Virus record (IMG/VR): IMGVR_UViG_3300020424_000003
Span: 16,676 to 80,675 of that record
DNA: 64,000 bases
Direction: 5' to 3' (one strand)
Source of the DNA: a virus
Shown here: positions 1 to 64,000 of the stretch, one piece after another
Position numbering within the stretch: position 1 is the first letter of the stretch
Layout of the letters: each line of letters opens with the position of its first letter
The notes under the pieces: model-generated
What the model was told of the DNA's origin: nothing
The model's input: only the letters and a program-made list of their open reading frames with translations
Database searches by the model: none
Translations under genes and position numbers: made by a program

Positions 1-992
1 CAATTACCACGCCAGTTGTTTGCATTGTATTCAGGTTTGAAAGGAACATGGTTAAAGTTTCCTGTTCTCAATCTATCCTCACCCCAATGTTGCACAAAGT
101 AATCTTCTGCTTCTTGCTTGGTTGTGATTTCACTGTTGTAACATAATCCACTGCCTATTCTATCTTTGACAGGAGTTTTCCATATCCAACCATGATCACA
201 AGCCTGGGCAGTCACATAAGGAACCTGAGGTTCGTGTTCTGTTGCATAATTAATTTGTGAAGCCACTGCGGCATTTGTAAATAACATATGGCTTCTGTCT
301 ATCCATTTGCTATCACCCAACGCATTTGAAAGAAGTCTTTTGAAACCTGTGCAATCAACAAAGAAGTCTCCAGTTATCATGTCTCCGTTGTCAAGTGTTA
401 AATGTGCAACCTTGCCATCAATGATTGTAGGAGTGTCTATGTTTGCTTTAATGTGTCTAAGTCTTGGATATTTTTTATTACAGTATTCACTTAAGAAGTT
501 TGCAAGTTTAATAGCATCAAGATGGTATCCTACATGAGCATCACCACCTAATGCAGTTGTGTTTCCTGCAACTTTCTTATCAACAACACTAACATCATAC
601 CATGCCGTCCATTGTTCAAAGTCTTTCATTTCTACATTTCCGTCTCTACATAGATCAACAAAATCTACAAAATTATCTTTTGAGGATTTTTCTATTGGAA
701 AGTAAAAAGGTTGCCAAATGTTTACACCATCATCTCGCCAGTTAGGAAAATATGTGCCTAATTTAATTGTTGCGTCACAGGCCTTGGTCCATAACTCCTT
801 GGGTATTCCACACTCGTCTAAAAAATGATCAAACCCAAGTATGGTTGCTTCACCTACTCCAACTGTTGGTATGTTAGGACTTTCTATTAAAGTTATTTGT
901 GTATTGGGTAAATTATTAAGTGCATAAGCACAGGTCAACCAACCTGCACTACCTCCACCTACTATTACAATTTTATTGACTTTCGACAACAT
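1..992 (-). CDS. Tryptophan halogenase-family flavoprotein (partial, runs off the left edge)
   Basis: Hand translation from ATG at 992: MLSKVNKIVIVGGGSAGWLT...IPTVGVGEATI...DATIKLG; FAD GxGxxG and GVGEAT motifs of PrnA-like proteins. Confidence 0.85.
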   Translation of the reverse strand, partial: MLSKVNKIVIVGGGSAGWLTCAYALNNLPNTQITLIESPNIPTVGVGEATILGFDHFLDECGIPKELWTKACDATIKLGTYFPNWRDDGVNIWQPFYFPIEKSSKDNFVDFVDLCRDGNVEMKDFEQWTAWYDVSVVDKKVAGNTTALGGDAHVGYHLDAIKLANFLSEYCNKKYPRLRHIKANIDTPTIIDGKVAHLTLDNGDMITGDFFVDCTGFKRLLSNALGDSKWIDRSHMLFTNAAVASQINYATEHEPQVPYVTAQACDHGWIWKTPVKDRIGSGLCYNSEITTKQEAEDYFVQHWGEDRLRTGNFNHVPFKPEYNANNWRGN

Positions 993-1521
993 CCATCATC
1001 TCCTGAAATGTTTTAGTTGCAAAATCAAAACATATCTTGGCTTCTTCTGCCATACTGTCATCTATTCTTTCACGAATAGCAGTCTTCAGAGCATTTGGAT
1101 CTTCAAATTGATAAAGTCTTCCTTCTCCAGGAACACGTTTGTTGATCATCTGTCCACCACTTAGATCTCCCATGTGTCTTGTGTACACATGAGCAAACAA
1201 TTTATTTTTGTCTGTGCCTATACTCATGATATGATCTGTGTATTCTTTTGTAACATTTAAAAGTTTAGGAGGATTGTCTTTGTCCTTCCAAAGTTCTTCA
1301 TAGTCAGCAAATATGGCTGGTCCTCTTCTGATGTCACCTAGTCCATCAAAAAGTCCTTGTGCCATTGCATGGACTTCTAAAATATTGTATTGGGGGTGTT
1401 GGTTATATAAAAATGTTGCATATACTTCAGGAGATATCTTGCCTCCCATAAGTACCTTAACAAATTTTTGTCTTTCTGCGTTTTTGTGATGTTCCCAAGT
1501 TAGCTCTTTTAATCTGCTCAT
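973..1521 (-). CDS. Heme oxygenase
   Basis: LKELTWEHHKNAE (proximal His) and AHVYTRHMGDLSGGQ motifs. Confidence 0.9.
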   Translation of the reverse strand: MSRLKELTWEHHKNAERQKFVKVLMGGKISPEVYATFLYNQHPQYNILEVHAMAQGLFDGLGDIRRGPAIFADYEELWKDKDNPPKLLNVTKEYTDHIMSIGTDKNKLFAHVYTRHMGDLSGGQMINKRVPGEGRLYQFEDPNALKTAIRERIDDSMAEEAKICFDFATKTFQEMMDVVESQ

Positions 1522-1826
1522 TCCTTTTCCAATTCGACTTTCAATGGAAATCCACTTGATCGAGCCAAATTGGTAGTCTCTAAGCCTTTTTGTTCTGCTA
1601 TCTCAAAGGTGTAAACGCCAACTATTGCGGAACCTTCTTCATGTATTTTAGTTGTCAAATCTCTTGCAGTGGTCTCACTGTGTTTAAAGATTTGCACGAG
1701 TACATCGATCACGAAATCCATAGGTGTTGCATCATCATTCAACATAATGACTTTATAAAGATTGGGTTCAGCAATCTTTTGCTTTATTTTTTCATCTATT
1801 TGAACGTCCATAACATTACTTATCAT
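1518..1826 (-). CDS. clpS: ClpS N-degron adaptor
   Basis: YKVIMLNDDATPMDFV...IHEEGSAIVGVYTFEIAE...FPLKVELE. Confidence 0.93.
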   Translation of the reverse strand: MISNVMDVQIDEKIKQKIAEPNLYKVIMLNDDATPMDFVIDVLVQIFKHSETTARDLTTKIHEEGSAIVGVYTFEIAEQKGLETTNLARSSGFPLKVELEKE

Positions 1827-1855
1827 CTACTTCTCCGCGATCGATGTTAAAAGGT

Positions 1856-3748
1856 TTATTTGTCTTTACTAACTTCTTCAAAATCAGCATCAACTACATT
1901 GTCGTCCTTTGGTTTATCAGACTCTGTGTTTGCTTTTTGCTCTGATTCTTGTTGTTGCTTATAGATTGCTTCACCAAGTTTCATTGCACTTTGAGTCAAT
2001 GTTTCAGTTTTTGTTTTTATATCCTCTACATTTGACCCTTTTAATGCTTCTTTCAAATCATTAATATCAGACTCAACTTTAGTTTTATCTTCAGCTGATA
2101 ACTTATCTCCGTGTTCTTTAAGTTGTTTCTCTACATTATGAACCATTGCATCTGCATTGTTTCTTGTATCGATACCTTCACGTTTTTGTTTGTCAGCCTC
2201 CTTGTTTGCTTCTGCGTCTTTGACCATTTTGTCTATCTCAGACTCAGATAGTCCACCAGATGCTTGTATGGTTATCTTTTGTTCTTTGCCAGTGCCTTTG
2301 TCTTTTGCACTTACATTAACAATACCATTTGCATCAATATCAAATGTCACTTCAATTTGTGGCATTCCTCTTGGTGCTGGTGCGATTCCATCAAGTGTAA
2401 AGTTTCCTAATGGCTTGTTGTCTGCCGCCATTTCCCTTTCACCTTGTACAACACTAATTGTTACCGCTGGTTGATTATCCTCAGCAGTTGAAAACACCTG
2501 ACTTTTCTTTGTAGGAATAGTTGTGTTCTTTTCAATCAGTTTAGTTGCTACACCACCTAGTGTTTCAATACCTAAAGACAAAGGTGTTACATCTAACAAC
2601 AAGACATCTTTGACATCTCCTTGTAGTACTCCACCCTGTATAGCGGCACCTATTGCTACAACTTCATCTGGGTTTACACCTTTGTGAGGTTCCTTACCAA
2701 AGAAGTCTTGTACCAACTGTTGAACTTTAGGCATACGTGTCATACCACCTACTAAAATTACTTCGTCAATACCATTAGCAGATAGTTCTGCATCTTTAAG
2801 TGCTGTCTTACAAGGAACCAACGTTTTTTGAATCAAGTCTTCAACAAGAGATTCAAGTTTTGCTCTTGTCATCTTGATGTTTAAATGTTTAGGTCCACTT
2901 GCATCAGCAGTGATGAATGGTAAACTTATGTCAGTTTGTACTGCTGACGATAGTTCACACTTGGCCTTTTCAGCAGACTCTCTTACACGTTGTAATGCAA
3001 GATTATCTTTTGTTAGGTCAACACCTTGTTCTTTCTTGAACTCATCACAGATATAATTTACAATGGTGTTGTCAAAGTCTTCACCACCTAGTGAAGTGTC
3101 TCCGTTAGTAGACTTAACTTCAAATACACCATCTCCTATTTCAAGAATTGATATATCAAATGTTCCACCACCTAAATCATATACTGCAACTGTGCCTGAC
3201 TTTTTCTTGTCAAGTCCATAAGCAAGAGCGGCCGCAGTTGGTTCGTTTACTATACGTTCAACATCAAGTCCTGCAATCTTACCTGCGTCTTTGGTTGCTT
3301 GTCTTTGTGAATCATTGAAGTATGCTGGTACTGTGATTACTGCTTTCTTTACTTCACTGCCTAAATACTTTTCAGCAGTCTCTTTCATTTTTTGTAAAGT
3401 AAATGCAGATATCTGACTAGGAGAATAATCCTCGTCTTTTGCTTTTACCCAAGCATCTCCATTTGATGATTTAATTATTTTAAAGGGCGAAGTCTTAATA
3501 TCTTTTTGTACAGACTTGTCCTCATATTTTTTTCCTATTAGTCTTTTGACTGCGAAGATTGTGTTTTCTGGATTTGTCACTGCTTGTCTTTTTGCAGGAA
3601 CACCCACTAGCCTTTCATCGCCGAAAGCTACCACTGAAGGTGTTGTTCTTGCACCTTCTGTATTTTCTATTACCTTGGCGCTACCGCCTTCCATTACTGA
3701 TACGCAAGAATTGGTAGTACCTAAGTCAATACCGATTATTTTGCTCAT
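1856..3748 (-). CDS. dnaK: Chaperone DnaK (Hsp70)
   Basis: [28 protein letters not shown]; full length 630 aa. Confidence 0.99.
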
Positions 3749-3800
3749 TGTTCTCCTCCTTATTAAGCAAAGAGTAGGGTGGGTTTCCCCACCCTATCAT
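3749..3800 (-). promoter_or_regulatory. ROSE-like thermometer leader of dnaK
   Basis: Hairpin AGGGTGGG-GAAA-CCCACCCT followed by TTTGCTTAATAAGGAGG; UUGCU can pair with the SD. Confidence 0.55.
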
Positions 3801-3803
3801 TTG

Positions 3804-4250
3804 TTATTTGATTTCGATAGTTCTTGGTTTTTTAGACTCTGGAATAATTCTTTCCAAAGAAATTGTCAATAAACCATCTTTCAACTCAGCACCCTTGACT
3901 TCAACGTCATCAGCGATGCTGAAAGATTTAGTAAACATTCTCTTACTAATTCCTTTGTGCAATACGCCAGACTGATCTCCGTCTTGTTTTGCTTCTTGAA
4001 TTGATTTAACAGTAATTACACCGTCCTCATAACTTACGTCGATGTCTTTCTTACTGAAACCAGCTAGTGCGATTTCAATGTTGTAAGTGTAGTCACCAGT
4101 TTTCATAATGTTATATGGTGGGTAGTTTTGATGTGTTTGATTGGCAAAAAAGTTGTCATCAAACATTGATTCGAATCTATCAAAGATAGGATCGAAACCT
4201 ACTGTTACGGGTCTTAGTTGATTAAAAATTGATAGGTGTGATTTAGTCAT
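3804..4250 (-). CDS. Small heat-shock protein Hsp20 (IbpA-like)
   Basis: YPPYNI, IEIALAGF, LHKGISKRMF, DGLLTISL; ATG at 4250 follows AGGAGG. Confidence 0.95.
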   Translation of the reverse strand: MTKSHLSIFNQLRPVTVGFDPIFDRFESMFDDNFFANQTHQNYPPYNIMKTGDYTYNIEIALAGFSKKDIDVSYEDGVITVKSIQEAKQDGDQSGVLHKGISKRMFTKSFSIADDVEVKGAELKDGLLTISLERIIPESKKPRTIEIK

Positions 4251-4312
4251 TGTCTTGTCCTCCTTTATTAAGCAAGTTAAAGTCAAAGAACCCTATCAGG
4301 CATTCTTTAACA
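4251..4312 (-). promoter_or_regulatory. ROSE-like RNA thermometer of hsp20
   Basis: 5' hairpin AAAGAATGCC-TGATAG-GGTTCTTT, then CTTGCTTAATAAAGGAGG with the ROSE U(U/C)GCU anti-SD motif. Confidence 0.65.
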
Positions 4313-4384
4313 TATTAGTATTTATCATACTACATATAATATAGTGTAAAAGAGGCGATTTTGCAAGTATAAGGTATACCAAAT

Positions 4385-4945
4385 CTATCTAATTTGGACA
4401 AAAAAGAAGTGATTTAAGCTAAATCTACCCTCTCCAATCACTGGTTTTACTTCATGTTGAATAAAACTAGGAAACAATACAAGTGTATTATTATCCATTT
4501 TTGGTGTGTATTCATAGTCTGTAAACTGCAATTCTCCACCTGTAAATTGTTTTGGTGCTTCGTATAGCAAAGTGACTGCTGATAAAACTGCATGATCAGG
4601 GTGTAATCCATAACTGCTGTCTTTGTCATAACAATTTAGTTGTGTGACATCTAAATTACACATCTGCAAATAGTTTGCAAATACATTGTCTTTCAGTTGT
4701 TCTTTTAGTTCAAATATTTTTCTGTTGTATCTAAGTATACTGCTAACGTGTCTGTCCTGTTTGTAGTGCATATCAAGATGAACTGCATTCATCCTATTGC
4801 TTTTAGGATCACCTGTTCTTTTTGTGTCTTGGGAGTGTTTGTGTAGATATTTTATTTCTGAAAAAACACTTGGAAGTTCTGCATCGTCAAAAAAATTATC
4901 TATTATACTATGTGCAAATGGTTCTTGTAAGTTTTTAACTTGCAT
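4385..4945 (-). CDS. 2OG-Fe(II) oxygenase
   Basis: HPD...FTGGEL...FPS..HEV....R motif set. Confidence 0.85.
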   Translation of the reverse strand: MQVKNLQEPFAHSIIDNFFDDAELPSVFSEIKYLHKHSQDTKRTGDPKSNRMNAVHLDMHYKQDRHVSSILRYNRKIFELKEQLKDNVFANYLQMCNLDVTQLNCYDKDSSYGLHPDHAVLSAVTLLYEAPKQFTGGELQFTDYEYTPKMDNNTLVLFPSFIQHEVKPVIGEGRFSLNHFFFVQIR

Positions 4946-5987
4946 TGAATTTATTGAACACTTGATTAACCTGATGTGTACATCTAACAAAGGTTGCACA
5001 CTTAGGCATATCTTTTAATCTTTTTGCACCAATGTATGTACAAGCAGATCTTACTCCACCAAGTATTTCAACAACAGTTGCATCAGCTGGTCCTTTGTGT
5101 GGTAGTTCTACCACCTTGCCTTCAGCACCACGATATCCATCTTTTCTACGACCATGTTTTGCCATAGCGGCATCTGAACTCATTCCATAGAACTGTACTT
5201 TGCCGTTGACTACTTCGCCTTCGCTTTCGTCATGTCCTGCTAACATACCACCAAGCATTACAAAGTGAGCACCAGCACCAAATGCCTTAGCAACATCACC
5301 TGGATACACACAACCACCATCAGCAATCACGTGTCCTCCAATACCATTGGCCGCATCTGCACATTCAATGACTCCTGATAATTGCGGCACACCAACACCA
5401 GTCTGCAATCTAGTTGTGCATACTGATCCTGGACCAATACCAACCTTGACAATATCAGCACCACGAATGATTAATTCTTCTGTCATCTCTGCGGTTACAA
5501 CATTACCAGCAATAAGTGTTTTATCAGGATAGGTATCTCTCATCTGTGCAATAAATTCACCAAAGTTTTCATGATAAGCATTTGCAACATCAACTGTGAT
5601 AAATTTAATATCTGGAAATGCTTCTAAAACTTGTTTCATTGTGTTGTAGTCTGCGGCTTCTTTATCCCAAATGAATCCTGTCCCAGTACAAACACTGATG
5701 TATTTCATTTTGATTCCATTACCTATTGCTTCTTTCCAGTCATCAAACGTATTGTGTTTTCCTATCACGGTTAACATCTTATGACTTTGCAATACCTTTG
5801 CCATGCTAAACGTGCCAACTCCGTCCATGTTACTCGACATGATTGGAACACCTGTCCACTCATTACCACTGTTGTGAAATTTAAATGTTCTCATTAGATC
5901 TACGTCTCTACGACTTTCTAATTTAGATCTTTTAGGCTTAAAAAGTACGTCACTATAATCTAATTTTATATCATGCTCAATTCTCAT
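4935..5987 (-). CDS. guaC: GMP reductase
   Basis: KVGIGPGSVCTTR, SNMDGVGTF, FYGMSS; 350 aa with no CBS domain. Confidence 0.95.
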   Translation of the reverse strand: MRIEHDIKLDYSDVLFKPKRSKLESRRDVDLMRTFKFHNSGNEWTGVPIMSSNMDGVGTFSMAKVLQSHKMLTVIGKHNTFDDWKEAIGNGIKMKYISVCTGTGFIWDKEAADYNTMKQVLEAFPDIKFITVDVANAYHENFGEFIAQMRDTYPDKTLIAGNVVTAEMTEELIIRGADIVKVGIGPGSVCTTRLQTGVGVPQLSGVIECADAANGIGGHVIADGGCVYPGDVAKAFGAGAHFVMLGGMLAGHDESEGEVVNGKVQFYGMSSDAAMAKHGRRKDGYRGAEGKVVELPHKGPADATVVEILGGVRSACTYIGAKRLKDMPKCATFVRCTHQVNQVFNKFNAS

Positions 5988-6586
5988 TTTTCAACTCCAT
6001 AGTTAAAAGAAAGTGCTATTCTATTTGTTTTTGATCTGTTTTGCTTTACTGCGTGTTTGACCCAAGAAGGAAAAACAACAAGCATTCCAGGTTTAGGTGG
6101 ATATGTTGCCATGGTGCTTGTAATTGTATTATACTGATTCAAGTTATCAGGTATGTAATACTGTGCGTCATCGCCACGATAAAACTGCAAGTCACCTTGG
6201 TTCTCTTCTGGTACATCAATATAGAACACACCACTTAACATTCCATCTTGATGGTTGTGTAAAGTATGATAAGCACCTGGTGGATTAATATTAATCCACA
6301 AATTTTGAAATACTAATTTAGGAAAGCCTGCACTCTTAGAACAATAATCTATGGCTTTGTCTAATTCTATTAGCAATTTATTAAATGTAGGTTGAATGTT
6401 AGGAGGTAGAAGGTCAACCTTCTCTATGCTTCTGCTATGCCAACCACCTTCGTTGCTATTTCCAGCAAGTTCTGGTTCAGCCTTTTGCCATGCTTCTGCG
6501 ATAGCCTTTAGATCAGCTCTTGGTATGTCGTCATTGATTCCTGCAAATACAATACTAGGAAACCAAAGATCTGCTTTCAACTCCAT
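5984..6586 (-). CDS. Putative 2OG-Fe(II) oxygenase
   Basis: WININ...HNH...SGVFYI...FPSWVKHAV...RIALSFN. Confidence 0.85.
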   Translation of the reverse strand: MELKADLWFPSIVFAGINDDIPRADLKAIAEAWQKAEPELAGNSNEGGWHSRSIEKVDLLPPNIQPTFNKLLIELDKAIDYCSKSAGFPKLVFQNLWININPPGAYHTLHNHQDGMLSGVFYIDVPEENQGDLQFYRGDDAQYYIPDNLNQYNTITSTMATYPPKPGMLVVFPSWVKHAVKQNRSKTNRIALSFNYGVEK

Positions 6587-6822
6587 TAATAACCTTCCTC
6601 TAACATTCTTTTCTGCATCGCTTTTTTGTGCCTAGCAATACCGGCCGCTTTTTGTCTGGCCTTCTTTGTGCTTGGCTTTTCAAAATATCTTTTGGATTTG
6701 TATTCCATCAAGATACCATCTTGCGACACTTTTCTTTTGAATTTTCTCAAAGCCTTGTTAAAGTCACCGTTACGAACTGCAACATATAACCCTTCAGGCT
6801 TTTTTGTTTTGAACTTCGGCAA
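6586..6822 (-). CDS. rpsU: Ribosomal protein bS21
   Basis: VAVRNGDFNKALRKFKRKV...YFEKPS. Confidence 0.92.
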   Translation of the reverse strand: MPKFKTKKPEGLYVAVRNGDFNKALRKFKRKVSQDGILMEYKSKRYFEKPSTKKARQKAAGIARHKKAMQKRMLEEGY

Positions 6823-7195
6823 AGTCTTCTCCTTCTGCTAATTGTCCAACGTCAAAAATTCTACGATTACATAACATATTATAGTGCATAGACTCGGCAC
6901 TTGTCAAGTAAAAAGTTTTATCATAAGATAAAATTTTGCCAATAATCCATTTATGGCTGTCAGCGACATTGTCTATATCTAGTATGATGTAATCAGAAGT
7001 ATTACAAACGTCAAGTAACCAACCCAAGTCGTTCGATTCTTCGAACAGATATACATTAAGATTCTTACCCAGTTTCTTTGCCATTTCATTAAACTGTTCT
7101 TTTGTAGTTGTGCTAGGATATACAAGTGTGAAACTTAAATTATTATTATACAATTTATCAGGTGAAGTGATAAGATTGAGTACAGGCTGTTTCAT
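6794..7195 (-). CDS. Hypothetical protein
   Basis: 133-aa ORF tightly packed in the operon. Confidence 0.7.
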   Translation of the reverse strand: MKQPVLNLITSPDKLYNNNLSFTLVYPSTTTKEQFNEMAKKLGKNLNVYLFEESNDLGWLLDVCNTSDYIILDIDNVADSHKWIIGKILSYDKTFYLTSAESMHYNMLCNRRIFDVGQLAEGEDFAEVQNKKA

Positions 7196-7270
7196 ATTAC
7201 TACTTATTGTTTCTGATTTTTTGCCAAATAGAGTTCTGATTTTGCTCTTGATTTTGAACGTATACTTCTG

Positions 7271-9001
7271 TTAGGTCTGGTCGGAGTCTTCCGGATTGGT
7301 TGTCTGGCGTACTTGCTTGTTGCTTACCTTTGTTATGTAATTGGTTCCGCTCACCGTTTTTTTTTGAGCTTCGTCTATTTGTTTTAATTCTTCGCCATAA
7401 AAAATTCTATTTTTGGTATCAACATACTCTTTATCTTTATCTTTTTCTTTTTGATCTTCTTTTATTGCTTCTTTTTCTGCGGCATCTACCCATTGGTTCC
7501 ATTTGTCAACATCTTTTACTTCGTCTAGTATGTCTTCCTTTTTTTCTTCTTTAGGTTCATAGTTCTTGTTGAATTCTTCATACCCTTCTACTTCAGCTGG
7601 ATCAAATCCATCATTGACTTCTTTTATGATCTTTTCTTCAAGCTCTTCTTTCATATCAAGCTCTTTGTCAACAGTCACAGGCTCTTCGGGTAAAGGTTCA
7701 AGTTCGTCCTGCATCGTTTCACTGAACGACTTTTCTTCACTGTGATCAAGTCCAGGTTCAACTTTGACTTCTGTTGTGTCTGTGGTTACTGCACCCAGTG
7801 AACCTGCCACTGCTACTTCTTTAGTTGGAGTTGGCTCGGGCTCTGGATCGTTAGGTTCGTCTGGATCTGGATCGGACTTTGGGGGCAACTTCCCGCCCTT
7901 GTCCTCTCTTACATATTGAAATGTATATTGTGAAGCAATTAATAATAATACCGCAAGTGGATCAAATACAAAAATAATAATTATTATTACCCATCTTACA
8001 GCCGATTCTAATAATGATTGATTTGCTTGTTCACCATAGATAAATTCAGCAATATATTTAATTGGTCCTACTTCAGCTTCTAACTTACGATACTCTTTTT
8101 CATAACCAAACTTCTCTTCACGTACTTGATCAATTACTAATTGTTCTGCATCAATAAAGTTTTCAAGTTCTGTAACACGAGCATCTATGTCTTCAGTTTT
8201 TTCATTGGCTTGATTACGTAGATCCTGTATTCTATCCTGTATTGCTTTGATATCATTTGCATATTTGGCATCTACGGCCGCAAGTGCTTCATTAAGTTTA
8301 GCATTTATGTTTCTAATTTCTCTTTGTGCCGAACTTGCCACTGACAGTTCGTTTGCCTTTGCTTCTTCTACTGCTTTGTCAAACTTGGCACCGCCACCAA
8401 AGGATCCTTCAAACCTATCCTTGGCCGCTTGTATATCTGCTTCTTTACGTTCTTTTGCTTGTTCAATACGTTTGTTCTGTAATTCTATTTGTTTGTCAAA
8501 GTCAACACGGACATCATCTTTTTCAGCTTTTATAAGTGCATTGATTTTATCTAATTCTTTTTGTTCACGATCAATAAGATTATCTACACGGACATCTTCG
8601 CCTTTCATTAGGCGATTCATTTCATCTGTCCAACGTTCTATTTTACCCTGTGATCTAATTTCCTTGTCATCAAGTGTTTTAATTAAAGCAACTTGTTCTT
8701 GGCTCATAGATGTTTGTTCTATGTGTGCTTTAGATAAGAAACCAAAGATACCCATTGATGTTATAAACATTAACACAATGACTGCTATTGAAAGATAGGT
8801 TTTTAACCACCAGGCGGCTCGTGACCAATGTCTGTGTAACCATACTGCGGTAACAAGTTTCCCTATTTCTAAAGAAACACCCATGATAATGATTGGAATC
8901 ACAGCCGCGGCGAATATAGCCGCCAATCCTGCCACCGAATAGTATATAGCTACCGCACTAATAGTTAATGCAGATAGAAATGTTAATATTCCTAATAACA
9001 T
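7271..9001 (-). CDS. Membrane-anchored coiled-coil protein with acidic tail; a -1 frame extension to 7200 is likely
   Basis: Three N-terminal hydrophobic segments, long coiled coil, one more TM segment, acidic tail; A9 run at 7357-7365. Confidence 0.8.
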   Translation of the reverse strand: MLLGILTFLSALTISAVAIYYSVAGLAAIFAAAVIPIIIMGVSLEIGKLVTAVWLHRHWSRAAWWLKTYLSIAVIVLMFITSMGIFGFLSKAHIEQTSMSQEQVALIKTLDDKEIRSQGKIERWTDEMNRLMKGEDVRVDNLIDREQKELDKINALIKAEKDDVRVDFDKQIELQNKRIEQAKERKEADIQAAKDRFEGSFGGGAKFDKAVEEAKANELSVASSAQREIRNINAKLNEALAAVDAKYANDIKAIQDRIQDLRNQANEKTEDIDARVTELENFIDAEQLVIDQVREEKFGYEKEYRKLEAEVGPIKYIAEFIYGEQANQSLLESAVRWVIIIIIFVFDPLAVLLLIASQYTFQYVREDKGGKLPPKSDPDPDEPNDPEPEPTPTKEVAVAGSLGAVTTDTTEVKVEPGLDHSEEKSFSETMQDELEPLPEEPVTVDKELDMKEELEEKIIKEVNDGFDPAEVEGYEEFNKNYEPKEEKKEDILDEVKDVDKWNQWVDAAEKEAIKEDQKEKDKDKEYVDTKNRIFYGEELKQIDEAQKKTVSGTNYITKVSNKQVRQTTNPEDSDQT

Positions 9002-9044
9002 ACTGCTCCCTCTGTATTCTTTGTATAACATATTTATCTTAATT

Positions 9045-9488
9045 TTACCTTACAAACCGCCATCCTTGATGACCAGTTTCCCTACAAGCAACCTCTTTAA
9101 AGTGTCGTAGTTTACCTTTGTAATTTAATTTAGATAAAACTGTTCTACAATAACCACTTCCCATAGGATATGTACTTGCAACAAATACTTCACCATTGGT
9201 TCCAGTGTCATTATTATACCAACTTGTTGCTTGGCCAGTTTCATTGTTATCAAGAGCAAAATATATTGCTTGTTCTTGTTTCATTCTATCTTCAGCCGGT
9301 AATCTATACCAATGCCATTTAGTAAGATTAACAATAATACCTACATAACCACTGCTTGGTTGATATGTTGATTGAACACTTGATGTTGTGGTGTCACTAG
9401 TATTGTATGTTTGAACGTTCTTTGTAGAACTACAAGCCCCTAATATACTAAAAAGGGCTAGTAACAATATACCATTTACTAGTTTCAT
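9045..9488 (-). CDS. Lipoprotein, 17-kDa surface antigen-like
   Basis: Lipobox LGAC; ALDNNETGQATSWYN...GYCR...ACR. Confidence 0.7.
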   Translation of the reverse strand: MKLVNGILLLALFSILGACSSTKNVQTYNTSDTTTSSVQSTYQPSSGYVGIIVNLTKWHWYRLPAEDRMKQEQAIYFALDNNETGQATSWYNNDTGTNGEVFVASTYPMGSGYCRTVLSKLNYKGKLRHFKEVACRETGHQGWRFVR

Positions 9489-9792
9489 AGTCTTTTCCTT
9501 GCATTAGACAGGCATAGCCTTTTCTTTCGACCATCCTGCCATTAATGTTAACACTATACCAATGTTCGCGACATTCCTTTGCTATGCCCATTTTGGGTGG
9601 CAATAGCTTTTTGACAGGATCGTCGCTACATTCTGTGATTTGTGTGCTGTCAACTACACCGTTTTTTTCAATGATTGTTTTGTTAGTATCACAATACTGA
9701 TGACCGTTTTCTTCTAGTGTTAGCTTGTTACCTGTGGCACTACAACCTGTAGCTACCATCATCAGAGCTATTATGTATAGAAGATGTTTCAT
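9448..9792 (-). CDS. Putative lipoprotein
   Basis: Lipobox ATGC; paired cysteines. Confidence 0.65.
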   Translation of the reverse strand: MKHLLYIIALMMVATGCSATGNKLTLEENGHQYCDTNKTIIEKNGVVDSTQITECSDDPVKKLLPPKMGIAKECREHWYSVNINGRMVERKGYACLMQGKDYETSKWYIVTSPF

Positions 9793-9801
9793 ACGGCTCT
9801 C

Positions 9802-10380
9802 CTAGTCGACTTGTTTAGCTGACTTGTTAATAGAGTTCGTATCAATCTTTACTTGAGAAGCTCTAATACCTTGTGCTTCTGCTACCAATTGATCAACAAT
9901 CTCCTTATCAAGTTTCAACATTATGAAATGATGATACTTGCCATTTCTTTTGTACAAGTAACCTTCATTAGATGAATAATGTCTTACAACTGTATCTGTG
10001 ATCTTGTTAACAACCAATACTTGAGACTGTGTAGAAGAAACCAAATTCTCTTCACTGCCACTATCATTATATTCGATTGTTGTTCGCTTGTTCACTGCAC
10101 CGTTAATTCTATCAGCAATTTTAGTTTTTGCTAACTGCAATGATTTATCATAAGCCGCTTCTTTAAAGCCACTTACTGCACTACCACAAGCATAGTAGTA
10201 GTCTTTAGACCACCAAAACCAACCTTCAGTTCCAGTGTCCTTACACTTCATATACCAATTAGGTACTACGTCTTGTTGCTTTTCAACGACAGTAGTCATT
10301 GTTGAACAAGCTGACATCATTACCGCCATTGTTGCGACTAATGTCAGTTTTTTAAATGTGCCTTTCATTAAAGCCTCCAT
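9802..10380 (-). CDS. Putative lipoprotein (LPP20-like)
   Basis: Lipobox MSAC; VPNWY...YACGSAVS...AKTKIA. Confidence 0.6.
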   Translation of the reverse strand: MEALMKGTFKKLTLVATMAVMMSACSTMTTVVEKQQDVVPNWYMKCKDTGTEGWFWWSKDYYYACGSAVSGFKEAAYDKSLQLAKTKIADRINGAVNKRTTIEYNDSGSEENLVSSTQSQVLVVNKITDTVVRHYSSNEGYLYKRNGKYHHFIMLKLDKEIVDQLVAEAQGIRASQVKIDTNSINKSAKQVD

Positions 10381-10450
10381 AAGTTTTTCTTCATTAAGTT
10401 TATATAATAGCACCGAAACAATCAAATGTCAATGATAATTTTGCCAAAAG

Positions 10451-10900
10451 TTAATTCCTACGCATTGTTGCAATTTCGGTTGCCGCCTTACGTCCTGACT
10501 TGTCTTCTTCGTCATCTGCAAAAATTGGAACCATGTTTGATTTGTGCATGGTTGCAATACCAATTAACCTACGTTTTCCTGTGTATTGCATAGGCTCTTT
10601 TCGTGTCGCAGTACCAAAACTTCTGTGCGAACTAGCACTTGGAATATTTGGAGTCTCTCTGCGAAAAGTTGATTCTGTGTGATGCCATGGTGTGCTTACC
10701 ACAGACCTTGTTTTTACTTTGACTTTGCCGTGAACGTAATCGATGTATTCGGACAATGTCATTGTGTCCAATTTAGCACTTTTCAAAAATTTGTTGTGCT
10801 TTCGCCAAGCATCTTCATAGAATGAAGGATCCTTACGTTTTTTGGGTTTACGTTTCTTTGTGTTTAGTGTGGTAAGACCACGAGCTAGATGCATTGTCAT
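10451..10900 (-). CDS. Conserved phage hypothetical protein
   Basis: Basic protein with GIATMHKSNMVP motif, recalled from T4-like phages. Confidence 0.7.
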   Translation of the reverse strand: MTMHLARGLTTLNTKKRKPKKRKDPSFYEDAWRKHNKFLKSAKLDTMTLSEYIDYVHGKVKVKTRSVVSTPWHHTESTFRRETPNIPSASSHRSFGTATRKEPMQYTGKRRLIGIATMHKSNMVPIFADDEEDKSGRKAATEIATMRRN

Positions 10901-10958
10901 ATTGAGCCTCTTTCGTTATTATGTATATTTTACTATACAATGCTCTATATGTCAAGTC

Positions 10959-11219
10959 TTATATTGATTTTCTTTCTGGTCCATCTGATAATGGAATAAG
11001 GTCTGATGGGATTTTGGTACTGTCTACACAAAGAATTGATTCGACAGGTCTGAACCCATATGATTGGGCTACTCTTAGCATTACTTCATTTGTGTTTTGT
11101 TGAACATATGAAATACACTCTTCTGTTGTTTTAAAAGTAGGTTCTGTAAAAACAAACAGGTTTCGTTCACCGCCTTGACCGATACCGACCATGACAGCAA
11201 CAATTAAAATTTTAAGCAT
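10959..11219 (-). CDS. Hypothetical secreted protein
   Basis: Signal-like N-terminus, two Cys. Confidence 0.6.
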   Translation of the reverse strand: MLKILIVAVMVGIGQGGERNLFVFTEPTFKTTEECISYVQQNTNEVMLRVAQSYGFRPVESILCVDSTKIPSDLIPLSDGPERKSI

Positions 11220-11651
11220 TTATAGGGTTACCTTTCCTTCTTTGATGAGCTTCTTTCTGTTATTTAGATGTGCTTTCTCAACTTGGTCTTTGTTCTGGCC
11301 AGTGTACACAACTCCGTAACCCTCTTTGATCATTGTCTCAGTTAACTTCTTGCCATCAATTAAAAAGTCTCCAAGTATTCTGCCAAACTTTCCTTTTTTG
11401 TCTTCACCACTTCTATCAATTTGTGTTTTCAAAACTTGTTTGGAACCAACTGGCATCATGTCTTTAACAAACTGTTTAGATGCTAAACCAAATTTCTTTT
11501 CTACTTTGTCTCTTGTTCTTGATTCAGGAGTGTCTATGCCCATCATTCGGACACGTTCTTTGTGCATCCACATACCAAAGCCTAAGTCAATATCAACATC
11601 AACTGTGTCACCATCGACTACTCTTAGGATTTTACAGCGGTACTCGTACAT
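11220..11651 (-). CDS. Thermonuclease (SNase)-family nuclease
   Basis: RVVDGDTVD, VRMMGIDTPES, GKFGRILG. Confidence 0.9.
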   Translation of the reverse strand: MYEYRCKILRVVDGDTVDVDIDLGFGMWMHKERVRMMGIDTPESRTRDKVEKKFGLASKQFVKDMMPVGSKQVLKTQIDRSGEDKKGKFGRILGDFLIDGKKLTETMIKEGYGVVYTGQNKDQVEKAHLNNRKKLIKEGKVTL

Positions 11652-11797
11652 TATCTACCTTGACCTCTGTAAAACTTATGGCTTCTTTTTTTGTGTTTGT
11701 TCATGGAACTCATCTTGCAAGATCTTTTACGTCCAGCTTGAGAAGTTGTCTTTGGTTGACTTACATGAACTGATTGTGTTTTGCCCCATGCGGCCAT
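11651..11797 (-). CDS. Small basic protein (48 aa; not in ORF track)
   Basis: MAAWGKTQ...SSMNKHKKRSHKFYRGQGR with AAGGAG SD and upstream TAAATA. Confidence 0.75.
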   Translation of the reverse strand: MAAWGKTQSVHVSQPKTTSQAGRKRSCKMSSMNKHKKRSHKFYRGQGR

Positions 11798-11835
11798 AAC
11801 TGCTCCTTGTTAACTATGCAGTTATTTATCTTATG

Positions 11836-11912
11836 TGGCGGGAGTGAAGGGACTCGAACCCTCGGCCTTCCGCGTGACAGGCGGACGCTCTAACCAACTG
11901 AGCTACACCCCC
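11836..11912 (-). tRNA. tRNA-Asp(GTC)
   Basis: Cloverleaf; anticodon loop CTGTCAC; encoded CCA. Confidence 0.95.
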
Positions 11913-11918
11913 ATATGG

Positions 11919-11994
11919 TGGTGGAGGATACAGGAGTCGAACCTGCGACCTCCTGAATGCAAATCAGGCGCTCTCCCAACTGAGCTAATCCCCC
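11919..11994 (-). tRNA. tRNA-Ala(TGC)
   Basis: Cloverleaf; loop TTTGCAT; G3-U70; encoded CCA. Confidence 0.95.
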
Positions 11995-12169
11995 AAAGTC
12001 TTAACCGCAACCGGATATACAAATCATCCAAGGTTGTCCAAATGCTATCTGATGTGCTACGTCTAAAACAATAGCTACACCCATTATCGTTACAAAAGTC
12101 ATCATGTCACTGTTCCTTGTGTTGTGATAAAAACTAGCTTTATTATATAGTCATTTAATGAAGATGTCA

Positions 12170-12470
12170 AGTGCAACTTTTCTGTTGCTAGGTAAGTTGC
12201 CAACCCCGAGCGATTATGCCGCTAGGGCAAAATCCTCATTTACAACGGATTTCTGTTTACCGAAGTTAACAAAAGTCACGTTGTTTAGTGCATTATCGTT
12301 TGCATCTATACGTTTGTTCGCGTTAACCGAGCTTACATCCGGACAGTCTCCTTCAACCTTAACAAGCCAATCGATCCTAATTCCACCCCGTCGGGGGTAT
12401 ATTGAATTGGTGGAGTGGCCGGGAATTGCACCCGGGTCTTGCTCTTGTGACATACGTTGCTATCATCAAT
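12170..12470 (-). ncRNA. ssrA: Circularly permuted two-piece tmRNA; tag (A)ANDNALNNVTFVNFGKQKSVVNEDFALAA
   Basis: T-arm and CCACTCC-A-CCA (12408-12418) precede an 18-nt spacer and GGGGTGG (12383-12389), giving G3-U70; tag frame 12214-12303 ends LAA-stop; outer ends approximate. Confidence 0.9.
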
Positions 12471-12540
12471 TGCTATGTATTTATAGCCTTATTTGTATAG
12501 TATGCACTTAATTGTGATAACTAATGTCAAAGGATTAACA

Positions 12541-12744
12541 ATGCCAAAAATGAGAACATTTACATTCTTCGACGGAGATAAGACAGAAACCAAAGAATCA
12601 ACTAGCTATAAAAAAGCGGTGAAGTCATATCAAGGTAGTACCAAAAGCAAAATTGTTAGAGTAGAGTGGGAAGCCAAAAAAGGTGGAGTGTATGAAAAAG
12701 AACAACTTCTGCCAATGGGAAGAAGTAAAAAGATAGGAAGATAG
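12541..12744 (+). CDS. Hypothetical basic protein
   Basis: ATG at 12541 after AAGGA. Confidence 0.65.
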   Translation: MPKMRTFTFFDGDKTETKESTSYKKAVKSYQGSTKSKIVRVEWEAKKGGVYEKEQLLPMGRSKKIGR

Positions 12745-12745
12745 A

Positions 12746-12946
12746 ATGGCTGGAATAAAGCAAAGAGGACCAAGATCTGAAAACTACAAAAGAACTGTGA
12801 TCAGAGATGGTGTTGAAGTAGAAGTAAAACCTGTAAGATATTATGGTCCAGGAGCCAATGGTCGTATGTGTGGAGCCTATGCTGACACTGGTGATTTGAT
12901 CATGGGCTCAGACGGAACGCCTAAACCTTTTAAAAGCATTAATTAA
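12746..12946 (+). CDS. Hypothetical protein
   Basis: 66-aa ORF abutting the previous gene. Confidence 0.65.
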   Translation: MAGIKQRGPRSENYKRTVIRDGVEVEVKPVRYYGPGANGRMCGAYADTGDLIMGSDGTPKPFKSIN

Positions 12947-13170
12947 CGATTAAAATTTTCGGGACGAGTCAGGTTACCTGCTATCATTCTTCCCCTGTTG
13001 TCAACAAGTTCGAATTCAAGTAACATTTTATTAGATATGTTTTTGATCTGAGCCGCTTCAAAGGCACTGATGTGGACAAACACGTCTTGTGAATTGTCGT
13101 CAGGGGTGATGAAGCCGTAACCTTTTTTGGAGTCAAACCATTTTAGTTTGCCTGTGATTCTTTCACTCAT
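12943..13170 (-). CDS. cspA: Cold-shock domain protein
   Basis: GKLKWFDSKKGYGFI...DVFVHISA (RNP1/RNP2). Confidence 0.92.
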   Translation of the reverse strand: MSERITGKLKWFDSKKGYGFITPDDNSQDVFVHISAFEAAQIKNISNKMLLEFELVDNRGRMIAGNLTRPENFNR

Positions 13171-13309
13171 ATTTTTTTTATTTCTTCCTGTTTATAATGT
13201 AAAAGTAGTATTTTCCTACCTTAATATTTACCAAAATGTTACGGATAATTATCTGCATATAGATATAGCACGAACATATGGATCATGCTATACCTAATAT
13301 GAATTGTTT

Positions 13310-13489
13310 TTATAATGAGTTTTTCTTTTCTTGGATTTCTTTTCTACGTTCTTTGGCAAGTTTACCCATGTTACCTAAGGCTTTTCTTGCTCTTGCCGCC
13401 GCCGCTTTTACTGACTTGCTTTCAAAAGATTCTGATTCTTTTATGTAGCTTTCGTACTCGGCAACTATTTGTTCATGTATACTGGACAT
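13310..13489 (-). CDS. Histone H1-like (Hc1-type) small basic protein (59 aa; not in ORF track)
   Basis: MSSIHEQIV...VKAAAARARKALGNMGKLAKERRKEIQ; AGGAG SD. Confidence 0.75.
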   Translation of the reverse strand: MSSIHEQIVAEYESYIKESESFESKSVKAAAARARKALGNMGKLAKERRKEIQEKKNSL

Positions 13490-13576
13490 AATTATTCTCC
13501 TATATTCGTATGTAATTATTGTTTTAGGTGTTTGTAATGTGTATAATCTGGCTTATAGGCACCGTATTTGGCGAAA

Positions 13577-13867
13577 TTACCCTCCAGCAAATACGTTTGG
13601 TGAGCCTGCCGCAACCGAAGTACACCCAGATATTGCGTCTCCAACCCTGCCCGTTCCTACATTATTGGTTTTGACTGTGGTTGATCCTGTGGCAATTGGT
13701 GCCGCGTGTGGTGGACATGGAACACCTGGCAATAGGTGTGTGGTGTTGTTGTCACCTTGTCTTGAAACTGGAATGTTGTTTGCAAATACATTTGGAGAGC
13801 CCACTGCTCTAGTCATGCCTGTACAATGTGTAACATCTGCATCACCTATTCTAGTTACTGCTGGCAT
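13577..13867 (-). CDS. PAAR spike-tip protein (T4 gp5.4-like)
   Basis: MPAVTRIGD...GSPNVFAN...RVGD..C....GSPNVF. Confidence 0.92.
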   Translation of the reverse strand: MPAVTRIGDADVTHCTGMTRAVGSPNVFANNIPVSRQGDNNTTHLLPGVPCPPHAAPIATGSTTVKTNNVGTGRVGDAISGCTSVAAGSPNVFAGG

Positions 13868-14060
13868 AGTATCTCTCCCTTTTCATTAGTTCTTGTAACT
13901 TTGTATTCCATTGTTCGATCTCTTCATGTTGTTCTTCTGTGTGAGGTTCTGGTGGAACCTCAGGTGCAAACTCTATCACATGATCAAATTCGTTTGGTAT
14001 TTCATCATACTGTGTGTAGGTGACGAGTTTACCTTTGTCTTTTATAACAAACTTGTGCAT
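13851..14060 (-). CDS. Hypothetical protein
   Basis: 69-aa ORF overlapping the PAAR start, downstream of TAAATA. Confidence 0.65.
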   Translation of the reverse strand: MHKFVIKDKGKLVTYTQYDEIPNEFDHVIEFAPEVPPEPHTEEQHEEIEQWNTKLQELMKRERYYASSN

Positions 14061-14078
14061 ATTAATATTTATGTAAGA

Positions 14079-14399
14079 TTATTTACGAACAACGTCAGCC
14101 ATGCCGGCTGGTGCTTGTACAATACTGCTTGTCTGATTTGTGTATGCGTCTGCAAATTGTTTTGCTGTTTTGTGTATTAAAGTGATTGCACTATGCTTAA
14201 TACTGTATGACAAAGCCATGTCGGCAGTAAATAAAAACTGTTGTAATCCTATACCTTTTTGGCCTGCGACTAATGTCAAAGGTTTGTTTACCTTGATCTT
14301 GGTGTCATCATCTGCTTCAAACTTTCCAACAAGCTCTTCGCCAGATGTAAGTTTAATAGTTATAACGTCTCCAACTTTATAAGGTGTTTCAATTAACAT
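14079..14399 (-). CDS. Hypothetical protein, Sm-like fold candidate
   Basis: ITIKLTSGEELVG motif. Confidence 0.6.
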   Translation of the reverse strand: MLIETPYKVGDVITIKLTSGEELVGKFEADDDTKIKVNKPLTLVAGQKGIGLQQFLFTADMALSYSIKHSAITLIHKTAKQFADAYTNQTSSIVQAPAGMADVVRK

Positions 14400-14407
14400 T
14401 TAATCTC

Positions 14408-14692
14408 CTAGTGTGCATGGTTCATTCCGTGTTGTTCCATGTGTTCTACTAATTGTTCATACCCTCCTACATACTTACCGTGCAGTATTATCTGTGGAGC
14501 AGTTCTTGGCATAGGTAATCCGTTCACTTCAAACTCTTTCATAAGTGTTTCTACTTGGATATCCTTTCCAATAATGCTTTCCTGATATGGAATGTTCTTG
14601 CTTTGCAATAATGCTTTTGCTTTTACACAAGAAGGACAGTTAGGTTTACTATAGACGACGGTAGTGCTAGGAGTAGCTTGTCTAGTTTCCAT
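14408..14692 (-). CDS. Glutaredoxin
   Basis: CPSC, TAPQI, YVGGY; adjacent to nrdB. Confidence 0.9.
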   Translation of the reverse strand: METRQATPSTTVVYSKPNCPSCVKAKALLQSKNIPYQESIIGKDIQVETLMKEFEVNGLPMPRTAPQIILHGKYVGGYEQLVEHMEQHGMNHAH

Positions 14693-15795
14693 TATAATTT
14701 AAATCCTTTTAATTTATCTTTGTTTACGTCTTGTTTGATTCCGCCAACGATGTAGCTTTCAACTTCAGTTTCTTGTGGTGCAACCTGAAGTCCTGCTGAA
14801 CTCAACCAATGTTGTGTCCATGGTAAAGGGTTTTGTGTGGTTGGTGTATCAAAGATTGGTTTGTAACCTAATGCTTTTAATCTTCTATTGGCAATATATT
14901 CTACATAACTGCCTAACAGTCTTTCATTCAATCCAATGATTGATCCGTCTTTCATTAAGTATTTTGCCCAAGCCTTTTCTTCTTCAACACAGGCTTTCCA
15001 CATTTCATAAACTTCATCTTCACACTCTTTGGCAATCTTTGCCATGTCTGGATCATCTTCTCCACGCATCCAGTTCTTTAATACGTGTGAACTTAATGCA
15101 AGATGTTGTGCTTCATCTCTTGCAATCAAAGAAATAATCTTAGCTGAACCTTCCATAAGTTTCAGTTCGCCAAATGCAAAGGTACAAGCAAATGAAACAT
15201 AAAATCTTAAACCTTCTAAGATGTTTACGTTCATCATTGCTAGATACATTTTCTTTTTAACATCTAACATTGTGCCTTTTTTCAAATGTGTAAACTTGTC
15301 TGCGGCTTCTGTAAACGCATCATAGTTTTTGGTTACAGAAATAGCTCTTTCAATAATTTTGTCATCATCTAAAATAGTATCTAATACTTCACTTGGATCA
15401 GCATAGACATTTTTCATGATGTGTGTGTATGAACGTGAATGGATTGTTTCAAAGAAATCCCAAGTAACAATACAACCTTCTAGTTCTGGAATACTTACGT
15501 GTGGTAGAAAAGCCAAGCATGGACCTCTACCCTGTACACTATCTAATAGTGTTTGATATTTTAAGTTTGATGTGAATATATGTTTCTGTTCAGGACGAAA
15601 GTTCGCATAGTCTGATCTGTCTTTTTGCAGACTTACTTCTTCAGGTCTCCAAAAATAACCTAACATAGTTTGATTAAGTTTGTCAAACACAGGGAACTTG
15701 AATACATCATATCTCTGTGTGTTCTGGTCTGCTCCAAAAAACATATATTGCTTTGTGAAGTCAATTTTTTCTCTATTAAAAACTGTCTTTGCCAT
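14692..15795 (-). CDS. nrdB: Ribonucleotide reductase class Ia beta subunit
   Basis: FWRPEEV, ETIHSRSY, LEGLRFY, RDEAQH, VAPQETE. Confidence 0.97.
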   Translation of the reverse strand: MAKTVFNREKIDFTKQYMFFGADQNTQRYDVFKFPVFDKLNQTMLGYFWRPEEVSLQKDRSDYANFRPEQKHIFTSNLKYQTLLDSVQGRGPCLAFLPHVSIPELEGCIVTWDFFETIHSRSYTHIMKNVYADPSEVLDTILDDDKIIERAISVTKNYDAFTEAADKFTHLKKGTMLDVKKKMYLAMMNVNILEGLRFYVSFACTFAFGELKLMEGSAKIISLIARDEAQHLALSSHVLKNWMRGEDDPDMAKIAKECEDEVYEMWKACVEEEKAWAKYLMKDGSIIGLNERLLGSYVEYIANRRLKALGYKPIFDTPTTQNPLPWTQHWLSSAGLQVAPQETEVESYIVGGIKQDVNKDKLKGFKL

Positions 15796-15857
15796 CTTTT
15801 TCTCTTTCTACTCTTCTACTCTCTTTAAATTAACATCACTTTGCAAATACGTCAACC

Positions 15858-18203
15858 TTAAATTGCACATGATTCACAAACTTCATCCTCATCTTCAGCC
15901 TTTACTTGACTGTCTGTTAAACCAACTTGTGGTTCAAATGGTTTTTCTTTATAAGCGATCTCAGTTTTGATTTCATCTTCACTAGGATCAGTCTTAAAGT
16001 CATATGTGTTTTGGTAATAAGAAGTTTTCCAACCATACTTATAAGTGGTTAGCATATCTTGTAGCATAACACTCATTGGCACTTCATTGTTTTCGAAGTG
16101 TGTAGGATTGTAACTCCAGTTACCTGAAATTGCCTGATCAAAAAACTTTTGCATCACTGCAACAATTTTTATATAACCCTCATTACTTGGCATATCCCAT
16201 AATAACGTATAGTTATTCTTTAACGTTTGATACTGTGGAACAATCTGCTTAAGAGGCCCTTTTTTTGACTTCTTAATGGACAAGAACCCTCTAGGTGGTT
16301 CGATTCCGTTTGTTGCGTTCGACACAATGGAACTGCTCTCCGAAGGCATCTGTGCGGACAATGTTGAGTGCCGTAGACCGTGAAGTCCAATGCTCTTGCG
16401 AAGATCATCCCAGTCATATTTTAACGTGATCGAACAAACTTCGTCCAGTTCCTTTTTGTATGTATCAATTGGTAATATACCATCACTGTATTTAGTACGA
16501 TCAAAATATTCACACTTGCCTTTTTCCTGTGCTAATTTATTACTTGCTACCAATAGATAGTATTGAAATGCTTCTGTTAGCTCATGCACTTTAGTAAGTG
16601 CTTTTTTATCATTATACTTAACACCATTCTTTGCAAGGTAATGTGCAAGTCCAATATATCCAACACCAAGACTTCTTCTTGCTTTGGTTGAAACTTCTGC
16701 GGCTTTCACAGGATAACGTTGGTAGTCAATAACTTCGTCTAATGCTCTAACTGCCAAGTCACATAAATCTTCTAACTCCTCAAGATCTTTTAATACACCA
16801 ACATTGATTGCAGATAAAATACAAAGTGCTATCTCACCGTCAGGATCATCAATGTGTTGCAATGGTTTAGTTGGCAAAGTAATCTCTTGGCAAAGGTTGC
16901 TCATGTAAACAGGATCTTTGAAAGAGCTGTGTGTGTTTGCATGATCAACATTCATGATATATATTCTTCCTGTTTCTGCACGTTCTTTTATTAATGCAGA
17001 AAACAATTCCATTGCTTTGATCTTCTTTTTCTTAATTGAAGTTTTGCGTTCATATTTTTCATACAGTTCTTGGAACTTTTCTTGATCTGCATAAAATGAA
17101 TCATATAACTCTGGAACATCATGTGGAGAAAATAAAGTTATCTCTTCGTCATTTAAAAGTCTTTCATACATGACTTTGTTTAATTGAATTGAATAATCTA
17201 ATCTTCTTACTCTGTTATCTTCTGTTCCTTTGTTATTCTTTAGCACTAGGATATCTTCTATCTCATAATGCCAAAAAGGAAAGTGTGTTGTTGCATTACC
17301 ACCACGTACTCCATTCTGTGTGCAACATCTTACAGTTGATTCGAATTTTTTAAGAAAAGGAATTACTCCTGTGTGTGCAACCTCACCACCTCTAATTTTA
17401 GAATTGATGGCTCTGATTCTTCCTGCATTGATTCCAATACCTGCTCTCTGTGCCGTGTATCTTCCTATGGCCATATCGCTAGAAAAAATGCTGTCAAGTG
17501 TATCATCTATGTCCACTAATACGCAAGAAGCAAATTGTCTCAACGGTGTTCTCACACCTGCCATAATGGGAGTAGGAATATTAATTTTAAATAATGATGT
17601 TGCGTCATAGTATCTTTTTACTATAGACATTCTTTTATCTTTAGGATAATCTGCAAATAGTGTTGCCGCAATCATCATGTACATCACTTGTGGTGATTCA
17701 TGTATGTCACCTGTGCTTCTATCTTGCACAAGATATTTGTCAACAATTTGTCTCAGTCCTGCATAGGTAAAATTTTCATCTCTACTATGTTTGATCCAAC
17801 TATTCAACTTCTTTAATTCTGTTTGTGTATATTTTTCTTTGATAGCAGGGTCGTATACGCCTCTATCAATATTTCTATCTATTATTTTTGTAAGCGGAAT
17901 AGGAGTGTATTGTCCAAACGTTTCTTTGTAAATCGGATATAACAACAATCGTGCCGCAACATATTGATAATTGGGGTTATCCAATGTGATCAAATCGTTA
18001 GATGATTTAATTAATATTTCTTGTATTTCTTCTGTTGACATTCCATCATAAAATTGTATGTTCGCAGTCATCTCAACTTGCGAAGCACTAACATTTGATA
18101 GTCCTTCACAGGCTTCTTCTACTACAAAATGAATTTTATTGATGTCTAATGGTACACTTGTTCCGTCACGTTTAATGATATGAATTCCGACGCCGTTTGA
18201 CAT
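15858..18203 (-). CDS. nrdA: Ribonucleotide reductase class Ia alpha subunit
   Basis: ATP cone, QFASCVL, SNLCQEI, TSYY, C-terminal CESC. Confidence 0.98.
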   Translation of the reverse strand: MSNGVGIHIIKRDGTSVPLDINKIHFVVEEACEGLSNVSASQVEMTANIQFYDGMSTEEIQEILIKSSNDLITLDNPNYQYVAARLLLYPIYKETFGQYTPIPLTKIIDRNIDRGVYDPAIKEKYTQTELKKLNSWIKHSRDENFTYAGLRQIVDKYLVQDRSTGDIHESPQVMYMMIAATLFADYPKDKRMSIVKRYYDATSLFKINIPTPIMAGVRTPLRQFASCVLVDIDDTLDSIFSSDMAIGRYTAQRAGIGINAGRIRAINSKIRGGEVAHTGVIPFLKKFESTVRCCTQNGVRGGNATTHFPFWHYEIEDILVLKNNKGTEDNRVRRLDYSIQLNKVMYERLLNDEEITLFSPHDVPELYDSFYADQEKFQELYEKYERKTSIKKKKIKAMELFSALIKERAETGRIYIMNVDHANTHSSFKDPVYMSNLCQEITLPTKPLQHIDDPDGEIALCILSAINVGVLKDLEELEDLCDLAVRALDEVIDYQRYPVKAAEVSTKARRSLGVGYIGLAHYLAKNGVKYNDKKALTKVHELTEAFQYYLLVASNKLAQEKGKCEYFDRTKYSDGILPIDTYKKELDEVCSITLKYDWDDLRKSIGLHGLRHSTLSAQMPSESSSIVSNATNGIEPPRGFLSIKKSKKGPLKQIVPQYQTLKNNYTLLWDMPSNEGYIKIVAVMQKFFDQAISGNWSYNPTHFENNEVPMSVMLQDMLTTYKYGWKTSYYQNTYDFKTDPSEDEIKTEIAYKEKPFEPQVGLTDSQVKAEDEDEVCESCAI

Positions 18204-18252
18204 TCTCAATAACTCCTGTTAATTTTTAATCTACTACGTGATGATATTGTAT

Positions 18253-18678
18253 TTATTGTAATGCTGGCATCGTGTAAATGCGTTGTGAAACAAAATTTGT
18301 GGGTAAGTCACTCTTTTGAACAACTTCATTGTACTTGTAACACAAAACGTAATTTCCAATACAAACAGGATAACATAATTCATCTTCTTCGTAGTCCTTA
18401 ACTATATGTATCTCGAATTTGTCTCGAGAAAACCTATTAGTTAATTGTAAAGTGTAACATACTCCAAGGCTGTTTGTCAAGTCGCAAATGCTGTTTTGAG
18501 CGAGAAGTTCCCATGGAGTGGGCCAAGTGTCCATATTCCACGGATCTACACTCAGTTTACTCCTTGCCAACTTGTTGTAATAGTTTATTACGTCCTGAAA
18601 AGGATTGAGACTTACCTCTAGTTGTTTTCTAAATTGTGTCCAGTTAACGAGTTTAAGCTCGTAATTGTTGTGGGGCAT
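18253..18678 (-). CDS. Hypothetical protein
   Basis: 141-aa ORF with a WPTPWELL motif. Confidence 0.7.
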   Translation of the reverse strand: MPHNNYELKLVNWTQFRKQLEVSLNPFQDVINYYNKLARSKLSVDPWNMDTWPTPWELLAQNSICDLTNSLGVCYTLQLTNRFSRDKFEIHIVKDYEEDELCYPVCIGNYVLCYKYNEVVQKSDLPTNFVSQRIYTMPALQ

Positions 18679-18679
18679 A

Positions 18680-20308
18680 TTAAGTTTTGTATCTTAATTT
18701 AAATAATATGTCACCTGTGTCAGACGTTGTCGTGTTCTTCATTGAAATTACAACTGTGTCGTTAGTTGCATCACTGTTTTCATCTGCAAGTGCAACGGAA
18801 AATTCTATATTGGTAGCATAACTGCTACTTCCAAGATATGTGTAGTCATCTGTAACAGATGCAGTACCATCAGCTAGGTTAACCAATATGTCTAGTTTAC
18901 CTTCTCTGACTGCATTTACTTGACTTGATTTGTAAATGTATTCTACTTCTACATTTCTTGTAGCATAACCTGGACATCTTAAAACTCTTACTGCTGAGTT
19001 TTGTTGTGTCACCGGAAATCTATAACTGTATGAATTATCAAACACTCCAGGGCCTTCTACTTCCGGAATGTATCTGTATCCTGAAATAAAGTTTTGATTA
19101 AAACTAAGGTCGCTTGTTCTTGTAAAAAAGTCATCAGTTGAATAATTGCTAAGAGCAGTACCATCTGTAAATTTTATAATGCTGTGTGATGCGTTTCCTT
19201 CATTACCACCATTGTTTCCTACACTTGTAAACCTGTTGTTGTTTGAACTGTTGAAGTTTCCTTTGTGTATGAAAATTCCTTGTTGGTCAATGTCATGAAA
19301 CTCACAGTTTGTAAATGCGTTTCTTTGTGGACCTGTTGCCATACCTTGTTGTCCAATGGTTGTGTTGGCTCCAAAGTATACTCCGTAACTTAACGTGTCA
19401 AACTCACACTTGTCAAATGTATTTTCTACCACATCAAAATCTGAAACAACACCTGTACCAAATCCTTTTATCTTAACATTCTTAAATTTGTTTCTATTAC
19501 AACTTACCGCAGTTGATAAACTGTTCATTCTAATTGCATTCTGATTGGCACCTGCGGCTGTACCACTTGTCCAACCACCTTGAATAATAAGATCTTCAAA
19601 GGTACTTTCTTTACATGAAACCAAACTAATTCCTAAGTTTGTTGTATTCTGTATGATAGTAAATCCTTTTAATAAAATTTTCTGTGCTTGATTAAGTGTT
19701 GTGCTTGAACTGTCTTGTGCATAACTTCCTGGTGTTGAACCTGAATTTACAGTTTCAAACACAGGTGCATTTCCACCTTGTGTAATTTTTACTTTGTCTT
19801 GTCCTGCACCAACGATAGTTGTATAAGGTGGCAGTTTTAAACTTGCAGACAATAAGTATTCACCTGCTGGTATTTCTAATGTAACTCTACTTGCAGTTGA
19901 TCCTTTGGTTGCACTATTTAAATAAAGCTGGTCAATGGCTCTTTGCATAACCACTGTTTGATCTGAACCATCACCTGATGCTCCAAATGATTTAACACTT
20001 ACTTTTTCATCTAATCTTTCTTGTAGTGTTCTTGCCACAGGTAACATTGAAGTTGTGCCTGTTTGCATTGTAGCAACGTTCTTTTGAAATGTGTATTGAT
20101 CTGCGAAACTGAACAAGTTATCATGTTCTGTTAGTATCTTGCTATTACCTACTGCTGGAGATCCTTCTGAAACTGAACCATTACCTATGTACAGTTCACG
20201 TGTGTCTACTGCCCAACCAAACTCACCACCTGCTAGTTGTGGAATGCCTGAGCCAACATTTTTTTGACCTCTACGTACTTGAATTCTTGATATTTGTACT
20301 ATTGCCAC
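18680..20308 (-). CDS. Virion tail/fibre protein with a pectate-lyase-like beta-helix
   Basis: ISRIQVRRG...GEFGWAVD N-terminus; VSVKSFGASGDG; downstream of TAAATA. Confidence 0.7.
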   Translation of the reverse strand: MAIVQISRIQVRRGQKNVGSGIPQLAGGEFGWAVDTRELYIGNGSVSEGSPAVGNSKILTEHDNLFSFADQYTFQKNVATMQTGTTSMLPVARTLQERLDEKVSVKSFGASGDGSDQTVVMQRAIDQLYLNSATKGSTASRVTLEIPAGEYLLSASLKLPPYTTIVGAGQDKVKITQGGNAPVFETVNSGSTPGSYAQDSSSTTLNQAQKILLKGFTIIQNTTNLGISLVSCKESTFEDLIIQGGWTSGTAAGANQNAIRMNSLSTAVSCNRNKFKNVKIKGFGTGVVSDFDVVENTFDKCEFDTLSYGVYFGANTTIGQQGMATGPQRNAFTNCEFHDIDQQGIFIHKGNFNSSNNNRFTSVGNNGGNEGNASHSIIKFTDGTALSNYSTDDFFTRTSDLSFNQNFISGYRYIPEVEGPGVFDNSYSYRFPVTQQNSAVRVLRCPGYATRNVEVEYIYKSSQVNAVREGKLDILVNLADGTASVTDDYTYLGSSSYATNIEFSVALADENSDATNDTVVISMKNTTTSDTGDILFKLRYKT

Positions 20309-20331
20309 TGCATAACTCCTTATAGTTATAT

Positions 20332-21012
20332 TTATGCAAACTGGTCATAGTATAGATACACCCTATCCCACCATTTAGACTCCCATGATTTAAATTCATC
20401 TGGGTATATGTCAAATTGTTGATATTCATTGTTTCTACTGCACATAAACACATGGCCTTCCTGTATATTAGTGCCATATATTTCGTTGTGTGCTAGGGCA
20501 TAGGCAGTGAGCTGAAGTTTGTAATCTTCTACCCATTCTTCTTTCTTAGGCTTGTTTGTTTGTTTAAAGTCCATGATGCTTTCCGCACCGTTAAAGACGC
20601 CTACGAGGTCTGTAGTGCCGGCGTAAATCTTAGGATGGTATAATTGTACCTCAGACCCCCATATTTCGTCTATTTTACTTAATGCTTTGTCTTTTATGGT
20701 CGTTGCCATCTTGTTTGCTTGTTGGCTGTAAGGGTTTGATCCAGCAGATGGCCAGTTGCCTGTTTCAACATAATCTTCAAGAAATTTGTGCATACGTGTT
20801 CCTATACTAGCGGCCTCTGTTGCTATTTCGTTTGCCTTTGTTTCACCAACCCTTTTACGCCATTCTATCAAAGAAGTTTTGTCCTTTGTTTTATCTAGTA
20901 TGGTTGTAACACTTGCAACACTATTGCCATCTGGACAAGCATAAAGTCTTTTGCCATTGACACTTTCTTTTTTAATTTCTTCGTAGTTGAACTTTTTAAT
21001 TAGTAGTGTCAT
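20332..21012 (-). CDS. PD-(D/E)xK exonuclease
   Basis: SVTTIL, GTRMH, AGTTD...IMDFKQ, QLTAY. Confidence 0.88.
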   Translation of the reverse strand: MTLLIKKFNYEEIKKESVNGKRLYACPDGNSVASVTTILDKTKDKTSLIEWRKRVGETKANEIATEAASIGTRMHKFLEDYVETGNWPSAGSNPYSQQANKMATTIKDKALSKIDEIWGSEVQLYHPKIYAGTTDLVGVFNGAESIMDFKQTNKPKKEEWVEDYKLQLTAYALAHNEIYGTNIQEGHVFMCSRNNEYQQFDIYPDEFKSWESKWWDRVYLYYDQFA

Positions 21013-21514
21013 CTGCTTTCCATTTCGCTTTAAAATTAATAACCAACACACTTCTATCATTTGCACTAGGATAAGTTAAATGGTTTACATTGCCATTCAA
21101 TATAACAAGTTTGCCTGGTGCGGGTTTGATTTCTATGTGTTGTACTTCTGTGTTTGGATGTCCTAATAAAGTTACAAGACTGCCATCTGATTCAGCAAAA
21201 TACATCACTGTGCTAATTAATGATTCTTCATTTGTATGGTTATGTACTTTTTGATATCCGTGTGGTTTGTAATCTATGTACCAACTGTGTACTGCATTAA
21301 TTTCTTCAATTGGAATATTATTTTCTTGTAGTTTCTTTAATGTAAAATCATAGAATCCTAAAGATATGTTATTAATATCACAGGTGTTTTGTGTTCTGTC
21401 ATCATAGTCTGTGGTTTCCACAAAACTTCTAATCATTACGTGTTTGATGTTTTCCCAATCAGGATACTTTGTTTCTATGACAAATTGTCCAGGTGCAAAA
21501 TAACTATTTTCCAT
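20996..21514 (-). CDS. Putative 2OG-Fe(II) oxygenase
   Basis: HNH...STVMY...H..YP...R..VINF. Confidence 0.7.
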   Translation of the reverse strand: MENSYFAPGQFVIETKYPDWENIKHVMIRSFVETTDYDDRTQNTCDINNISLGFYDFTLKKLQENNIPIEEINAVHSWYIDYKPHGYQKVHNHTNEESLISTVMYFAESDGSLVTLLGHPNTEVQHIEIKPAPGKLVILNGNVNHLTYPSANDRSVLVINFKAKWKADDTTN

Positions 21515-22364
21515 CTTTCATCCAGTCATGTCTATCAGGGTCTAATTTATGCACCATGCCTGGAATAGGCTCATCAGGAGCAAAGTATTCAAAGTCAAAG
21601 TCAACAACAAATGTTCTACGTGGTTTCTTTGCAGGATATACACCATGCCATACTCTGCCGTCAAGTATTACAGTTCTACCTGGATAAGGACCAAACTGTG
21701 TCATTAACTGTGAACCATCTGGATTAGGCATCAAAGTATAAAGCATACCATTGTCTGCAGATTGTTCATTGGTTCCTGTTGTAGGTTGGGCATCCATTGC
21801 CATTACCATACTAATACACATTGGACCGTGATTGTGTATTGCTTGATAACCTCCATCGTTATAATCAACACACCAACACTTGCTTACCTTTATTGATTTA
21901 ATAGGAACACGATTACGTCTAATTTGTGACATGACCCATTTCAATAGTTTGTCCCAATTGATATTGTCAAACTTGTTTTGATCAATGGGTGGAAAGTTAG
22001 ATCCAGGATTAGCAGGGTTAACTTCAAATTCTGTTTCGTTCAGTGTTTGTGAACTTGGAAATCCTACTTGCTCTGGCGTGTCTGGATTCATCTTATCCGA
22101 ACGCACTACATTGCCTCCCCATTCAGGTAAGTTCTTAGGAGTCACATCATATTGATATCCTCTGAAAGTAGTTTTAATTTTGCTTTCGTCTTCGCCTCTG
22201 TATTCTTCGTTCTCAAATAACTTTAAAAAATCTTCATAGAATGGACACTTGACATCAATTATCCATTGGTTCATTGCACTATGAAATTCTGTGTTTGAAT
22301 TAGGATTTACGTTTGGAGTACCTTCATATGGATCCGGAGCCATGTGTTCTGTCTTCTCAACCAT
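21504..22364 (-). CDS. Putative 2OG-Fe(II) oxygenase
   Basis: QAIHNH...WHGVYP...RRTFV; paralogous to its neighbour. Confidence 0.7.
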   Translation of the reverse strand: MVEKTEHMAPDPYEGTPNVNPNSNTEFHSAMNQWIIDVKCPFYEDFLKLFENEEYRGEDESKIKTTFRGYQYDVTPKNLPEWGGNVVRSDKMNPDTPEQVGFPSSQTLNETEFEVNPANPGSNFPPIDQNKFDNINWDKLLKWVMSQIRRNRVPIKSIKVSKCWCVDYNDGGYQAIHNHGPMCISMVMAMDAQPTTGTNEQSADNGMLYTLMPNPDGSQLMTQFGPYPGRTVILDGRVWHGVYPAKKPRRTFVVDFDFEYFAPDEPIPGMVHKLDPDRHDWMKDGK

Positions 22365-23037
22365 TTACTACCTTTCTCAGTTGTGATTTAGGAACATCAA
22401 TGTGTCTTTTATCACACTCTGTATCTATCACACAAATGTTGCACTTGGGCTTTTTACTTTTGCACACTCTTTTTGCATGAGTTATAAGTTGCATATGAGC
22501 GGCGTACTTGTACTTATCGGGTGTAGATTCGTTGACAACAATACTTGACTTGCCTTCATCTAAACTATCTGTCCAACCCAATCTCCACAACAATCTAAAC
22601 ACATGAGTATCAACTGCTATGTAAGGTTTATTAAACACAAACCTCATTACAATGTCAGATGACTTTTTACCTACACCTGGTAACTTCATTAGTTCTTTTT
22701 GTGTGTCAGGAACACGACCATCGTACTCCTCTAATAATTTTTTACTTGTTGCAAGAATGTTTTTGCTTTTTGCATTATATAATCCTGCAGGCTTGATTGC
22801 TTCTATCACTTGTTCCTGTGTGAGCTTTATCATTTCTTGTGGAGTTTCAGCTAATGCAAATAATTGTTTACAAGCCACAGCCGTTCTTGCATCTTGGCTT
22901 TGTGCTGACAACATAACTCCTATTAAACTTTGATAAGCTCTGCTATGAATCTTTGCGGCAGGCTTGGCGTTCCTATACTTAGGCCAATAGTCAGAAAGTC
23001 TTTCGTAAATTGTTTCAATCTGTTTTTGTGTTTTCAT
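22357..23037 (-). CDS. nth: Endonuclease III (HhH-GPD glycosylase)
   Basis: LSAQSQD, LPGVGKK, AVDTHVFR and CKSKKPKCNICVIDTEC Fe-S motif. Confidence 0.93.
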   Translation of the reverse strand: MKTQKQIETIYERLSDYWPKYRNAKPAAKIHSRAYQSLIGVMLSAQSQDARTAVACKQLFALAETPQEMIKLTQEQVIEAIKPAGLYNAKSKNILATSKKLLEEYDGRVPDTQKELMKLPGVGKKSSDIVMRFVFNKPYIAVDTHVFRLLWRLGWTDSLDEGKSSIVVNESTPDKYKYAAHMQLITHAKRVCKSKKPKCNICVIDTECDKRHIDVPKSQLRKVVNG

Positions 23038-23404
23038 CTGTGGTTGGCTCTTGTTCTAGTTCATCTAACATTTCATCATATGACTTGCCTGGATTTTCCC
23101 AACTGCTATACATATTAGGTTCTTGTGTATAGTAAGGATCATTAAAGTTGGGATCATCAACTCCTTCTACTGCATTAACTTCAGGTATGTAATGCTTCAA
23201 CATATTTTCTACACCAAGTTTCAATGTTACTGAACTACTAGCACAACCAGAACAAGCACCTGACATAAGCATCAATGCAACGCCTGTGTCCATATCAAAG
23301 TCTTGTAACTTAACAACACCACCGTGCATCTCTACACTAGGTTGTATGTTCTTTTCAACTATTGAATTTATCTCTTCAACTATTTGTTCTTTTGTTCTAC
23401 TCAT
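23015..23404 (-). CDS. NifU/NfuA-type Fe-S carrier
   Basis: HGGVV...GACSGCASSSVTLKLGVE. Confidence 0.9.
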   Translation of the reverse strand: MSRTKEQIVEEINSIVEKNIQPSVEMHGGVVKLQDFDMDTGVALMLMSGACSGCASSSVTLKLGVENMLKHYIPEVNAVEGVDDPNFNDPYYTQEPNMYSSWENPGKSYDEMLDELEQEPTTDENTKTD

Positions 23405-23994
23405 AATGGTATGTAGTTCCTATCTCTTCCGTCTGTGTTAATTGTAAATGTAATTCTATCGCCTGTGCTTTTACTTGCCTGTGTCTTGTGAGTCATCCAT
23501 CCTGGGAACAATAACACGTCGTTGGTCTTCACATGAACTTCTTTCCAGTAATCATGAATTGTGTTTTCTGGTATTCTTGAATAGTGTGTCCAGTTAGTTC
23601 TCAACAACTGTTCAAACATAAGATTACCGCTATCTTCAGGTACCTGCACATAGGCTGATACCACCACATTGGTTGAACCATGATCATGAGGTAATGTATG
23701 AGCATTTATATTGTGTATATTGGTCCAACTTCCTGTGGCTACAATGTCTGTAAACTGAATGTCCCATTCACGTAAACAGATGTCTATTTTTGGTTTTAAC
23801 CAAATCATAAATTCTCTATTGCACTCCCACTCGTGTGGTGGGTTTGGATGTCCTGCCGTGGACTTTCCGCCATCAGCTTCTGTCTGATGAAACTCAGCTT
23901 CTTTGGCTTGGTAGTCTAAGAATGCCTGTACATCAAAGCCAGGTTCATAATTATATTTCCAAACTAGGTTAGGTAGTATTTTTACTTCGCTCAT
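23401..23994 (-). CDS. Putative 2OG-Fe(II) oxygenase
   Basis: HDHG...SAYV...FPGWMTH...RITFTIN. Confidence 0.8.
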   Translation of the reverse strand: MSEVKILPNLVWKYNYEPGFDVQAFLDYQAKEAEFHQTEADGGKSTAGHPNPPHEWECNREFMIWLKPKIDICLREWDIQFTDIVATGSWTNIHNINAHTLPHDHGSTNVVVSAYVQVPEDSGNLMFEQLLRTNWTHYSRIPENTIHDYWKEVHVKTNDVLLFPGWMTHKTQASKSTGDRITFTINTDGRDRNYIPL

Positions 23995-24045
23995 TATTAT
24001 ACCTCATTTACACAAAGTATATAACAAAAAATAGATTATGTCAAG

Positions 24046-24402
24046 TTAAAGAGCGGCGTTGGTTGCTCTTTTTGCCATTTGGTCGACTGTTGCATCTGCT
24101 GGATCAGTAGTTTTAGTCATTGGCTCTTCACTGTCAGCTTCTTGTTTTGTGGTTAATGTTACACCTTTGTCATCAAAATTTTTGACAAGTTTTTGAACGT
24201 CTGGATTGGCATCATATATTTGTTTGAAGCCATCATAGTCAAACTGTTGTAGATCCATGTTGGTCATTATTTGATTGAGTGCTTCAAAAGACAGATAGGC
24301 AGACTGACCTTTACTGTCAGCACTACCTATCATATTTCTAAATGTTGAGATTAACGCCTCTTTTGAATTTGACGCTTCAGTTACTTTGGTTCTTGTGGAG
24401 CC
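24046..24402 (-). CDS. Downstream frame reached by a -1 shift from the 377-aa gene
   Basis: Frame is open from the A9 run (24403-24411) through the track ORF 24046-24333, whose ATG has no evident SD. Confidence 0.7.
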   Translation of the reverse strand, partial: GSTRTKVTEASNSKEALISTFRNMIGSADSKGQSAYLSFEALNQIMTNMDLQQFDYDGFKQIYDANPDVQKLVKNFDDKGVTLTTKQEADSEEPMTKTTDPADATVDQMAKRATNAAL

Positions 24403-25514
24403 TTTTTTTTTGAGTCAGTTAATAACTGACCTAATCTTCTGCTACGTTCAACGGATTCTCGTTTTTCCCTGTCCGCTACCTCTTCGCCTCCTGTTGCTGG
24501 TTCACTTGCTCCGAACTCATCATCAGTTGCTACTGGTTCAGCACCGGCCTCCTGGTCAACTGTTGGTTCCATTGGTTCCTCAGCTGGAGCTTCTGGATCT
24601 GCACCCATTGGCTCTGGAGCACCTTCGCCTGTTACGATGGCTACGCCACCTGTTAGTGCTTCTCTTGTAGTTTCAAAAACTGTATATAAATTTTCAAGTG
24701 CTGGTTTTACAGTATTGATGAACTCTTCGCTTTTCTCTGATCCTAATTCATCTCTGATCTTATCGCCTAGTTCAAGCATTGATTCAGTTTGCATTTCTGC
24801 TGTATCTTCCATCCAGCCTGTGAGTCTATCCACCATGTCCTTTGCGGCCATAACTAATGTTGCTTTATCTTCTTCACCCTCTATTAATTTAATGTAGCCT
24901 TCTAATGCTTCATTCATTTCTTTCTTGCAATCTTTGATTAACTGCTTTAATTTGTCTTTGTCTGCATCTGGGTGCATTTTCAACATTTCTGCTTCGGACA
25001 TTCCATCCTTGCACATTTTCATTACGTGTGCTTTTGATGGCATTTTACCTTTTTCTTCTTTTTCTTTGATGTCTTTAGCTTCGTCGTCTTTACCTTGCTT
25101 TTTAAGTATTGCTTTCTTTAAGCCTGCTGGTAATTTTTCTTGACCTTTTGTTAAATCTTCATCAGCTACATCTTCTTTTTTAGCTTCTTTATCCTTAACA
25201 GCCTTTTTCATTGGCTCTTTCTTATCGCCATCACCATCTATATCGATATAGTCTGGTTTAGCTTTAGCTCTTTCTTCAATTTCTCTGTTGATTACGTCTA
25301 GGAACATTTTGCCTTTTTGGTAGGCATCGCTTGTATGAACTGTTTCGAAACTTTCGTTGGTTTCAACTTGACTTAATTGTGTTCTAAGTTTGTTACGAGC
25401 ATCTTCAAGTTGCTCATTAGTGAAATCGTTCAAACGAAGTTTGGTTCCGAATGTTTTTGCCAATGACTCATTTAAGTCTTCAGCTGATGTTATTTTAAGT
25501 TCATTTAGTTTCAT
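24381..25514 (-). CDS. Acidic prohead-core/scaffold-like late protein
   Basis: MKLNEL start, LNE/IKE/LIE motifs, highly charged, upstream TAAATA. Confidence 0.65.
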   Translation of the reverse strand: MKLNELKITSAEDLNESLAKTFGTKLRLNDFTNEQLEDARNKLRTQLSQVETNESFETVHTSDAYQKGKMFLDVINREIEERAKAKPDYIDIDGDGDKKEPMKKAVKDKEAKKEDVADEDLTKGQEKLPAGLKKAILKKQGKDDEAKDIKEKEEKGKMPSKAHVMKMCKDGMSEAEMLKMHPDADKDKLKQLIKDCKKEMNEALEGYIKLIEGEEDKATLVMAAKDMVDRLTGWMEDTAEMQTESMLELGDKIRDELGSEKSEEFINTVKPALENLYTVFETTREALTGGVAIVTGEGAPEPMGADPEAPAEEPMEPTVDQEAGAEPVATDDEFGASEPATGGEEVADREKRESVERSRRLGQLLTDSKKKAPQEPK

Positions 25515-25547
25515 AGCACCGTTCCTATATGTTATTATTATTTATCA

Positions 25548-25985
25548 TCAATCATCAAATATGTATTCGTCTAATTGGCAGATATAGTCGTATGTATGGT
25601 CTTTTGCAAGTTCAAACCGCATATAAGCCATCTCTTTGCGTGTTTCGTCCTGGGTTTGCTCTATGGTATTCTTGTGAAATATGCTGTCCATGTAGTGTTT
25701 ATTAAGTTTTGAGTCCAAATGTAGGACTGTGTTCAATGTTTGCTTGTCTGATCTAGCTCTTGCTTTAGCATAAGCAATGGCTCCACGTTTACTAAAGGTT
25801 GTGCCTACTCGTTTATGGGTACCAACATCAAACAACAGATATCCACCATCTTTTTTGGATTCTCTGAATATTGTGTTCTTGATTCTTACTGATTTGCCTT
25901 TGCCCTTCACATAAGGCATATGGACCTTTTGAAGGCCATTTTCCATGATTTCATCTAGGGCTTTTTGTAATTTAGTAGGATTCAT
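25548..25985 (-). CDS. Hypothetical protein
   Basis: ORF in the late operon. Confidence 0.7.
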   Translation of the reverse strand: MNPTKLQKALDEIMENGLQKVHMPYVKGKGKSVRIKNTIFRESKKDGGYLLFDVGTHKRVGTTFSKRGAIAYAKARARSDKQTLNTVLHLDSKLNKHYMDSIFHKNTIEQTQDETRKEMAYMRFELAKDHTYDYICQLDEYIFDD

Positions 25986-26181
25986 TTGCAATTACCATTA
26001 CACTTCCATTATTGGTAATTTTACTTACCAGAGCTTTTCTAATAAGCCCTTCAATAACGAAACGTTCGCGTTCAGGAAAACTAATTAGGGGCATTGGATA
26101 ATCCTGCATTCTAGCAAGAACTTCCTTCTCTTCATTAGTTGTTTGTATACTGAATTCACCTACCAGTTCATTAAGTTTCAT
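25972..26181 (-). CDS. Hypothetical protein, MKLNEL N-terminus
   Basis: Coupled ORF. Confidence 0.7.
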   Translation of the reverse strand: MKLNELVGEFSIQTTNEEKEVLARMQDYPMPLISFPERERFVIEGLIRKALVSKITNNGSVMVIANESY

Positions 26182-26633
26182 TAGACTACCTTACCAGCCA
26201 TTGAATTACCTGCGGCTTGGTCTGCTTTCTTTTTTACTATAGAATCTAGTTCTTTTTTATTATAAACAAATGCTTGTGGCTCTCCAGGTTTTGCTTCTGG
26301 ATTTTTAAGTGTTACCATATCACCCTTTACATCGTCAATATCAAATTCAGTTTCTTTTCCACTTTGCGTTGGCATTGCGATTGAACTACCTTTCTTTAAG
26401 ATAGCATTCGAAACTTTACTCTGTGCTTTTTGTACGGCTTTCACTGCCGCTTGGCCAATACCTTTGGCTTTATTGGCTCCTACTTTTCCAAGTTGAGCTC
26501 CCATTCTTACACCAGCCTTCGCCGCCGCGGATCCCATTTTAGCACCTACACGACCTATGGCCGCTCCTATTGCCGGTACTACCTCTACAACCTTGCCGTC
26601 TTCCTTGGGCTTGATGAATTCGTTTGCTCTCAT
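26181..26633 (-). CDS. Hypothetical Ala/Gly/Lys-rich protein, MRANEF N-terminus
   Basis: Coupled ORF. Confidence 0.7.
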   Translation of the reverse strand: MRANEFIKPKEDGKVVEVVPAIGAAIGRVGAKMGSAAAKAGVRMGAQLGKVGANKAKGIGQAAVKAVQKAQSKVSNAILKKGSSIAMPTQSGKETEFDIDDVKGDMVTLKNPEAKPGEPQAFVYNKKELDSIVKKKADQAAGNSMAGKVV

Positions 26634-26989
26634 TACTTGCTTCTTCTTCCTGGTTTAAACTTGCGGGCCTTTTTTGCTTTCACAGGTTTATACCTTCTTT
26701 GTGTATTCTGTACGTTTGCTTTTGTTAAACGTTTTGTTAAACCACCAGCTCTTTTAATACGAGCTGATTTAACTTTCATAACACTTGAACGTCTAGCCTT
26801 TGCTCTTTTTAAATTAATAGCACTTCCTACTTTCTTCTGTGCATTACAGGTACTAGGTTGTGCAACAATTCTACCTTTACGTGTTCCTGAGGTACATCTA
26901 TATTTACGTACAAGTTTGCCTTTGTTTCTACCCCAAATTTGAACTACGCCTTCCTTAATAGATTCTGTCATTATTTCTTTTATCAACAT
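26633..26989 (-). CDS. Very basic protein, paralog A
   Basis: QIWGR...RKYRCTSGTRKGRIV. Confidence 0.75.
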   Translation of the reverse strand: MLIKEIMTESIKEGVVQIWGRNKGKLVRKYRCTSGTRKGRIVAQPSTCNAQKKVGSAINLKRAKARRSSVMKVKSARIKRAGGLTKRLTKANVQNTQRRYKPVKAKKARKFKPGRRSK

Positions 26990-27273
26990 TATCTTCTACC
27001 GGCCTTGTTTAATGCTTGTACTCTACGACTTGCAGGATTTACTCTTTTAGTTCTGCGAGCCTTTCTCATCATTTTAGCCCCAATCCTTGCTCTTGTACGT
27101 TTCATTGTTATTCTAGCTTTCATGTTGGGGGAGGCAAAACATTGACTCATCTGTTTTACAATACGTCCTTTGCGTCTACCAGCTGTGCAACGATACTTTC
27201 GCACGACCTTCTTACCAGATCTTGCCCATATCTGCTTCTCAGTTAATGATTCATATATTTCACGTACTAGCAT
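26989..27273 (-). CDS. Very basic protein, paralog B
   Basis: QIWAR...RKYRCTAGRRKGRIV. Confidence 0.75.
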   Translation of the reverse strand: MLVREIYESLTEKQIWARSGKKVVRKYRCTAGRRKGRIVKQMSQCFASPNMKARITMKRTRARIGAKMMRKARRTKRVNPASRRVQALNKAGRR

Positions 27274-27316
27274 ACGTGTATTTATGTTGTTAAAGATGTA
27301 AAGTAATTAGGTTGGA

Positions 27317-27553
27317 TTATGTAAAGTTGATAAGGACTACGACTACTGTTGAAAGCAAACCAGCTATAATTGTGCCTGTTGCACCTATAATAACTTTTAC
27401 CATTGACTTATTACCATGTGTGATATCGGCGTGAACGTGTTCAACTTTGGCTTCGATCTTGCTGAGGCGAAGCTCTAAATTGTTATATCTCTGTTCGCAC
27501 AAATCAACGTGTGCTTCTAAGTTTTCTCTTTCTAAACTAGTGGCTCTTGCCAT
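27317..27553 (-). CDS. Coiled-coil protein with C-terminal TM helix
   Basis: ATG at 27553 after GGAGAG; heptad region then hydrophobic tail. Confidence 0.7.
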   Translation of the reverse strand: MARATSLERENLEAHVDLCEQRYNNLELRLSKIEAKVEHVHADITHGNKSMVKVIIGATGTIIAGLLSTVVVVLINFT

Positions 27554-27647
27554 CTTTTTCTCTCCGTTCCTTATTCTATCGTGGAAGGGGCCTATAATCA
27601 AATCGCCTAAAGTAAGTTTGCCTAATACTTATATATTTACCGTGTGC

Positions 27648-28076
27648 CTACTGCTTTTTATCTGCTAACTTAAAAATGATGTTTTTACTAGCATCATCTT
27701 TTGTTCTGAAAGCATTATTATTTATCGTAACAGATTCAGTAAGCCCTGCAATAACAGGCACCAAATCAAAGTCATCTACCAATGCATCAACGGTCAAAGC
27801 ACCTTCCTGCTCAATGTTAAACTTGAAGTGCCATACATTGTGTTTGCCTTTAAATGATTGACCAAACTCACTATCAGTGATGTCCAATCCACTAACCATA
27901 ATAGGTTTTTCGTTGAAGTAAGGGTTTGCTCTAAGTCCTATGACTTGTAAAAATGTGTTCCAATTTGCTTGTTGGTTGATTGCCAAACGATCTTCACTAC
28001 GGAATTTGGTTTGTCCTGTGTTTGTTATGTCAATCAATGTTGCGACTTCGAAGTTCATATTACTACTTATAGCCAT
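27648..28076 (-). CDS. Hypothetical protein
   Basis: TLIDITNTG...NQQANWNTFLQVIGLR. Confidence 0.7.
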   Translation of the reverse strand: MAISSNMNFEVATLIDITNTGQTKFRSEDRLAINQQANWNTFLQVIGLRANPYFNEKPIMVSGLDITDSEFGQSFKGKHNVWHFKFNIEQEGALTVDALVDDFDLVPVIAGLTESVTINNNAFRTKDDASKNIIFKLADKKQ

Positions 28077-28108
28077 AAAAAAAGGGCTCGAATAAATCCG
28101 AGCCCTTT
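28077..28108 (-). terminator. Rho-independent terminator
   Basis: AAAGGGCTCG/CGAGCCCTTT stem followed by a U-tract on the minus strand. Confidence 0.8.
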
Positions 28109-28147
28109 AGTGTGTTTAGTTTTGCTAAACTTCTTACTAACTTAGAC

Positions 28148-28510
28148 TTACGCCGCTGTTAATGTAGAAGCCGCAACAACAGTTGATCCAGAAACGTCAA
28201 TGTCGTTTGGTCCTACTGCTGTACCTAAGTGTCTGATAGCCGCTTGTAAAGAAGCCGCGTCCCACTGTGAACTATCAACTAAGATAGTTGCCGTTCCTGC
28301 GTTGGAATCAGTGAAAGATGCACCTAGTGTGTTAGTTGCCATCATAATTGCTTCAACAACTTCGTTAGCCGCGTCATCTTCTGCTCTGATGTCTTGTGCT
28401 GAGTTTGAAGCATTTTTTACTGTTACTAAGAAAGCGCCGATGTTAGCACTTGTTCTGTAAGATCCTACAACATAGTTGCCGAATCCTGATACTCTACTTG
28501 GTCCTGCCAT
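28148..28510 (-). CDS. Probable virion structural protein
   Basis: Ala/Ser/Thr-rich; own TATAAATA promoter, strong SD and terminator. Confidence 0.6.
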   Translation of the reverse strand: MAGPSRVSGFGNYVVGSYRTSANIGAFLVTVKNASNSAQDIRAEDDAANEVVEAIMMATNTLGASFTDSNAGTATILVDSSQWDAASLQAAIRHLGTAVGPNDIDVSGSTVVAASTLTAA

Positions 28511-28596
28511 TTTATTTCTCCTATTTTCTAATGGCCTTAGAGCGTTCTCTTGCTCTTTGGTTACAAGTATTTATATTATTTTGGAAAAAAGTATGA

Positions 28597-29463
28597 TTAT
28601 CGGTTCTTTTTGGCTCTATTTTCTAAACTTCTAAGCATTTGCACATATCCGGGGCCTGCTTTTACTATGTTATCTACTATTAGAATTGCAGGCAAATAAC
28701 TTTTTACAAACTGTGATGGAATGCTTTTGCCGTCTTTGGCCATTTCTAAGAACTTCTTTGTACCAACTAAATTTTTAGATCCAACAAGATATCTATACAA
28801 AGACAAGTCTCTTGCAGTGACTGATATGTCAGGCATACTTACTGTTGGTTCATTGTCTTTAACTGTGCTTGTTTCTAAATCTCTCTGTGCAACAAGTTCT
28901 TCAAGATGTACAATTAAATCACTTGATCTAAGTTTTGCTCTTGCGGCAATGGACAATCTTGTTGCTAATCTTTTCTTGTCCATTGTTGTTAATGATTGAA
29001 AACTCATTAACGATCTTCTAATTGATTTGTAATCTGCGTTGGATATTCTTAATGCAGATTCTAATCCTATAAATGTTTCACTTGTTCGTGATGCTTGACC
29101 GTTGCCAAGTGTGGTTAGATATCTATTCAAACCATTAAGTGGCACACTGGTACGCCTTGCCACTAGTCTAGCACTATCGGGATCTTTAAGTTTGGAAAGA
29201 GCTTCATCATCTCCATTTGCGAAGTAGATGAAATTATGCAAGTCTGTGCCATGTATCTGAAAACGTCTATAGGAAGTATCGTGTGTTTTCTTTGCATAAG
29301 CCATAGCAATAGGCACATACCTTGGATATTTTCTCAATAGTTCTAGAACTAGTAAAGACAAGTACAATCTCTCGCAACAATCATTGTAAGTGAGTTTTAA
29401 AACATCACTTGAGTTACGAGTCATTCTTGCTTCATAGAGTTCCTCTATAAAATCAAGTTGCAT
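28597..29463 (-). CDS. Hypothetical protein
   Basis: 288 aa, MQLDFIEELYE start. Confidence 0.75.
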   Translation of the reverse strand: MQLDFIEELYEARMTRNSSDVLKLTYNDCCERLYLSLLVLELLRKYPRYVPIAMAYAKKTHDTSYRRFQIHGTDLHNFIYFANGDDEALSKLKDPDSARLVARRTSVPLNGLNRYLTTLGNGQASRTSETFIGLESALRISNADYKSIRRSLMSFQSLTTMDKKRLATRLSIAARAKLRSSDLIVHLEELVAQRDLETSTVKDNEPTVSMPDISVTARDLSLYRYLVGSKNLVGTKKFLEMAKDGKSIPSQFVKSYLPAILIVDNIVKAGPGYVQMLRSLENRAKKNR

Positions 29464-29466
29464 TAG

Positions 29467-31005
29467 TTAGGCTCCTTGTGCGTAACTTGTAGCCATTCTA
29501 TCGATTTCGTCATCGCTAGGCTCTCTTCTATCATCATCGTCGTCATCATCTGCAGATGGTTCAGGATCTTTTACAGAACCAATAGCAGGATCAGGCATCT
29601 TTTGTCCAACTGCCATTGCTTGTTTGATAGTTTTCACATCAAGCTCACTTACTTTTTGTAAGTCGCCAAAGCTAGTTGGTCCGCCTGGTGTGCCGAAACG
29701 TGTCAATGCATCACCTAACTTCGATAATTTATTTCCTAGTGCGATAGCTTCATCGTCTTTGTTCATCTTCATGCCCATGTCCATTATGACTCTACCAATC
29801 TTTGCCATTTTGTTTTCTTGTGATTGGCCTCCTGTCATTCTTGGATCTTCAGGAATAAATTCATTCGCTTTCATGTTTGCTCCTTCCCTTTTGATTGCTC
29901 TATTAGCCGCACTAAATCCAGCACGATTAACAAATTTTAAATCTCCACCTTGTCGTGACATAACATAACCTTCGCCACCTGGAGTATCACCTATTGATGC
30001 TTTGACATCAGTTGACTGTGCGTCAAGCTGTTTGATAATGTTATCCTTAACATTCATTATGCCGGATACCACTTGCCATAAAGCACCAAAGGCTTTCATG
30101 TTTTCATTTATGTAGTTGATTATTTTTTCTTGTTTAGGTTTACTGACAACACTACTTTGTAACCAACGTACAAAATCTCTGCCTAAATTGTTTAAGCCTG
30201 TATCTACCTTGCTGTTTGTATAACTGTAAAGTATGTTTGAAAAGTCTGAGACTTTCATTTGTTTTAATTTATTTTTGTCCAATAAAGAATCTAATGCACT
30301 TGCGTTTGCATTAATGGTTGCACTTAATTTGTTTATGCCACTCATATCTATTTTTGGTGGCTGTTGTACAGTGACAGGAGGCAACACTAATAATTTGTTA
30401 CCTTGAAATATATCATAATCTGTTAAAGGCTTTTCAGTTCCATCAGGGTCAACTATTCTATGAATCACTACCCCAGCATCCGATTGGGCAATTCGTTTTC
30501 CTATGTCACTGTCAGCTTGTACCGAATAGGAAACCAATTGCGGTTTAAAATTAAATGTGCCATTTTTTTCTTCGGGCCTGTTAAAATATAACAAGTCGCC
30601 TTTGAAGTAGCCTCTATAATCTTCAGGTATTGCCTTTTCAAACACAGGAAAAACATTTTTCATATTATTTGCAAATGCCTTGTAACTGTCTGGCTTCTCG
30701 CCACCTTTACCTCTGCCTAATAACATTTTCTCAACGTCATCTCCTGATTTACTTTTTCCATCATAACCTTTTGCAACAAAGCCTGACTTGTCAGTGAAAA
30801 TAAAATCACCCTTGTCATCTCTGCCAAATATCACTGCTGGACTTCCGTCCCATTTAATTGTTGTGGATTGTGTGTCACCTGCCGCCAAGTCTTTGAAAGC
30901 TTCTAAAACTCTGATAGCACCTTTACTACCTTCAAAGAAGATTACATCTTCTGCATGGTCAATACGAGCACCTTCATTTACTATTTTAAATTCTTCAAAT
31001 TTCAT
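29467..31005 (-). CDS. KxDG-motif (ligase/capping-enzyme-like) protein with internal in-frame start at 29874
   Basis: TIKWDGSPAV, FKGDLLY, GEGYV, LKFVNR resemble covalent nucleotidyltransferase motifs I, III, IV and V. Confidence 0.6.
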   Translation of the reverse strand: MKFEEFKIVNEGARIDHAEDVIFFEGSKGAIRVLEAFKDLAAGDTQSTTIKWDGSPAVIFGRDDKGDFIFTDKSGFVAKGYDGKSKSGDDVEKMLLGRGKGGEKPDSYKAFANNMKNVFPVFEKAIPEDYRGYFKGDLLYFNRPEEKNGTFNFKPQLVSYSVQADSDIGKRIAQSDAGVVIHRIVDPDGTEKPLTDYDIFQGNKLLVLPPVTVQQPPKIDMSGINKLSATINANASALDSLLDKNKLKQMKVSDFSNILYSYTNSKVDTGLNNLGRDFVRWLQSSVVSKPKQEKIINYINENMKAFGALWQVVSGIMNVKDNIIKQLDAQSTDVKASIGDTPGGEGYVMSRQGGDLKFVNRAGFSAANRAIKREGANMKANEFIPEDPRMTGGQSQENKMAKIGRVIMDMGMKMNKDDEAIALGNKLSKLGDALTRFGTPGGPTSFGDLQKVSELDVKTIKQAMAVGQKMPDPAIGSVKDPEPSADDDDDDDRREPSDDEIDRMATSYAQGA

Positions 31006-31700
31006 TACGGTAACTTCAAGCCTTCTTTGTCAAAGTAATCCTTTGCGTCTTTAACTAGATTTTCATAGTTGGGATCTGTTTTAATTTTAGCATTGATAGT
31101 TTCAACACTTCTCATATCGTCAGCACTTGCTCCATCTCCTAGCAATACTTTTGCTACCTCATTTGGATCTTTGGTTACTGGCTCGTTAGTGATTCTATCT
31201 ACCAACCCATTTGTTGGTGACCATTTGTAACCCTGTGCTTTTGCAACAGAGGCAATCATGATCATTCTGTGTTGTCCTTTGAATTCACTATCTGCCGCAC
31301 CACGCAAGGCAAACTTCATAAACTTGGGATCACCAAACATAAGATCAGTTTGTACAAATCCGTTCTTGGCATCACCTTTGATTGGAGTCTTAAAATGTAC
31401 ACTTACACCAGACTTGGCTATCCAAGATCTATCATCGTCCTTTGGAGCATTTGAATCTTTCCAGGCTTTAAGTTTTCCTACAAGAGCATCTTTGTTGACC
31501 TTCTCTTTGTCAACTGCAACATCTAAGTCACCACTGGTAGGTTTGATACCTGTGCTACCTAGCATGAAGTTTACATGATCAAGTCCTGTGATCTTCTCCA
31601 ACCATTTAAGTGTTGGCTCTACGTCAGCTTGGTTAATTCTCTGTGTTGCGTCCTGTCCGTCTGGTGTTTTGAATACGTTACCGCCTTCATTTAGTATCAT
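31005..31700 (-). CDS. Pol-beta-superfamily nucleotidyltransferase
   Basis: LGSTG...SGDLDVAV and a later VQTDLM acidic residue. Confidence 0.7.
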   Translation of the reverse strand: MILNEGGNVFKTPDGQDATQRINQADVEPTLKWLEKITGLDHVNFMLGSTGIKPTSGDLDVAVDKEKVNKDALVGKLKAWKDSNAPKDDDRSWIAKSGVSVHFKTPIKGDAKNGFVQTDLMFGDPKFMKFALRGAADSEFKGQHRMIMIASVAKAQGYKWSPTNGLVDRITNEPVTKDPNEVAKVLLGDGASADDMRSVETINAKIKTDPNYENLVKDAKDYFDKEGLKLP

Positions 31701-31959
31701 GGCCCTGATCCTTTTTGTCTTCAATTATCTTGTCAATTCCGCGTTTGAACTTTCTAGGATCGCCACTTCTGATACTGTTAATAAAACGTCTTTCCATTTC
31801 TTGTGCAACCTCAGGACTATATGATTCTGTAATACGATTCAACAGATTGATACTGCTTTCTATCAGATTATTACCTGTAGACTGTATTAAGGCATCGTTA
31901 TTGCTAGTTCTGTTGATAGAACTCAATTCCTGTAATATTGATCTAGTACGTTTTCTCAT
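31687..31959 (-). CDS. Hypothetical protein
   Basis: First gene after TAAATA near 31981. Confidence 0.7.
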   Translation of the reverse strand: MRKRTRSILQELSSINRTSNNDALIQSTGNNLIESSINLLNRITESYSPEVAQEMERRFINSIRSGDPRKFKRGIDKIIEDKKDQGHDTK

Positions 31960-32059
31960 GGCTTATATTCCCTATAACTGTATTTAGTGTTATCAAAATA
32001 AATATTTCGCCGTATTCGGTTGACAAAATTGCTAATACTATTATATACTAGTTGCAAAT

Positions 32060-32133
32060 GCGGGTGTCGTATAGTGGTAATACCTCAGCCTTCCAAGCTG
32101 ATGCTAGGAGTTCGATTCTCCTCACCCGCTCCA
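32060..32133 (+). tRNA. tRNA-Gly(TCC)
   Basis: Cloverleaf; loop CTTCCAA; CCA; TTGACA promoter at 32020. Confidence 0.95.
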
Positions 32134-32196
32134 TACCCAATTACATTTAAATTATATAAGCAGATAAATATACTTGAATAAGGAGATAGCAAGTAT

Positions 32197-32682
32197 ATGG
32201 GAAAATTTAATAGTAAAATTATGGCAGAGTTTAATCCACCAAGGAAGTGGGTGCTAGGTAGAGATCTATCCTACACCACATCTGATTTGTCTGTTGAAGA
32301 TATCAAGTCATTGCAGGCAGTTGGTGTTAAGGTTAAACGTGAAACTAACAAAACAGAAACTATCACGGTACCAAAAGGATTTGTTACAGATTTAGCATCA
32401 GTGCCAAGAGCTATGTGGGCCTTTATTGCTCCATTTGATGTAGCCAGAGCGGCAATAGTACACGATTTGCTATACAAAACAATTAGACAGTATCGCTGGA
32501 AGATGAAAGATAAAGAAGATAAGGAACTAGTCAAGAAAGCCAAGATAGCATCAGACAAAGTTTTCTTACTTGGTATGCACGATGCAGATCCTAAGATTCC
32601 AGGGTGGAAAAGTTATTCATCATGGAAGGCTGTTGACTTGTTTGGAAATGGTTCAATAGTTCCAAACAAAGACAACATCTAA
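32197..32682 (+). CDS. DUF1353-like protein
   Basis: ITVPKGFVTDLASVPR...AAIVHDLLY. Confidence 0.8.
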   Translation: MGKFNSKIMAEFNPPRKWVLGRDLSYTTSDLSVEDIKSLQAVGVKVKRETNKTETITVPKGFVTDLASVPRAMWAFIAPFDVARAAIVHDLLYKTIRQYRWKMKDKEDKELVKKAKIASDKVFLLGMHDADPKIPGWKSYSSWKAVDLFGNGSIVPNKDNI

Positions 32683-32683
32683 T

Positions 32684-32872
32684 TTACCAACGTAAAATAA
32701 AAAACTTATTCTTATCCCAATGTTCCTTGGTAAAGCAACCAAAGGCTTTGTGATTAGGTTGTAGTTCTCTTGCTATTTCTTTTCCCTTATCGCAGTCAGG
32801 CACTTGCCCAACTAACACTGGTTGTTCATAATTATATCCCAACCAAACAATTACCATAAATTTAGTCAACAT
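32684..32872 (-). CDS. Hypothetical protein
   Basis: Coupled small ORF. Confidence 0.5.
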   Translation of the reverse strand: MLTKFMVIVWLGYNYEQPVLVGQVPDCDKGKEIARELQPNHKAFGCFTKEHWDKNKFFILRW

Positions 32873-33031
32873 TGGCTTGTATGTGTAAAGGTTTTGCTAT
32901 TGGTTCAGGTGCTTCTACTTCTGAATGTTGCTCATTGTCTTCAAATGATTCAGCTACCCAATCATGTATTTCAACAAAGATGTTGTATGCCAACCATCCA
33001 AATAAAACTAATTCTAAACTATATAATTTCA

Positions 33032-33231
33032 TTATAGTAAACTCCCAGGTAAAGGTTCCTTCCATGTTCCATGTTTCTCATATTGTTTTTTGATGTTTCT
33101 CATGTTTGCTCCATGATGATTTTGCATTTCAAAAAACTTCTTGAGCATTTTATTATTAGGATCTAACCTTAGAACTTCACAGGTTAGAACTTCTTGAATA
33201 TGCCAGTCCATTGCTTGTTTAGTACTTTGCA
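33032..33231 (-). CDS. Hypothetical protein
   Basis: AAGGAG SD before MQSTKQ; start approximate. Confidence 0.55.
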
Positions 33232-33321
33232 TACCAACTCCTTTCAAAAAAAATGGAGCCTTCCCTAAGGTTGGCTCCTAGTTAAAATTATAATATACTA
33301 CAATATTATTATAATGTCAAC

Positions 33322-33399
33322 CTATTTTTCTGCACAGGCATATGAATTAATTTCTAATCCAACTGATACCTCTACGATTTGTGGTTTAGTCCATTGCAT
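33322..33399 (-). CDS. pqqA: PQQ precursor peptide PqqA (25 aa; not in ORF track)
   Basis: MQWTKPQIVEVSVGLEINSYACAEK: W-x-K-P start and invariant ExxxY; AGGAG SD. Confidence 0.9.
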   Translation of the reverse strand: MQWTKPQIVEVSVGLEINSYACAEK

Positions 33400-33516
33400 C
33401 GTACGTCTCCTAAATAAAGGTTACGTGCCGGTTGTCTACTGACCGCGGTCCACAGTAGAATTAATTCTACTAATAATATATAGCATATCCGATATGAACG
33501 TGCAATGAACAAATGA

Positions 33517-33765
33517 TTATGGCTTTAGCCATTTCTTAGATAGTTCGTACCAATACTGTCCACCTTCACGTAGAAGTTCATTGTCAGTACGTAACCTTTC
33601 AAGCCTACGAACTATTACATCGTGTTGGTATTGTGATATAACTTTATTCTTATTTTGATGTTTTTCTAAACGTGCTATTATATCGTCAATGATGGGGCAA
33701 GTTATGTCAGGCACCTTAGGTGACTTACGTTTTAATTTTAGCCAGTGTTTTTTCTCTAGTGCCAT
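33517..33765 (-). CDS. Hypothetical protein
   Basis: KVPDITCPIIDD...NELLREGGQYWY. Confidence 0.65.
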   Translation of the reverse strand: MALEKKHWLKLKRKSPKVPDITCPIIDDIIARLEKHQNKNKVISQYQHDVIVRRLERLRTDNELLREGGQYWYELSKKWLKP

Positions 33766-33815
33766 ATAAATTATTTAAATGTAACGACACTAGAGTTCTA
33801 AAGGTGTTTAAAAGA

Positions 33816-34775
33816 TTACCAACCGTTTGGAACGATTACGTAATGAATTGCTAAAACTACTCCTACTGATGCTCCTAATCCTACGATCATCTTAAAGAAG
33901 TCTCTTCCTATCAAAGGAAAAACAGTTTTAAACTTTTCCTTACCTGTGATAGTTGCCATAGCAAGTTCTCTACCACAAAGTAATCCTACGAATACCCAAG
34001 TGGTTGACATTGGCACATCATTAAGTTCTTTAAAGAAGAATAAGATCAACCAATACACAAAGTCAATGATAGTCGCTGACCTAACATATCTTGTATTGTG
34101 TTTCTCCAATACAATCTTTTGTATCTTACCTCCGCCTTCTCTAAACATAAAGCCAAGTCCTGCTATGAATACAGTTGATATGATTATCATTAGTTCCCAG
34201 GGTATCTGTCTTGGTAGGAACACGGCAATATTTGCCATGTCATGACTTAACCAAGTAAACCAAAGGAAGCCTGTTGTAACCCATTGACCTATACGCCAAT
34301 AAAGTTTATGTTCTTCCTTGACTGGTTTTGCTTCGTCAAGTATTTTGCTAACAACAATCCAAATACAATATGCCGCCACAGCCGCGACTGCATATCCCAT
34401 CATAGATTTCATTAACATTTTCTCTAATACAAACGTACTAGCAAATGCACTTAACACTAGGAACGAAGTACTAACTGGTACTCCTATCCTTGTCAACACT
34501 AATAGTAGTGCTGGTGCCATTGCATGATACCATTGTATCTCTTGAAAAGGTATCCTGTTCAATCGACCATAACTGATGTCTCCACCATTTGTGGTCCACC
34601 CATACCATAGGGTGTATAGCAGAACTGCCGAAGCGGCTCCCCACATGATCTTCCAGTTTACTTTTTCGTTATTTGATGCGATCCAAGTACCAAGAGTCTG
34701 TACTGAATCGTTTGCTATAACGGCATAGCCGGCAAATAAAAAGCCAACTGCCATCCATAGAGTGACTGCATCCAT
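33816..34775 (-). CDS. PiT-like inorganic phosphate transporter
   Basis: Multi-TM protein with duplicated signature-like motifs IANDSVQTLGT/PVSTS and SHDMAN/PMSTT. Confidence 0.7.
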   Translation of the reverse strand: MDAVTLWMAVGFLFAGYAVIANDSVQTLGTWIASNNEKVNWKIMWGAASAVLLYTLWYGWTTNGGDISYGRLNRIPFQEIQWYHAMAPALLLVLTRIGVPVSTSFLVLSAFASTFVLEKMLMKSMMGYAVAAVAAYCIWIVVSKILDEAKPVKEEHKLYWRIGQWVTTGFLWFTWLSHDMANIAVFLPRQIPWELMIIISTVFIAGLGFMFREGGGKIQKIVLEKHNTRYVRSATIIDFVYWLILFFFKELNDVPMSTTWVFVGLLCGRELAMATITGKEKFKTVFPLIGRDFFKMIVGLGASVGVVLAIHYVIVPNGW

Positions 34776-34902
34776 TTTTTATCTCCTTTCAGTGTCCGCT
34801 TTTACCACGTAACACCAGTAAAGTGAGAGCAGGCTCGATAGCCTTGCCTGCCCGGTATTATAATTAATACACTCTTATTTACAAAATGTCAAGACAAGTT
34901 TT

Positions 34903-34920
34903 GTTACAGTTTGATTACAA
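34903..34920 (-). promoter_or_regulatory. Pho box (PhoB site)
   Basis: TTGTAATCAAACTGTAAC, 11-bp-period direct repeat just upstream of TTGACA (34887-34892). Confidence 0.65.
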
Positions 34921-35004
34921 AGCATTTATAACAAAACAGCAAGACACCCATGCAAAAAAAATACGTCATTTAAGAGGAGAGTTTTGTGCGTATTTTATAA
35001 ATAC

Positions 35005-35165
35005 GAATGTCGACGCAAAGACTTCTCAAGTTTTTCCGATGACACACATACACACTGGGATTGACCAGGGAGTTGAGAGCACTCCTTAAATAGCAAATGA
35101 CGGTAGCAAAGACTACTGACGCCTAGAAAAGACTAGGGGTATTGCTTTCCTTAAGCATCCAAAAC
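35005..35165 (+). ncRNA. Structured leader or ncRNA with repeated AAAGA-loop hairpins
   Basis: Follows TATAAATA (34996-35003); five to six consecutive short hairpins. Confidence 0.5.
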
Positions 35166-35178
35166 ATAGGAGAAAATA

Positions 35179-35379
35179 ATGACACACTTTTGGAGTGGTC
35201 TTGTGTCTTGGATGAATCGCGGGTCAGGTGCTTACACAGACCGACGCCGTGCTGAGTTTGAGATATGGGCCAAAACTGAATACAAAGATGATTGGCAGTA
35301 TGCGTATAATCATATGCTGAATCACAATGGTACACCGCCAAAAACACAGTATAATCCACTGAAGAAGGAGGCGGCCTAA
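35179..35379 (+). CDS. Small hypothetical protein
   Basis: AGGAG SD; IWAKTEYKDDWQYAY. Confidence 0.7.
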   Translation: MTHFWSGLVSWMNRGSGAYTDRRRAEFEIWAKTEYKDDWQYAYNHMLNHNGTPPKTQYNPLKKEAA

Positions 35380-35568
35380 ATGCAACTTCTTAAAAAGATT
35401 TTATCAAAACTTAATACATTCATGTTTAACGATCAACGTAGATGGGAAGAAGATTATCTGTCTCAGTCTGTCGATCATGTTGATCTCGAGCGCCGTATTA
35501 AACAACTCGACCGCGGCACGGTCGAGGTTGGGCCTTTTGGTTCAAGAGTCAAAGCGAGTAGATATTAG
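35380..35568 (+). CDS. DUF3563-like small protein
   Basis: EEDYLSQSVDHVDLERRIKQL. Confidence 0.65.
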   Translation: MQLLKKILSKLNTFMFNDQRRWEEDYLSQSVDHVDLERRIKQLDRGTVEVGPFGSRVKASRY

Positions 35569-35583
35569 GAAAGGATCAGAACA

Positions 35584-35844
35584 ATGCTTATTATTAAACG
35601 TTTATTAAACTGGTGTGAGATTGTGGGCTATGCGAAAGCATCAGCAGAACTATCACGTCAGGGCTTTCATGCTGAAGCAAAGGCTTTGATGCTGGAGAAG
35701 ACAAAACTTCAAGGCAGAAAAGAAAGAGCTCTAGTAAGATTAGAAGCCAAAAAAAAATTTAAAGCAGGGTATGATCCTGCCAATCACTACATGAGAGGCA
35801 AGTCCGTTGCAACCTGGAGTGGCAAGAAAGGTATGGTAGCTTAA
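35584..35844 (+). CDS. Small hypothetical protein
   Basis: GYAKASAELSRQGF; SD present. Confidence 0.65.
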   Translation: MLIIKRLLNWCEIVGYAKASAELSRQGFHAEAKALMLEKTKLQGRKERALVRLEAKKKFKAGYDPANHYMRGKSVATWSGKKGMVA

Positions 35845-35845
35845 G

Positions 35846-35899
35846 ATGTGGCCATATACTAACGAAGAAAACGATTATCTATCAGGTAGGAAAAAATAA
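35846..35899 (+). CDS. Possible 17-aa micropeptide MWPYTNEENDYLSGRKK
   Basis: ATG 1 nt after the previous stop; ends just before the terminator. Confidence 0.4.
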   Translation: MWPYTNEENDYLSGRKK

Positions 35900-35905
35900 T
35901 TGAAA

Positions 35906-35938
35906 CTAGGGCGATGGAAACACCGCCCTATTTTTTTG
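35906..35938 (+). terminator. Rho-independent terminator
   Basis: TAGGGCG...CGCCCTA followed by a T-tract. Confidence 0.8.
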
Positions 35939-35944
35939 GTTAAT

Positions 35945-36055
35945 TTATTTTGCTTCAATTGGTGCAGGTTGCCCTGTGTACCACCAATAGCCGGCCGCAA
36001 TAATAATGACTGCTATTGCGATCCATAGTTTTTTGTTTTTAAAAAACTTCTTCAT
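35945..36055 (-). CDS. 36-aa single-TM protein
   Basis: MKKFFKNKKLWIAIAVIIIAAGYWWY; AAGGAG SD. Confidence 0.6.
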   Translation of the reverse strand: MKKFFKNKKLWIAIAVIIIAAGYWWYTGQPAPIEAK

Positions 36056-36249
36056 AGGAAATCTCCTTCTGTCAATCCAACTCGTGTAGTTGGTGTAATA
36101 TTTAAATACCTAATCTGTCCAATTATATTAGCATATATGGTTGTAGGCACCGTTTTTGGCTATGTAAATCATTGATTTTACTAAATAAAAGTGCTATTAT
36201 ATAAAATAGCGTCATAAACACACACAACAGACACACAAAGGAGTAAATT

Positions 36250-36528
36250 ATGACAAACACAAAAGACGGGGCTTTCAAGGCCCAATTCAATAAGAACGGT
36301 TACGAAATTAGAACAGACGTATTAGAAATGGCTAAAGGATTCACAGAGTTTGAATTTTCAAACAAGTGGATGGGTTGGGAACAAACAACTAAACGTGATA
36401 AAGAAACAGGACAACTGATCTTGGACGTTAAGATGCCAACTGTACCAGGAATAGACGAAGTTCTAAAGAACGCAGAAAGGTTCTACGAGTTCGTAAACGG
36501 AACTTCCAAACAAGAAACAAAAGAATAA
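36250..36528 (+). CDS. Conserved phage hypothetical protein
   Basis: NKNGYEIRTDVLEMAK...AERFYEFV; CA-rich leader and AAGGAG SD. Confidence 0.75.
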   Translation: MTNTKDGAFKAQFNKNGYEIRTDVLEMAKGFTEFEFSNKWMGWEQTTKRDKETGQLILDVKMPTVPGIDEVLKNAERFYEFVNGTSKQETKE

Positions 36529-36826
36529 TATGAAATAACACAATGACTAAAACAATGAGTGCATAGCACCCAGTATAACGCAATATACATAGAGAGCGGG
36601 AGCCCGGGTATTTTACATAGTGTACGTGACATCATTATGTTTAGCCCGGGCTTTAAAGTCTAATAAGTATCTACAATGAAAGACCTTAGAGAAATTAATT
36701 CCAATCTAAACAACAATTATCCAAAATTGTTAGAAGCAGTCAGTTCCAATATACCAGAAAAGAAAAAGATAGCAATAGTTTATAAGTTTATAGAATCATT
36801 AGAAGATCTAGCAGAGGCACTAGACA

Positions 36827-37627
36827 ATGACAAGTAAACTTACACAAAAACAACAAGACGAATTGTTTGCAACCTTGCAATCAGCAACAAAGAAAACACA
36901 AGACATCAGAGCTGAAAAAACAAAATTAAACAATCCTGCAATAAACCTTTCAAACGATGAACTGTTTAACGATCATGTCAAGTGGCTTGATTGGAAACCG
37001 TTACAAAATCATGGCCTATATGATTCTAGTATTACACTTAACAAAGAAGACATGGACTGGCCAATGCAAATCAAAGCATACCTTAACCTATTGAAAGATG
37101 TGGATATAGAAAACAAAACCATTGCTGATGTAGGTTGTGGGTGGGGTCGTGGTGTTGATACAATAGCAAAATATCTAAATGCAGATATCACTGGCATAGA
37201 CAACAACAGATATTATATACAATATGCAAATGCTCATTATCCAAACAATAAGTTTATTTGTAAGGACAAGGTTGAAAATGATTATGACATAGTCATCAGC
37301 AACTGTTCTGCTCATTTGCTCATGGAAGGTGACTTCTTTTACAGAAGATATAGGACAGTGATACTTACTGACTTCTTTACTAGAACGTCAATTAATGAAT
37401 TCAAAGACAGAGTACTAGCCAATGGCTTCTGTAAAATAGTTAACGAAGTTGACTTATCTGAACAAACAATTCAAGCAATGATGTATGACATAGACACAAT
37501 AGACAAACGTTTCCCACATATTAGTCAACATTCAAGGAACATATTCAAAGACATTGCCATAAGTAGACTGCATCTATTTAGAATGGGTGCAAATAGGCAA
37601 TATAAATACACTATACAATATGATTAA
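36827..37627 (+). CDS. Class I SAM-dependent methyltransferase
   Basis: IADVGCGWGRG...ITGID. Confidence 0.8.
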   Translation: MTSKLTQKQQDELFATLQSATKKTQDIRAEKTKLNNPAINLSNDELFNDHVKWLDWKPLQNHGLYDSSITLNKEDMDWPMQIKAYLNLLKDVDIENKTIADVGCGWGRGVDTIAKYLNADITGIDNNRYYIQYANAHYPNNKFICKDKVENDYDIVISNCSAHLLMEGDFFYRRYRTVILTDFFTRTSINEFKDRVLANGFCKIVNEVDLSEQTIQAMMYDIDTIDKRFPHISQHSRNIFKDIAISRLHLFRMGANRQYKYTIQYD

Positions 37628-37773
37628 ATGGATAAAGAACTTTATTAAGGATTGCGTCAAAATAGAAAAAGAAGTCCGAGACGCCGGATATATCTATCAT
37701 TATGCTCCAGGATACAATGAAGTCATAGTTCAAAAGGTGCAAAAAACAGCCAAACCCAAGGTAAATAAAAAAT

Positions 37774-38961
37774 ATGATAGACTTAAAGCCGTTCAAACAA
37801 AAGATACAGGAACTAAAGGATAACGGAAACTACCGTGTCTTCAATGATATTCTCCGCGAGAGGGGAGACTATCCCAATGCAATTTGGTATGGCAAATATG
37901 CTATAAAAAATATCGTCAACTGGTGTTCAAATGATTATCTCGGAATGGGACAGCACAAGGTGGTACTCGATGCCATGCACACCGCTCTTGATCAAACCGG
38001 AGCAGGTTCGGGTGGAACTAGAAATATTGCCGGAACAAGTCACTATCATGTAGCACTAGAGCATGAGTTGGCTAAACTGCATAGCAAACAGTCAGCTCTG
38101 CTCTTTACATCAGCCTATGTGGCAAACGAATGGACACTAATTGCTCTCAAACGTATCATTCCCGACATTGTTTTTGTAAGTGATTCAAAGAATCATGCTT
38201 CACTAATTCAAGGAATTAGAAACAGTGGTGCTGAAAAGAAAATCTTTAAGCACAATGATCTAGAACAGTTAGAACAACTACTGCGAGACGTCAAAGGCAC
38301 TCCTTGCATAGTCTTTGAGTCCGTGTATAGCATGGATGGATACGTCAGTAAGATTCCTGAGATTGTTGCATTGGCAAAAAAATACAACGCCATAACTTAT
38401 ATCGATGAGGTCCACGCCGTTGGCCTGTATGGTGAAACAGGTGCAGGATATTCTGCAAAGCTGAGATCACAGGACCAAATCGATATTGTTAACGGTACAC
38501 TTGGTAAAGCCTTTGGAGTTCAGGGTGGATACATAGCAGGGAAGTCAGATGTAATTGACGCAATTCGTTCTGTGTCCTCAGGCTTTATCTTTACAACTTC
38601 AATGAGTCCTGTGATTTGTGCAGGTGCTCTAGCCAGTGTAAAGTATCTAAGAGATCACAACGAGCTTAGAGTAAAACATCAAGAAAGAGCAAAAAGGCTT
38701 AAGACATTATTAAGAAATAGAGATATTCCTATCTTTGAAAATGAAACACATATTGTTCCAGTCAGGATAGGAGATGCTAAAAAGTGTAAGGCGATCAGTG
38801 ATGAACTGATCAATGAGTATGGAATTTATTGTCAAGCTATAAATTACCCAACTGTAGACGTAGGAACAGAGCGACTGCGTTTTGCACCAACACCATTTCA
38901 TTCAAACGCAATGATGCATAGTTTGTGTGACGCTCTTGAGAAAGTAATAAAATATGTTTGA
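37774..38961 (+). CDS. hemA: 5-aminolevulinate synthase (Shemin pathway)
   Basis: WCSNDYLGM, GGTRNIAG, DEVHAVGLYG, GTLGKAFG, FIFTTS, INYPTV. Confidence 0.95.
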   Translation: MIDLKPFKQKIQELKDNGNYRVFNDILRERGDYPNAIWYGKYAIKNIVNWCSNDYLGMGQHKVVLDAMHTALDQTGAGSGGTRNIAGTSHYHVALEHELAKLHSKQSALLFTSAYVANEWTLIALKRIIPDIVFVSDSKNHASLIQGIRNSGAEKKIFKHNDLEQLEQLLRDVKGTPCIVFESVYSMDGYVSKIPEIVALAKKYNAITYIDEVHAVGLYGETGAGYSAKLRSQDQIDIVNGTLGKAFGVQGGYIAGKSDVIDAIRSVSSGFIFTTSMSPVICAGALASVKYLRDHNELRVKHQERAKRLKTLLRNRDIPIFENETHIVPVRIGDAKKCKAISDELINEYGIYCQAINYPTVDVGTERLRFAPTPFHSNAMMHSLCDALEKVIKYV

Positions 38962-39373
38962 TATAAAACGTAACTTATACAGAGGCTTAGGCTTTCTGTG
39001 TGTGGGTATCGCCTATATAGGATTCATTACTCCGGGCATACCTTTTTCAATATTTTTAGTGATAGCCGCTTGGGCCTTTGCTAAAAGTTCACCTAAGATG
39101 GAGAAGTGGTTGTACAATCACCCATGGTTTGGACCTTTCCTAACCAACTGGGTAAAGAAAAGAGTATTTCCACAAAAGGGCAAATATGCAATGATACTTG
39201 TGATGTCCTCAACATTAATCATCACTTGGTTTGCAACTGAAAACATCAAAGCAATACTATGGAGCGGAGGTTTCATGGCACTTGTGGCAATATGGGCTTG
39301 GAGATACCCAAGCACGGTGGCAGAACATGACAAAAGAATCAAACTCGGCCAAAAGATAGGCTGGATCAAATAA
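38954..39373 (+). CDS. YbaN/DUF454 membrane protein
   Basis: PGIPFSIFLVIAAWAFAKSS...WLYNHPWFGP. Confidence 0.85.
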   Translation: MFDIKRNLYRGLGFLCVGIAYIGFITPGIPFSIFLVIAAWAFAKSSPKMEKWLYNHPWFGPFLTNWVKKRVFPQKGKYAMILVMSSTLIITWFATENIKAILWSGGFMALVAIWAWRYPSTVAEHDKRIKLGQKIGWIK

Positions 39374-39417
39374 TACAAGGCGTCTCTAAGGCGCCTTAAA
39401 CCTACATTTCTGGTACA

Positions 39418-39499
39418 AAAAATTGACGGTGTTAAAAATTTGACGGTGCCAACCTTACAAATTATTTTTCACTGAAAACCAGTACAAAAATTTGACGGT
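39418..39499 (+). repeat. Three copies of AAAAAT(T)TGACGGT
   Basis: Copies at 39418, 39434 and 39486, abutting ATAAATA at 39502. Confidence 0.75.
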
Positions 39500-39538
39500 T
39501 GATAAATATATGTACAGGGCACAACTTTACCAGGAGTA

Positions 39539-40111
39539 ATGAATTATATGAAATCTTTGAACAAGTGGCTACTTATTTTAGCAACAGCTTCTTGCGTGGC
39601 GCTTTTTAGCACAAATGCAAATGCTGAAACCAACACAGTGACAAGCACAGTCACGGGGACAACTACGGTTGACAAAACCCCTCCTACTGCATCAGCACCA
39701 AACGTCATGATCAACAATCAAGATGTTTGTTCAACTGGTACTAGTGCCGCAGTACAAACTCAGGTGTTTGGTATTGCAGGTGGAACCACTATCAGAGATA
39801 GAAACTGTGAAAGACTTAAATTATCCAGAGCATTATATGGAATGGGTATGAAGGTCGCGGCAGTTTCCCTACTTTGCCAAGATCCAAGAGTATTTGAAGC
39901 CATGGAGATGGCAGGAACACCTTGTCCTTACAAAGGCAAGATTGGTATTGAAGCCGCGAAAGCATGGGCTGACAATCCAGAAAAACGTCCTGACTACGAT
40001 AAATGGTTGAAAGAAAATGATCTTGAAGATACTGAAAAAGAATGGAAGAATAAAGCAACTACTTGGGGCTTCGGTCTTGGTAGCCTTGGTTTGCTTTTAT
40101 TCCTCTTATAG
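39539..40111 (+). CDS. Secreted or membrane-anchored Cys-containing protein
   Basis: Signal peptide; PPTASAP, CERLKLS, GTPCP; C-terminal hydrophobic tail. Confidence 0.7.
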   Translation: MNYMKSLNKWLLILATASCVALFSTNANAETNTVTSTVTGTTTVDKTPPTASAPNVMINNQDVCSTGTSAAVQTQVFGIAGGTTIRDRNCERLKLSRALYGMGMKVAAVSLLCQDPRVFEAMEMAGTPCPYKGKIGIEAAKAWADNPEKRPDYDKWLKENDLEDTEKEWKNKATTWGFGLGSLGLLLFLL

Positions 40112-42167
40112 TCTAGCATACACTCAACAATATAACGTTGGCGACACAGGACCTAACGGTGGTACCGTGCAATCTGTCACGGTGACATCTACTGTTACAG
40201 GCACTGAGGTTGCTCTTAATGGTGGCTTCGAAGAAACAACTACAACAACTCAATACACAGAAACAGTAATAGAACAGATTTCAACAACACAAACAGTAAC
40301 CAATACCACAACAACCTCAGTAGAAACCACAACTACAAATACTTTACCAGCCATAGAAGCTGGTGATTGGTCAGCGGCAGGAACAGCAGGTGGAGTAAAT
40401 TCTAATTCTTGTAGTTACAGTGGAGGTATAGCGGCCGGTGAAGCCTGTATGGGTAAGATGAAAAACGTCAACAATAATCTTGTTACCACAGACAACTATA
40501 ATGTAAACACACTAGGAGGTGGACAGGTTACTTCAGAGTATATAGAACTAGGATCTAATCTTACTGAAGCTGAAATACAAGCAGGATTCACACTTAACTT
40601 TGGTGTACGTGTACAATCACATGGTTCAAACGCAAATGTACCATATTGTTCTGCAACAAGTGGTGACTGTAAAGATGTATTTAGAGTCACAACCAATTTG
40701 TATAAAGCAGATCCAAATGGCGGTAACCTCAGCAGTATATTAATTGGTACCTTCAATAGATATGAAACACTAACGTTTTCTAATTTTAGAAATTACAGTT
40801 ACACAGAAGACATAGGTTCAAACAACTACACAGAAATATGGGGTAACATGGAACTATGGGGTGTTGATGCAGGATATCATAAGAACGTATATGGTCCTAT
40901 ATTTTCACAACCATTCATGACTTTGACTTATGACGTTCTTACAACTGTAACAGAAACTATAACACAATTAGTTTTAAGCACACAAGAAACAGTTTACAAC
41001 ACATCAGAAGAAACTATTACAAGTATTTTCATAGGAGATACTACAACAGACACATCTATACCAGAAATAGACTTTACAGAAGTAGATTCATTTGAAATAG
41101 AAATCATTAACGAAGACACTGGCAACGGTATTGAAATGGAGTTTAGTGTTGAAGTAGATGAAACAACCAACGTTGCAACAGTTGAAATGGAATCAACAAA
41201 CATGGGCACAGGTGTAGTTACAGTAGAAACTATTGCAGAAATAGATCTTAACATTGACTTTGGAAGTCTTGACACAGGCCCAATGGATGTTAATATGCCA
41301 AGTGTTGAATCAATTGAAGCAGACATTGGTTCACAGATTGATACTGCGGTTGCTGATGCTGTTGCAGAAATAGAAATAGACTTGCCTGATATGTCTACAG
41401 ATACAACACAGATGGCAGATGCAGGGCCAGTGGTAGAGATGGCTCCACCAAGTGATGCAGGTCCTAATTCAGAACCAACTGTTGAAGTTGAAGTAAATAC
41501 TACTGAGACAAGCAATGAGACGAACACGCAAGAGACAGTTTCCGAAACAGAAAGCACAGAGAGTCCAGAAGCGGTTGAGCCAACAAGCGAGACCGTACAA
41601 GAGTCCAGTCAAGATGTGGAACAGCCAGTGGAAGAGAGTGCGAGTGAGCCGGAAGGGTCAGACAGTGGAGACACTGAGTCTGGAGAGGATACCAGTGGGA
41701 CAGAAACCGAATCCGACTCCAGTGATAGCGGAGATGCAGAGTCAAGTGATGGAGAAAGCAACGACTCTTCTTCCAGGGGAGAAAAGTCTGACGGAAAAAG
41801 CGGAAATGATAGCAAAAGCAAAAGCAAGTCAAAACAAAAAGAAAAGTCCAATTCTGAGAAGAAGAAGGAATACGTAGAGAAGAAAGTAGCAGAAGCCAAG
41901 CAGAAGATTGCTACAAAAATATTGAGTGCTATGGCAGATACTTACAATGCTATCAATGAAACCACAAAGATTGCACTTATATCAAGTTTAGCTGACACAA
42001 AGAACTTCCAAGCATACCTAGACAAGCAAAATGCTTTGCCACAGGATTGGTACACTTCAGAACAAGTGTATCAGGATATGCCACAGTTATTAGACCCAGC
42101 TTCAGTGCTATACAACATGGCACAAGACAAAATCATGGACGAAATGATCATGATGCAATATGAATAG
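40017..42167 (+). CDS. Large secreted Thr/Glu/Ser-rich protein
   Basis: Signal-like N-terminus; long low-complexity acidic linker. Confidence 0.7.
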   Translation: MILKILKKNGRIKQLLGASVLVALVCFYSSYSLAYTQQYNVGDTGPNGGTVQSVTVTSTVTGTEVALNGGFEETTTTTQYTETVIEQISTTQTVTNTTTTSVETTTTNTLPAIEAGDWSAAGTAGGVNSNSCSYSGGIAAGEACMGKMKNVNNNLVTTDNYNVNTLGGGQVTSEYIELGSNLTEAEIQAGFTLNFGVRVQSHGSNANVPYCSATSGDCKDVFRVTTNLYKADPNGGNLSSILIGTFNRYETLTFSNFRNYSYTEDIGSNNYTEIWGNMELWGVDAGYHKNVYGPIFSQPFMTLTYDVLTTVTETITQLVLSTQETVYNTSEETITSIFIGDTTTDTSIPEIDFTEVDSFEIEIINEDTGNGIEMEFSVEVDETTNVATVEMESTNMGTGVVTVETIAEIDLNIDFGSLDTGPMDVNMPSVESIEADIGSQIDTAVADAVAEIEIDLPDMSTDTTQMADAGPVVEMAPPSDAGPNSEPTVEVEVNTTETSNETNTQETVSETESTESPEAVEPTSETVQESSQDVEQPVEESASEPEGSDSGDTESGEDTSGTETESDSSDSGDAESSDGESNDSSSRGEKSDGKSGNDSKSKSKSKQKEKSNSEKKKEYVEKKVAEAKQKIATKILSAMADTYNAINETTKIALISSLADTKNFQAYLDKQNALPQDWYTSEQVYQDMPQLLDPASVLYNMAQDKIMDEMIMMQYE

Positions 42168-42188
42168 ATAAATACACAAGGAGTTATT

Positions 42189-42659
42189 ATGGCAGAAATA
42201 GAATATAAAGGTATTAAAGTAGGGGGCAGTAAGCTATTGCTTGTGATCCCTTTAATAGGTACAATCATAGGTGGTCTTTGGGGAGGCTTTGAGCTTTTCA
42301 ATAGATATCAAATGATGGAACAAAAGATCGACAGCTATGTTGCACCAGACCTTAGTGGCTTTGACAAAAAGTTAGCACTTGTACAATCCGAACTTGACAT
42401 GGTGCTTGAAGAAGTAACCCTTGTTGCTGATGTGGCCAAAGAACTCAAGAACGACTTACGTGGTGATGTAAGACGTATCGAAAAGATCGTTGAAGACGTT
42501 GAAACAAGAGTCAAAAATGACAGTAGAGAACTTAACACAGACATCAGCGAAGCTATCAAAGATATCAAACAAGAAATGGCTGACCTTGAAGCGAAGATCG
42601 AAAAGCAAATTAAAACTGCTTTAGAAAATCCTTTAAGTAATATGGCAACTACGAAGTAG
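42189..42659 (+). CDS. TM plus coiled-coil protein
   Basis: N-terminal TM, heptad repeats, C-terminal LENPL. Confidence 0.7.
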   Translation: MAEIEYKGIKVGGSKLLLVIPLIGTIIGGLWGGFELFNRYQMMEQKIDSYVAPDLSGFDKKLALVQSELDMVLEEVTLVADVAKELKNDLRGDVRRIEKIVEDVETRVKNDSRELNTDISEAIKDIKQEMADLEAKIEKQIKTALENPLSNMATTK

Positions 42660-42661
42660 TA

Positions 42662-43063
42662 TTATTCAACAACCTTTACGTGTTTACTTGGTTTAAATCC
42701 GTTAGCAGGATTTAACTCTAAGCCAGTCAATACAATACAAGCAGAGTTTGTTTCAGGAAACAATGCTATGACGCTCCAAGTCTTTGACACTGGATTCATT
42801 GCCATAACTCCTGGTTGTTGTAGCACTCTTCCATCTGGTATAGGAACAAAAACAATCATGTTTGCTAATGGTTGCTCTTGATACTTTGTAATGGTTTCCA
42901 TGACTGCATCCATACTTCCGCAATCTGTTAAAATAGGTAACTTCATAAACGCACTTGGGTTTTGTTCTTGTTCTGGTGCTGGTGTCGGTGTGCTTTCATG
43001 CTCTGCCATGGCAGTAACAGAAAGGAATGACAACAGAATTGCTATTAATAATGTTTTAATCAT
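42662..43063 (-). CDS. Hypothetical secreted protein
   Basis: Signal peptide, two Cys. Confidence 0.65.
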   Translation of the reverse strand: MIKTLLIAILLSFLSVTAMAEHESTPTPAPEQEQNPSAFMKLPILTDCGSMDAVMETITKYQEQPLANMIVFVPIPDGRVLQQPGVMAMNPVSKTWSVIALFPETNSACIVLTGLELNPANGFKPSKHVKVVE

Positions 43064-43086
43064 GATGCATACCTCCTAGTATGCTC

Positions 43087-43629
43087 TTACAAGTATTTAG
43101 AAAACGTTTGTTTACTACAAAGGTCTACAGCTTTTAAATACTGTTCGTCTCCGTTGTAATCAAATATCGAATGATTACTTGGCTTGTCTAATACTAACCA
43201 AGCACGTTCCTTTATCTCTCGAGCTAGTTGTTGTTCAGTCCAGATACTCATACCAGCAAACATTCTCCAACCTTTTGGTGTGTTGCCTGTGGATAACTTT
43301 TCAATCATTAACATATCACTTGTCATTGCAAGTGACTCTCCACTTTGTAAAGTATTTGTACTTTGCCACTCATTGGTGTGTAATAATAGCACAGAGGTCT
43401 CACTCACTGGTCCACCTTTGTGAACAAAGGTCTCATCCAGTGCCGGATCAAAAGGAATGTCTTTTAATAATCCTAGGCTACTGCATTTAAATTCAGACGG
43501 CTTGTTAAGAATGACACCAATCACAGATCCATCATCACGTTGTTCATAAATGTAAACAACAGCTCTGGTGAACACAGGATTAGCATTCAGTATAGGTCCT
43601 GCTACTAACAGTTTGCCTCTAAACGACAT
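43087..43629 (-). CDS. YqgE/AlgH (DUF179) family protein
   Basis: GKLLVA...F.RAVVY...GVILNKP...GGPV...FAGMSIW. Confidence 0.85.
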   Translation of the reverse strand: MSFRGKLLVAGPILNANPVFTRAVVYIYEQRDDGSVIGVILNKPSEFKCSSLGLLKDIPFDPALDETFVHKGGPVSETSVLLLHTNEWQSTNTLQSGESLAMTSDMLMIEKLSTGNTPKGWRMFAGMSIWTEQQLAREIKERAWLVLDKPSNHSIFDYNGDEQYLKAVDLCSKQTFSKYL

Positions 43630-43630
43630 T

Positions 43631-43870
43631 TTAACTCCAGTCTGGTAGTGGTCCGCCATATTTTTTCCCTTTTATTTTCTTTCCGCCTACCGTTACACGC
43701 TTCTTGCCAACTTTATGGCTCTTTTTTCCTGATCGTGTTCGTAGACCTTGTGATTTGCATGAAGCAAGGTTAGAGGCACCGAGAGCAGAATCTGGTCTCG
43801 ATGATCTACATAACTTCTTAGATGCCTGTGCTTCAAGCTCAGCATTCGTGTCTAAATCAACTATTCTCAT
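43631..43870 (-). CDS. Small basic late protein
   Basis: Downstream of TAAATA; ends KKYGGPLPDWS. Confidence 0.65.
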   Translation of the reverse strand: MRIVDLDTNAELEAQASKKLCRSSRPDSALGASNLASCKSQGLRTRSGKKSHKVGKKRVTVGGKKIKGKKYGGPLPDWS

Positions 43871-43881
43871 TGCAATAGTAT

Positions 43882-44094
43882 TTACCTATATTTGTCTGCA
43901 GGGTTTTCATAATTGTCTTTTTCATTACATAATCTAAATGTTAGCACTTTTCTCGGTCCTTTCGTTGTATTAACAGAGATGTCACCTGATTTGTCGAAGT
44001 ATTCTATCTTTGTTATCTTTGCTCGTTCGTGTTTACCTATCAGAATCTCTTGCCCAACCTGTAAGTTGAGGTTAAGTTGTTTAATATGTGCCAT
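43882..44094 (-). CDS. Hypothetical protein
   Basis: AAGGAG SD; beta-rich sequence. Confidence 0.6.
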   Translation of the reverse strand: MAHIKQLNLNLQVGQEILIGKHERAKITKIEYFDKSGDISVNTTKGPRKVLTFRLCNEKDNYENPADKYR

Positions 44095-44236
44095 TGGAGT
44101 CTCCTTTCGGACCATTGAACATGGTCATCGAGATTGTACTAGTATTTATTATAGGCCCCGCTGTAACATTTTCAAATAAATTGGTTTAGTCTATTTGTAT
44201 CATACCTATAAGGCGATTACATAAGTAATTTTGCAT

Positions 44237-44830
44237 ATGAACATTTATACACAATTAAATGAACCAAAAGATCTAGATGCAGGTAGTAAATGGTTACCAT
44301 GCCTACAAACAACGCCGGTTAAACACAGGCAGGCGTGGCCAGAAGCATTGTTAATTACACACATTGATGCAATTAAACACTATGATTATGATATAGTGCC
44401 TTTGCTTAACCAAACTGTGCATTGTATTGGACCAAAGACCTATGACAGACTAAAAGACATGGGCTTTGCCAACGTAAATTTGCATGGCTTGTATGCAGAA
44501 GATATTAAGATATCATCAATGCCTATTACACCATGCACTTGGTTACATGGAGATCGTTATAGCAAAGACTTTGCAACCTTCACTGGCGTCACTGCTATCC
44601 AAACCTACAAGACGTCACTGCTTGAAGCTTCACTGTCCGAAATAAAAAAAATGGTCACTGACGGTAACCCACCAGAAAAAATTTATGTCTATTCAAACCT
44701 TGTATGTGAGGGGTTGCAGGACATAGACTGGCCACAGACTGAATTGGTTCATGTTGAATCTTGCAAATCGGTTGATCCTGATAAGTGGTTGAAAACAAAG
44801 AGTTTTTATCCAGGTCAAGAAACTAATTAA
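44237..44830 (+). CDS. Uroporphyrinogen-III synthase (HemD)-like protein
   Basis: LLITH..AI...VHCIGPKTYDRLKDMGF...WLHG...QTYKT pattern resembles HemD; divergent. Confidence 0.5.
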   Translation: MNIYTQLNEPKDLDAGSKWLPCLQTTPVKHRQAWPEALLITHIDAIKHYDYDIVPLLNQTVHCIGPKTYDRLKDMGFANVNLHGLYAEDIKISSMPITPCTWLHGDRYSKDFATFTGVTAIQTYKTSLLEASLSEIKKMVTDGNPPEKIYVYSNLVCEGLQDIDWPQTELVHVESCKSVDPDKWLKTKSFYPGQETN

Positions 44831-44984
44831 CCAAAAGGCCCCGCTGTAAGGTCCACCACCAATCCAAAGAAACCTTCCATTTTATGGGCGGTTAAGACCT
44901 TCATGAGGCCTTCCACGGTCTGTCGAAAAATATTTTCCAAAAGAGGTTGACTTTTCTATACTCAGGCCTTATATTAAAAAGTAT

Positions 44985-45212
44985 ATGAAGAACACAACGA
45001 CAATTATATGGATTGCCTGTGTAGTTTTTTTGGTAGCAATAACCACCAAAGCAATGGCACACGATTCATTCAACGATAAGGTTAATAATTGGGTTGCTAA
45101 AGAGAAAGAAAAGACTATTCAATTCCAGAAAGAGAGTTGGGCTGAAAGTAAAGAACAATTAGGCAGAACTTGGAATTCAATTAAGAATCTTTTTCAAAAA
45201 AAGGCTCAATAG
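44985..45212 (+). CDS. Hypothetical secreted protein
   Basis: Signal peptide; follows a promoter. Confidence 0.65.
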   Translation: MKNTTTIIWIACVVFLVAITTKAMAHDSFNDKVNNWVAKEKEKTIQFQKESWAESKEQLGRTWNSIKNLFQKKAQ

Positions 45213-45244
45213 ATAACAATTAAAAAGGCGGAAGGAGGCCTAGC

Positions 45245-45496
45245 ATGATTAAGAAACTTTCACTTATTATTATATTAGGCCTCGTCACTACGGGTTGCTC
45301 GGTGTCTTCACTGACAAAGAATCCGAAATACGAATGGCTCACTGGCGGACAGGCCGCCTATGGTGATAAGCCAGGTGATGTATGTTATACCTGCGGTGAG
45401 AATTTTATTTTCATCAAGAACGAACCACTAGGTGCCCAAAGAGAAGCATGGCGAAATGGCTTTTATTGGGGTGGCGATCAAAATCCCAAATATTAA
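45245..45496 (+). CDS. Putative lipoprotein
   Basis: Lipobox TTGC; AGGAGG SD. Confidence 0.6.
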   Translation: MIKKLSLIIILGLVTTGCSVSSLTKNPKYEWLTGGQAAYGDKPGDVCYTCGENFIFIKNEPLGAQREAWRNGFYWGGDQNPKY

Positions 45497-45504
45497 AAAA
45501 ATAA

Positions 45505-45578
45505 GGGGGAGTGGTATAATGGTATTACACGGGTCTCCAAAACCTTAGATCGAGGTTCGATTCCTCGCTCCTCTGCCA
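45505..45578 (+). tRNA. tRNA-Trp(CCA)
   Basis: Loop CTCCAAA; TTCGATT T-loop; CCA end. Confidence 0.9.
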
Positions 45579-45708
45579 AAACTTTTTTTCATCTTTTTTC
45601 CAAAAGCCAATAAAATCAATGGTTTACAAGGCCAAAAAAAGGTTGACCTTTTGAGCATTAGGCCTTATACTATAAACATAATAAGGAATTAGGCAGAGGG
45701 CAAAAAAT

Positions 45709-46254
45709 ATGTTAGAACTTATCAAAGAAATCAAATCCAGAAACATTAAAACAAAGGCTTGGATCGCAGAAGATCCTAAGAACCGTTGGGCAGGTTTATA
45801 CCCAGAGGACGAAGCCCATTGGGTTGAAAGGGGTATCACTACCCTTGCTGATCTCGAAAGAGATGAGTTGGCCACTTATATCTATGAAGGCCACAAGGAT
45901 GCCTTTGGCACAAAAGGTCGTCACTACGACTTTGACAGCATGACTCTTCAGGAGTTGAAAGATGAGGCCGACTATATTAGTAAGGCCGCGAACGAAACTT
46001 ATGAGCGAGAAGAAGCTCATAAGAAAGAGTGCCTTAATGAGTTCAAGGCTCTCGTTCAAAAGACGATTGCCAATGGTGCTGGCGATGAGGAAACTGCCTT
46101 AAGGTGGTTAAGCCAAGGCGAAAAATTTTATCACATCCAGGACATTGAATCTTGGGTTTGGGATTACGGTATTCTTTTTACCGACTACGGTAGAGAGCTT
46201 GTTAAAAAACTCGAAGGCATAGTGACCTTCGAAGAATGGAAGGAGGCTGTATAA
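45709..46254 (+). CDS. Hypothetical early protein
   Basis: Promoter and GAGGGC leader. Confidence 0.75.
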   Translation: MLELIKEIKSRNIKTKAWIAEDPKNRWAGLYPEDEAHWVERGITTLADLERDELATYIYEGHKDAFGTKGRHYDFDSMTLQELKDEADYISKAANETYEREEAHKKECLNEFKALVQKTIANGAGDEETALRWLSQGEKFYHIQDIESWVWDYGILFTDYGRELVKKLEGIVTFEEWKEAV

Positions 46255-46532
46255 TGGGGTTAGAAACTCATGCGATAGTTGAAATCAAAGAAAGGTTTCA
46301 CAAAGAAGGAAATGCCATGCCACATATGAATTGGGAGTATGGTACATTATATATTGATACCAATAGGCAGGAGGACTTGGATACCATCAAAGATGTTATG
46401 TTAAATGAAGTCCTAGTACCTGGCTGTGATGTTCAGTTTAATTGCCTAAAGGCTACGAAAACTGAGCCTTGGGACCAATGGGCAATGGATATTATCCATA
46501 AAAATAGCGACTTCTTAGAGGTTGACAAATAA
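46254..46532 (+). CDS. Hypothetical early protein
   Basis: AGGAGG SD; coupled. Confidence 0.65.
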   Translation: MGLETHAIVEIKERFHKEGNAMPHMNWEYGTLYIDTNRQEDLDTIKDVMLNEVLVPGCDVQFNCLKATKTEPWDQWAMDIIHKNSDFLEVDK

Positions 46533-46570
46533 TTAGGCAGGCATTATATTAGTATTATAGGCAATTAAAA

Positions 46571-46963
46571 ATGGAGGCTAGAAAACAAATGATAGGGCAA
46601 AAAACAATTAATAAATTAGATATGATAGATATCCAACAAAAGGCAAAAATGGCAGGAAAGACAGCCATTCATGATTTCCTAAATGATTGGAATGAGAAGA
46701 CAGGTGGCAATGAATACGGTGAACCAATGTATTGTGGTTTTGCCTGGGTTGATGTTTATGTCACAAGAACAAATTCAAAAGAAGCGAAATTATTAGAGTC
46801 AGTGGGCTTTAAGAAATCCTACAGAGCAAAGACAATGACTATGTGGAATCCTGCAGATTACAATGGTCAGTCAATGGATTGTAGAGAAGTAGGTGCTCAG
46901 GCCTATGCTGATGTTTTAAGAGCATATGGTTTTAGAGCTTCAATGGGATCGAGGGCAGACTAA
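46571..46963 (+). CDS. Hypothetical early protein
   Basis: CGFAWV motif. Confidence 0.7.
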   Translation: MEARKQMIGQKTINKLDMIDIQQKAKMAGKTAIHDFLNDWNEKTGGNEYGEPMYCGFAWVDVYVTRTNSKEAKLLESVGFKKSYRAKTMTMWNPADYNGQSMDCREVGAQAYADVLRAYGFRASMGSRAD

Positions 46964-47352
46964 TGACAAAGACTACAGAAATATATCCAATGAGAGAAGA
47001 CCTAGGTAAGAATCTTTATAGGAAGAAGACTTACTATACGGTCTGCATAGAACAAGATGTTTTGGCCAAAGACAAGGACGAAGCAGAACAGAAGTTCTTA
47101 GACGGTGGTGGCATAAACTACGATAATGTCAACACGGACTTGACGACAGAAAACGAAGGTGTTGAAACTTATATCTGTGATGCCAATTATACTGAATCAG
47201 AAGATACTGAATATCTTGGTAAGGTTGTATATGAAGATACCGATTATGCAGAAGAAGACGGTTTCGTAGAGATTGATTATTATGCTGAGGAGCATGAAGA
47301 ATCACCTATGAAGGATTTCAAAGAAAAAGTTTTAGAGGGAGAAACAATATGA
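46963..47352 (+). CDS. Acidic hypothetical protein
   Basis: Coupled ORF. Confidence 0.7.
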   Translation: MTKTTEIYPMREDLGKNLYRKKTYYTVCIEQDVLAKDKDEAEQKFLDGGGINYDNVNTDLTTENEGVETYICDANYTESEDTEYLGKVVYEDTDYAEEDGFVEIDYYAEEHEESPMKDFKEKVLEGETI

Positions 47353-47561
47353 TCAGAGAAAAGACACAAAAAGAATTGGTGATTGATCTTACAGGACCAG
47401 ATGGCAATGCCTTTGCATTGATGGCCTATGCTAAGAAGTTGGCTGTTCAATTAGGTATGAACTATCATGTGATCATAGATGAAATGAAACAGGGCGACTA
47501 TGAGCACCTAGTGAAGACATTTGATTTTCATTTTGGTGACTATGTCGTATTGGAGAGATAA
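47349..47561 (+). CDS. Hypothetical protein
   Basis: IDLTGPDGNAFAL motif. Confidence 0.7.
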   Translation: MIREKTQKELVIDLTGPDGNAFALMAYAKKLAVQLGMNYHVIIDEMKQGDYEHLVKTFDFHFGDYVVLER

Positions 47562-47562
47562 T

Positions 47563-47793
47563 ATGTGGGAAGATGAATTATTTGATGAGATACAGGTAGG
47601 CGATAAGGTTTGGTATGAAACACCACAAGGCCAAACTTTCACAGCCAAGGCAGTCATGCAGGGACCACATGGTTGGGTCTGCAATAGAGGACAAGGACAG
47701 CCAGTGGTAGTGAACGAAGGTGCCAACTATTTAGGCCACAAGAAGGCAAAGAATAGGAAGCCAGACTATTTGGGAAAGTGGTTGAATGCCTGA
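47563..47793 (+). CDS. Hypothetical protein
   Basis: GGAG SD before MWEDEL. Confidence 0.6.
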   Translation: MWEDELFDEIQVGDKVWYETPQGQTFTAKAVMQGPHGWVCNRGQGQPVVVNEGANYLGHKKAKNRKPDYLGKWLNA

Positions 47794-47888
47794 ATTGATT
47801 ATAGGAATAGGAGCAATGATGTTGACCATCGGTATTCCTTATTCTTTTGTGATATTGATATTAATGCTATGGAACAAGGAGGAACCAA

Positions 47889-48092
47889 ATGATAGAAGAT
47901 AGCGATCTTTTTATTAAGGTGGTATTCTATTCTGCCTTATTGGTAGGATGCGGATGGTATCTTGGAAGAGGGAATGGTATCAAACAAGGAGCCGGAAAGG
48001 TCATAGATCATCTTTGTGAGAACGGATACCTAAGACACCAAAAGAAGAATGGTGAGATTGAATTAATTAAACTCAACGGAGAAATAGAATGA
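47889..48092 (+). CDS. Small membrane protein
   Basis: AGGAGG SD; one TM segment. Confidence 0.6.
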   Translation: MIEDSDLFIKVVFYSALLVGCGWYLGRGNGIKQGAGKVIDHLCENGYLRHQKKNGEIELIKLNGEIE

Positions 48093-48316
48093 AGTGGCTT
48101 TTAATTTCCGCGGCATTGAATCTTCAGATTACCTATCCTAGCCAGGAAGTCTGTAATCAGGCACTTGAACAAGTGAAAGGACAAGATATGTCCGCCATTT
48201 GTATTCCAGCAGGAGAGAATAAGATGGAGACGCAGATGAATTCTGTATTCACTAATTTCTTAGGATTGGTGCAAGAATTACAGAAGATGGAATTGGATAA
48301 CCAAAATACAAAATAA
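48089..48316 (+). CDS. Hypothetical protein
   Basis: Coupled ORF. Confidence 0.55.
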   Translation: MKWLLISAALNLQITYPSQEVCNQALEQVKGQDMSAICIPAGENKMETQMNSVFTNFLGLVQELQKMELDNQNTK

Positions 48317-48386
48317 TGGTTGACCTTTAAGAGAACTGGCATTATAATAAAAGTATAATTAGGCATTTATGAAAGGGCAAAAAAAT

Positions 48387-48677
48387 ATGAACAATCTAGT
48401 CACAAAGGCAAGTGAGTTAATCTACCAAATGGACAACGATCAGTTGAACCAAGTTATCGAAGCAATCAAATTGAAAAGAACACACCTAGCCAAACAGGCT
48501 GTGAGATCTTTTAGGATTGGTGACATTGTAGGATTTACTGGCAAGAGGGGCCAACAAGTTTCCGGTAAGGTAAAGAAAATTAATCAGAAATATATTTTAA
48601 TAGATTGTGGTACCCAAGGTCAATGGAGAGTACCAGGCAATCATCTTACAAAATTAGGTATAGGAGAGGAGGTGTAA
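48387..48677 (+). CDS. Hypothetical protein, SH3/KOW-like
   Basis: FRIGDIVGF...GKVKKIN...WRVP. Confidence 0.65.
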   Translation: MNNLVTKASELIYQMDNDQLNQVIEAIKLKRTHLAKQAVRSFRIGDIVGFTGKRGQQVSGKVKKINQKYILIDCGTQGQWRVPGNHLTKLGIGEEV

Positions 48678-48836
48678 TATGGATAGAGAAGCATTAGAAA
48701 ACATCGTCCTCAACGGCATAGCAGGCGTAGACGGAATCTGTGATATGATAAAAGATTGCATCGACTCAGGAGACCTACAAGGTGCGAAAGATTGGATCGA
48801 TCAATTGAATGAAGAAATTTACGAGGTCTCAAAATA

Positions 48837-49061
48837 ATGGGACCTTTTTCAGAAGAATTACAATATAAAAGAGCAGAAGCAATTGAGCGACTACTCAAGA
48901 ACAATCCTCAATTGGATGCTATTACCAAGTCCATGTGGGAACAGAAATTGAAGGGTCTTTGCTATGACGAAGATTCTTATAATGCAAGAGTGAGAATGAT
49001 CTTCTCAGGAGTGAAAAGGTTTACAGATGAAATTACGAGCAGGCGATACGGTATCAATTAA
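48837..49061 (+). CDS. Hypothetical protein
   Basis: GAGG SD. Confidence 0.55.
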   Translation: MGPFSEELQYKRAEAIERLLKNNPQLDAITKSMWEQKLKGLCYDEDSYNARVRMIFSGVKRFTDEITSRRYGIN

Positions 49062-49443
49062 GTATAAGAATTCAATGTGGGAATATCGTGATCGCTATGC
49101 CTTTCACATTCCGGAATTCAATTATTACGAAGGTAAAGTCCTATATGAAAAATGGTTTGAAGCAGGTGAAGTTGGCTTGACCACAGACCAACCCCATTTC
49201 CCATTTAGGAGACTTCGAATGGAAAGGATTGTGGAGATCAATGGCAAAAAATCCAAATTCTCCGCGAAATCGCTTTCGACATCAAAAGACGGTCCGGAAC
49301 GAACGATCACTATTAAGGGTTCGACAGGAAGCCTATACCAGGTTCAAATCGGAGGGAGCCGGGGACCATCTTGCTCTTGTAAAGGCTATCAATTTCGTAG
49401 GTCTTGCAGACACATCGTCGAAGCAGAAAAAATCGCGGCATAA
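49027..49443 (+). CDS. SWIM zinc-finger protein
   Basis: CSCKGYQFRRSCRH. Confidence 0.8.
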   Translation: MKLRAGDTVSIKYKNSMWEYRDRYAFHIPEFNYYEGKVLYEKWFEAGEVGLTTDQPHFPFRRLRMERIVEINGKKSKFSAKSLSTSKDGPERTITIKGSTGSLYQVQIGGSRGPSCSCKGYQFRRSCRHIVEAEKIAA

Positions 49444-49912
49444 AAGAACCAGAACAAAAAGAACAAAAAGAGGTTGACATATTGAAGCTCTGGCTTTAAT
49501 ATAAAACTATAATTTGATAATGAGGCACAAAATGAAAAGATTAGAGGCAAATGAATTGGTAGAGCAGATGGCTCGTCAACCTGAAGACAGCAAGAAAGAG
49601 TTCGCAAGAATTCTTGCTAAGAAATGGCCACACCTGGCATCAAACATCGTTCAGTATATCGACATTGAGCTGATGGATCAGGAGGCACAAAAAGGCATTT
49701 GGTCTGACTTCGCTGAAGAAGGATTGACCAAGGAAATGGAGGCAAAGTAAATATGATTAAGGCTATAATTTTTATGGGCTTAGGTGCTTTGATATTTTAT
49801 CTTTATCAGAATCCAGGAGAAATGAATTCTGTGATTGATCAAGGTAAGGCATTGATAAATCAAGGTGCAAGTATTATCCAAGAGAATACTCAGTAAGGTT
49901 TGAGGAGGGCAT

Positions 49913-50347
49913 ATGGATATAATTTTTGACATTGATGGAACATTGATGAACATTTCGCATAGAAAAAAGTTCGTCGAGCAGAGACCAAAAGACTGGGATA
50001 AGTTTCGTGAGGCAACGAAAGATGATGTTCCTAACTTGGATGTCTTTGCGATAGCCATAGCATTACAGAAACAAGGGCATAATATTTTAATCGCTTCAGG
50101 AAGAAACAAGAGCCAACGAGCAATCACAATGATGCAATTGATGAAAGAGAAATTGGTCTTTAGGGCATTGGAGTTAAGAAGTGACACGGATTATCGACCA
50201 GATCATATTGTCAAGGCCGATATGTTAGAAAAATTTAAGGCTGACGGTTGGAAGCCTGAATTGGTATTTGACGACAGAAGTTCAGTCGTGGATATGTGGA
50301 GAAGCAAAGGTCTTAGAGCGGTGCAAGTCGCTCCTGGAGACTTTTAG
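49913..50347 (+). CDS. HAD phosphatase resembling the PNKP 3'-phosphatase domain
   Basis: FDIDGTL, SGR, FDDR...QVAPGDF. Confidence 0.85.
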   Translation: MDIIFDIDGTLMNISHRKKFVEQRPKDWDKFREATKDDVPNLDVFAIAIALQKQGHNILIASGRNKSQRAITMMQLMKEKLVFRALELRSDTDYRPDHIVKADMLEKFKADGWKPELVFDDRSSVVDMWRSKGLRAVQVAPGDF

Positions 50348-50463
50348 ATAGGTAGTGGAGTAGAAACCCTGTTAGACCTAACACCGATGTGAGATATTAA
50401 GTTAGGCGAGTTATCGGGGGGCGACTTTCTAGGAGAGGCCCCCCACCCTTAAAGGAGGATTGA

Positions 50464-50643
50464 ATGGGATATACAATTTTACAACCAATAGACACCAAAA
50501 GATACACTCCGATGGAGGGTCTTGAGGGTCCTTTTATGCAGACATCCGGAAAGGTATTGTATTACGATCCGGCGGAAGGTAAGTATTATGATAGAGATAC
50601 TGATATGTATCTTGAACACAATGAATGGGAGAGTCACCAATGA
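50464..50643 (+). CDS. Hypothetical protein (59 aa; not in ORF track)
   Basis: AGGAGG SD; GLEGPF...LYYDPAEGKYYD. Confidence 0.65.
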   Translation: MGYTILQPIDTKRYTPMEGLEGPFMQTSGKVLYYDPAEGKYYDRDTDMYLEHNEWESHQ

Positions 50644-50933
50644 TTAAAGCAGAAGATATCAAGCCAGGTAAATCTTATGCCTGTAAGTTTAAGGTTGAAA
50701 CTATGTTAGACCAATTTGGTCGTCCACCTAATCTATCAGATGTTCCTTTGAAAGGTCCTGGTATGTATGAAAGTTTTGGATTGATCACGATCCGAGATTC
50801 AGAAAAGAAATTATTCAAAATTCAAGATCTCAAGAACAATACCGGAAGGAAGACTTCAAATGAATTCATCGTTCCTTGGTCAGATTGTTGGGATATTGAT
50901 GAGGCAGAATTGGTTGACAAGGAGGTTGACTAA
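50640..50933 (+). CDS. Hypothetical protein
   Basis: ATGA overlap with the previous gene. Confidence 0.65.
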   Translation: MIKAEDIKPGKSYACKFKVETMLDQFGRPPNLSDVPLKGPGMYESFGLITIRDSEKKLFKIQDLKNNTGRKTSNEFIVPWSDCWDIDEAELVDKEVD

Positions 50934-50984
50934 ATCACCTTTAGGCTATAAATTATAAAAACAATAAAAAACAGAAAGGCAAAT

Positions 50985-51161
50985 ATGTCATTAGGACCAA
51001 GTATAACAACCGAGCAAGAAGATAAACAAAATAGATTGAACGAGCTTATGGCAAAGTTCTTAGCCAAGGGCGGAAAGATCGAAAAAATTCCATACGGTAT
51101 GACAGGCGAAATGTATCGTGACATGAAAAAAGGCAAAAAGAAAAAAGGACGAAAGAAGTGA
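50985..51161 (+). CDS. Small basic protein (58 aa; not in ORF track)
   Basis: FLAKGGKIEKIP motif; own promoter. Confidence 0.6.
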   Translation: MSLGPSITTEQEDKQNRLNELMAKFLAKGGKIEKIPYGMTGEMYRDMKKGKKKKGRKK

Positions 51162-51399
51162 AAAAGTCAGACACTATTAAATTAATGATCGACAGCCTTG
51201 CTGATGATCGACCAAAGCTCTTCATTTTTGAAACTGAGAAAGAAGAAATAGAAATCAATGCTATGGACTTTCGAGATGCAGTTTTAACCTTAGAAGAAAG
51301 AGAGGGAATCCACAAGTTCAACGAGGTTCTCTCTATCCAAGAAATATCATCGCCCATTCCGGGCATTGATACCATCCACTAGACAGAAGAGGAGATATC

Positions 51400-51486
51400 G
51401 ACCGCGTGGCGGAATAGGTAGACGCAACGGACTTAAAATCCGTTATCGATATCGGTGTGTGGGTTCGAGTCCCTCCGCGGTCACCA
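51400..51486 (+). tRNA. tRNA-Leu(TAA)
   Basis: Loop CTTAAAA; long variable arm; CCA. Confidence 0.93.
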
Positions 51487-51499
51487 CCCTTTGAATAAT

Positions 51500-51576
51500 C
51501 TGCCCGTAGCTCAGCTGGACAGAGCAATGGCCTTCTAAGCCATGGGTCGAGGGTTCGAATCCTTCCGGGCAGGCCA
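51500..51576 (+). tRNA. tRNA-Arg(TCT)
   Basis: Loop CTTCTAA; CCA. Confidence 0.95.
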
Positions 51577-51578
51577 AA

Positions 51579-51672
51579 GGTCCTATAGTTTAACGGTAAA
51601 ACACCCGATTTATATTCGGCATAGTCTCCAGATTAGAGAGCGATCCTGGTTCGAATCCAGGTGGGACCACCA
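51579..51672 (+). tRNA. tRNA-Ile(TAT) with an atypical 24-nt variable arm
   Basis: GGTCCTA/TGGGACC acceptor stem; loop TTTATAT; CCTGG-TTCGAAT-CCAGG T-arm; ACCA end. Confidence 0.8.
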
Positions 51673-51768
51673 ATTTTTTTCCATAAAATATAGACAAATT
51701 AGAGGTTGACAAATCGAGTCGTTGGCCTTATTATAATAGTATAAATGAAACAAAAGAAAGAGGGCAAA

Positions 51769-52164
51769 ATGACATTCGTAATTTATAGAACAGATACCAC
51801 AGAAATAGTAAGTGAGAAAGACTATTCTTATAGTGGTCAAATCCATAAAACAGAAGGCCATGCTAAGGCTTCTTTGACTAGAATCAAGAAGAAGTTCGCA
51901 GAAGGTCTTAAAAACAAAAGACCATATGGAACTTTCAAATTTGAAGGTTTAGGCATTCATGAGAATGGCAAGACTGGTAGACAAGCCAGAGGTGAGTTGA
52001 CTGGTGAAATGGTTGAGATGAAGATCATAGATCAGGAAACTTACAGAAACGAAATTGAAGCCCAAGAAGAAGTCACGAACATGATGACAGGCAAGAAGTT
52101 CAAACAGAGTGTGAATACTCCACATTTCATGTCACCAAGTTCAGAGACATATTGGAGTATGTAA
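51769..52164 (+). CDS. Hypothetical early protein
   Basis: GAGGGC leader; ends TPHFMSPSSETYWSM. Confidence 0.75.
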   Translation: MTFVIYRTDTTEIVSEKDYSYSGQIHKTEGHAKASLTRIKKKFAEGLKNKRPYGTFKFEGLGIHENGKTGRQARGELTGEMVEMKIIDQETYRNEIEAQEEVTNMMTGKKFKQSVNTPHFMSPSSETYWSM

Positions 52165-52249
52165 ATTGGTAGATCAGGGGTTGACAAATGTCGCCCCTGG
52201 CTATAAAGTAAAATTATAATATTAATAAGGCAAACAGAAAGAGGCTAAA

Positions 52250-52759
52250 ATGGCAACAAGGGCGAGAGTGGCACTTCAACTTAAAGAAGACAAAATCATA
52301 GGATCTTATCAGCATTGGGACGGATACCCAAGCGGACTAGGATACAATCTCATTGACAATTGGTATAGAGCTGACAAGGTAGAAAAGGCTATCATGTTAG
52401 GTGATGCATCTAAATGGGGTCAGTTCATAGGTGAAAAAATTGGCTTTGATAACAGAGAAGCAGATTCATATGATTACCAGAATGTTTATTATGGCCGTGA
52501 TAGAGGTGAGAAAGATTGTAATCATAAAGTTTATACCAGCGAAGAAGCATATTTGAAGAACGGTTTCAACTCTGGAGAAGATTACATTTACCTGGGCAAG
52601 ATGATTGGCCAGAAGGATTACTTAGGTAGAGAACAAGTGACTTGGTTCTATGCGAAGTATGATATGAAGAAGTTTGAGCCGTTAGAGACGGTAGCAATTA
52701 TGGATCACATTGATGATCTAAAAAGGCATATGAAAGAGCAGTTGAAGGAGGTGGCATAG
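52250..52759 (+). CDS. Hypothetical early protein
   Basis: MATR...YQHWDGYP motif. Confidence 0.75.
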   Translation: MATRARVALQLKEDKIIGSYQHWDGYPSGLGYNLIDNWYRADKVEKAIMLGDASKWGQFIGEKIGFDNREADSYDYQNVYYGRDRGEKDCNHKVYTSEEAYLKNGFNSGEDYIYLGKMIGQKDYLGREQVTWFYAKYDMKKFEPLETVAIMDHIDDLKRHMKEQLKEVA

Positions 52760-53187
52760 TGTCAGAACATTATGAAATTGATTCCTTAAAACACAAGGAC
52801 GGAAATTTTGATGTGAAGGTTGGATACTTCTATGAAGATCTTCACCCAGCAGATTTATATGATAATTCACCTAACCCAGATAACGATGGCAAGCCATATT
52901 ATGACACGGATGAAATGGCAAGAAGAATTGATTCGAACATGGATGCTTGGTTTGGCTTCTGGGCGAAATATTATTACAAAGGTCACGAAGTAGGTTATGC
53001 TAACCTAGGTGGGCTTTATTATGAGAACGATGATGCAGAAGGCGTTATTGTAAAAGAAGCCAAGACAGGAGATGATTGTTGGTATAAAGATGTTATTGAC
53101 GAAGCAAAGGATCAAGCGATTAAGGAAGTCGGCGATCTGCATAGGCAGATGGAGTTAGACTTTGGTCCATTGAAGGAGGTTGCATGA
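52759..53187 (+). CDS. Hypothetical protein
   Basis: GTG start after AGGAGG. Confidence 0.7.
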   Translation: MSEHYEIDSLKHKDGNFDVKVGYFYEDLHPADLYDNSPNPDNDGKPYYDTDEMARRIDSNMDAWFGFWAKYYYKGHEVGYANLGGLYYENDDAEGVIVKEAKTGDDCWYKDVIDEAKDQAIKEVGDLHRQMELDFGPLKEVA

Positions 53188-53634
53188 AAATCATAATTGG
53201 TCTGACTATGATGCTTTTAGGCGTGGGCATGATTTTTTATGATGGCATGAGCAGAGAAGTATGGGATATTGATGTAGGTCTTTGGACCTTCTTCGGAATA
53301 TCAATTGGCTTCTTTGGTTATATGCTTTGGGATGATAAGTTTTAGAGTTTCGATTCAGGCCAGTTGGAAATGGCTTGATGAGATGGTTTTCGTCCGATGC
53401 GGACGGTTTACCCCGATCTTAGATCAAATAAACCATAAAGCGGCGAAGTAGAAGTAGGAGAATGGCATTGAACGAATTGATTCGACCAACAGATGATAGG
53501 GGAGATATTGCTAGAGCATTGAATAAATGGGCGACTTCGAAAACTCAAGATCCTACAAATATATTGGTGATCTTTGACATTGACGAATCAAGGCAAAGGT
53601 TATAATATAAACTTATAATTAAAAGGAGGGCAAT

Positions 53635-54294
53635 ATGCCAAATTGGTGTAATAACAATATAACAATAGAAGGTCCCAAAGAGAAGATCAAAGCAATCTGG
53701 GACAAAGTTCAAGCAGACCCTGATAAAGGGTTTTTTCAACATCTTGTTCCGGCTCCAAAAGAACTAGACGGAACCACTTCCCCTACTCCAGAACCAGGTT
53801 GGGCTAATTACAAAGGTCCACAGCCAGTGGTAGACGGTTGTGATAATTGGTATGATTGGAGAGTGAAGTATTGGGGTACCAAGTGGGATATCTCAATTGA
53901 TGATTCAGGCTTAGATTATTATGAAGAGGGTGACAAGAGTTATATCAAAGGTTGGTATGACACGGCTTGGGGACCTGCTTTAGAATGTTTCGATACATTC
54001 CTAAGAAAACATAACGACATCTATATCACGAATCTTTATTACGAACCTGGTTGTGATTTCGCAGGCATTTATACTGACGGACATGACGATGGTATTAATC
54101 CAAGTGATTATAAAGCAGATGACTTCTTAGAAGCGGATAGAGACACCGTAGTAGGTCAATTGGACGAGTGCTTTAGCATTGGTGAAACAATGGCCGAATA
54201 TGAAGAAGAACAAGAAACAGAAGCAGAACGAAAGGTAAGAGAACTTGTCGTTGAAAAGAAGGCTCAGAATATGCCGGAAAAGGAGATAGCATGA
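53635..54294 (+). CDS. DUF1281-like phage protein
   Basis: MPNWCNN, WYDWRVKYWGTKWD, DTAWGP, YEPGCDFAG. Confidence 0.75.
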   Translation: MPNWCNNNITIEGPKEKIKAIWDKVQADPDKGFFQHLVPAPKELDGTTSPTPEPGWANYKGPQPVVDGCDNWYDWRVKYWGTKWDISIDDSGLDYYEEGDKSYIKGWYDTAWGPALECFDTFLRKHNDIYITNLYYEPGCDFAGIYTDGHDDGINPSDYKADDFLEADRDTVVGQLDECFSIGETMAEYEEEQETEAERKVRELVVEKKAQNMPEKEIA

Positions 54295-54524
54295 GTAAGA
54301 AGTGGAAAATATGTGTTGACCTAGATTCAGCTCAAGAAGATGCAGAGTTTTTAGAAGAGCAGACTATCGTGGCTGACACTGAAGAAGAAGCATTGAAAAA
54401 AGCTCAGGCTCTGATTAAAGAAGAAATGATCAGTGGCCCATACTACAATCTTTCTGAATATGATGGAGAGGACGAAGTCGAAGAGGAATCAGAACCTTTC
54501 AGTGAGGAGGAATATGGAGTATAG
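54291..54524 (+). CDS. Acidic hypothetical protein
   Basis: Coupled ORF. Confidence 0.6.
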   Translation: MSKKWKICVDLDSAQEDAEFLEEQTIVADTEEEALKKAQALIKEEMISGPYYNLSEYDGEDEVEEESEPFSEEEYGV

Positions 54525-55068
54525 CAAGGTAGACCATAGGCTAGACGATAGGTCAGCAAGGTTTCATGCAAGAGTCATGAAGGCGGATCTAGCCACTCTT
54601 GATTATGTTTATAATTCTCCTAGCGGACACAGAGACATCAATGTGGCAAGAGCCACAAACCATGTGACCTGGGACTACGGCAAGGATATGTGGTGTATGG
54701 TTGATCATTTGATGATAAACTTTTACATCAAGGCCAAGACAACGGATACCAGAGAACATCTTGAGGATAAGATCAATAGAGATGTGGTTGAGTTGATCAA
54801 AGGTCCTAGGTATTATGATTCAGCCAAGGTATATTGCATGATTGACATGGACTATCCAGAAGATGAATCAATATATGATTTAGTTAAAAAGCCGAAGAAG
54901 GATAGAAACCCGTGGTCAGTGGACGGCAAAGAAGGTGAGATCACTTATCATGTGACACTTCATATCCAAGAATGCAATAATTCTGACTTGGCTATATATG
55001 AAGACTATACCGGCGGTGGAAATTACTTTGATTTGTCAGGTAATGATTTAGAAAGGAAAGTGGCATGA
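54514..55068 (+). CDS. Hypothetical protein
   Basis: GAGGAGG SD before MEYSKV. Confidence 0.65.
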   Translation: MEYSKVDHRLDDRSARFHARVMKADLATLDYVYNSPSGHRDINVARATNHVTWDYGKDMWCMVDHLMINFYIKAKTTDTREHLEDKINRDVVELIKGPRYYDSAKVYCMIDMDYPEDESIYDLVKKPKKDRNPWSVDGKEGEITYHVTLHIQECNNSDLAIYEDYTGGGNYFDLSGNDLERKVA

Positions 55069-55406
55069 CAGAAGATCTAAAGAAGTTTGAAGACGATTCC
55101 ATTGTGGGAGAAGATAGCAGAGGCTATGGTTTGACCCACTATGTTTTATCAGAAAGATTGATGCAGGTTGAACACTCGACCATCAAAGAAGAAATGAACA
55201 AGGACGGACACTCCGATACCTTGATCTATATGCTGGACGGTGGCTTCAGAGGCTTTCACAAGATGAGCCCGGGTGAGCTATGGTCAGAATGGAAAGATGG
55301 TGCAGAAGCCAAGTGGTTTGAAATGTATGATGATGAATCACTTCCATATAGCATTTACGAAGAAGATCCGTTGGAGCAAGAAGCAGAACAAGGCAGACAG
55401 GGCTAA
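55065..55406 (+). CDS. Acidic hypothetical protein
   Basis: Coupled ORF. Confidence 0.65.
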   Translation: MTEDLKKFEDDSIVGEDSRGYGLTHYVLSERLMQVEHSTIKEEMNKDGHSDTLIYMLDGGFRGFHKMSPGELWSEWKDGAEAKWFEMYDDESLPYSIYEEDPLEQEAEQGRQG

Positions 55407-55499
55407 TGATTGTCGTTGAAATAATCGCAGGCATGATGATAGCCAATCTTATTTTATCTATCGTGATGTAGAATAAATATCTATACAGGAGCGATAGAT

Positions 55500-55934
55500 A
55501 TGGCATTCAAGTTATCTCAGCATTGGAAGGACAAGATCAGAACACGAGCAATGATCAATCGTGGCATCAGTGATCAGGTCAAAGAGAATTACAGAGTAAA
55601 ATGGGATCACCCAGATTGGGACAAGGGAGAAAAGGTTGAAGAAAAGACCTTTGCAGATCTCGATGAAGCCAAGAAGTATGGTGCATGGGTGGCTCGTAAT
55701 TATGATCTCAGAAGAGAGGGCAAGGACGAGAATTCAATTGATGTTAGAACAGGATACAATCCGGTGCCAGAGCCAAGTTCAGTGGTGCCCATAGCAATTG
55801 AGACTCCATTCGGACTATTGGAGCTCACGGAGATCGATGTGTTTGGAGAAGATGCAGGTTCATGGAGCCTTGTTGATGCATTGGTCAAGACAGGTGAACG
55901 AAACAAGGTAGAAGACGATTTCAGATCAGGATAG
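55500..55934 (+). CDS. Hypothetical protein
   Basis: Downstream of TAAATA; AGGAG SD. Confidence 0.65.
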   Translation: MAFKLSQHWKDKIRTRAMINRGISDQVKENYRVKWDHPDWDKGEKVEEKTFADLDEAKKYGAWVARNYDLRREGKDENSIDVRTGYNPVPEPSSVVPIAIETPFGLLELTEIDVFGEDAGSWSLVDALVKTGERNKVEDDFRSG

Positions 55935-56140
55935 AGACAACGAGGCGAAAAAGCCATTTAGAGCCTACGGTCGGAAAGCCAAAATTTCAGACAGGGTAAG
56001 CCCTAGAGTGCGAAGCACGGACGGTCGCGATTTTTGTTCCGGAGTCTACGCCTCCTACACCAAAAGTCGCTCCGCTGATCCTAGAACCACCATACAAGCC
56101 ACCTTCGATGCCTCCGACATTCCTAGGAGTTTCTTTTACT

Positions 56141-56494
56141 ATGACTGACGATAAAGGACCTATGGTCTACTCTGTGGACGACGAAACAAAGGAGATTCTA
56201 ACAGAGTTCCTTAACCTTATAGAAGGCCTAGCAGACCTACAGATGACGGACGAAGCCACCGATGAACTACGACTCCTTAATCGTGATGTAGGAGCACGGT
56301 TCGGCATAGAATTCAGAGACATCGTGCTAGAGAGTGATGAAGATAGTGACGGCAATCCTAGGTTCACGGTTAAGAGTTATAGAGACAAAGTAGAGCTTGC
56401 CGATAAACGGCCTTCCTATTTGAAACTTGTTTCTGATAATGATGTGAAAGGTGCGCCTGATGGGGCAAGTAATGATGACGACAGGGTTGACTAG
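56141..56494 (+). CDS. Acidic hypothetical protein with RPSYLKLV motif
   Basis: AGGAG SD. Confidence 0.6.
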   Translation: MTDDKGPMVYSVDDETKEILTEFLNLIEGLADLQMTDEATDELRLLNRDVGARFGIEFRDIVLESDEDSDGNPRFTVKSYRDKVELADKRPSYLKLVSDNDVKGAPDGASNDDDRVD

Positions 56495-56664
56495 AGTGAA
56501 CCTACGGTGCGTCTATTGGCTCCTAGTCGCTTAACCACTCCTACCACACGCCAGGAAATTTAGATTTCTGTCTACCATTCCAATAGTAGAGTAAGGCCAC
56601 TTTCGTAGCCTTACACGGCTATGAACACCTAAATAAGTGCGAGGCCCCGCTGTGGAGTTCTAGA

Positions 56665-56835
56665 ATGATGAAGCAAGATGACATAAGATACCGTTGGTAC
56701 AAGAGTGATGACGCACGGTTTTGGATTGTGGATGAAGTCTTAGGCCATAATCTAGGCTTCTGTCGCAGTGAGTCAGTGGCTGAACGATTGTGTGAGAAGC
56801 TGAACCTACTTGAAATGGAAATCGTTTGGAATTGA
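56665..56835 (+). CDS. Hypothetical protein (56 aa; not in ORF track)
   Basis: TAAATA and GGAG upstream; MMKQDDIRYRWY. Confidence 0.5.
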   Translation: MMKQDDIRYRWYKSDDARFWIVDEVLGHNLGFCRSESVAERLCEKLNLLEMEIVWN

Positions 56836-57090
56836 TGGCAGAGTATGGCAACTATGCCTGTCGTCACCGTTCTCCCATGTTTGAAAAACATTTTTGAAAC
56901 CTATTGGAACCGTACAGAATTGGTTCAAAACCGTGATCCCATGGTGGCCTCGAGAGCTGGGGTCTGGGATGCCTCGGCCCCTACAAACCACATTTAAACG
57001 GTGGGGGTATAGTATAGCATCTGGGCTCTATTGTGTCAACCAAAATTTGGCCGCTCCGCCGGCCCCTATTACTATGTGGTCTTTGACCTC

Positions 57091-57162
57091 TTCACTGAGT
57101 GCTTCACTGTATAATGTTCACTAGGCTAGATCACTGCCGTGCTTCACTACGAGTGTTTCACT
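57091..57162. repeat. Six phased (T/A)TCACT repeats
   Basis: At 57091, 57103, 57117, 57130, 57143, 57157. Confidence 0.7.
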
Positions 57163-57167
57163 GATGC

Positions 57168-57358
57168 TTATTTCTTCTTTGGATTGGTTGATGTGGATTC
57201 GCCCCAGATTCTTCTGAGATTCAAGATGATCTCTTTGGTCTCATCAATGCTTCCCGGTTCTGGATTCTTCAGACCTAAGTCCTTGAAATCTTTGGCTTTT
57301 TTGGACCTCTTGAGATCATCCTTAATGGATTTCTTAAAAGGTGGGTTCTTCAGTCTCA
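57168..57358 (-). CDS. Small basic protein
   Basis: Near-leaderless ATG after a reverse TTGAC promoter. Confidence 0.45.
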
Positions 57359-57443
57359 TAGTGTATATTTTAATCCTAGAAGTCAATAAAGTCAAGAGGT
57401 TATGTCGCCAAAATCCTGTTCTTCAGAGTCTCGTTTGGTATCA

Positions 57444-57491
57444 TCACTATATGTTGTGATCTATACCTGGGGCCGACACTAGATGTTGTGG
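57444..57491. promoter_or_regulatory. Tandem NrdR boxes
   Basis: TCACTATATGTTGTGA (57444) and ACACTAGATGTTGTGG (57476), 32 bp apart; consensus acaCwAtATaTwGtgt. Confidence 0.75.
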
Positions 57492-57673
57492 CCTGATGCT
57501 GAGGTCAGAGTTCGGCCCACCCTTTGAGTATCGAAGTGTCTGTGCCCTGGTTTGATCTAACCTTACTCTTTTTTTGGTGAGCGGGTCTGGTGTTTGCTCC
57601 GGCTTATACTATTATAATATGATCAGAGGTGAGATTTGTCAACCATTATCTGCATTTTGGCCCCATCTTTTTT

Positions 57674-57689
57674 TGACTATATGTTGTGG
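57674..57689. promoter_or_regulatory. Third NrdR-like box
   Basis: TGACTATATGTTGTGG. Confidence 0.6.
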
Positions 57690-57870
57690 TGGGAGGGGTG
57701 GTCAGACACAAGAGGAATTTCGCCCATCGGGAGCGTAGTTTATTATAACATATTTTGGTGAGGTTGTCAACCAAAAAAAGATTGAAAAAAAGATAAAAAA
57801 ATGGTTGACCTTTTGGATAGATGGTGCTATTATCAAAGTATAATAAAAAACAACGCCAAAGGAGGGCTAC

Positions 57871-58224
57871 ATGGCAGATCGTAAAATCACACTTAATAAA
57901 ACATTCACCGTTGACCTAGCTGGTGACAGCATATGGGACAAGGAGAGAACCATCAACCCCAAGAGTGTTGAGGTCACAGGGATCACCCTAAGAGAGTCAG
58001 ATTATGGTGATGGAGACGTCTACTGGGACGCAACGATCACACATGATGGTCCCTGGGAGATCTACACAGACACAGGGTTCACCAAAGGGATCATGGAATT
58101 GCTGGGTCCTGGTTGGGAGGGAGACTTCTCAGAACAGGGAATGCAACAGGATGGTCTAGCCCATTTTGACATCCATTCTCACCCATATGAGATAAAAAAT
58201 CCGCTAGAATTGGAGGCAAATTAG
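57871..58224 (+). CDS. Hypothetical early protein
   Basis: WEIYTDTGF...FSEQGMQ. Confidence 0.7.
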   Translation: MADRKITLNKTFTVDLAGDSIWDKERTINPKSVEVTGITLRESDYGDGDVYWDATITHDGPWEIYTDTGFTKGIMELLGPGWEGDFSEQGMQQDGLAHFDIHSHPYEIKNPLELEAN

Positions 58225-58277
58225 GGGTTGACAAATCCCTAATTTGGTGATATATTAATAGTATGAAAGAGGGCAAA

Positions 58278-58934
58278 ATGAAAAAAACACTATTCGCAAC
58301 CGTCCTACTCGCAGGTATGGCAAGTTCAGGGGTGGCCGCAGACAAATTAAAATCATTCGATCACGCCGCGGAGTTGACTTCGCAGGCCAAGACCATATTA
58401 TTTCAAGAATTAAACACCGCAGACGTTCCCAACACAGACCACCAGCAGATTGTATGCCTTGCTGAGAACATCTACTTTGAAGCCAGAGCAGAGAGCATGG
58501 AAGGCAAGGCCGCAGTCGCGAATGTCACAAGGAACAGGGTTGAGGACAAGAGATGGCCTGGTACCTACTGTGAAGTGGTACAACAGGGACCAGTGAGGGA
58601 GAGTTGGAAGACCAAACAACACGCCGACCTACCCGATGATCAGAGAGTTTATTATCCTAGGAAACACAGATGCCAGTTCAGTTGGTATTGTGATGGCAAG
58701 AAGGACATCATATGGGCCAACAAGGAGAAATCAGGTCTGACCATAGAAGGTAATGCAAGGGCCTGGAGAGAAGCAGTGAGAATCTCCATATATGTGCATG
58801 GCCATGGTGGATTCAGGGTCAACGACAACACCAAGGGGGCTGTGTATTATTATGCCCACAATTTGGTATATCCTACATGGGCAGATCAGAAGGATTTAAC
58901 CGTGATCATTGGAAATCACACTTTTATGAAATAA
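58278..58934 (+). CDS. SleB/Hydrolase_2-family cell-wall hydrolase
   Basis: Signal peptide; CLAENIYFEARAE, VANVTRNRV, CQFSWYCDG, IGNHTF. Confidence 0.9.
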   Translation: MKKTLFATVLLAGMASSGVAADKLKSFDHAAELTSQAKTILFQELNTADVPNTDHQQIVCLAENIYFEARAESMEGKAAVANVTRNRVEDKRWPGTYCEVVQQGPVRESWKTKQHADLPDDQRVYYPRKHRCQFSWYCDGKKDIIWANKEKSGLTIEGNARAWREAVRISIYVHGHGGFRVNDNTKGAVYYYAHNLVYPTWADQKDLTVIIGNHTFMK

Positions 58935-59002
58935 ATGGTTGACAAACCGAATAATTGGATATATTATAATAGTATAATGAAACAACAAACAAGAGAGGGC
59001 AA

Positions 59003-59188
59003 ATGAGCAAAACAGGACAATGGGTTTATTCAATGCAAGAGGACGCATGGGAGATGACCAGAGAAGAATTCATCGCAAAGCATGGTCAACACAATGTTGA
59101 CATCTGGGATGATGAAAAGGCAAAGGCTGATGGCGAGCCCACAGCTGATGAGATCAATGAGATGTACATGGAATGGAGGAATGTATAA
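59003..59188 (+). CDS. Hypothetical early protein
   Basis: Promoter and GAGGGC leader. Confidence 0.65.
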   Translation: MSKTGQWVYSMQEDAWEMTREEFIAKHGQHNVDIWDDEKAKADGEPTADEINEMYMEWRNV

Positions 59189-59412
59189 TGAAACTTAATC
59201 CAGTAGGTTCAAACATGAACGAAGTTGAGATCGGAGGCAAGAGCATCCTGTTCTCATACAAGACCCCAGTCGCAGGTTATGATGATCTGGGTGCGTTTAG
59301 GTCAGAGGATTACTTCTCGGTGACGACCTCAAAACATATCAACAAGTACCTAGGTGGCAAGGATATTGGCCGAAAGGTACCGCAATCATACATCGAAGGG
59401 TTGGTTGCGTAA
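59188..59412 (+). CDS. Hypothetical protein
   Basis: LFSYKTPVA...SVTTSKHINKYL. Confidence 0.7.
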   Translation: MKLNPVGSNMNEVEIGGKSILFSYKTPVAGYDDLGAFRSEDYFSVTTSKHINKYLGGKDIGRKVPQSYIEGLVA

Positions 59413-59603
59413 TGCAGAAGATTCTCGCAGTATTGATCATGGTCCCCATGTTGGGGGCCTGTTCGATGACAGGCAAGGATATGATCAAGACAGCGAACTT
59501 GATCAAGAATGCTTCTAATCTATCCAAAGCTGGTGTCCAGGAGGAATTGATTGTCAAGACCAAGGACATTTTGGATCCGAATAGAGGCGGAGGCAAATGG
59601 TAA
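59412..59603 (+). CDS. Putative small lipoprotein
   Basis: Lipobox LGAC. Confidence 0.55.
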   Translation: MQKILAVLIMVPMLGACSMTGKDMIKTANLIKNASNLSKAGVQEELIVKTKDILDPNRGGGKW

Positions 59604-59695
59604 CATTTTGGAAAAGAAATGGTTGACAGATCCGATCCAATGTGTTATTATATACAAACTAATGAATAGGCAATTTCTAAATTTAAGGAGGCAAT

Positions 59696-60037
59696 ATGTC
59701 TACAAATAAACTATATACCGTGGCAGGAACTTCAAGTTTCAACGGTAAAACTAAGGTAAGGTTTGCGAACGATTATGTGAGCAGATTCAAAATCCTAACC
59801 AAAAATGGTCACGAGAATATCGAGATCATGGAACTTGATTCAGCGATGTCCAAAGGCGATATCTGTAAGTTCCTATCAACGCATGAGAAGTTTCAATCAG
59901 AAGCTCAGCAATCAGCGATCGCAGAGTTCGTGGTAAGAAACGTCAAGGTTGATACAGCACCAACACCAGCAATCAATGACATGGTCAAACAAGAGGCCGA
60001 GTCAGCTGAAGTTGAGACTGAGACTGAATCAGCATAA
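59696..60037 (+). CDS. Hypothetical early protein
   Basis: TVAGTS...KVRFAND...LTKNGH. Confidence 0.75.
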   Translation: MSTNKLYTVAGTSSFNGKTKVRFANDYVSRFKILTKNGHENIEIMELDSAMSKGDICKFLSTHEKFQSEAQQSAIAEFVVRNVKVDTAPTPAINDMVKQEAESAEVETETESA

Positions 60038-60237
60038 ACTAGCACAAGAACCAAAGACGATTAAGACCTGGGGTTGAATTATAGCCCCAGGCATCGTTGC
60101 CCCACATCTTCCATTATAACATATTTGGACAGCCCTGTCAACCGTTTTCTTTTTACATTAATTTAATTTTTTGGTTGCATTTTGGAAAAAAGTATGCAAT
60201 AATAAAACATAATAAAAACTTAAACAAAAGAGGGCAA

Positions 60238-60525
60238 ATGCAAATAACAGAAAAACAATTACAACACATGGTGTATTTTTTAACACACAAGGCAAACTAT
60301 AAAGTTGGTTTGTTTGACGATGACATTGATTTTAATGTTAACACTACAAGCGAATTGATTGACAATGCAAAATACTTGATTGACACTTTTTACAAAAAGG
60401 GCTTGACTTTTACAGAGGCGATGGAGTGTGTTACAGATTACAGATATGACGACGATTGCATAAATGAAGGCATACAAGAAATGTGGGACGACTATTGCAA
60501 GGAGAACAATATTTTTAAAGACTAG
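60238..60525 (+). CDS. Hypothetical early protein
   Basis: AGAGGGCAA-ATG leader. Confidence 0.65.
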   Translation: MQITEKQLQHMVYFLTHKANYKVGLFDDDIDFNVNTTSELIDNAKYLIDTFYKKGLTFTEAMECVTDYRYDDDCINEGIQEMWDDYCKENNIFKD

Positions 60526-60526
60526 G

Positions 60527-60568
60527 GGTGTTGCAAAAATGCAACAGGTGTTGTAAAAATGCAACACC
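60527..60568. repeat. Tandem palindromes TGTTG(C/T)A-AAAA-TGCAACA
   Basis: Two copies with a 20-bp period upstream of the promoter at 60589. Confidence 0.8.
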
Positions 60569-60649
60569 TATACCTCTAAAAAAAATGGTTGACATATAGC
60601 AAAAGAGGTGCTATATTAAGAGTATAATAAGAAACAGAAAGAGGGCAAA

Positions 60650-60835
60650 ATGTTATCATTAATAGGTTTATTCGCAATCGCGTTCGTCATCGTCAAGTAC
60701 TTCCCGGACATACTGATGTTCACAGTGAAGGCGGCGATCGTTCTAATCGGGCTTTACTTCCTGCTTGGAGCACTCCTTTGGATCTTTGGGGCTTCGATCG
60801 CACTAAACATCAATGGAGCATTGTTAGGAATTTAA
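60650..60835 (+). CDS. Small membrane protein
   Basis: Hydrophobic; GAGGGC leader. Confidence 0.65.
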   Translation: MLSLIGLFAIAFVIVKYFPDILMFTVKAAIVLIGLYFLLGALLWIFGASIALNINGALLGI

Positions 60836-60898
60836 TGGTTGACAAACATCTATTTTGGATGTATATTAATAATATAAACTAAAAAAGCGAGGGCAAAA

Positions 60899-61165
60899 AT
60901 GAGTACAGATTTAAAAAGCAGAAACAGAGGCACAGTAGGATTGACAAGATTCTGGGGTGGCGAGAACAGAGGAGCCTGTGTGCAGGTTACTACCGCTAGG
61001 GATTGGAGAAAAGAAGGCGACAGATCTGCCGCAGACAAGTTCTTCAATCATGTGACGTTGAGCAAGAGTGAGGCAGTTGCATTGGCTCAGGACTTGTTGG
61101 ACTTTGCAGGCGATACCGCTGAACAGGAGTTCGACGATGCAGTATTGGAGGTACAGGGCAAATGA
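60899..61165 (+). CDS. Hypothetical early protein
   Basis: LTRFWGG..RG.CVQVT. Confidence 0.7.
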   Translation: MSTDLKSRNRGTVGLTRFWGGENRGACVQVTTARDWRKEGDRSAADKFFNHVTLSKSEAVALAQDLLDFAGDTAEQEFDDAVLEVQGK

Positions 61166-61353
61166 AGACAGCAATCACGTTCATAGGCTATCTTTTGGTA
61201 GCATTGGGTATCATGGCAATGGCCGGATCAGCAGGAGACTGTGATGGCAAGTGTGTGGAGAATGCCAACACCATGTTGGAGATGTTGACATTCGCAGGGC
61301 TTGGATTGGCCATGTTCCTATTTGGTTTCATGTTAATTTTACAGAAAAACTAA
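61162..61353 (+). CDS. Small two-TM protein
   Basis: Two hydrophobic segments flanking CDGKC. Confidence 0.6.
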   Translation: MKTAITFIGYLLVALGIMAMAGSAGDCDGKCVENANTMLEMLTFAGLGLAMFLFGFMLILQKN

Positions 61354-61442
61354 ATTAGGGGTTGACAGTTACAGTAAAAGATCATATACTGTATACATAA
61401 TAAGAAATTAGGCAATAACAACATTTTAAAAGAGAGGGCTAA

Positions 61443-62447
61443 ATGACACAACAAATCAAAATCAAATCCGGTAGTTACAAGATCAGAGGCAAGGACGTTG
61501 AACTTGCTGGCATGGTATTTCCAATGGTGGAGCCATTCAAGGTTGGAGCCGCTGGTGGTTACGTAACTGTTGACGGCAAGGCGATTGCTGGATTCCCAGA
61601 TCGTAACATCAAGATCAAGATTGACTCAGCAGATGACTATGAGTTAACAAGAGCAAAAACTACTGTTAGAGAAGAGACAGATGAAGAGACCATCGACCGT
61701 CTCAGAGAAAGATTCCAAATCCTAGAAGACATGACTCGTGCTTGTAAGAAGGGCGACGTCAGGGCAATGATAGTTACAGGCCCTCCAGGAGTTGGCAAGT
61801 CGTTTGGTGTCGAGAAGGTTCTTGGCAAGCATGAGCTGATCGCTGAGCTAGGTGACAGACCTGCGAAGTACCAAGTTGTGAAGGGTGCTATGTCGGCGAT
61901 TGGTTTATACTGTAAACTGTACAACTATGCCGACAAGGATAACGTACTAGTTTTTGATGACTGTGATAGCATTCTTCAAGAAGACCTTTCACTAAACATA
62001 TTGAAGGCCGCTCTTGACTCTAAGAAGACAAGACGTATCCATTGGAACACTGATTCATTCAAGCTAAGGAATGAGGGTGTGCCGGACAGTTTCGAGTTCA
62101 AGGGTAGTGCGATATTCATTACCAACATCAAGTTTGACAACGTTAAGTCAAAGAAGATGAGAGATCATCTAGAAGCAATTGAGTCCAGATGTCACTACAT
62201 CGATCTCACTATTGATACTGAGAGGGAGAAGATGCTACGTATCAAGCAGATAGTGAGCGATGGTATGTTGAAGGACTATCAGTTCTCAGAAGAAACAACT
62301 GAGAGAGTGATGGACTTCGTGGACATCAACAAGAAGAACTTACGTGAACTGAGTTTACGTACAGTACTTAAAATCGCGGACTTGGCCAAAGCATTTCCAA
62401 GCAACTGGGAAGCTATGGCAGAGAACACAGTACTACGTAGAGCCTAG
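61443..62447 (+). CDS. AAA+/P-loop ATPase
   Basis: Walker A GPPGVGKS; Walker B LVFDD; FITN; SRC. Confidence 0.85.
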   Translation: MTQQIKIKSGSYKIRGKDVELAGMVFPMVEPFKVGAAGGYVTVDGKAIAGFPDRNIKIKIDSADDYELTRAKTTVREETDEETIDRLRERFQILEDMTRACKKGDVRAMIVTGPPGVGKSFGVEKVLGKHELIAELGDRPAKYQVVKGAMSAIGLYCKLYNYADKDNVLVFDDCDSILQEDLSLNILKAALDSKKTRRIHWNTDSFKLRNEGVPDSFEFKGSAIFITNIKFDNVKSKKMRDHLEAIESRCHYIDLTIDTEREKMLRIKQIVSDGMLKDYQFSEETTERVMDFVDINKKNLRELSLRTVLKIADLAKAFPSNWEAMAENTVLRRA

Positions 62448-62586
62448 CCCTCACTAACTTGCTCCGAGTACTGTTAGCCCCTGGTAGAGTTGTGCCCTCG
62501 ACTTTATCAGGGGCACTTTTTTGGTTGACATATCTGGATTTAGACCATATACTCAATATATAATTAGAAAACAAAGAGAGGGCTAA

Positions 62587-62934
62587 ATGAACTACAAACT
62601 TTACCAAATACACTTAACAGACGCAGAAGTAGACCAGGTCAATGCAGAAGGCCACAATAGTGTGCCCAAGCAAAAGCTGAAGCTGGATATGAACTTTAAC
62701 GAGTCACCAGAAGCCATTGCCAAAGAAGGTATGGACAAGGGTTACTTCACACACGTTTCAAACATATACACAGAGCAGGGCCTAGAGGGTGTGTTCGAAG
62801 TAGGGAACATAGGCCCTGAAGCTAACATAGAGAGGTTGGCTCCTATGTACTCTGTGAGTGTAGGGGACGTTGTAGAGACTCCAGAGGGTGTGCGTCACGT
62901 TGTAGCGAGTATGGGATTCAAGCAACTCGCATAG
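62587..62934 (+). CDS. YodL-like protein
   Basis: YKLYQI...LEGVFEVGN...SVSVGDVV. Confidence 0.6.
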   Translation: MNYKLYQIHLTDAEVDQVNAEGHNSVPKQKLKLDMNFNESPEAIAKEGMDKGYFTHVSNIYTEQGLEGVFEVGNIGPEANIERLAPMYSVSVGDVVETPEGVRHVVASMGFKQLA

Positions 62935-62955
62935 AATCAAACGATAAACGAAAAG

Positions 62956-62983
62956 GTCCCGGCTTGATGTCGGGATTTTTTTT
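62956..62983 (+). terminator. Rho-independent terminator
   Basis: TCCCGGC...GTCGGGA followed by a T-tract. Confidence 0.75.
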
Positions 62984-63302
62984 GACCGAATGGTCGAGGG
63001 GCACGGGGCGTTATAACACAAACTCAACAAGCTACTAGCAAGTGAGCAGGGGTAAAATCACCACCCAGAAATGAAAAGTACTTCACCTTAATTTTTTGTA
63101 ATCTAATTTTTTTGGATTAAAGACCCTTTTCGTGTACTGCCCAAACTATCAATAGCAATAGTATCAACAGTACTGCATAGGGTAACCACACGTAGTACTT
63201 GTATGCTAGTGTGTATACGAATGCCATTATGTTGTGTATGTTGTCCATTTGTAATATTTAAACTTGACTATTACCCAGTTTTATAGTACTATAAGTATTA
63301 AT

Positions 63303-63575
63303 ATGCAACACACACGTTTAATATTAATTGTCTTGTGTTTGACCTCTTTGATGGGTTGTTCACAGGCTACACTATTAAGCTCTATAGGAGTTGGCATGGG
63401 TGTGGCTCAAAAAAGCACTTGGTCAACTGTGTATTCGGGTGTGGATTTGGGCGTGAGTGCAACCACAGACAAATCAATACGTGAACACGTACTAGGCGAA
63501 AGCACCACTGACACAGAAGGATCACACCTTACCACCACACATAATAACCGCATAGAATGGGTCACCCCCAAGTAA
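63303..63575 (+). CDS. Putative lipoprotein
   Basis: Lipobox LMGC. Confidence 0.55.
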   Translation: MQHTRLILIVLCLTSLMGCSQATLLSSIGVGMGVAQKSTWSTVYSGVDLGVSATTDKSIREHVLGESTTDTEGSHLTTTHNNRIEWVTPK

Positions 63576-63691
63576 ATTCAAGATCAAAATTTTTTGCACA
63601 CATATTTTTTTGAGTTATATACCCATTTCGGATTATAGACCCACACATAAATACAGTTGTTACACATATTCATTATTACAGGAGACGGCGC

Positions 63692-64000
63692 ATGGAAGAA
63701 CCTAAATTCAACAACAAGATAGAAGATCTTGAAGATCAACTGTGGGATATCAAACAAAGGCTTGAATACGTGGAGTCAGTGTTGGAGATTGAACCAGAAG
63801 ATGAAGATGATGACTATGATCCCACACTACACCCAAGCATGGAAGATGATCACTCAGGTGATGACGACTATTTTGATCAGGATGATCCACTCAAGCACAC
63901 ACATGATGATGGCACTGAGCATTCACATGAAGGTGGTGATCAACCACATGATCATGATGATGACGATGTCAAACCAGAAGACTTGGATCACTCCAATGCG
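63692..64000 (+). CDS. Asp/His-rich protein (partial, runs off the right edge)
   Basis: TAAATA and AGGAG; MEEPKFNN...HTHDDGTEHSHEGGDQPHDH. Confidence 0.7.
   Translation, partial: MEEPKFNNKIEDLEDQLWDIKQRLEYVESVLEIEPEDEDDDYDPTLHPSMEDDHSGDDDYFDQDDPLKHTHDDGTEHSHEGGDQPHDHDDDDVKPEDLDHSNA

Follow-up and report, generated by a model that had tools for sequence, protein, structure and literature searches.

A conserved nine-adenine run as a very probable −1 recoding site in a membrane protein gene of a marine phage

A run of nine adenines (A9) near the end of a phage membrane protein gene is very probably a programmed −1 recoding site that gives the protein two isoforms, of 586 and ~610 amino acids. 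The run lies in the window, the whole 64,000-nucleotide stretch of DNA that was analysed, which comes from an 80.7-kb contig of an uncultured marine virus (38% GC). Standard decoding would yield the 586-residue protein, with the tail ...QKK-TVSGTNYITKVSNKQVR...DQT, and those expression events that enter the −1 frame at A9 would yield the ~610-residue protein, with the tail ...QKK-NGERNQ...LTEVYVQNQEQNQNSIWQKIRNNK. The isoforms would share the membrane and coiled-coil body and differ in a short C-terminal peptide, which probably faces the cytoplasm. We infer the production of the long form, its proportion and the molecular step that slips from sequence comparison. A second A9 run, at 24.4 kb in the window, has a similar arrangement in an unrelated gene.

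Layout and conservation of the site in the membrane protein gene

The features of the first site (site 1) are as follows.

7271..9031, minus strand: zero-frame ORF of 586 amino acids (short isoform), with three N-terminal transmembrane segments, a ~240-residue coiled coil, a fourth transmembrane segment and an acidic tail
7357..7365, minus strand: the putative A9 slippery run, CAA AAA AAA A, in codon phase 2, with the in-phase heptamer A_AAA_AAA inside it
7274..7356, minus strand: overlap open in both frames, with selection on the zero-frame tail, TVSGTNYITKVSNKQVRQTTNPEDSDQT
7203..7358, minus strand: −1-frame reading of 52 codons, the predicted C-terminus of the ~610-residue long isoform; its conserved motif LTEV-YVQNQEQNQNSIWQKI lies at 7203-7270, beyond the zero-frame stop
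7200..7202, minus strand: TAG stop of the −1 frame, four bases (TAAT) before the ATG of the next gene at 7195

The minus-strand sequence around the run reads GCT CAA AAA AAA ACG. In the zero frame the run is followed by 28 sense codons and then the TAA at 7271-7273. The −1 frame, read from 7358, gives NGERNQ...RPDLTEVYVQNQEQNQNSIWQKIRNNK, and the stretch LTEVYVQNQEQNQNSIWQK is part of this tail. The first-pass annotation of this DNA had described the A9, the end of the zero frame, the −1 frame open to its TAG and the gap that it fills, and all of these details were correct. In most relatives the start corresponds to the residue matching M11 of the 586-residue protein (ATG at 9001).

The N-terminal body of the membrane protein is widespread in IMG/VR (over 575 matching stretches), and we examined 88 homologous loci for the comparison of site 1. 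At 24 loci, representing 19 distinct contexts (27 with metagenome contigs), the −1 frame carries the motif [YF]-x-Q-N-x-E-Q-x4-S/T-x-W/F. These relatives share 45–88% amino acid identity with the window protein, and all 24 have a run of exactly nine A's, located 22–34 codons upstream of the zero-frame stop. The flanks vary widely among them while the run is invariant in the 19 distinct contexts. The codon before the run is always CAA and the codon after it is ACN or AGR (Thr/Arg), whose first A is always kept. The first and ninth A's of the run are not needed for the heptamer, and both are invariant.

In other homologs the motif stands in frame. L003/L026 have an out-of-phase A7 instead of A9; L005/L029 and L080 are without the A-run segment; the remaining in-frame forms are L088 and L078. 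The L078/L072 lineage has A10 at the site, in two independent assemblies, and the loss of one A would there reach a frame reading TFIMRDQENQTR, similar to the window's NYITKVSNKQVR. A8 occurs in L178/L189 and in L054; in L054 the C-terminal module lies in the +1 frame. In the distant relatives L061, L062 and L055, two other C-terminal modules lie in the −1 frame after a shorter site, either A7G (GAA AAA AAG) or A6C (ACA AAA AAC TAG), and these same two modules stand in frame in other homologs. Conservation of the −1 peptide was a test set beforehand in the first-pass annotation: 27 distinct sequences have the peptide in the −1 frame, and others have it in frame. The two alternative C-termini proposed there are likewise supported.

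The two tails also differ in the frame that is constrained. Beyond the zero-frame stop, nucleotide entropy by −1 codon position was 0.69/0.52/1.12 bits (27 sequences); within the overlap, entropy by zero-frame codon position was 0.56/0.53/1.04 bits (26 sequences). The short tail is thus the target of selection in the zero frame, and the motif is its target further on, in the −1 frame. A zero-frame signal in the overlap, followed by a −1 signal, is the pattern expected of two isoforms that part at the run. In the long form the overlap is just a linker.

The second site at 24.4 kb

The window holds exactly two copies of CTCAAAAAAAAA, 7357-7368 and 24403-24414, each on the minus strand (0.06 occurrences expected). 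The second occurrence marks site 2, which has the following features.

24403..24411, minus strand: second A9 run, TCA AAA AAA AAG, in codon phase 3; it holds both A_AAA_AAA and A_AAA_AAG, and the zero-frame stop follows six codons later
24381..25514, minus strand: zero-frame ORF of 377 amino acids, with a weak PHROG match to 'virion structural protein'
24046..24402, minus strand: −1 continuation of 118 codons, which enters a listed 95-residue ORF

The same device would here fuse the 377-residue ORF to a domain of ~115 residues. We found this arrangement in ~68 of 80 relatives (50 distinct contexts; 32–87% identity), in which the run lies 0–7 codons before the stop and 100–130 open −1 codons encode a conserved domain. 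Where relatives have no A run at this place, a separate gene, starting at an ATG of its own, encodes the domain. The length A9 is kept in ~46 of the 50 contexts. TCA is kept in 46 of the 50, though it accounts for only 26% of Ser codons. Two relatives have A8 through the synonymous change TCA>TCT, and A_AAA_AAG is kept in both. The 24.4-kb site had been put forward as a second case in the first-pass annotation; this was confirmed, and with ~50 distinct contexts it is conserved even more widely than site 1. A search of isolate phages by tblastn with both site 2 ORFs gave no matches.

Entry into the −1 frame

On sequence grounds, we lean slightly towards RNA-polymerase slippage as the main way into the −1 frame. 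RNA polymerase would slip on the T9 template and add one A to some transcripts (A10), and ribosomal slippage on the embedded A_AAA_AAA may contribute. Polymerase slippage is favoured by the strict A9 length and by the lack of conserved RNA structure: RNAalifold over the relatives gave 0 conserved pairs at either site, and the window's own fold was no better than shuffles (z = −0.22). Both sites have the features that mark transcriptional slippage, namely an A9 on the coding strand whose length is conserved among diverged homologs. At site 1 the frame reached by a one-base change is conserved coding sequence, and in-frame and A10 homologs exist. A 9A run of a length conserved among homologs is a sign of purposeful transcriptional slippage (Baranov et al. 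2005, PMC1088944), and slippage in vivo is efficient at 9 A/T, for example in T. thermophilus dnaX (PMC5009743). E. coli reporters gave 10% for A7, 40% for A9 and 63% for A11 (PMC3711429). From the measured codon usage (AAA 0.67, CAA 0.77), QKK is expected as CAA AAA AAA in ~0.34 of lineages; the lineages are related, so this probability is rough.

Polymerase slippage had also been suggested in the first-pass annotation and is a reasonable mechanism, since the run length of nine is conserved. It had been argued there from the different codon phases of the two runs (CAA AAA AAA A and TCA AAA AAA AAG). This difference does not by itself exclude the ribosome, however: any A9 holds an in-phase X_XXY_YYZ.

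A purely translational explanation, which we consider less likely, is a −1 slip of ribosomes that hold tRNA-Lys in both the P and the A site; the heptamer would be A_AAA_AAA for site 1 and A_AAA_AAG for site 2, and all mRNA would carry A9. The in-phase heptamer is indeed found in all lineages, whichever the codon phase, the A8 variants L147, L156 and L077 retain A_AAA_AAG, and the zero-frame stop at site 2 often comes directly after the heptamer. The distant relatives of the membrane protein, with a C-terminal module in the −1 frame after A7G or A6C, point the same way: polymerase slippage would not be efficient on runs this short, which look ribosomal. RNA-library contigs, too, read A9. DNA and RNA-library contigs all have A9 as their consensus, as assembled contigs in which minority lengths are invisible, and the RNA-library consensus says only that the majority is unslipped RNA or DNA carried over into the library. 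The RNA-library contig of X15 ends 7 nt short of the site 2 run.

Ribosomal slippage alone nevertheless leaves unexplained both the invariance of the two A's outside the heptamer at site 1 and the keeping of TCA and the first AAA at site 2. Heptamers in runs shorter than nine were never seen in the window's subfamily; they do occur in L147, L156 and L077 (A8) and, as A7G or A6C, in the distant relatives L061, L062 and L055. No conserved downstream structure was found, although such a stimulator is usual rather than obligatory. The A10 lineage L078 keeps its short tail through the loss of one A, where a ribosome would need a +1 shift, and the module of L054 (A8) is in the +1 frame. These two lineages need the opposite shift, which is feasible for a polymerase and hardly so for a ribosome. 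Both mechanisms yield the junction peptide QKK-NG and are thus not separable by sequence alone.

Two other candidate elements were considered at site 1. A hairpin, GCUCA-loop-UGAGC, enclosing the run was dropped because it is present in the window's close kin only. A shift site near the zero-frame stop was considered as well (L003 has both tails in one frame) and was rejected: in some lineages LTEV precedes the stop, there is no conserved slippery site at that place, and it is precisely at the run that the A10 lineage regains the frame.

Replication slippage could instead produce A9 and A10 sub-populations of the phage, with one isoform per genome. Such phase variation at the DNA level is very unlikely. 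Run length does differ between lineages (A8 in L178/L189 and L054, A10 in L078/L072), but within the window's own lineage an exact-pattern scan found A9 at site 1 in 7 of 8 viral and 11 of 12 metagenome contigs, and A10 in none of the 8 or the 12. The lone exception in both scans is the same A8 contig, in which both tails are out of frame, so that it fits neither. Length nine is moreover stable over deep divergence. A search with the 52-residue −1 peptide against a large protein collection found no fused protein among the longer proteins, which is weak evidence.

We give just as little credence to the absence of functional recoding, with the −1 peptide a relic of an ancestral in-frame C-terminus and A9 a by-product of Lys-rich, AT-rich coding. 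A Lys-rich tail would encode KKK as A9 ~30% of the time, and several homologs carry additional upstream A9 runs with no rescued frame. The AT-rich window contains 3 A9 runs against 5.6 expected, a count within chance, so that significance rests on the comparison with relatives. A relic would decay, yet the −1 stretch is open, with change biased to third positions, in 27 sequences at 45–88% identity, and it consistently ends just before the next gene. Furthermore, A9 accompanies the −1 motif in 24 of 24 loci and is found at that place in 0 of 5 in-frame forms. A homopolymer error in sequencing or assembly, or a separate small gene translated by reinitiation, is scarcely credible: homopolymers are error-prone and one contig has A8, but A9 stands in many independent assemblies, two other studies provide independent DNA contigs that run across both A9 stretches with zero gaps, the −1 stretch of site 1 contains no ATG, GTG or TTG, and the ATG of the 95-residue ORF downstream of site 2 is not conserved in relatives.

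Known systems, gene context and wider reading

Programmed slippage at poly-A is already well known; in the pelagiphage and recoding papers that we consulted we did not find its use in these two phage gene families. Among the closest systems is transcriptional slippage in T. thermophilus dnaX (tau/gamma), which likewise has exactly nine sense-strand A's of conserved length late in the gene, two products sharing an N-terminal body, and no need for RNA structure (PMC1088944, PMC5009743, PMC3711429). In dnaX, where both alternative frames soon meet a stop, slipped mRNAs yield the shorter product, whereas here the transcript with one added A would give a longer product with a conserved extra motif. 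Slippage itself is putative in the present case, and gene, host and phage context are unrelated.

The heptamers at which ribosomes shift by −1 in E. coli dnaX and the IS3/IS1 transposases (A_AAA_AAG / A_AAA_AAC) resemble the present sites in their Lys codons and −1 direction. The IS elements further resemble site 2, where the fusion would be orfA-orfB-like, and the heptamers alone resemble the bare A7G or A6C of the distant membrane protein relatives. Unlike here, these systems have an upstream SD-like element and a downstream hairpin or pseudoknot, and seven bases are enough, as against the nine conserved in the phage genes. A parallel is dnaX, for which the machine that slips differs from lineage to lineage.

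T7 gene 10A/10B and the lambda G/GT tail assembly chaperone also pair a major short form with a minor, C-terminally extended form through an overlapping −1 frame. There, the slip is ribosomal, on G_GGA_AAG or similar, and the products are structural or assembly proteins of known role; the protein here spans the membrane several times and belongs to a marine myovirus-like phage. Magnesium chelatase and the other GeneTack poly-A clusters (Antonov et al. 2013) have conserved poly-A runs of 7–11 and fused homologs elsewhere, as here. Efficiency in those clusters grows with run length, and transcription versus translation is left undecided. They are cellular genes, unlike ours, and the present phage families are not among the clusters described in the text that we read.

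No function for the membrane protein, its −1 peptide or the alternative C-terminal modules came from Pfam, PHROGs or the ESM Atlas; the only matches were sub-threshold ones to Tetraspanin and coiled coils. In isolate phages, megablast with the site 1 region gave no matches, and tblastn gave only distant N-terminal ones, the best being to Pelagibacter phage Mosig (44%). The Mosig homolog has 326 amino acids, is without the tail and adjoins a putative glucosaminidase. In the window, two lipoprotein-like ORFs precede the membrane protein gene, and a 133-residue ORF and a phage bS21 gene follow it.

The first-pass annotation went further and took the runs for a phage-wide recoding signal on late genes. 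A GATAAATA box upstream of both recoded genes plausibly fits late transcription, no proof of it; the neighbours, however, are nucleotide-metabolism and auxiliary genes rather than structural ones, and the late assignment is only plausible. A phage-wide signal is not what we found. The 80.7-kb contig has only three A9 runs, the third of which (35749-35757) has an immediately closed −1 frame, and in a 148-kb relative a rescued −1 frame occurs in the same two genes only. Related phage contigs contain only 10 A9 runs in 543 kb. At all A9 runs of four related contigs there were no further recoding genes, the −1 frames of the other runs stopping at once.

Gene callers give a truncated ORF with an apparently 'empty' gap, or an orphan ORF, so that the predicted long isoforms are missing from protein databases. 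This concerns two protein families, which occur in hundreds of marine viral contigs. The Y-x-Q-N-x-E-Q...S-x-W peptide would mark a short functional motif on the membrane protein. More tentatively, and short of even confidence, we propose that in abundant marine myovirus-like phages polymerase stuttering on a fixed A9 is a general way to make isoforms, used by at least two unrelated genes. Run length would set the ratio. Evolution would pass freely between four solutions of equal worth: the long form in −1 behind A9, exchanged frames behind A10, fusion in frame, and a pair of separate genes. If true, no conserved transcriptional-slippage system would have been described before this one in tailed phages of SAR11-type hosts, and the natural comparative series of A9, A10, A8, A7G, A6C, in-frame and split forms could be used to tell polymerase from ribosomal slippage.

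The triplet CTC before the run, which had been read as part of the signal, was rejected as such, as this context is variable: ctc, ttc, atc, tcc or att at site 1, and ttc, ctc, gtc, atc, cgg or tcg at site 2. The C that precedes the run simply belongs to the CAA (Gln) or TCA (Ser) codon.

C-terminal modules and the A run

At site 2, the A9 run six codons before the stop of a 377-aa ORF upstream of a second domain, fusion of the two products is not obligatory for that domain. Six related loci (L121, L130, L149, L148, L165, and L166) have no A run, and in each the downstream domain is encoded independently, by an ORF that starts at an ATG of its own; the domain can therefore do without the fusion. 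In some of the relatives lacking the A run, the start of the domain overlaps the upstream stop codon as ATGA.

In addition to the type of tail found in the window, the membrane-protein family carries two C-terminal modules, b (homologs L027, L031, L032, L042, L060, and L077) and c (L055, L061, L062, and L082). One is ~80–110 aa long and contains 'DINDEISVQLTEVKKIIDMDG...WIKNWL'; the other is ~110 aa long and contains 'GDLFxRVDxLPNKLFRYxGxKWxEI'. Both are encoded in frame in some homologs (L033–L036, L038, L041, L052, L056, and L076) and in the -1 frame in others, where they lie behind an A9, A8, A7G, or A6C run with a stop codon 0–7 codons further on.

A8 runs were found in L054 (run at 4168), whose C-terminal module lies in the +1 frame, and in L178/L189 (3739–3746 of L178), where both alternative tails are out of frame in L178 (RRQDPIT*). 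These are either true run-length mutants or homopolymer errors of assembly.

A9 runs without a rescued frame

Many homologs contain extra A9 runs, mostly TCA AAA AAA AA, further upstream in the acidic tail (L001 at 4311, L004 at 4251, L007 at 4263, and L005 at 4438, as well as L038, L052, L064, L072/78, L080, and L088). Here the -1 frame closes after 0–14 codons, and the runs may be a chance product of the Lys-rich tail or a dnaX-like route to truncated forms. Two A9 runs within long ORFs of related phage contigs, L192 (G001:34543–34551; 275 codons) and L196 (G002:17901–17909; at least 754 codons), meet a stop immediately in the -1 frame and are therefore possible truncation-type slippage sites. 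The third A9 of the contig (window 35749–35757, +), inside an 86-aa ORF, has no rescued frame because its -1 frame is closed at once.

Other genes and contig depth in the window

The following features lie near the membrane-protein gene or encode tRNA and tmRNA:

9045–9488 (-): small ORF directly upstream of the membrane-protein gene
9448–9792 (-): small ORF directly upstream of the membrane-protein gene
6586–6822 (-): bS21-like ORF, two genes downstream of the recoding site
12123–12504 (-), 11836–11994 (-), 51400–51672 (+): tmRNA/tRNA regions (ARAGORN)

Each of the two upstream ORFs opens with a signal-peptide and lipobox-like sequence (LGAC, ATGC), and their products are possibly lipoproteins. 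Read by eye, the translation of the downstream ORF looks like ribosomal protein bS21. Phage bS21 is already known from pelagiphages (PMC6375957); a link to recoding is speculation.

ARAGORN predicted seven tRNAs in the window (Asp, Ala, Gly, Trp, Leu-taa, Arg-tct, and Ile-tat), with no tRNA-Lys among them, and a permuted tmRNA whose tag is 29 residues long. In all four sequencing runs, contig depth over the tRNA/tmRNA region and over a part of nrdA (11596–12232 and 16055–16691) rose 10- to 300-fold. These spikes most likely reflect conserved sequence common to other organisms.

Follow-up and report, generated by a model that had tools for sequence, protein, structure and literature searches.

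A conserved nine-adenine run as a probable recoding site between two genes of an uncultured marine jumbo phage family

The question raised by this locus is how its second reading frame comes to be translated. In the window, which here means the whole 64,000-nucleotide stretch of virus DNA that was analysed, a 377-aa gene (gene A) is followed on the minus strand by a 95-aa open reading frame (ORF B), and close to the end of A lies a run of nine adenines (A9). A sequence-only reading had proposed that this run is a recoding site at which a scaffold-like head protein is fused to the product of the next ORF. The comparison reported here, made on 80 loci taken from IMG/VR of which 63 are distinct over the junction, supports recoding at A9, to which a probability of about 0.85-0.9 is assigned. 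The features concerned are the following.

25479..25514, minus strand: N-terminal leader of A, MKLNELKITSAE, from a motif scan
24381..25514, minus strand: gene A, 377 aa, the 0-frame product, from the ORF list, its homologues and a PHROG match
24414..24430, minus strand: hairpin GTCAGT-TATTA-ACTGAC, ending 2 nt before the run, present in the window's own clade only
24415..24417, minus strand: TGA, stop of the -1 frame and 5' limit of the stretch in which a shift could occur
24403..24411, minus strand: the A9 run (T9 on the plus strand), probable recoding site, from sequence and conservation
24402..24408, minus strand: heptamer A_AAA_AAG in 0-frame phase, from the sequence, the phase of the run being kept in 53 of 57 loci
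24381..24383, minus strand: TAA, 0-frame stop of A, six codons past AAG, and 3' limit of the stretch in which a shift could occur
24376..24384, minus strand: VTE in the -1 frame, a [VLI]xE motif and candidate prohead-protease site
24046..24411, minus strand: open -1 frame of 121 codons plus stop, which would be the transframe C-terminal part of a predicted 489-aa fusion
24046..24333, minus strand: ORF B, 95 aa, from the ORF list, its ATG not conserved

In the 0 frame, the end of A reads CTG ACT GAC TCA AAA AAA AAG GCT CCA CAA GAA CCA AAG TAA. In the -1 frame a TGA is followed by CTC AAA AAA AAA GGC..., which is translated as KKKGSTRTKVTEASNSKEALISTFRN-MIGSAD... and runs to a TAA at 24046-24048. 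The two frames can be joined only within a stretch of about 34 nt, and it is this stretch that contains the A9 run, with the heptamer A_AAA_AAG placed between the -1 TGA and the 0-frame TAA as a slippery heptamer should be. Re-reading of the sequence confirmed the position first given for the run (24403-24411, six codons before the stop of A) and the open -1 frame that leads from it into the 95-aa ORF, with a predicted fusion of 371 + 23 + 95 = 489 aa. It also bore out that the ATG of B has no evident Shine-Dalgarno (SD) sequence: a GAGG about 24 nt upstream is too far away, and no SD-like sequence was found closer to this ATG. The A9 motif by itself is not significant, since 27 of 100 shuffled versions of the window contain C-A9-G one or more times; its significance comes from conservation in 57 of the 63 distinct loci.

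In these 57 loci the run occupies the same place, as A9 in 51, as A10 in four and as A8 in two. It begins at the third base of the codon before AAA AAA AAG in 53 of them, and in all 57 the frames that follow it have the same relation, the 0 frame ending within seven codons, the +1 frame within 14, and the -1 frame staying open for 109-159 codons. The run and its -1 phase, whose alignment across homologues had been suggested as a check, are kept down to about 41% identity of A, and most of the loci that lack the run are more divergent still. The A10 loci read TCA AAA AAA AAA TAA, with ATA AGT GAG (I S E) in the -1 frame compared with GTA ACC GAA (V T E) in A9 loci; by this comparison A10 is a G-to-A substitution that leaves the frame relation unchanged. 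Conservation extends to the peptide encoded in the -1 frame, which from the run onward follows the pattern KKK-[VLI]xE...LVQVLRTVIGSAD, with ...KLVQVLRTVIGSAD... after KKK-[VLI]xE and then the core of B. In 57 of 57 loci an [LIV]xE motif starts within about eight residues after the run and is complete by residue 11.

The length of the run is conserved beyond what coding requires, as is expected of a slippage site. Elsewhere in the A genes KKK is encoded as AAA AAA AAA in none of 81 instances, against about 29 expected from a 71% usage of AAA, so the run is selected at the junction and avoided in the rest of these genes. Likewise, the A9 length is retained where the preceding codon is GGA (locus L065) and where the phase changes, as in TCG followed by A9 (locus L072).

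These observations are best explained by programmed -1 recoding at the A9 run. The bulk of expression would give the 377-aa protein A, and a minority product would continue in the -1 frame to give the 489-aa A-B fusion, which would be the sole route to B in the window's lineage; the two isoforms may be made in a fixed ratio. The case for recoding draws on the run, its phase and the -1 frame in 57 of 63 loci, on the conserved -1 peptide, on the missing AAA AAA AAA triplets elsewhere in A, and on the indel-free contigs and the lineage with an SKKK-ISE fusion that are described below.

Slippage of RNA polymerase on A9 is given about even odds of being the main route. The polymerase would add one A to some transcripts, and the resulting A10 mRNA would be read normally to yield ...SKKK-GSTRTKVTE.... 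The mark of such a site is taken to be an A or T homopolymer of about nine or more on the coding strand (threshold from PMC1088944), which is the length of this run; nine is also the length at which slippage, or selection against slippage, shows in many bacterial genomes, and an A9 serves as the slippage site of Thermus dnaX (PMC1088944). The modal length here is exactly nine, two A's above what the heptamer needs. The genome holds a second A9, at 7357-7365 within a 586-aa ORF, which is kept as A9 in five of seven relatives, in a different phase and with a different 3' base, and which is likewise accompanied by a conserved -1 tail past the 0-frame stop.

The same A-B fusion could instead arise mainly through -1 ribosomal frameshifting, with tRNA-Lys in the P and A sites re-pairing from A_AAA_AAG to AAA AAA on an unaltered mRNA, an explanation judged less probable than slippage and still a strong contender. 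In E. coli no heptamer is more prone to shifting than A_AAA_AAG, the site used by dnaX and IS3 (PMC5009743; PMC4066793). It is present in the correct phase in 51 of the 57 loci, with A_AAA_AAA in the others, and both A8 loci retain it. A G directly follows the run in 53 of 57 loci, and in 30 of 57 the 0-frame stop comes directly after AAG or AAA, where it would help the shift in many lineages; these features are no less compatible with a ribosomal shift than with slippage. Against a mainly ribosomal route, the run is kept at nine rather than at the six A's of the heptamer, its length is restored when the phase or the preceding codon changes, and the second conserved A9 site has no AAG codon. 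Nor are stimulatory elements conserved. In the 60 nt downstream of the run, structure does not exceed the coding background (mean z -0.5, with 14% of loci below -1.5); no downstream helix was found in the window's clade, where the alifold consensus is -1.9 kcal/mol; and no strong upstream SD-like element is conserved at the run, even within that clade. A 9-bp hairpin occurs in some members of the clade and is not conserved. Such a stimulator is usual at frameshift sites, but it is not obligatory. Since a bacterial RNA polymerase should slip on such a run anyway (PMC1088944), slippage is preferred as the main route. The two mechanisms are not mutually exclusive, and tRNA-Lys slippage on A_AAA_AAG would add to the same fusion product.

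Two local structures were considered and set aside. The hairpin at 24414-24430 is clade-specific, and its covariation is unconvincing, with a single both-sides change in one of its six pairs. A stem followed by T9 on the plus strand (24388-24411) was flagged as terminator-like by a scan of the sequence and was rejected because the stem is weak, its flank is not conserved and the genes here all lie on the other strand.

An improbable explanation is that B is translated separately, by reinitiation or coupling at the stop of A, with the A-rich tract as an unstructured leader and no fusion made. Seven loci of an A9-GTGA type would fit, in that their GTG overlaps the stop and would give a leader-like MRINEVD..., the start that gene callers chose for this type (cluster P0121); a deep branch without the run also has an ATGA overlap in the same -1 phase. 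In most loci, however, B has no start of its own: in 50 of 57 the -1 frame contains no ATG, GTG or TTG from its upstream stop as far as the conserved core, the codon after the run being GTA, GGN, GTC, GAC, ATA or AGA, and the ATG of the window, which falls inside a conserved block, is replaced by L, Q, T, V or I in other lineages. The window has no start before this non-conserved ATG, which itself lacks an SD. A -1 ORF that is start-less and conserved as protein is what is looked for at frameshift sites. Separate translation would also leave unexplained why a run of 8-10 A's is kept (exactly nine in 51 of 57 loci), and a lineage with an in-frame fusion indicates that the fused protein is viable.

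Artefact was assessed with contigs from one independent DNA run and three RNA (metatranscriptome) runs, all of which span A9 without an indel, and A9 is therefore not a homopolymer sequencing error. The sequence-only reading had named A10 in the reads as the sign of such an error; only A9 was seen in the DNA and RNA contigs, and since assembled contigs drop minority variants, transcripts with an added A are neither seen nor excluded by them. The contigs of the RNA runs span A and B, which is not proof of a single transcript. B is in frame with A in none of the 120 closest A homologues, and a search with the -1 ORF among longer proteins gave no in-frame form. That nothing programmed happens here, the junction being instead a product of misassembly or of a miscalled homopolymer, a pseudogene in decay, or an A tract whose phase varies at the DNA level, is highly improbable and already largely refuted. 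In its favour are the chance appearance of the motif in 27% of shuffles, the tendency of homopolymers to mutate and to be misread, and the one lineage that is in frame. Against it, the arrangement is repeated in 57 distinct loci from many samples, the contigs are free of indels, the A10 variants arose by substitution with the frames kept, the in-frame form did not appear in either search, and both A and B are conserved at the protein level.

Recoding at the A9 run gains further support from the lineages that do without it. The run is absent from six of the 63 distinct loci. In three of these (L031, L040 and L059) B is a separate gene just past the stop of A and starts with MKVFELYE, MKIFELYE or MRVSEILKE. 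In the other three (L058, L075 and L076), which form the deep branch, a probable distant homologue of B (hhalign E 7.5e-5, probability 62%, colinear) starts with MRL[LF]EVD through the ATGA overlap with the stop of A. The leader type of stand-alone B, M[KR][LIV]xE[LFV], resembles the leader of A. An independently initiated downstream gene without an A-run had been named as evidence that would count against recoding; such a gene exists in only these six loci, and there B has acquired a leader, an arrangement that speaks for a fusion and not against it.

A search with a profile built from the aligned B sequences recovered 653 clusters at 50% identity. A leader-type start was seen in 51 of the best 150 B-family representatives; the rest of these 150 are mostly truncated calls from an internal Met, of the kind that gene callers make when a frame has no start. 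One cluster, P0259, has A and B fused in frame, with the junction ...LLCSKKK-ISE-D..., in seven members that differ in sequence and lie on at least 12 contigs of up to 109 kb. This SKKK-ISE junction is exactly the transframe product predicted for A10-type loci. No DNA of this cluster turned up among viral or JGI metagenome contigs.

In a quick maximum-likelihood tree of A, whose root position is not fixed, the run-bearing loci make up the bulk of one large clade. L059 and the pair L031 and L040 are nested in a well-supported subclade of run-bearing loci, and L058, L075 and L076 sit on a long separate branch. The simplest history would begin with a coupled gene pair, in which the start of B was lost and the run gained; B would then have become a separate gene again once or twice and have been fused to A in frame at least once.

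What the fusion might be for is suggested by the proteins themselves. Protein A opens with a leader, its middle part is charged and variable, and its C-terminal half is helical and conserved; it has a weak match (E 6e-11) to PHROG 14154, annotated as 'virion structural protein'. Its leader is conserved in the homologues of A, most of which begin MNIREISKP.... Leaders of the type M[KRN][LI]xE[LIF] are found in nine of the 154 ORFs of the window, and seven of these nine lie between 24381 and 31005 (A and six others). The likeness of such leaders to the T4 capsid targeting sequence (CTS), by motif only, applies to A, to the six ORFs clustered with it and to the stand-alone B genes. From the PHROG match and the CTS-like leader motif, A is probably a protein of the head interior, a scaffold-like component of the head core. 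This assignment to the head is weak, because no T4-type protease or capsid gene turned up in the partial genomes: neither PF03420 (T4-type prohead protease), for which control genomes also gave no match, nor PF07068 (gp23) was found in five genome fragments, each 21-41% complete.

The core of B is a small alpha/beta fold (AlphaFold core pLDDT about 85), and its C-terminal helix is conserved (V..MAKRAT). Foldseek searches of B against the PDB gave only weak winged-helix-like matches (E >= 0.1), BFVD matches to the B model were uncharacterised phage proteins only, and matches in the protein atlas were viral hypothetical proteins only. No Pfam family was found for A or B, and sequence searches of the PDB gave nothing meaningful. 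The cleavage motif of the T4 protease gp21 is L/I-x-E (PMC9026906), and a motif of this type, [LIV]xE, occurs at the presumptive release point in 57 of 57 loci. If the leader of A is of the T4 capsid-targeting type, the fusion would bring B into the prohead on A, and a prohead protease would then free B at the conserved [VLI]xE just past the junction. Such a piggyback route is proposed because separate B carries a leader of its own, and fused B has a protease-type motif at the junction instead.

The elements of this scheme have several precedents. As in Thermus thermophilus dnaX and Shigella mxiE, a run of nine A or T lies within a coding region; in those genes bases added to the mRNA lead to a second product, which in the case of mxiE is a longer protein that slippage creates out of two ORFs (PMC1088944). 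Unlike this phage virion-type gene, in which slippage is proposed, dnaX and mxiE are cellular genes, and the slipped product of Thermus dnaX is shorter, whereas the fusion here would be longer. The heptamer and its phase are identical to those of E. coli dnaX and of orfAB in IS3/IS911, and the insertion sequences likewise fuse two overlapping ORFs (PMC5009743). At those sites the heptamer is accompanied by an SD-like element upstream and by a stem-loop or pseudoknot downstream, whereas neither is conserved at the A9 run. The A tracts of dnaX and IS3/IS911 are reportedly six or seven long, compared with nine here.

Among phages, a longer minor isoform of a structural protein is made by recoding at a conserved site close to the 3' end of its gene in T7 (10A/10B), T3, Lactobacillus phage A2, Listeria phages A118, A500 and PSA, and the tail chaperones G/GT (PMC5009743; PMC5221750), a pattern that the A-B fusion would share. 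Their extensions are carried on the major capsid protein, the tail tube or the tail chaperone, whereas here a charged protein with a leader is the carrier, and the domain that extends it occurs as an independent gene in sister lineages. The tail-chaperone pair has the tail tube gene on one side and the tape measure gene on the other. Neither of these was found near A and B, whose neighbourhood is not a tail module but includes a DUF6267 protein, a 2OG-Fe(II) oxygenase and small basic proteins that bear leaders; the initial view that this context differs from that of the tail-chaperone shift holds.

The Gag-Pol proteins of retroviruses and totiviruses offer a functional parallel, in that a cargo enters the particle fused by frameshifting to a minority of the assembly protein and is then released by the viral protease (PMC5009743), as is proposed here for B. 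Unlike the A-B pair, these are eukaryotic RNA viruses with an enzyme as cargo, and the resemblance, in which packaging and cleavage of B are conjectural, is functional only. The internal proteins of T4 that bear a CTS have a short N-terminal leader rich in E and aliphatic residues together with an L/I-x-E motif, and a protein fused to IPIII or to its CTS is carried into the T4 head (PMC9026906). Unlike the case of T4, no gp21-type protease was found in the available partial genome fragments, and there is no sequence homology to the T4 internal proteins; the T4 cargo fusions were engineered, whereas the fusion here would be made by recoding.

The source of the window is an 80.7-kb IMG/VR virus record rated 22% complete by CheckV. 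Together with the ratings of related genome fragments (21-41% complete), this implies a full genome of about 360 kb. Among the products encoded in the window are DnaK, ribonucleotide reductase, several 2OG-Fe(II) oxygenases and a SleB-type cell wall hydrolase, along with seven tRNAs and a permuted tmRNA. On this gene content and the implied genome size the source is an uncultured marine jumbo phage. Genes around the A/B junction are all on the minus strand. The window shows no excess of the T4-like late promoter TATAAATA (four found, 4.75 expected). A tblastn search of 50,697 phage records with A, the -1 ORF and 12 kb of DNA gave zero matches, from which it appears that no cultured phage carries A or B. 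The 'moraphage' jumbo phages (PMC12619734) are a different, mainly freshwater lineage, described without mention of frameshifting.

In marine metagenomes the family is large, with more than 5000 homologues of A in addition to the 653 clusters of the B family. Gene callers split or truncate the second ORF, so that annotation at the A/B locus is systematically wrong and many database entries for B begin at an internal Met. The three other arrangements of the sister lineages (a separate gene with a leader, A9-GTGA and the in-frame fusion) show how a start codon and leader can be swapped for a slippage site, and they provide ready-made experimental controls.

The best-documented cases of programmed recoding in phages concern tail chaperones and decorations of the capsid or tail. 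The A/B junction would add a deeply conserved case set in another context, in a family that metagenomes alone have revealed. The recoding device itself is known; the literature searched contains no record of its use, in an abundant family of uncultured jumbo phages, to extend a leader-bearing protein by a domain that other lineages encode as a separate gene. If polymerase slippage is the true mechanism, a phage structural gene would join the short list of cases of programmed transcriptional slippage. More tentatively, and with somewhat less than even confidence, the locus may be viewed, in this globally abundant family, as a phage counterpart of Gag-Pol. In such a system an A9 slippage tract would replace the start and leader of a small, possibly winged-helix internal protein, which would get into the capsid only when fused, in a minority of products, to a carrier with a leader, and would be freed by the prohead protease at KKK-[VLI]xE; A9 would be a general recoding device of the family, as the second site at 7357-7365 may indicate, and all evolutionary states, from coupled genes through recoded fusion to in-frame fusion, would be found side by side.

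Besides the A9 run at 24403-24411 (minus strand), near the 3' end of the 377-aa gene A, at which a -1 shift would fuse A to the 95-aa downstream ORF B, the window holds two further A9 runs, and all three lie on the sense strand no more than 30 codons from an ORF end.

7357-7365, minus strand: second run, CTC-A9, within a 586-aa ORF (7271-9031)
35749-35757, plus strand: third run, A9, within an 86-aa ORF (35584-35844)

The run at 7357-7365 is probably a second recoding site. It lies 27 codons upstream of the stop of its ORF, and A9 is retained in five of seven related loci (58-83% identity), with a differing codon phase and a differing next base (C or G). The -1 frame from this run is 46-57 codons long, and the tail that it encodes past the 0-frame stop is conserved (Y[VIK]QN.EQ...S.[WF]). 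The third run lies within codons for E A K K K F K, 29 codons upstream of the ORF's stop; after a -1 shift here the frame stays open for a single codon, and after a +1 shift for some 14.

Additional runs were also seen within homologues of A. Five related IMG/VR loci (L064, L066, L068, L073 and L080) carry an extra TTC/CTC-A9-G 61-67 nt before the A stop, 5' of the main site and identical to it in phase; translated in the 0 frame, this site gives SKKK[LI]AE, and its -1 frame reaches a stop after two or three codons. Two other loci, L023 and L025, have two A9 runs each, with about 30 nt between them.

In one lineage, A and B are fused in frame as a 517-aa protein with the junction SKKK-ISE (P0259 and P0271-P0276, from ENA and Logan contigs of up to 109 kb). 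In other phages, a short leader, of a type that by motif resembles the T4 capsid targeting sequence, and the B domain form the N-terminus of the much longer proteins P0122 (463 aa), P0131 (771 aa) and P0123 (261 aa); B therefore also heads larger proteins.

Features related to translation and protein folding were also called in the window, with no tRNA-Lys among the seven tRNAs found by ARAGORN.

1856-3748, minus strand: phage gene for a full-length homologue of DnaK/Hsp70 that shares 65% identity with bacterial DnaK
11836-11994, 32060, 45505 and 51400-51672: seven tRNAs (ARAGORN)
12123-12504, minus strand: permuted tmRNA, tag ANDNALNNVTFVNFGKQKSVVNEDFALAA (ARAGORN)

The leader itself recurs across a cluster of genes.

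24381-31005, minus strand: seven leader-bearing ORFs, N-terminal motif M[KRQL]..[ED][FLIVM]

Their N-termini read MKLNELK, MKLNELV, MRANEFI, MLIKEIM, MLVREIY, MQLDFIEE and MKFEEFK, and the products include two small Arg/Lys-rich proteins and a DUF6267 protein carrying a KWDG motif. By their N-terminal motif, the seven appear to form a group of internal proteins targeted to the capsid.

Follow-up and report, generated by a model that had tools for sequence, protein, structure and literature searches.

Here, we show that a non-coding control locus of a marine jumbo phage carries three 16-bp NrdR-type boxes, all of them away from the nrd genes. NrdR is a Zn-ribbon/ATP-cone repressor that senses ATP and dATP. 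We hold with about even confidence that the boxes, which lie in the early control region, are operators for the NrdR of the host. To judge by the sequence, the phage probably ties its early transcription to the dATP/ATP state of the host through these putative NrdR sites. What is particular to the locus is that these sites are coupled, at fixed offsets, to a predicted, conserved small RNA (sRNA) with an invariant core.

The DNA analysed (the window) makes up the final 64 kb of an 80.7-kb IMG/VR record (G000), and because CheckV rates that record as 22% complete, we take it to come from a jumbo phage. The window encodes a class Ia ribonucleotide reductase (RNR; nrdA, 15858–18209, and nrdB, 14692–15795, both on the minus strand), a full-length DnaK (1856–3748, minus strand) about 65% identical to gammaproteobacterial DnaK, seven tRNAs, and a permuted tmRNA (12170–12524, minus strand) that matches the alphaproteobacterial tmRNA model of Rfam (RF01849) with 96 bits. 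DNA of the locus was found in marine metagenomes of 11 studies and in metatranscriptome assemblies. Using the 30-nt core that adjoins box 2, we gathered 73 distinct relatives of the locus. The relatives of the phage are marine without exception, and one of them, G006, is complete (328,149 bp, with terminal repeats). Searches of phage collections with the locus DNA and with the product of a neighbouring 117-aa gene gave no match, and tblastn with DnaK gave distant matches only, with no close relative of the phage among them.

Boxes 1 (57444–57459, TCACTATATGTTGTGA) and 2 (57476–57491, ACACTAGATGTTGTGG) are separated by a 16-bp spacer (57460–57475), for a start-to-start distance of 32 bp; box 3 (TGACTATATGTTGTGG) lies further on, at 57674–57689. 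An earlier note on this DNA had placed three boxes at these positions, the first two 32 bp apart, and we find them there. In known NrdR operators, six positions of the 16-bp box are highly conserved (C4, A6, A8, T9, T11 and G13), the A+T content between C4 and G13 is at least 63% (PMC13584703), and the two boxes of a pair are separated by 14–18 bp (15–16 bp being typical and optimal) or by 24–27 bp (PMC12051234, PMC13584703). All three phage boxes have six of the six conserved positions, and their A+T content between C4 and G13 (7/8, or 88%, in box 1; 6/8, or 75%, in box 2; 7/8 in box 3) is above the minimum, while the spacer of the pair formed by boxes 1 and 2 is of permitted length. Box 3 is followed, after another 16-bp spacer, by a degenerate partner (57706–57721, ACACAAGAGGAATTTC; 32 bp from box start to half-box start) that retains the left half-site only and falls outside the box definition because G13 and T9 are missing. 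The boxes do not lie in the promoter of an RNR operon. The phage nrdAB genes are real and about 39 kb distant, and a six-position scan of the window returned no box upstream of them, in agreement with the earlier note.

Several counts indicate that the boxes stand out from the background. A 12-mer common to them, CTAKATGTTGTG, occurs exactly three times in the 64 kb, always at the locus; with one mismatch allowed there are five matches versus 0.79 expected, a number reached in none of 100 shuffles. A strict filter (the six core positions, W at positions 5 and 12, and at least three of four CA/TG flanks) yields three matches in the 80.7-kb record, all at the locus, versus 0.40 in shuffles. The loosest published rule (six positions; spacer of 14–18 or 24–27 bp) picks out a single pair in the window, boxes 1 and 2, and 17 pairs altogether in 300 shuffles, or 0.057 per shuffle. 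Matches to the plain 16-mer consensus with up to three mismatches are unenriched, both in the window (3 versus 1.76 expected) and in the A+T-rich 328-kb relative (13 versus 20 in shuffles); it is the position-weighted filter alone that discriminates the boxes from background.

Boxes recur across the relatives, many of the 73 having them at fixed offsets from the core. In the window type, boxes are found at −62 and −30 from the core (32-bp spacing), with box 2 starting 30 nt before the CAGAG of the core, and a box at this same −30 offset recurs in several sub-families of relatives. The commonest arrangement, seen in a large group of relatives, has boxes at −51 and −30, or 21 bp start-to-start with a 5-bp spacer; other relatives have further boxes at −84, −116/−129 and −150. 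The conservation profile was taken from 23 distinct relatives chosen only by C4 and G13 of the −51 box. In these, A6, A8, T9 and T14 are invariant, T11 and A3 are each present in 21 of 23 and C2 in 19 of 23, positions 5 and 12 are A or T, and positions 1, 7, 10 and 16 and both flanks are essentially free. This per-position profile is that of the published NrdR logo. A profile of the equivalent box that matches the logo between freely varying flanks shows that the boxes are no chance repeats. Within a box, positions 5/12 and 7/10 are frequently non-complementary, which points to constraint on a DNA site rather than on an RNA hairpin.

Canonical spacing also recurs. Spacers of 15 bp are found in L024 (5410/5441) and in G006 (303586/303617), a 17-bp spacer occurs in G006 (127938/127971), and 16-bp spacers are found inside four-box clusters of L024 and L333. 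In L024 and at 303.6 kb of G006, canonical pairs lie 10–22 bp upstream of σ70-type promoters. Clusters of five to six boxes occur at the locus in relatives, and of the seven strict boxes in the 328-kb genome of G006, five fall within the homologous 0.7-kb locus. The four-box clusters, found in two other marine phages, fall within the coding sequence of a homologous gene, towards its 5′ end (L024 1601–1679, L333 1485–1565); there, the order is box-box, 16-nt linker, box-box, and the clusters encode QDLV-like repeats. Among the closest relatives, box 1 is kept in L001/L123, L238 and L295. In L238 both box 1 and box 2 are kept, though the sequence of the spacer differs, and in L001, the closest of all, the DNA spanning box 1 and the minus-strand promoter is nearly identical and the adjacent small gene is about 84% identical. 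A full box 3 is present at a fixed place (35–39 nt from GTCAA) in 12 distinct relatives, as nine sequence variants, and relatives with box 3 keep the half-box CCACAAG(Y)GGAA after a 16-nt linker; L001 lacks both box 3 and the second leftward promoter. The NrdR-type identity that the earlier note had proposed therefore holds in silico, by sequence, spacer, A+T content, logo-like conservation and the 15–17-bp spacers of relatives. A plus-strand promoter embedded in the boxes was considered as a general explanation and rejected: it fits some of the relatives with 21-bp spacing (TAGATA-17-TATAAT in L105), not the 32-bp pair of the window.

The boxes bracket a gene for a structured sRNA, box 3 lying upstream of its promoter and boxes 2 and 1 past its 3′ side. 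The sRNA (57495–57607, minus strand; ends approximate) has three helices with compensatory changes (57601–57597/57536–57532, 57582–57579/57568–57565 and 57562–57559/57552–57549). Its 3′ domain is an invariant 30-nt core (57503–57533, minus strand; the plus strand reads GGTCAGAGTTCGGCCCAnCCTTTGAGTAnCG), identical, save at the n positions of the motif, in 59 aligned distinct relatives. Box 2 starts 11 nt past the core. A scan for the core found it in 111 metagenome stretches, and it is identical in more than 70 marine contigs. RNAalifold, run on the minus strand of 15 relatives, gives four pairs with compensatory changes and 20 cells changed on both sides, with 99.3% of cells paired. The covariation score is 0.214, versus 0.101 in shuffles, none of 500 of which reaches 0.214, and slid controls score about 0. 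On the plus strand, RNAalifold returns the invariant core hairpin only, with no covariation. The sRNA is evidently a product of the minus strand, because invariant G-U pairs become A-C on the other.

As far as alignments and folding can tell, this sRNA is newly recognised here, and RNAs with the invariant core are widespread in marine jumbo phages. A cmscan of 55500–59000 against Rfam (E up to 1) gave no family for it, only a chance snoRNA match (20 bits versus a gathering score of 44), and no copy of the core was found in five candidate host genomes. The sRNA can do without the boxes, since relatives of the L002 type and L101 keep it with none on the 3′ side. The earlier note's claim that the locus is non-coding is borne out: no ORF conserved among relatives runs through it, and the indels that separate relatives have lengths not divisible by three. 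We also considered the core as protein-coding and rejected this, since no start codon is present in the frame that would put the variable base at a wobble position, and the plus-strand ATG is not kept across relatives. Contigs from four RNA-seq runs of three studies cover the locus, and carry neither strand nor ends. Contig breaks at 57502 and 57534 might be taken for transcript ends; they reflect strain branching at the invariant core.

A promoter scan of 56400–58000 revealed four minus-strand promoters and one plus-strand promoter of σ70 type. The two reverse promoters named in the earlier note, at 57770–57742 and 57642–57614 on the minus strand, are real consensus matches. The latter (57614–57642; TTGACA-17-TATTAT, 11/12 consensus) serves the sRNA; its −35 and −10 are conserved in all 59 aligned relatives, and box 3 sits 31 bp upstream of its −35. 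The former, the second leftward promoter (57742–57770), is the stronger of the two (TTGACA-17-TATAAT, 12/12), and its transcript would cross the half-box and box 3. That transcript would open with a conserved hairpin, GCUCCCGAUGGGCG (57722–57736, minus strand); the plus-strand GCCCATCGGGAGCG at the same positions is kept in many relatives, including ones without box 3. A third leftward promoter (57367–57395, minus strand; TTGACT-17-TAAAAT) lies 48 bp beyond box 1, and its hexamers are conserved in L001 and L002, the former having an 11-bp indel between promoter and box 1. The single rightward promoter (57805–57833, plus strand) serves the 117-aa gene (57871–58224) and a cell-wall hydrolase gene (58263–58934).

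Beyond the third leftward promoter lies a near-leaderless gene for a small basic protein of 63 aa (57168–57359, minus strand), for which tblastn finds 53–82% identity in relatives of the window type. It has an in-frame 24-nt insertion in L002, and the protein has no Pfam match. Just beyond this gene are six TTCACT(G/A) iterons with 12–14-bp spacing (57090–57165); the equivalent region of G006 has eleven CTCAAAG iterons with 10–11-bp spacing (L022 260–360). Such arrays could mark an origin or an operator of the small basic protein. Further along, a fourth leftward promoter (57039–57011, minus strand; TTGACA-17-TATACT) fires into a conserved G+C-rich stretch (56936–57069); a terminator-like hairpin (57064–57049) lies just upstream. 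The summed depth of RNA contigs from run X16 over 56936–57069 is several-fold above that of the adjacent DNA, and the stretch may be a second small RNA.

We infer from these features that NrdR would bind the boxes, and every regulatory consequence set out here follows from that supposition. Leftward transcription may proceed as a cascade, from the promoter at 57770 across the half-box and box 3 to the promoter at 57642, through the sRNA and across box 2 and box 1, and then from the promoter at 57395 through the 63-aa basic protein gene to the iterons. When dATP is relatively high, an NrdR tetramer would occupy the pairs, and the bound repressor could block read-through from the upstream promoter, repress the next promoter, or both. 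As replication drains dATP, or as copies of the phage genome come to outnumber NrdR, the sites would clear and leftward transcription would run on. Titration of NrdR off host nrd promoters would then be an automatic by-product of phage genome amplification. The positions of the boxes, fixed between successive leftward promoters, argue for a role in cis.

A more specific proposal joins the NrdR pairs and the invariant-core sRNA in a single switch. Bound 11 nt past the core, NrdR would act as a dATP-dependent roadblock, choosing between a discrete sRNA made from the promoter at 57642 and read-through into the small basic protein gene and the iterons. We think this proposal rather improbable as it stands. 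If it is true, a widespread lineage of marine jumbo phages has a direct read-out of host dNTP status, one that sets the moment at which early functions give way to replication or late functions.

Some of our observations count against reading the boxes as NrdR operators at all. No nrd gene, the usual defining context, lies near them, and the partner of box 3 is without G13. In the window, the boxes lie about 50–130 bp from the hexamers of the strong promoters, with no overlap. The 5-bp spacer common in relatives also weighs against it, because binding studies covered 12–27-bp spacers only, and those of 12–13 bp were bound poorly (PMC12051234). A rival idea is that the boxes are operators of a phage-encoded DNA-binding protein, either an early regulator or an origin-binding protein, and that their likeness to NrdR sites arose by convergence, or as mimicry in competition with NrdR. 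In its favour, phage control regions are where the motif clusters, and it does so even within a phage gene, in the 5′ part of the coding sequence; the 21-bp spacing, common in relatives, is non-canonical for NrdR; and close by are iterons and the gene of a small basic protein. Set against this, the per-position conservation is that of the NrdR logo, 15–17-bp spacers recur, the complete relative has no NrdR-like gene, and candidate host nrd promoters have near-identical boxes. The 63-aa protein is an unlikely binder, because a homologue is undetectable in G006, L105 and L024, all of which have boxes. Overall, we judge a phage-encoded binder to be fairly unlikely.

Two other explanations accept that NrdR binds the boxes and differ as to what follows. 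The earlier note had offered, side by side, a decoy that titrates NrdR and a gate on the adjacent reverse promoters. Gating fits better, given the fixed offsets to a conserved promoter and sRNA and the pairs found elsewhere 10–22 bp upstream of σ70-type promoters; for the decoy, the data speak neither in favour nor against decisively. Were the decoy the primary function, the boxes would soak up NrdR as phage DNA replicates, derepress host RNR and boost dNTPs, and their position among promoters would be incidental. Their distance from nrd genes, the box-free phage nrdAB and the five- to six-box clusters of relatives are consistent with such a function, and titration follows arithmetically from genome amplification once NrdR binds. 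However, the window holds one full pair and one box-and-half pair only (about 1.5 pairs), and a pure decoy needs neither offsets from the sRNA core and promoter that stay fixed across diverged relatives nor the close abutment of pairs to σ70-type promoters seen elsewhere. We consider it quite unlikely that the boxes serve chiefly as a sink. It has also to be asked whether the locus is a replication origin that the promoter-driven structured RNA primes or opens, much as at T4 oriF/oriG or in ColE1; an initiator would then bind the iterons, and the boxes would make initiation depend on dNTP status. The strong promoters, the invariant 30-nt core and the non-coding nature of this hub would suit an origin, as would, circumstantially, the adjoining iterons (TTCACT six times in the window, CTCAAAG eleven times in G006). 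Nonetheless, the minimum of the cumulative GC skew lies near 34–36 kb, not at the locus, no initiator gene was identified, and the conserved fold is typical of a regulatory RNA acting in trans or in cis. The polarity would be odd as well, as NrdR binding occurs at high dATP. An origin seems very unlikely to us.

Control of early transcription by host NrdR, the reading we prefer, calls for a repressor supplied by the host. The phage record and five relatives, of which G006 is complete, yielded no nrdR gene. NrdR is encoded in all five marine candidate host genomes tested. These five genomes (two 'Rickettsiales' MAGs, a SAR116, a Rhodobacterales and a Prochlorococcus) were reached via mis-binned phage contigs. 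The alphaproteobacterial type of the tmRNA points to an alphaproteobacterial host. Two of the five candidate host genomes are low-GC alphaproteobacterial MAGs; there, a box, TTACTATATGTAGTAT or TTACTATATATAGTAC, covers the −10 of the class I RNR promoter, and in both a partner box lies 31 bp upstream, over the −35. By sequence comparison, these putative host operators are close matches to the boxes of the phage. Few clean pairs emerged from a consensus scan of 29 alphaproteobacterial RNR loci, a sample that includes the unpublished genome G048, on which none of our conclusions depends. Relatives of the phage NrdA were discarded as a pointer to the host; they are mostly phage contigs mis-binned into MAGs, and hence indicate no host. 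Separately, a DNA run from 2018 (X3), labelled with an organism name and not as 'metagenome', contains 96% of the words of the locus (56900–58300); the sample could be a culture or a single cell, and is a possible clue to the host.

The closest known systems are bacterial NrdR operators, namely those of E. coli nrdAB, nrdHIEF and nrdDG, S. coelicolor nrdAB and nrdRJ, and L. monocytogenes nrdAB, the last with two pairs (PMC13584703, PMC12051234). Like them, the phage locus has a 16-bp, partly palindromic box with C4, A6, A8, T9, T11 and G13, an A+T-rich centre, and a pair with a non-conserved spacer of 15–16 bp, and more than one pair per control region is possible. In S. pneumoniae nrdHEF, the NrdR pair lies upstream of the −35, a further likeness to the phage (PMC13584703, PMC12051234). 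Unlike bacterial operators, the phage boxes are 39 kb from the phage's own nrdAB, flank sRNA and small protein genes, and sit between tandem promoters, not over one; relatives often have a 5-bp spacer; and the repressor must be that of the host.

DNA-bound repressors such as LacI, CodY and CcpA can act as roadblocks, in that a repressor bound downstream of the start can stop or truncate transcripts. Bound NrdR could, in like manner, set the 3′ end of the sRNA or prevent read-through, an analogy that extends to mechanism only.

NrdR has so far been described as a repressor specific to RNR genes, and recent surveys covered RNR promoters only. Our literature search turned up no account of phage NrdR operators at a distance from nrd genes. 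If phages do put such operators into control regions of their own, NrdR is also a signalling channel through which they could read or distort the dATP/ATP ratio of the cell. This would matter for the timing of replication and late expression in large phages, and for the nucleotide economics of ocean bacteria. The locus is a good test case, as it offers a canonical pair, more than 70 distinct natural variants, and a conserved sRNA with an invariant 30-nt core.

Finally, we note box-like sequences in two other settings. Two marine alphaproteobacterial MAGs have a perfect six-position pair with TTGACA between the boxes (L334, G001:C20:61761–61801; L336, G004:C27:79215–79255), upstream of a gene for an FAD/NAD-binding oxidoreductase-like protein and not of nrd. 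This gene could be an unrecognised member of the NrdR regulon, or the pair may be due to chance in A+T-rich DNA. T4-like marine phages have single near-consensus boxes (ACGCAATATATAGTGT after TATAAATA), which we rejected as NrdR pairs because they are part of a conserved leader hairpin. In this leader, the late promoter TATAAATA is followed by ATGGAA, the box ACGCAATATATAGTGT, TTCCAT, and then a gene whose product starts MAKQKDIT. The arrangement, which looks like an RNA hairpin, is found in L027, L031, L033–L036, L038, L041, L042, L053 and L076, about 1–2 kb from the hydrolase match.
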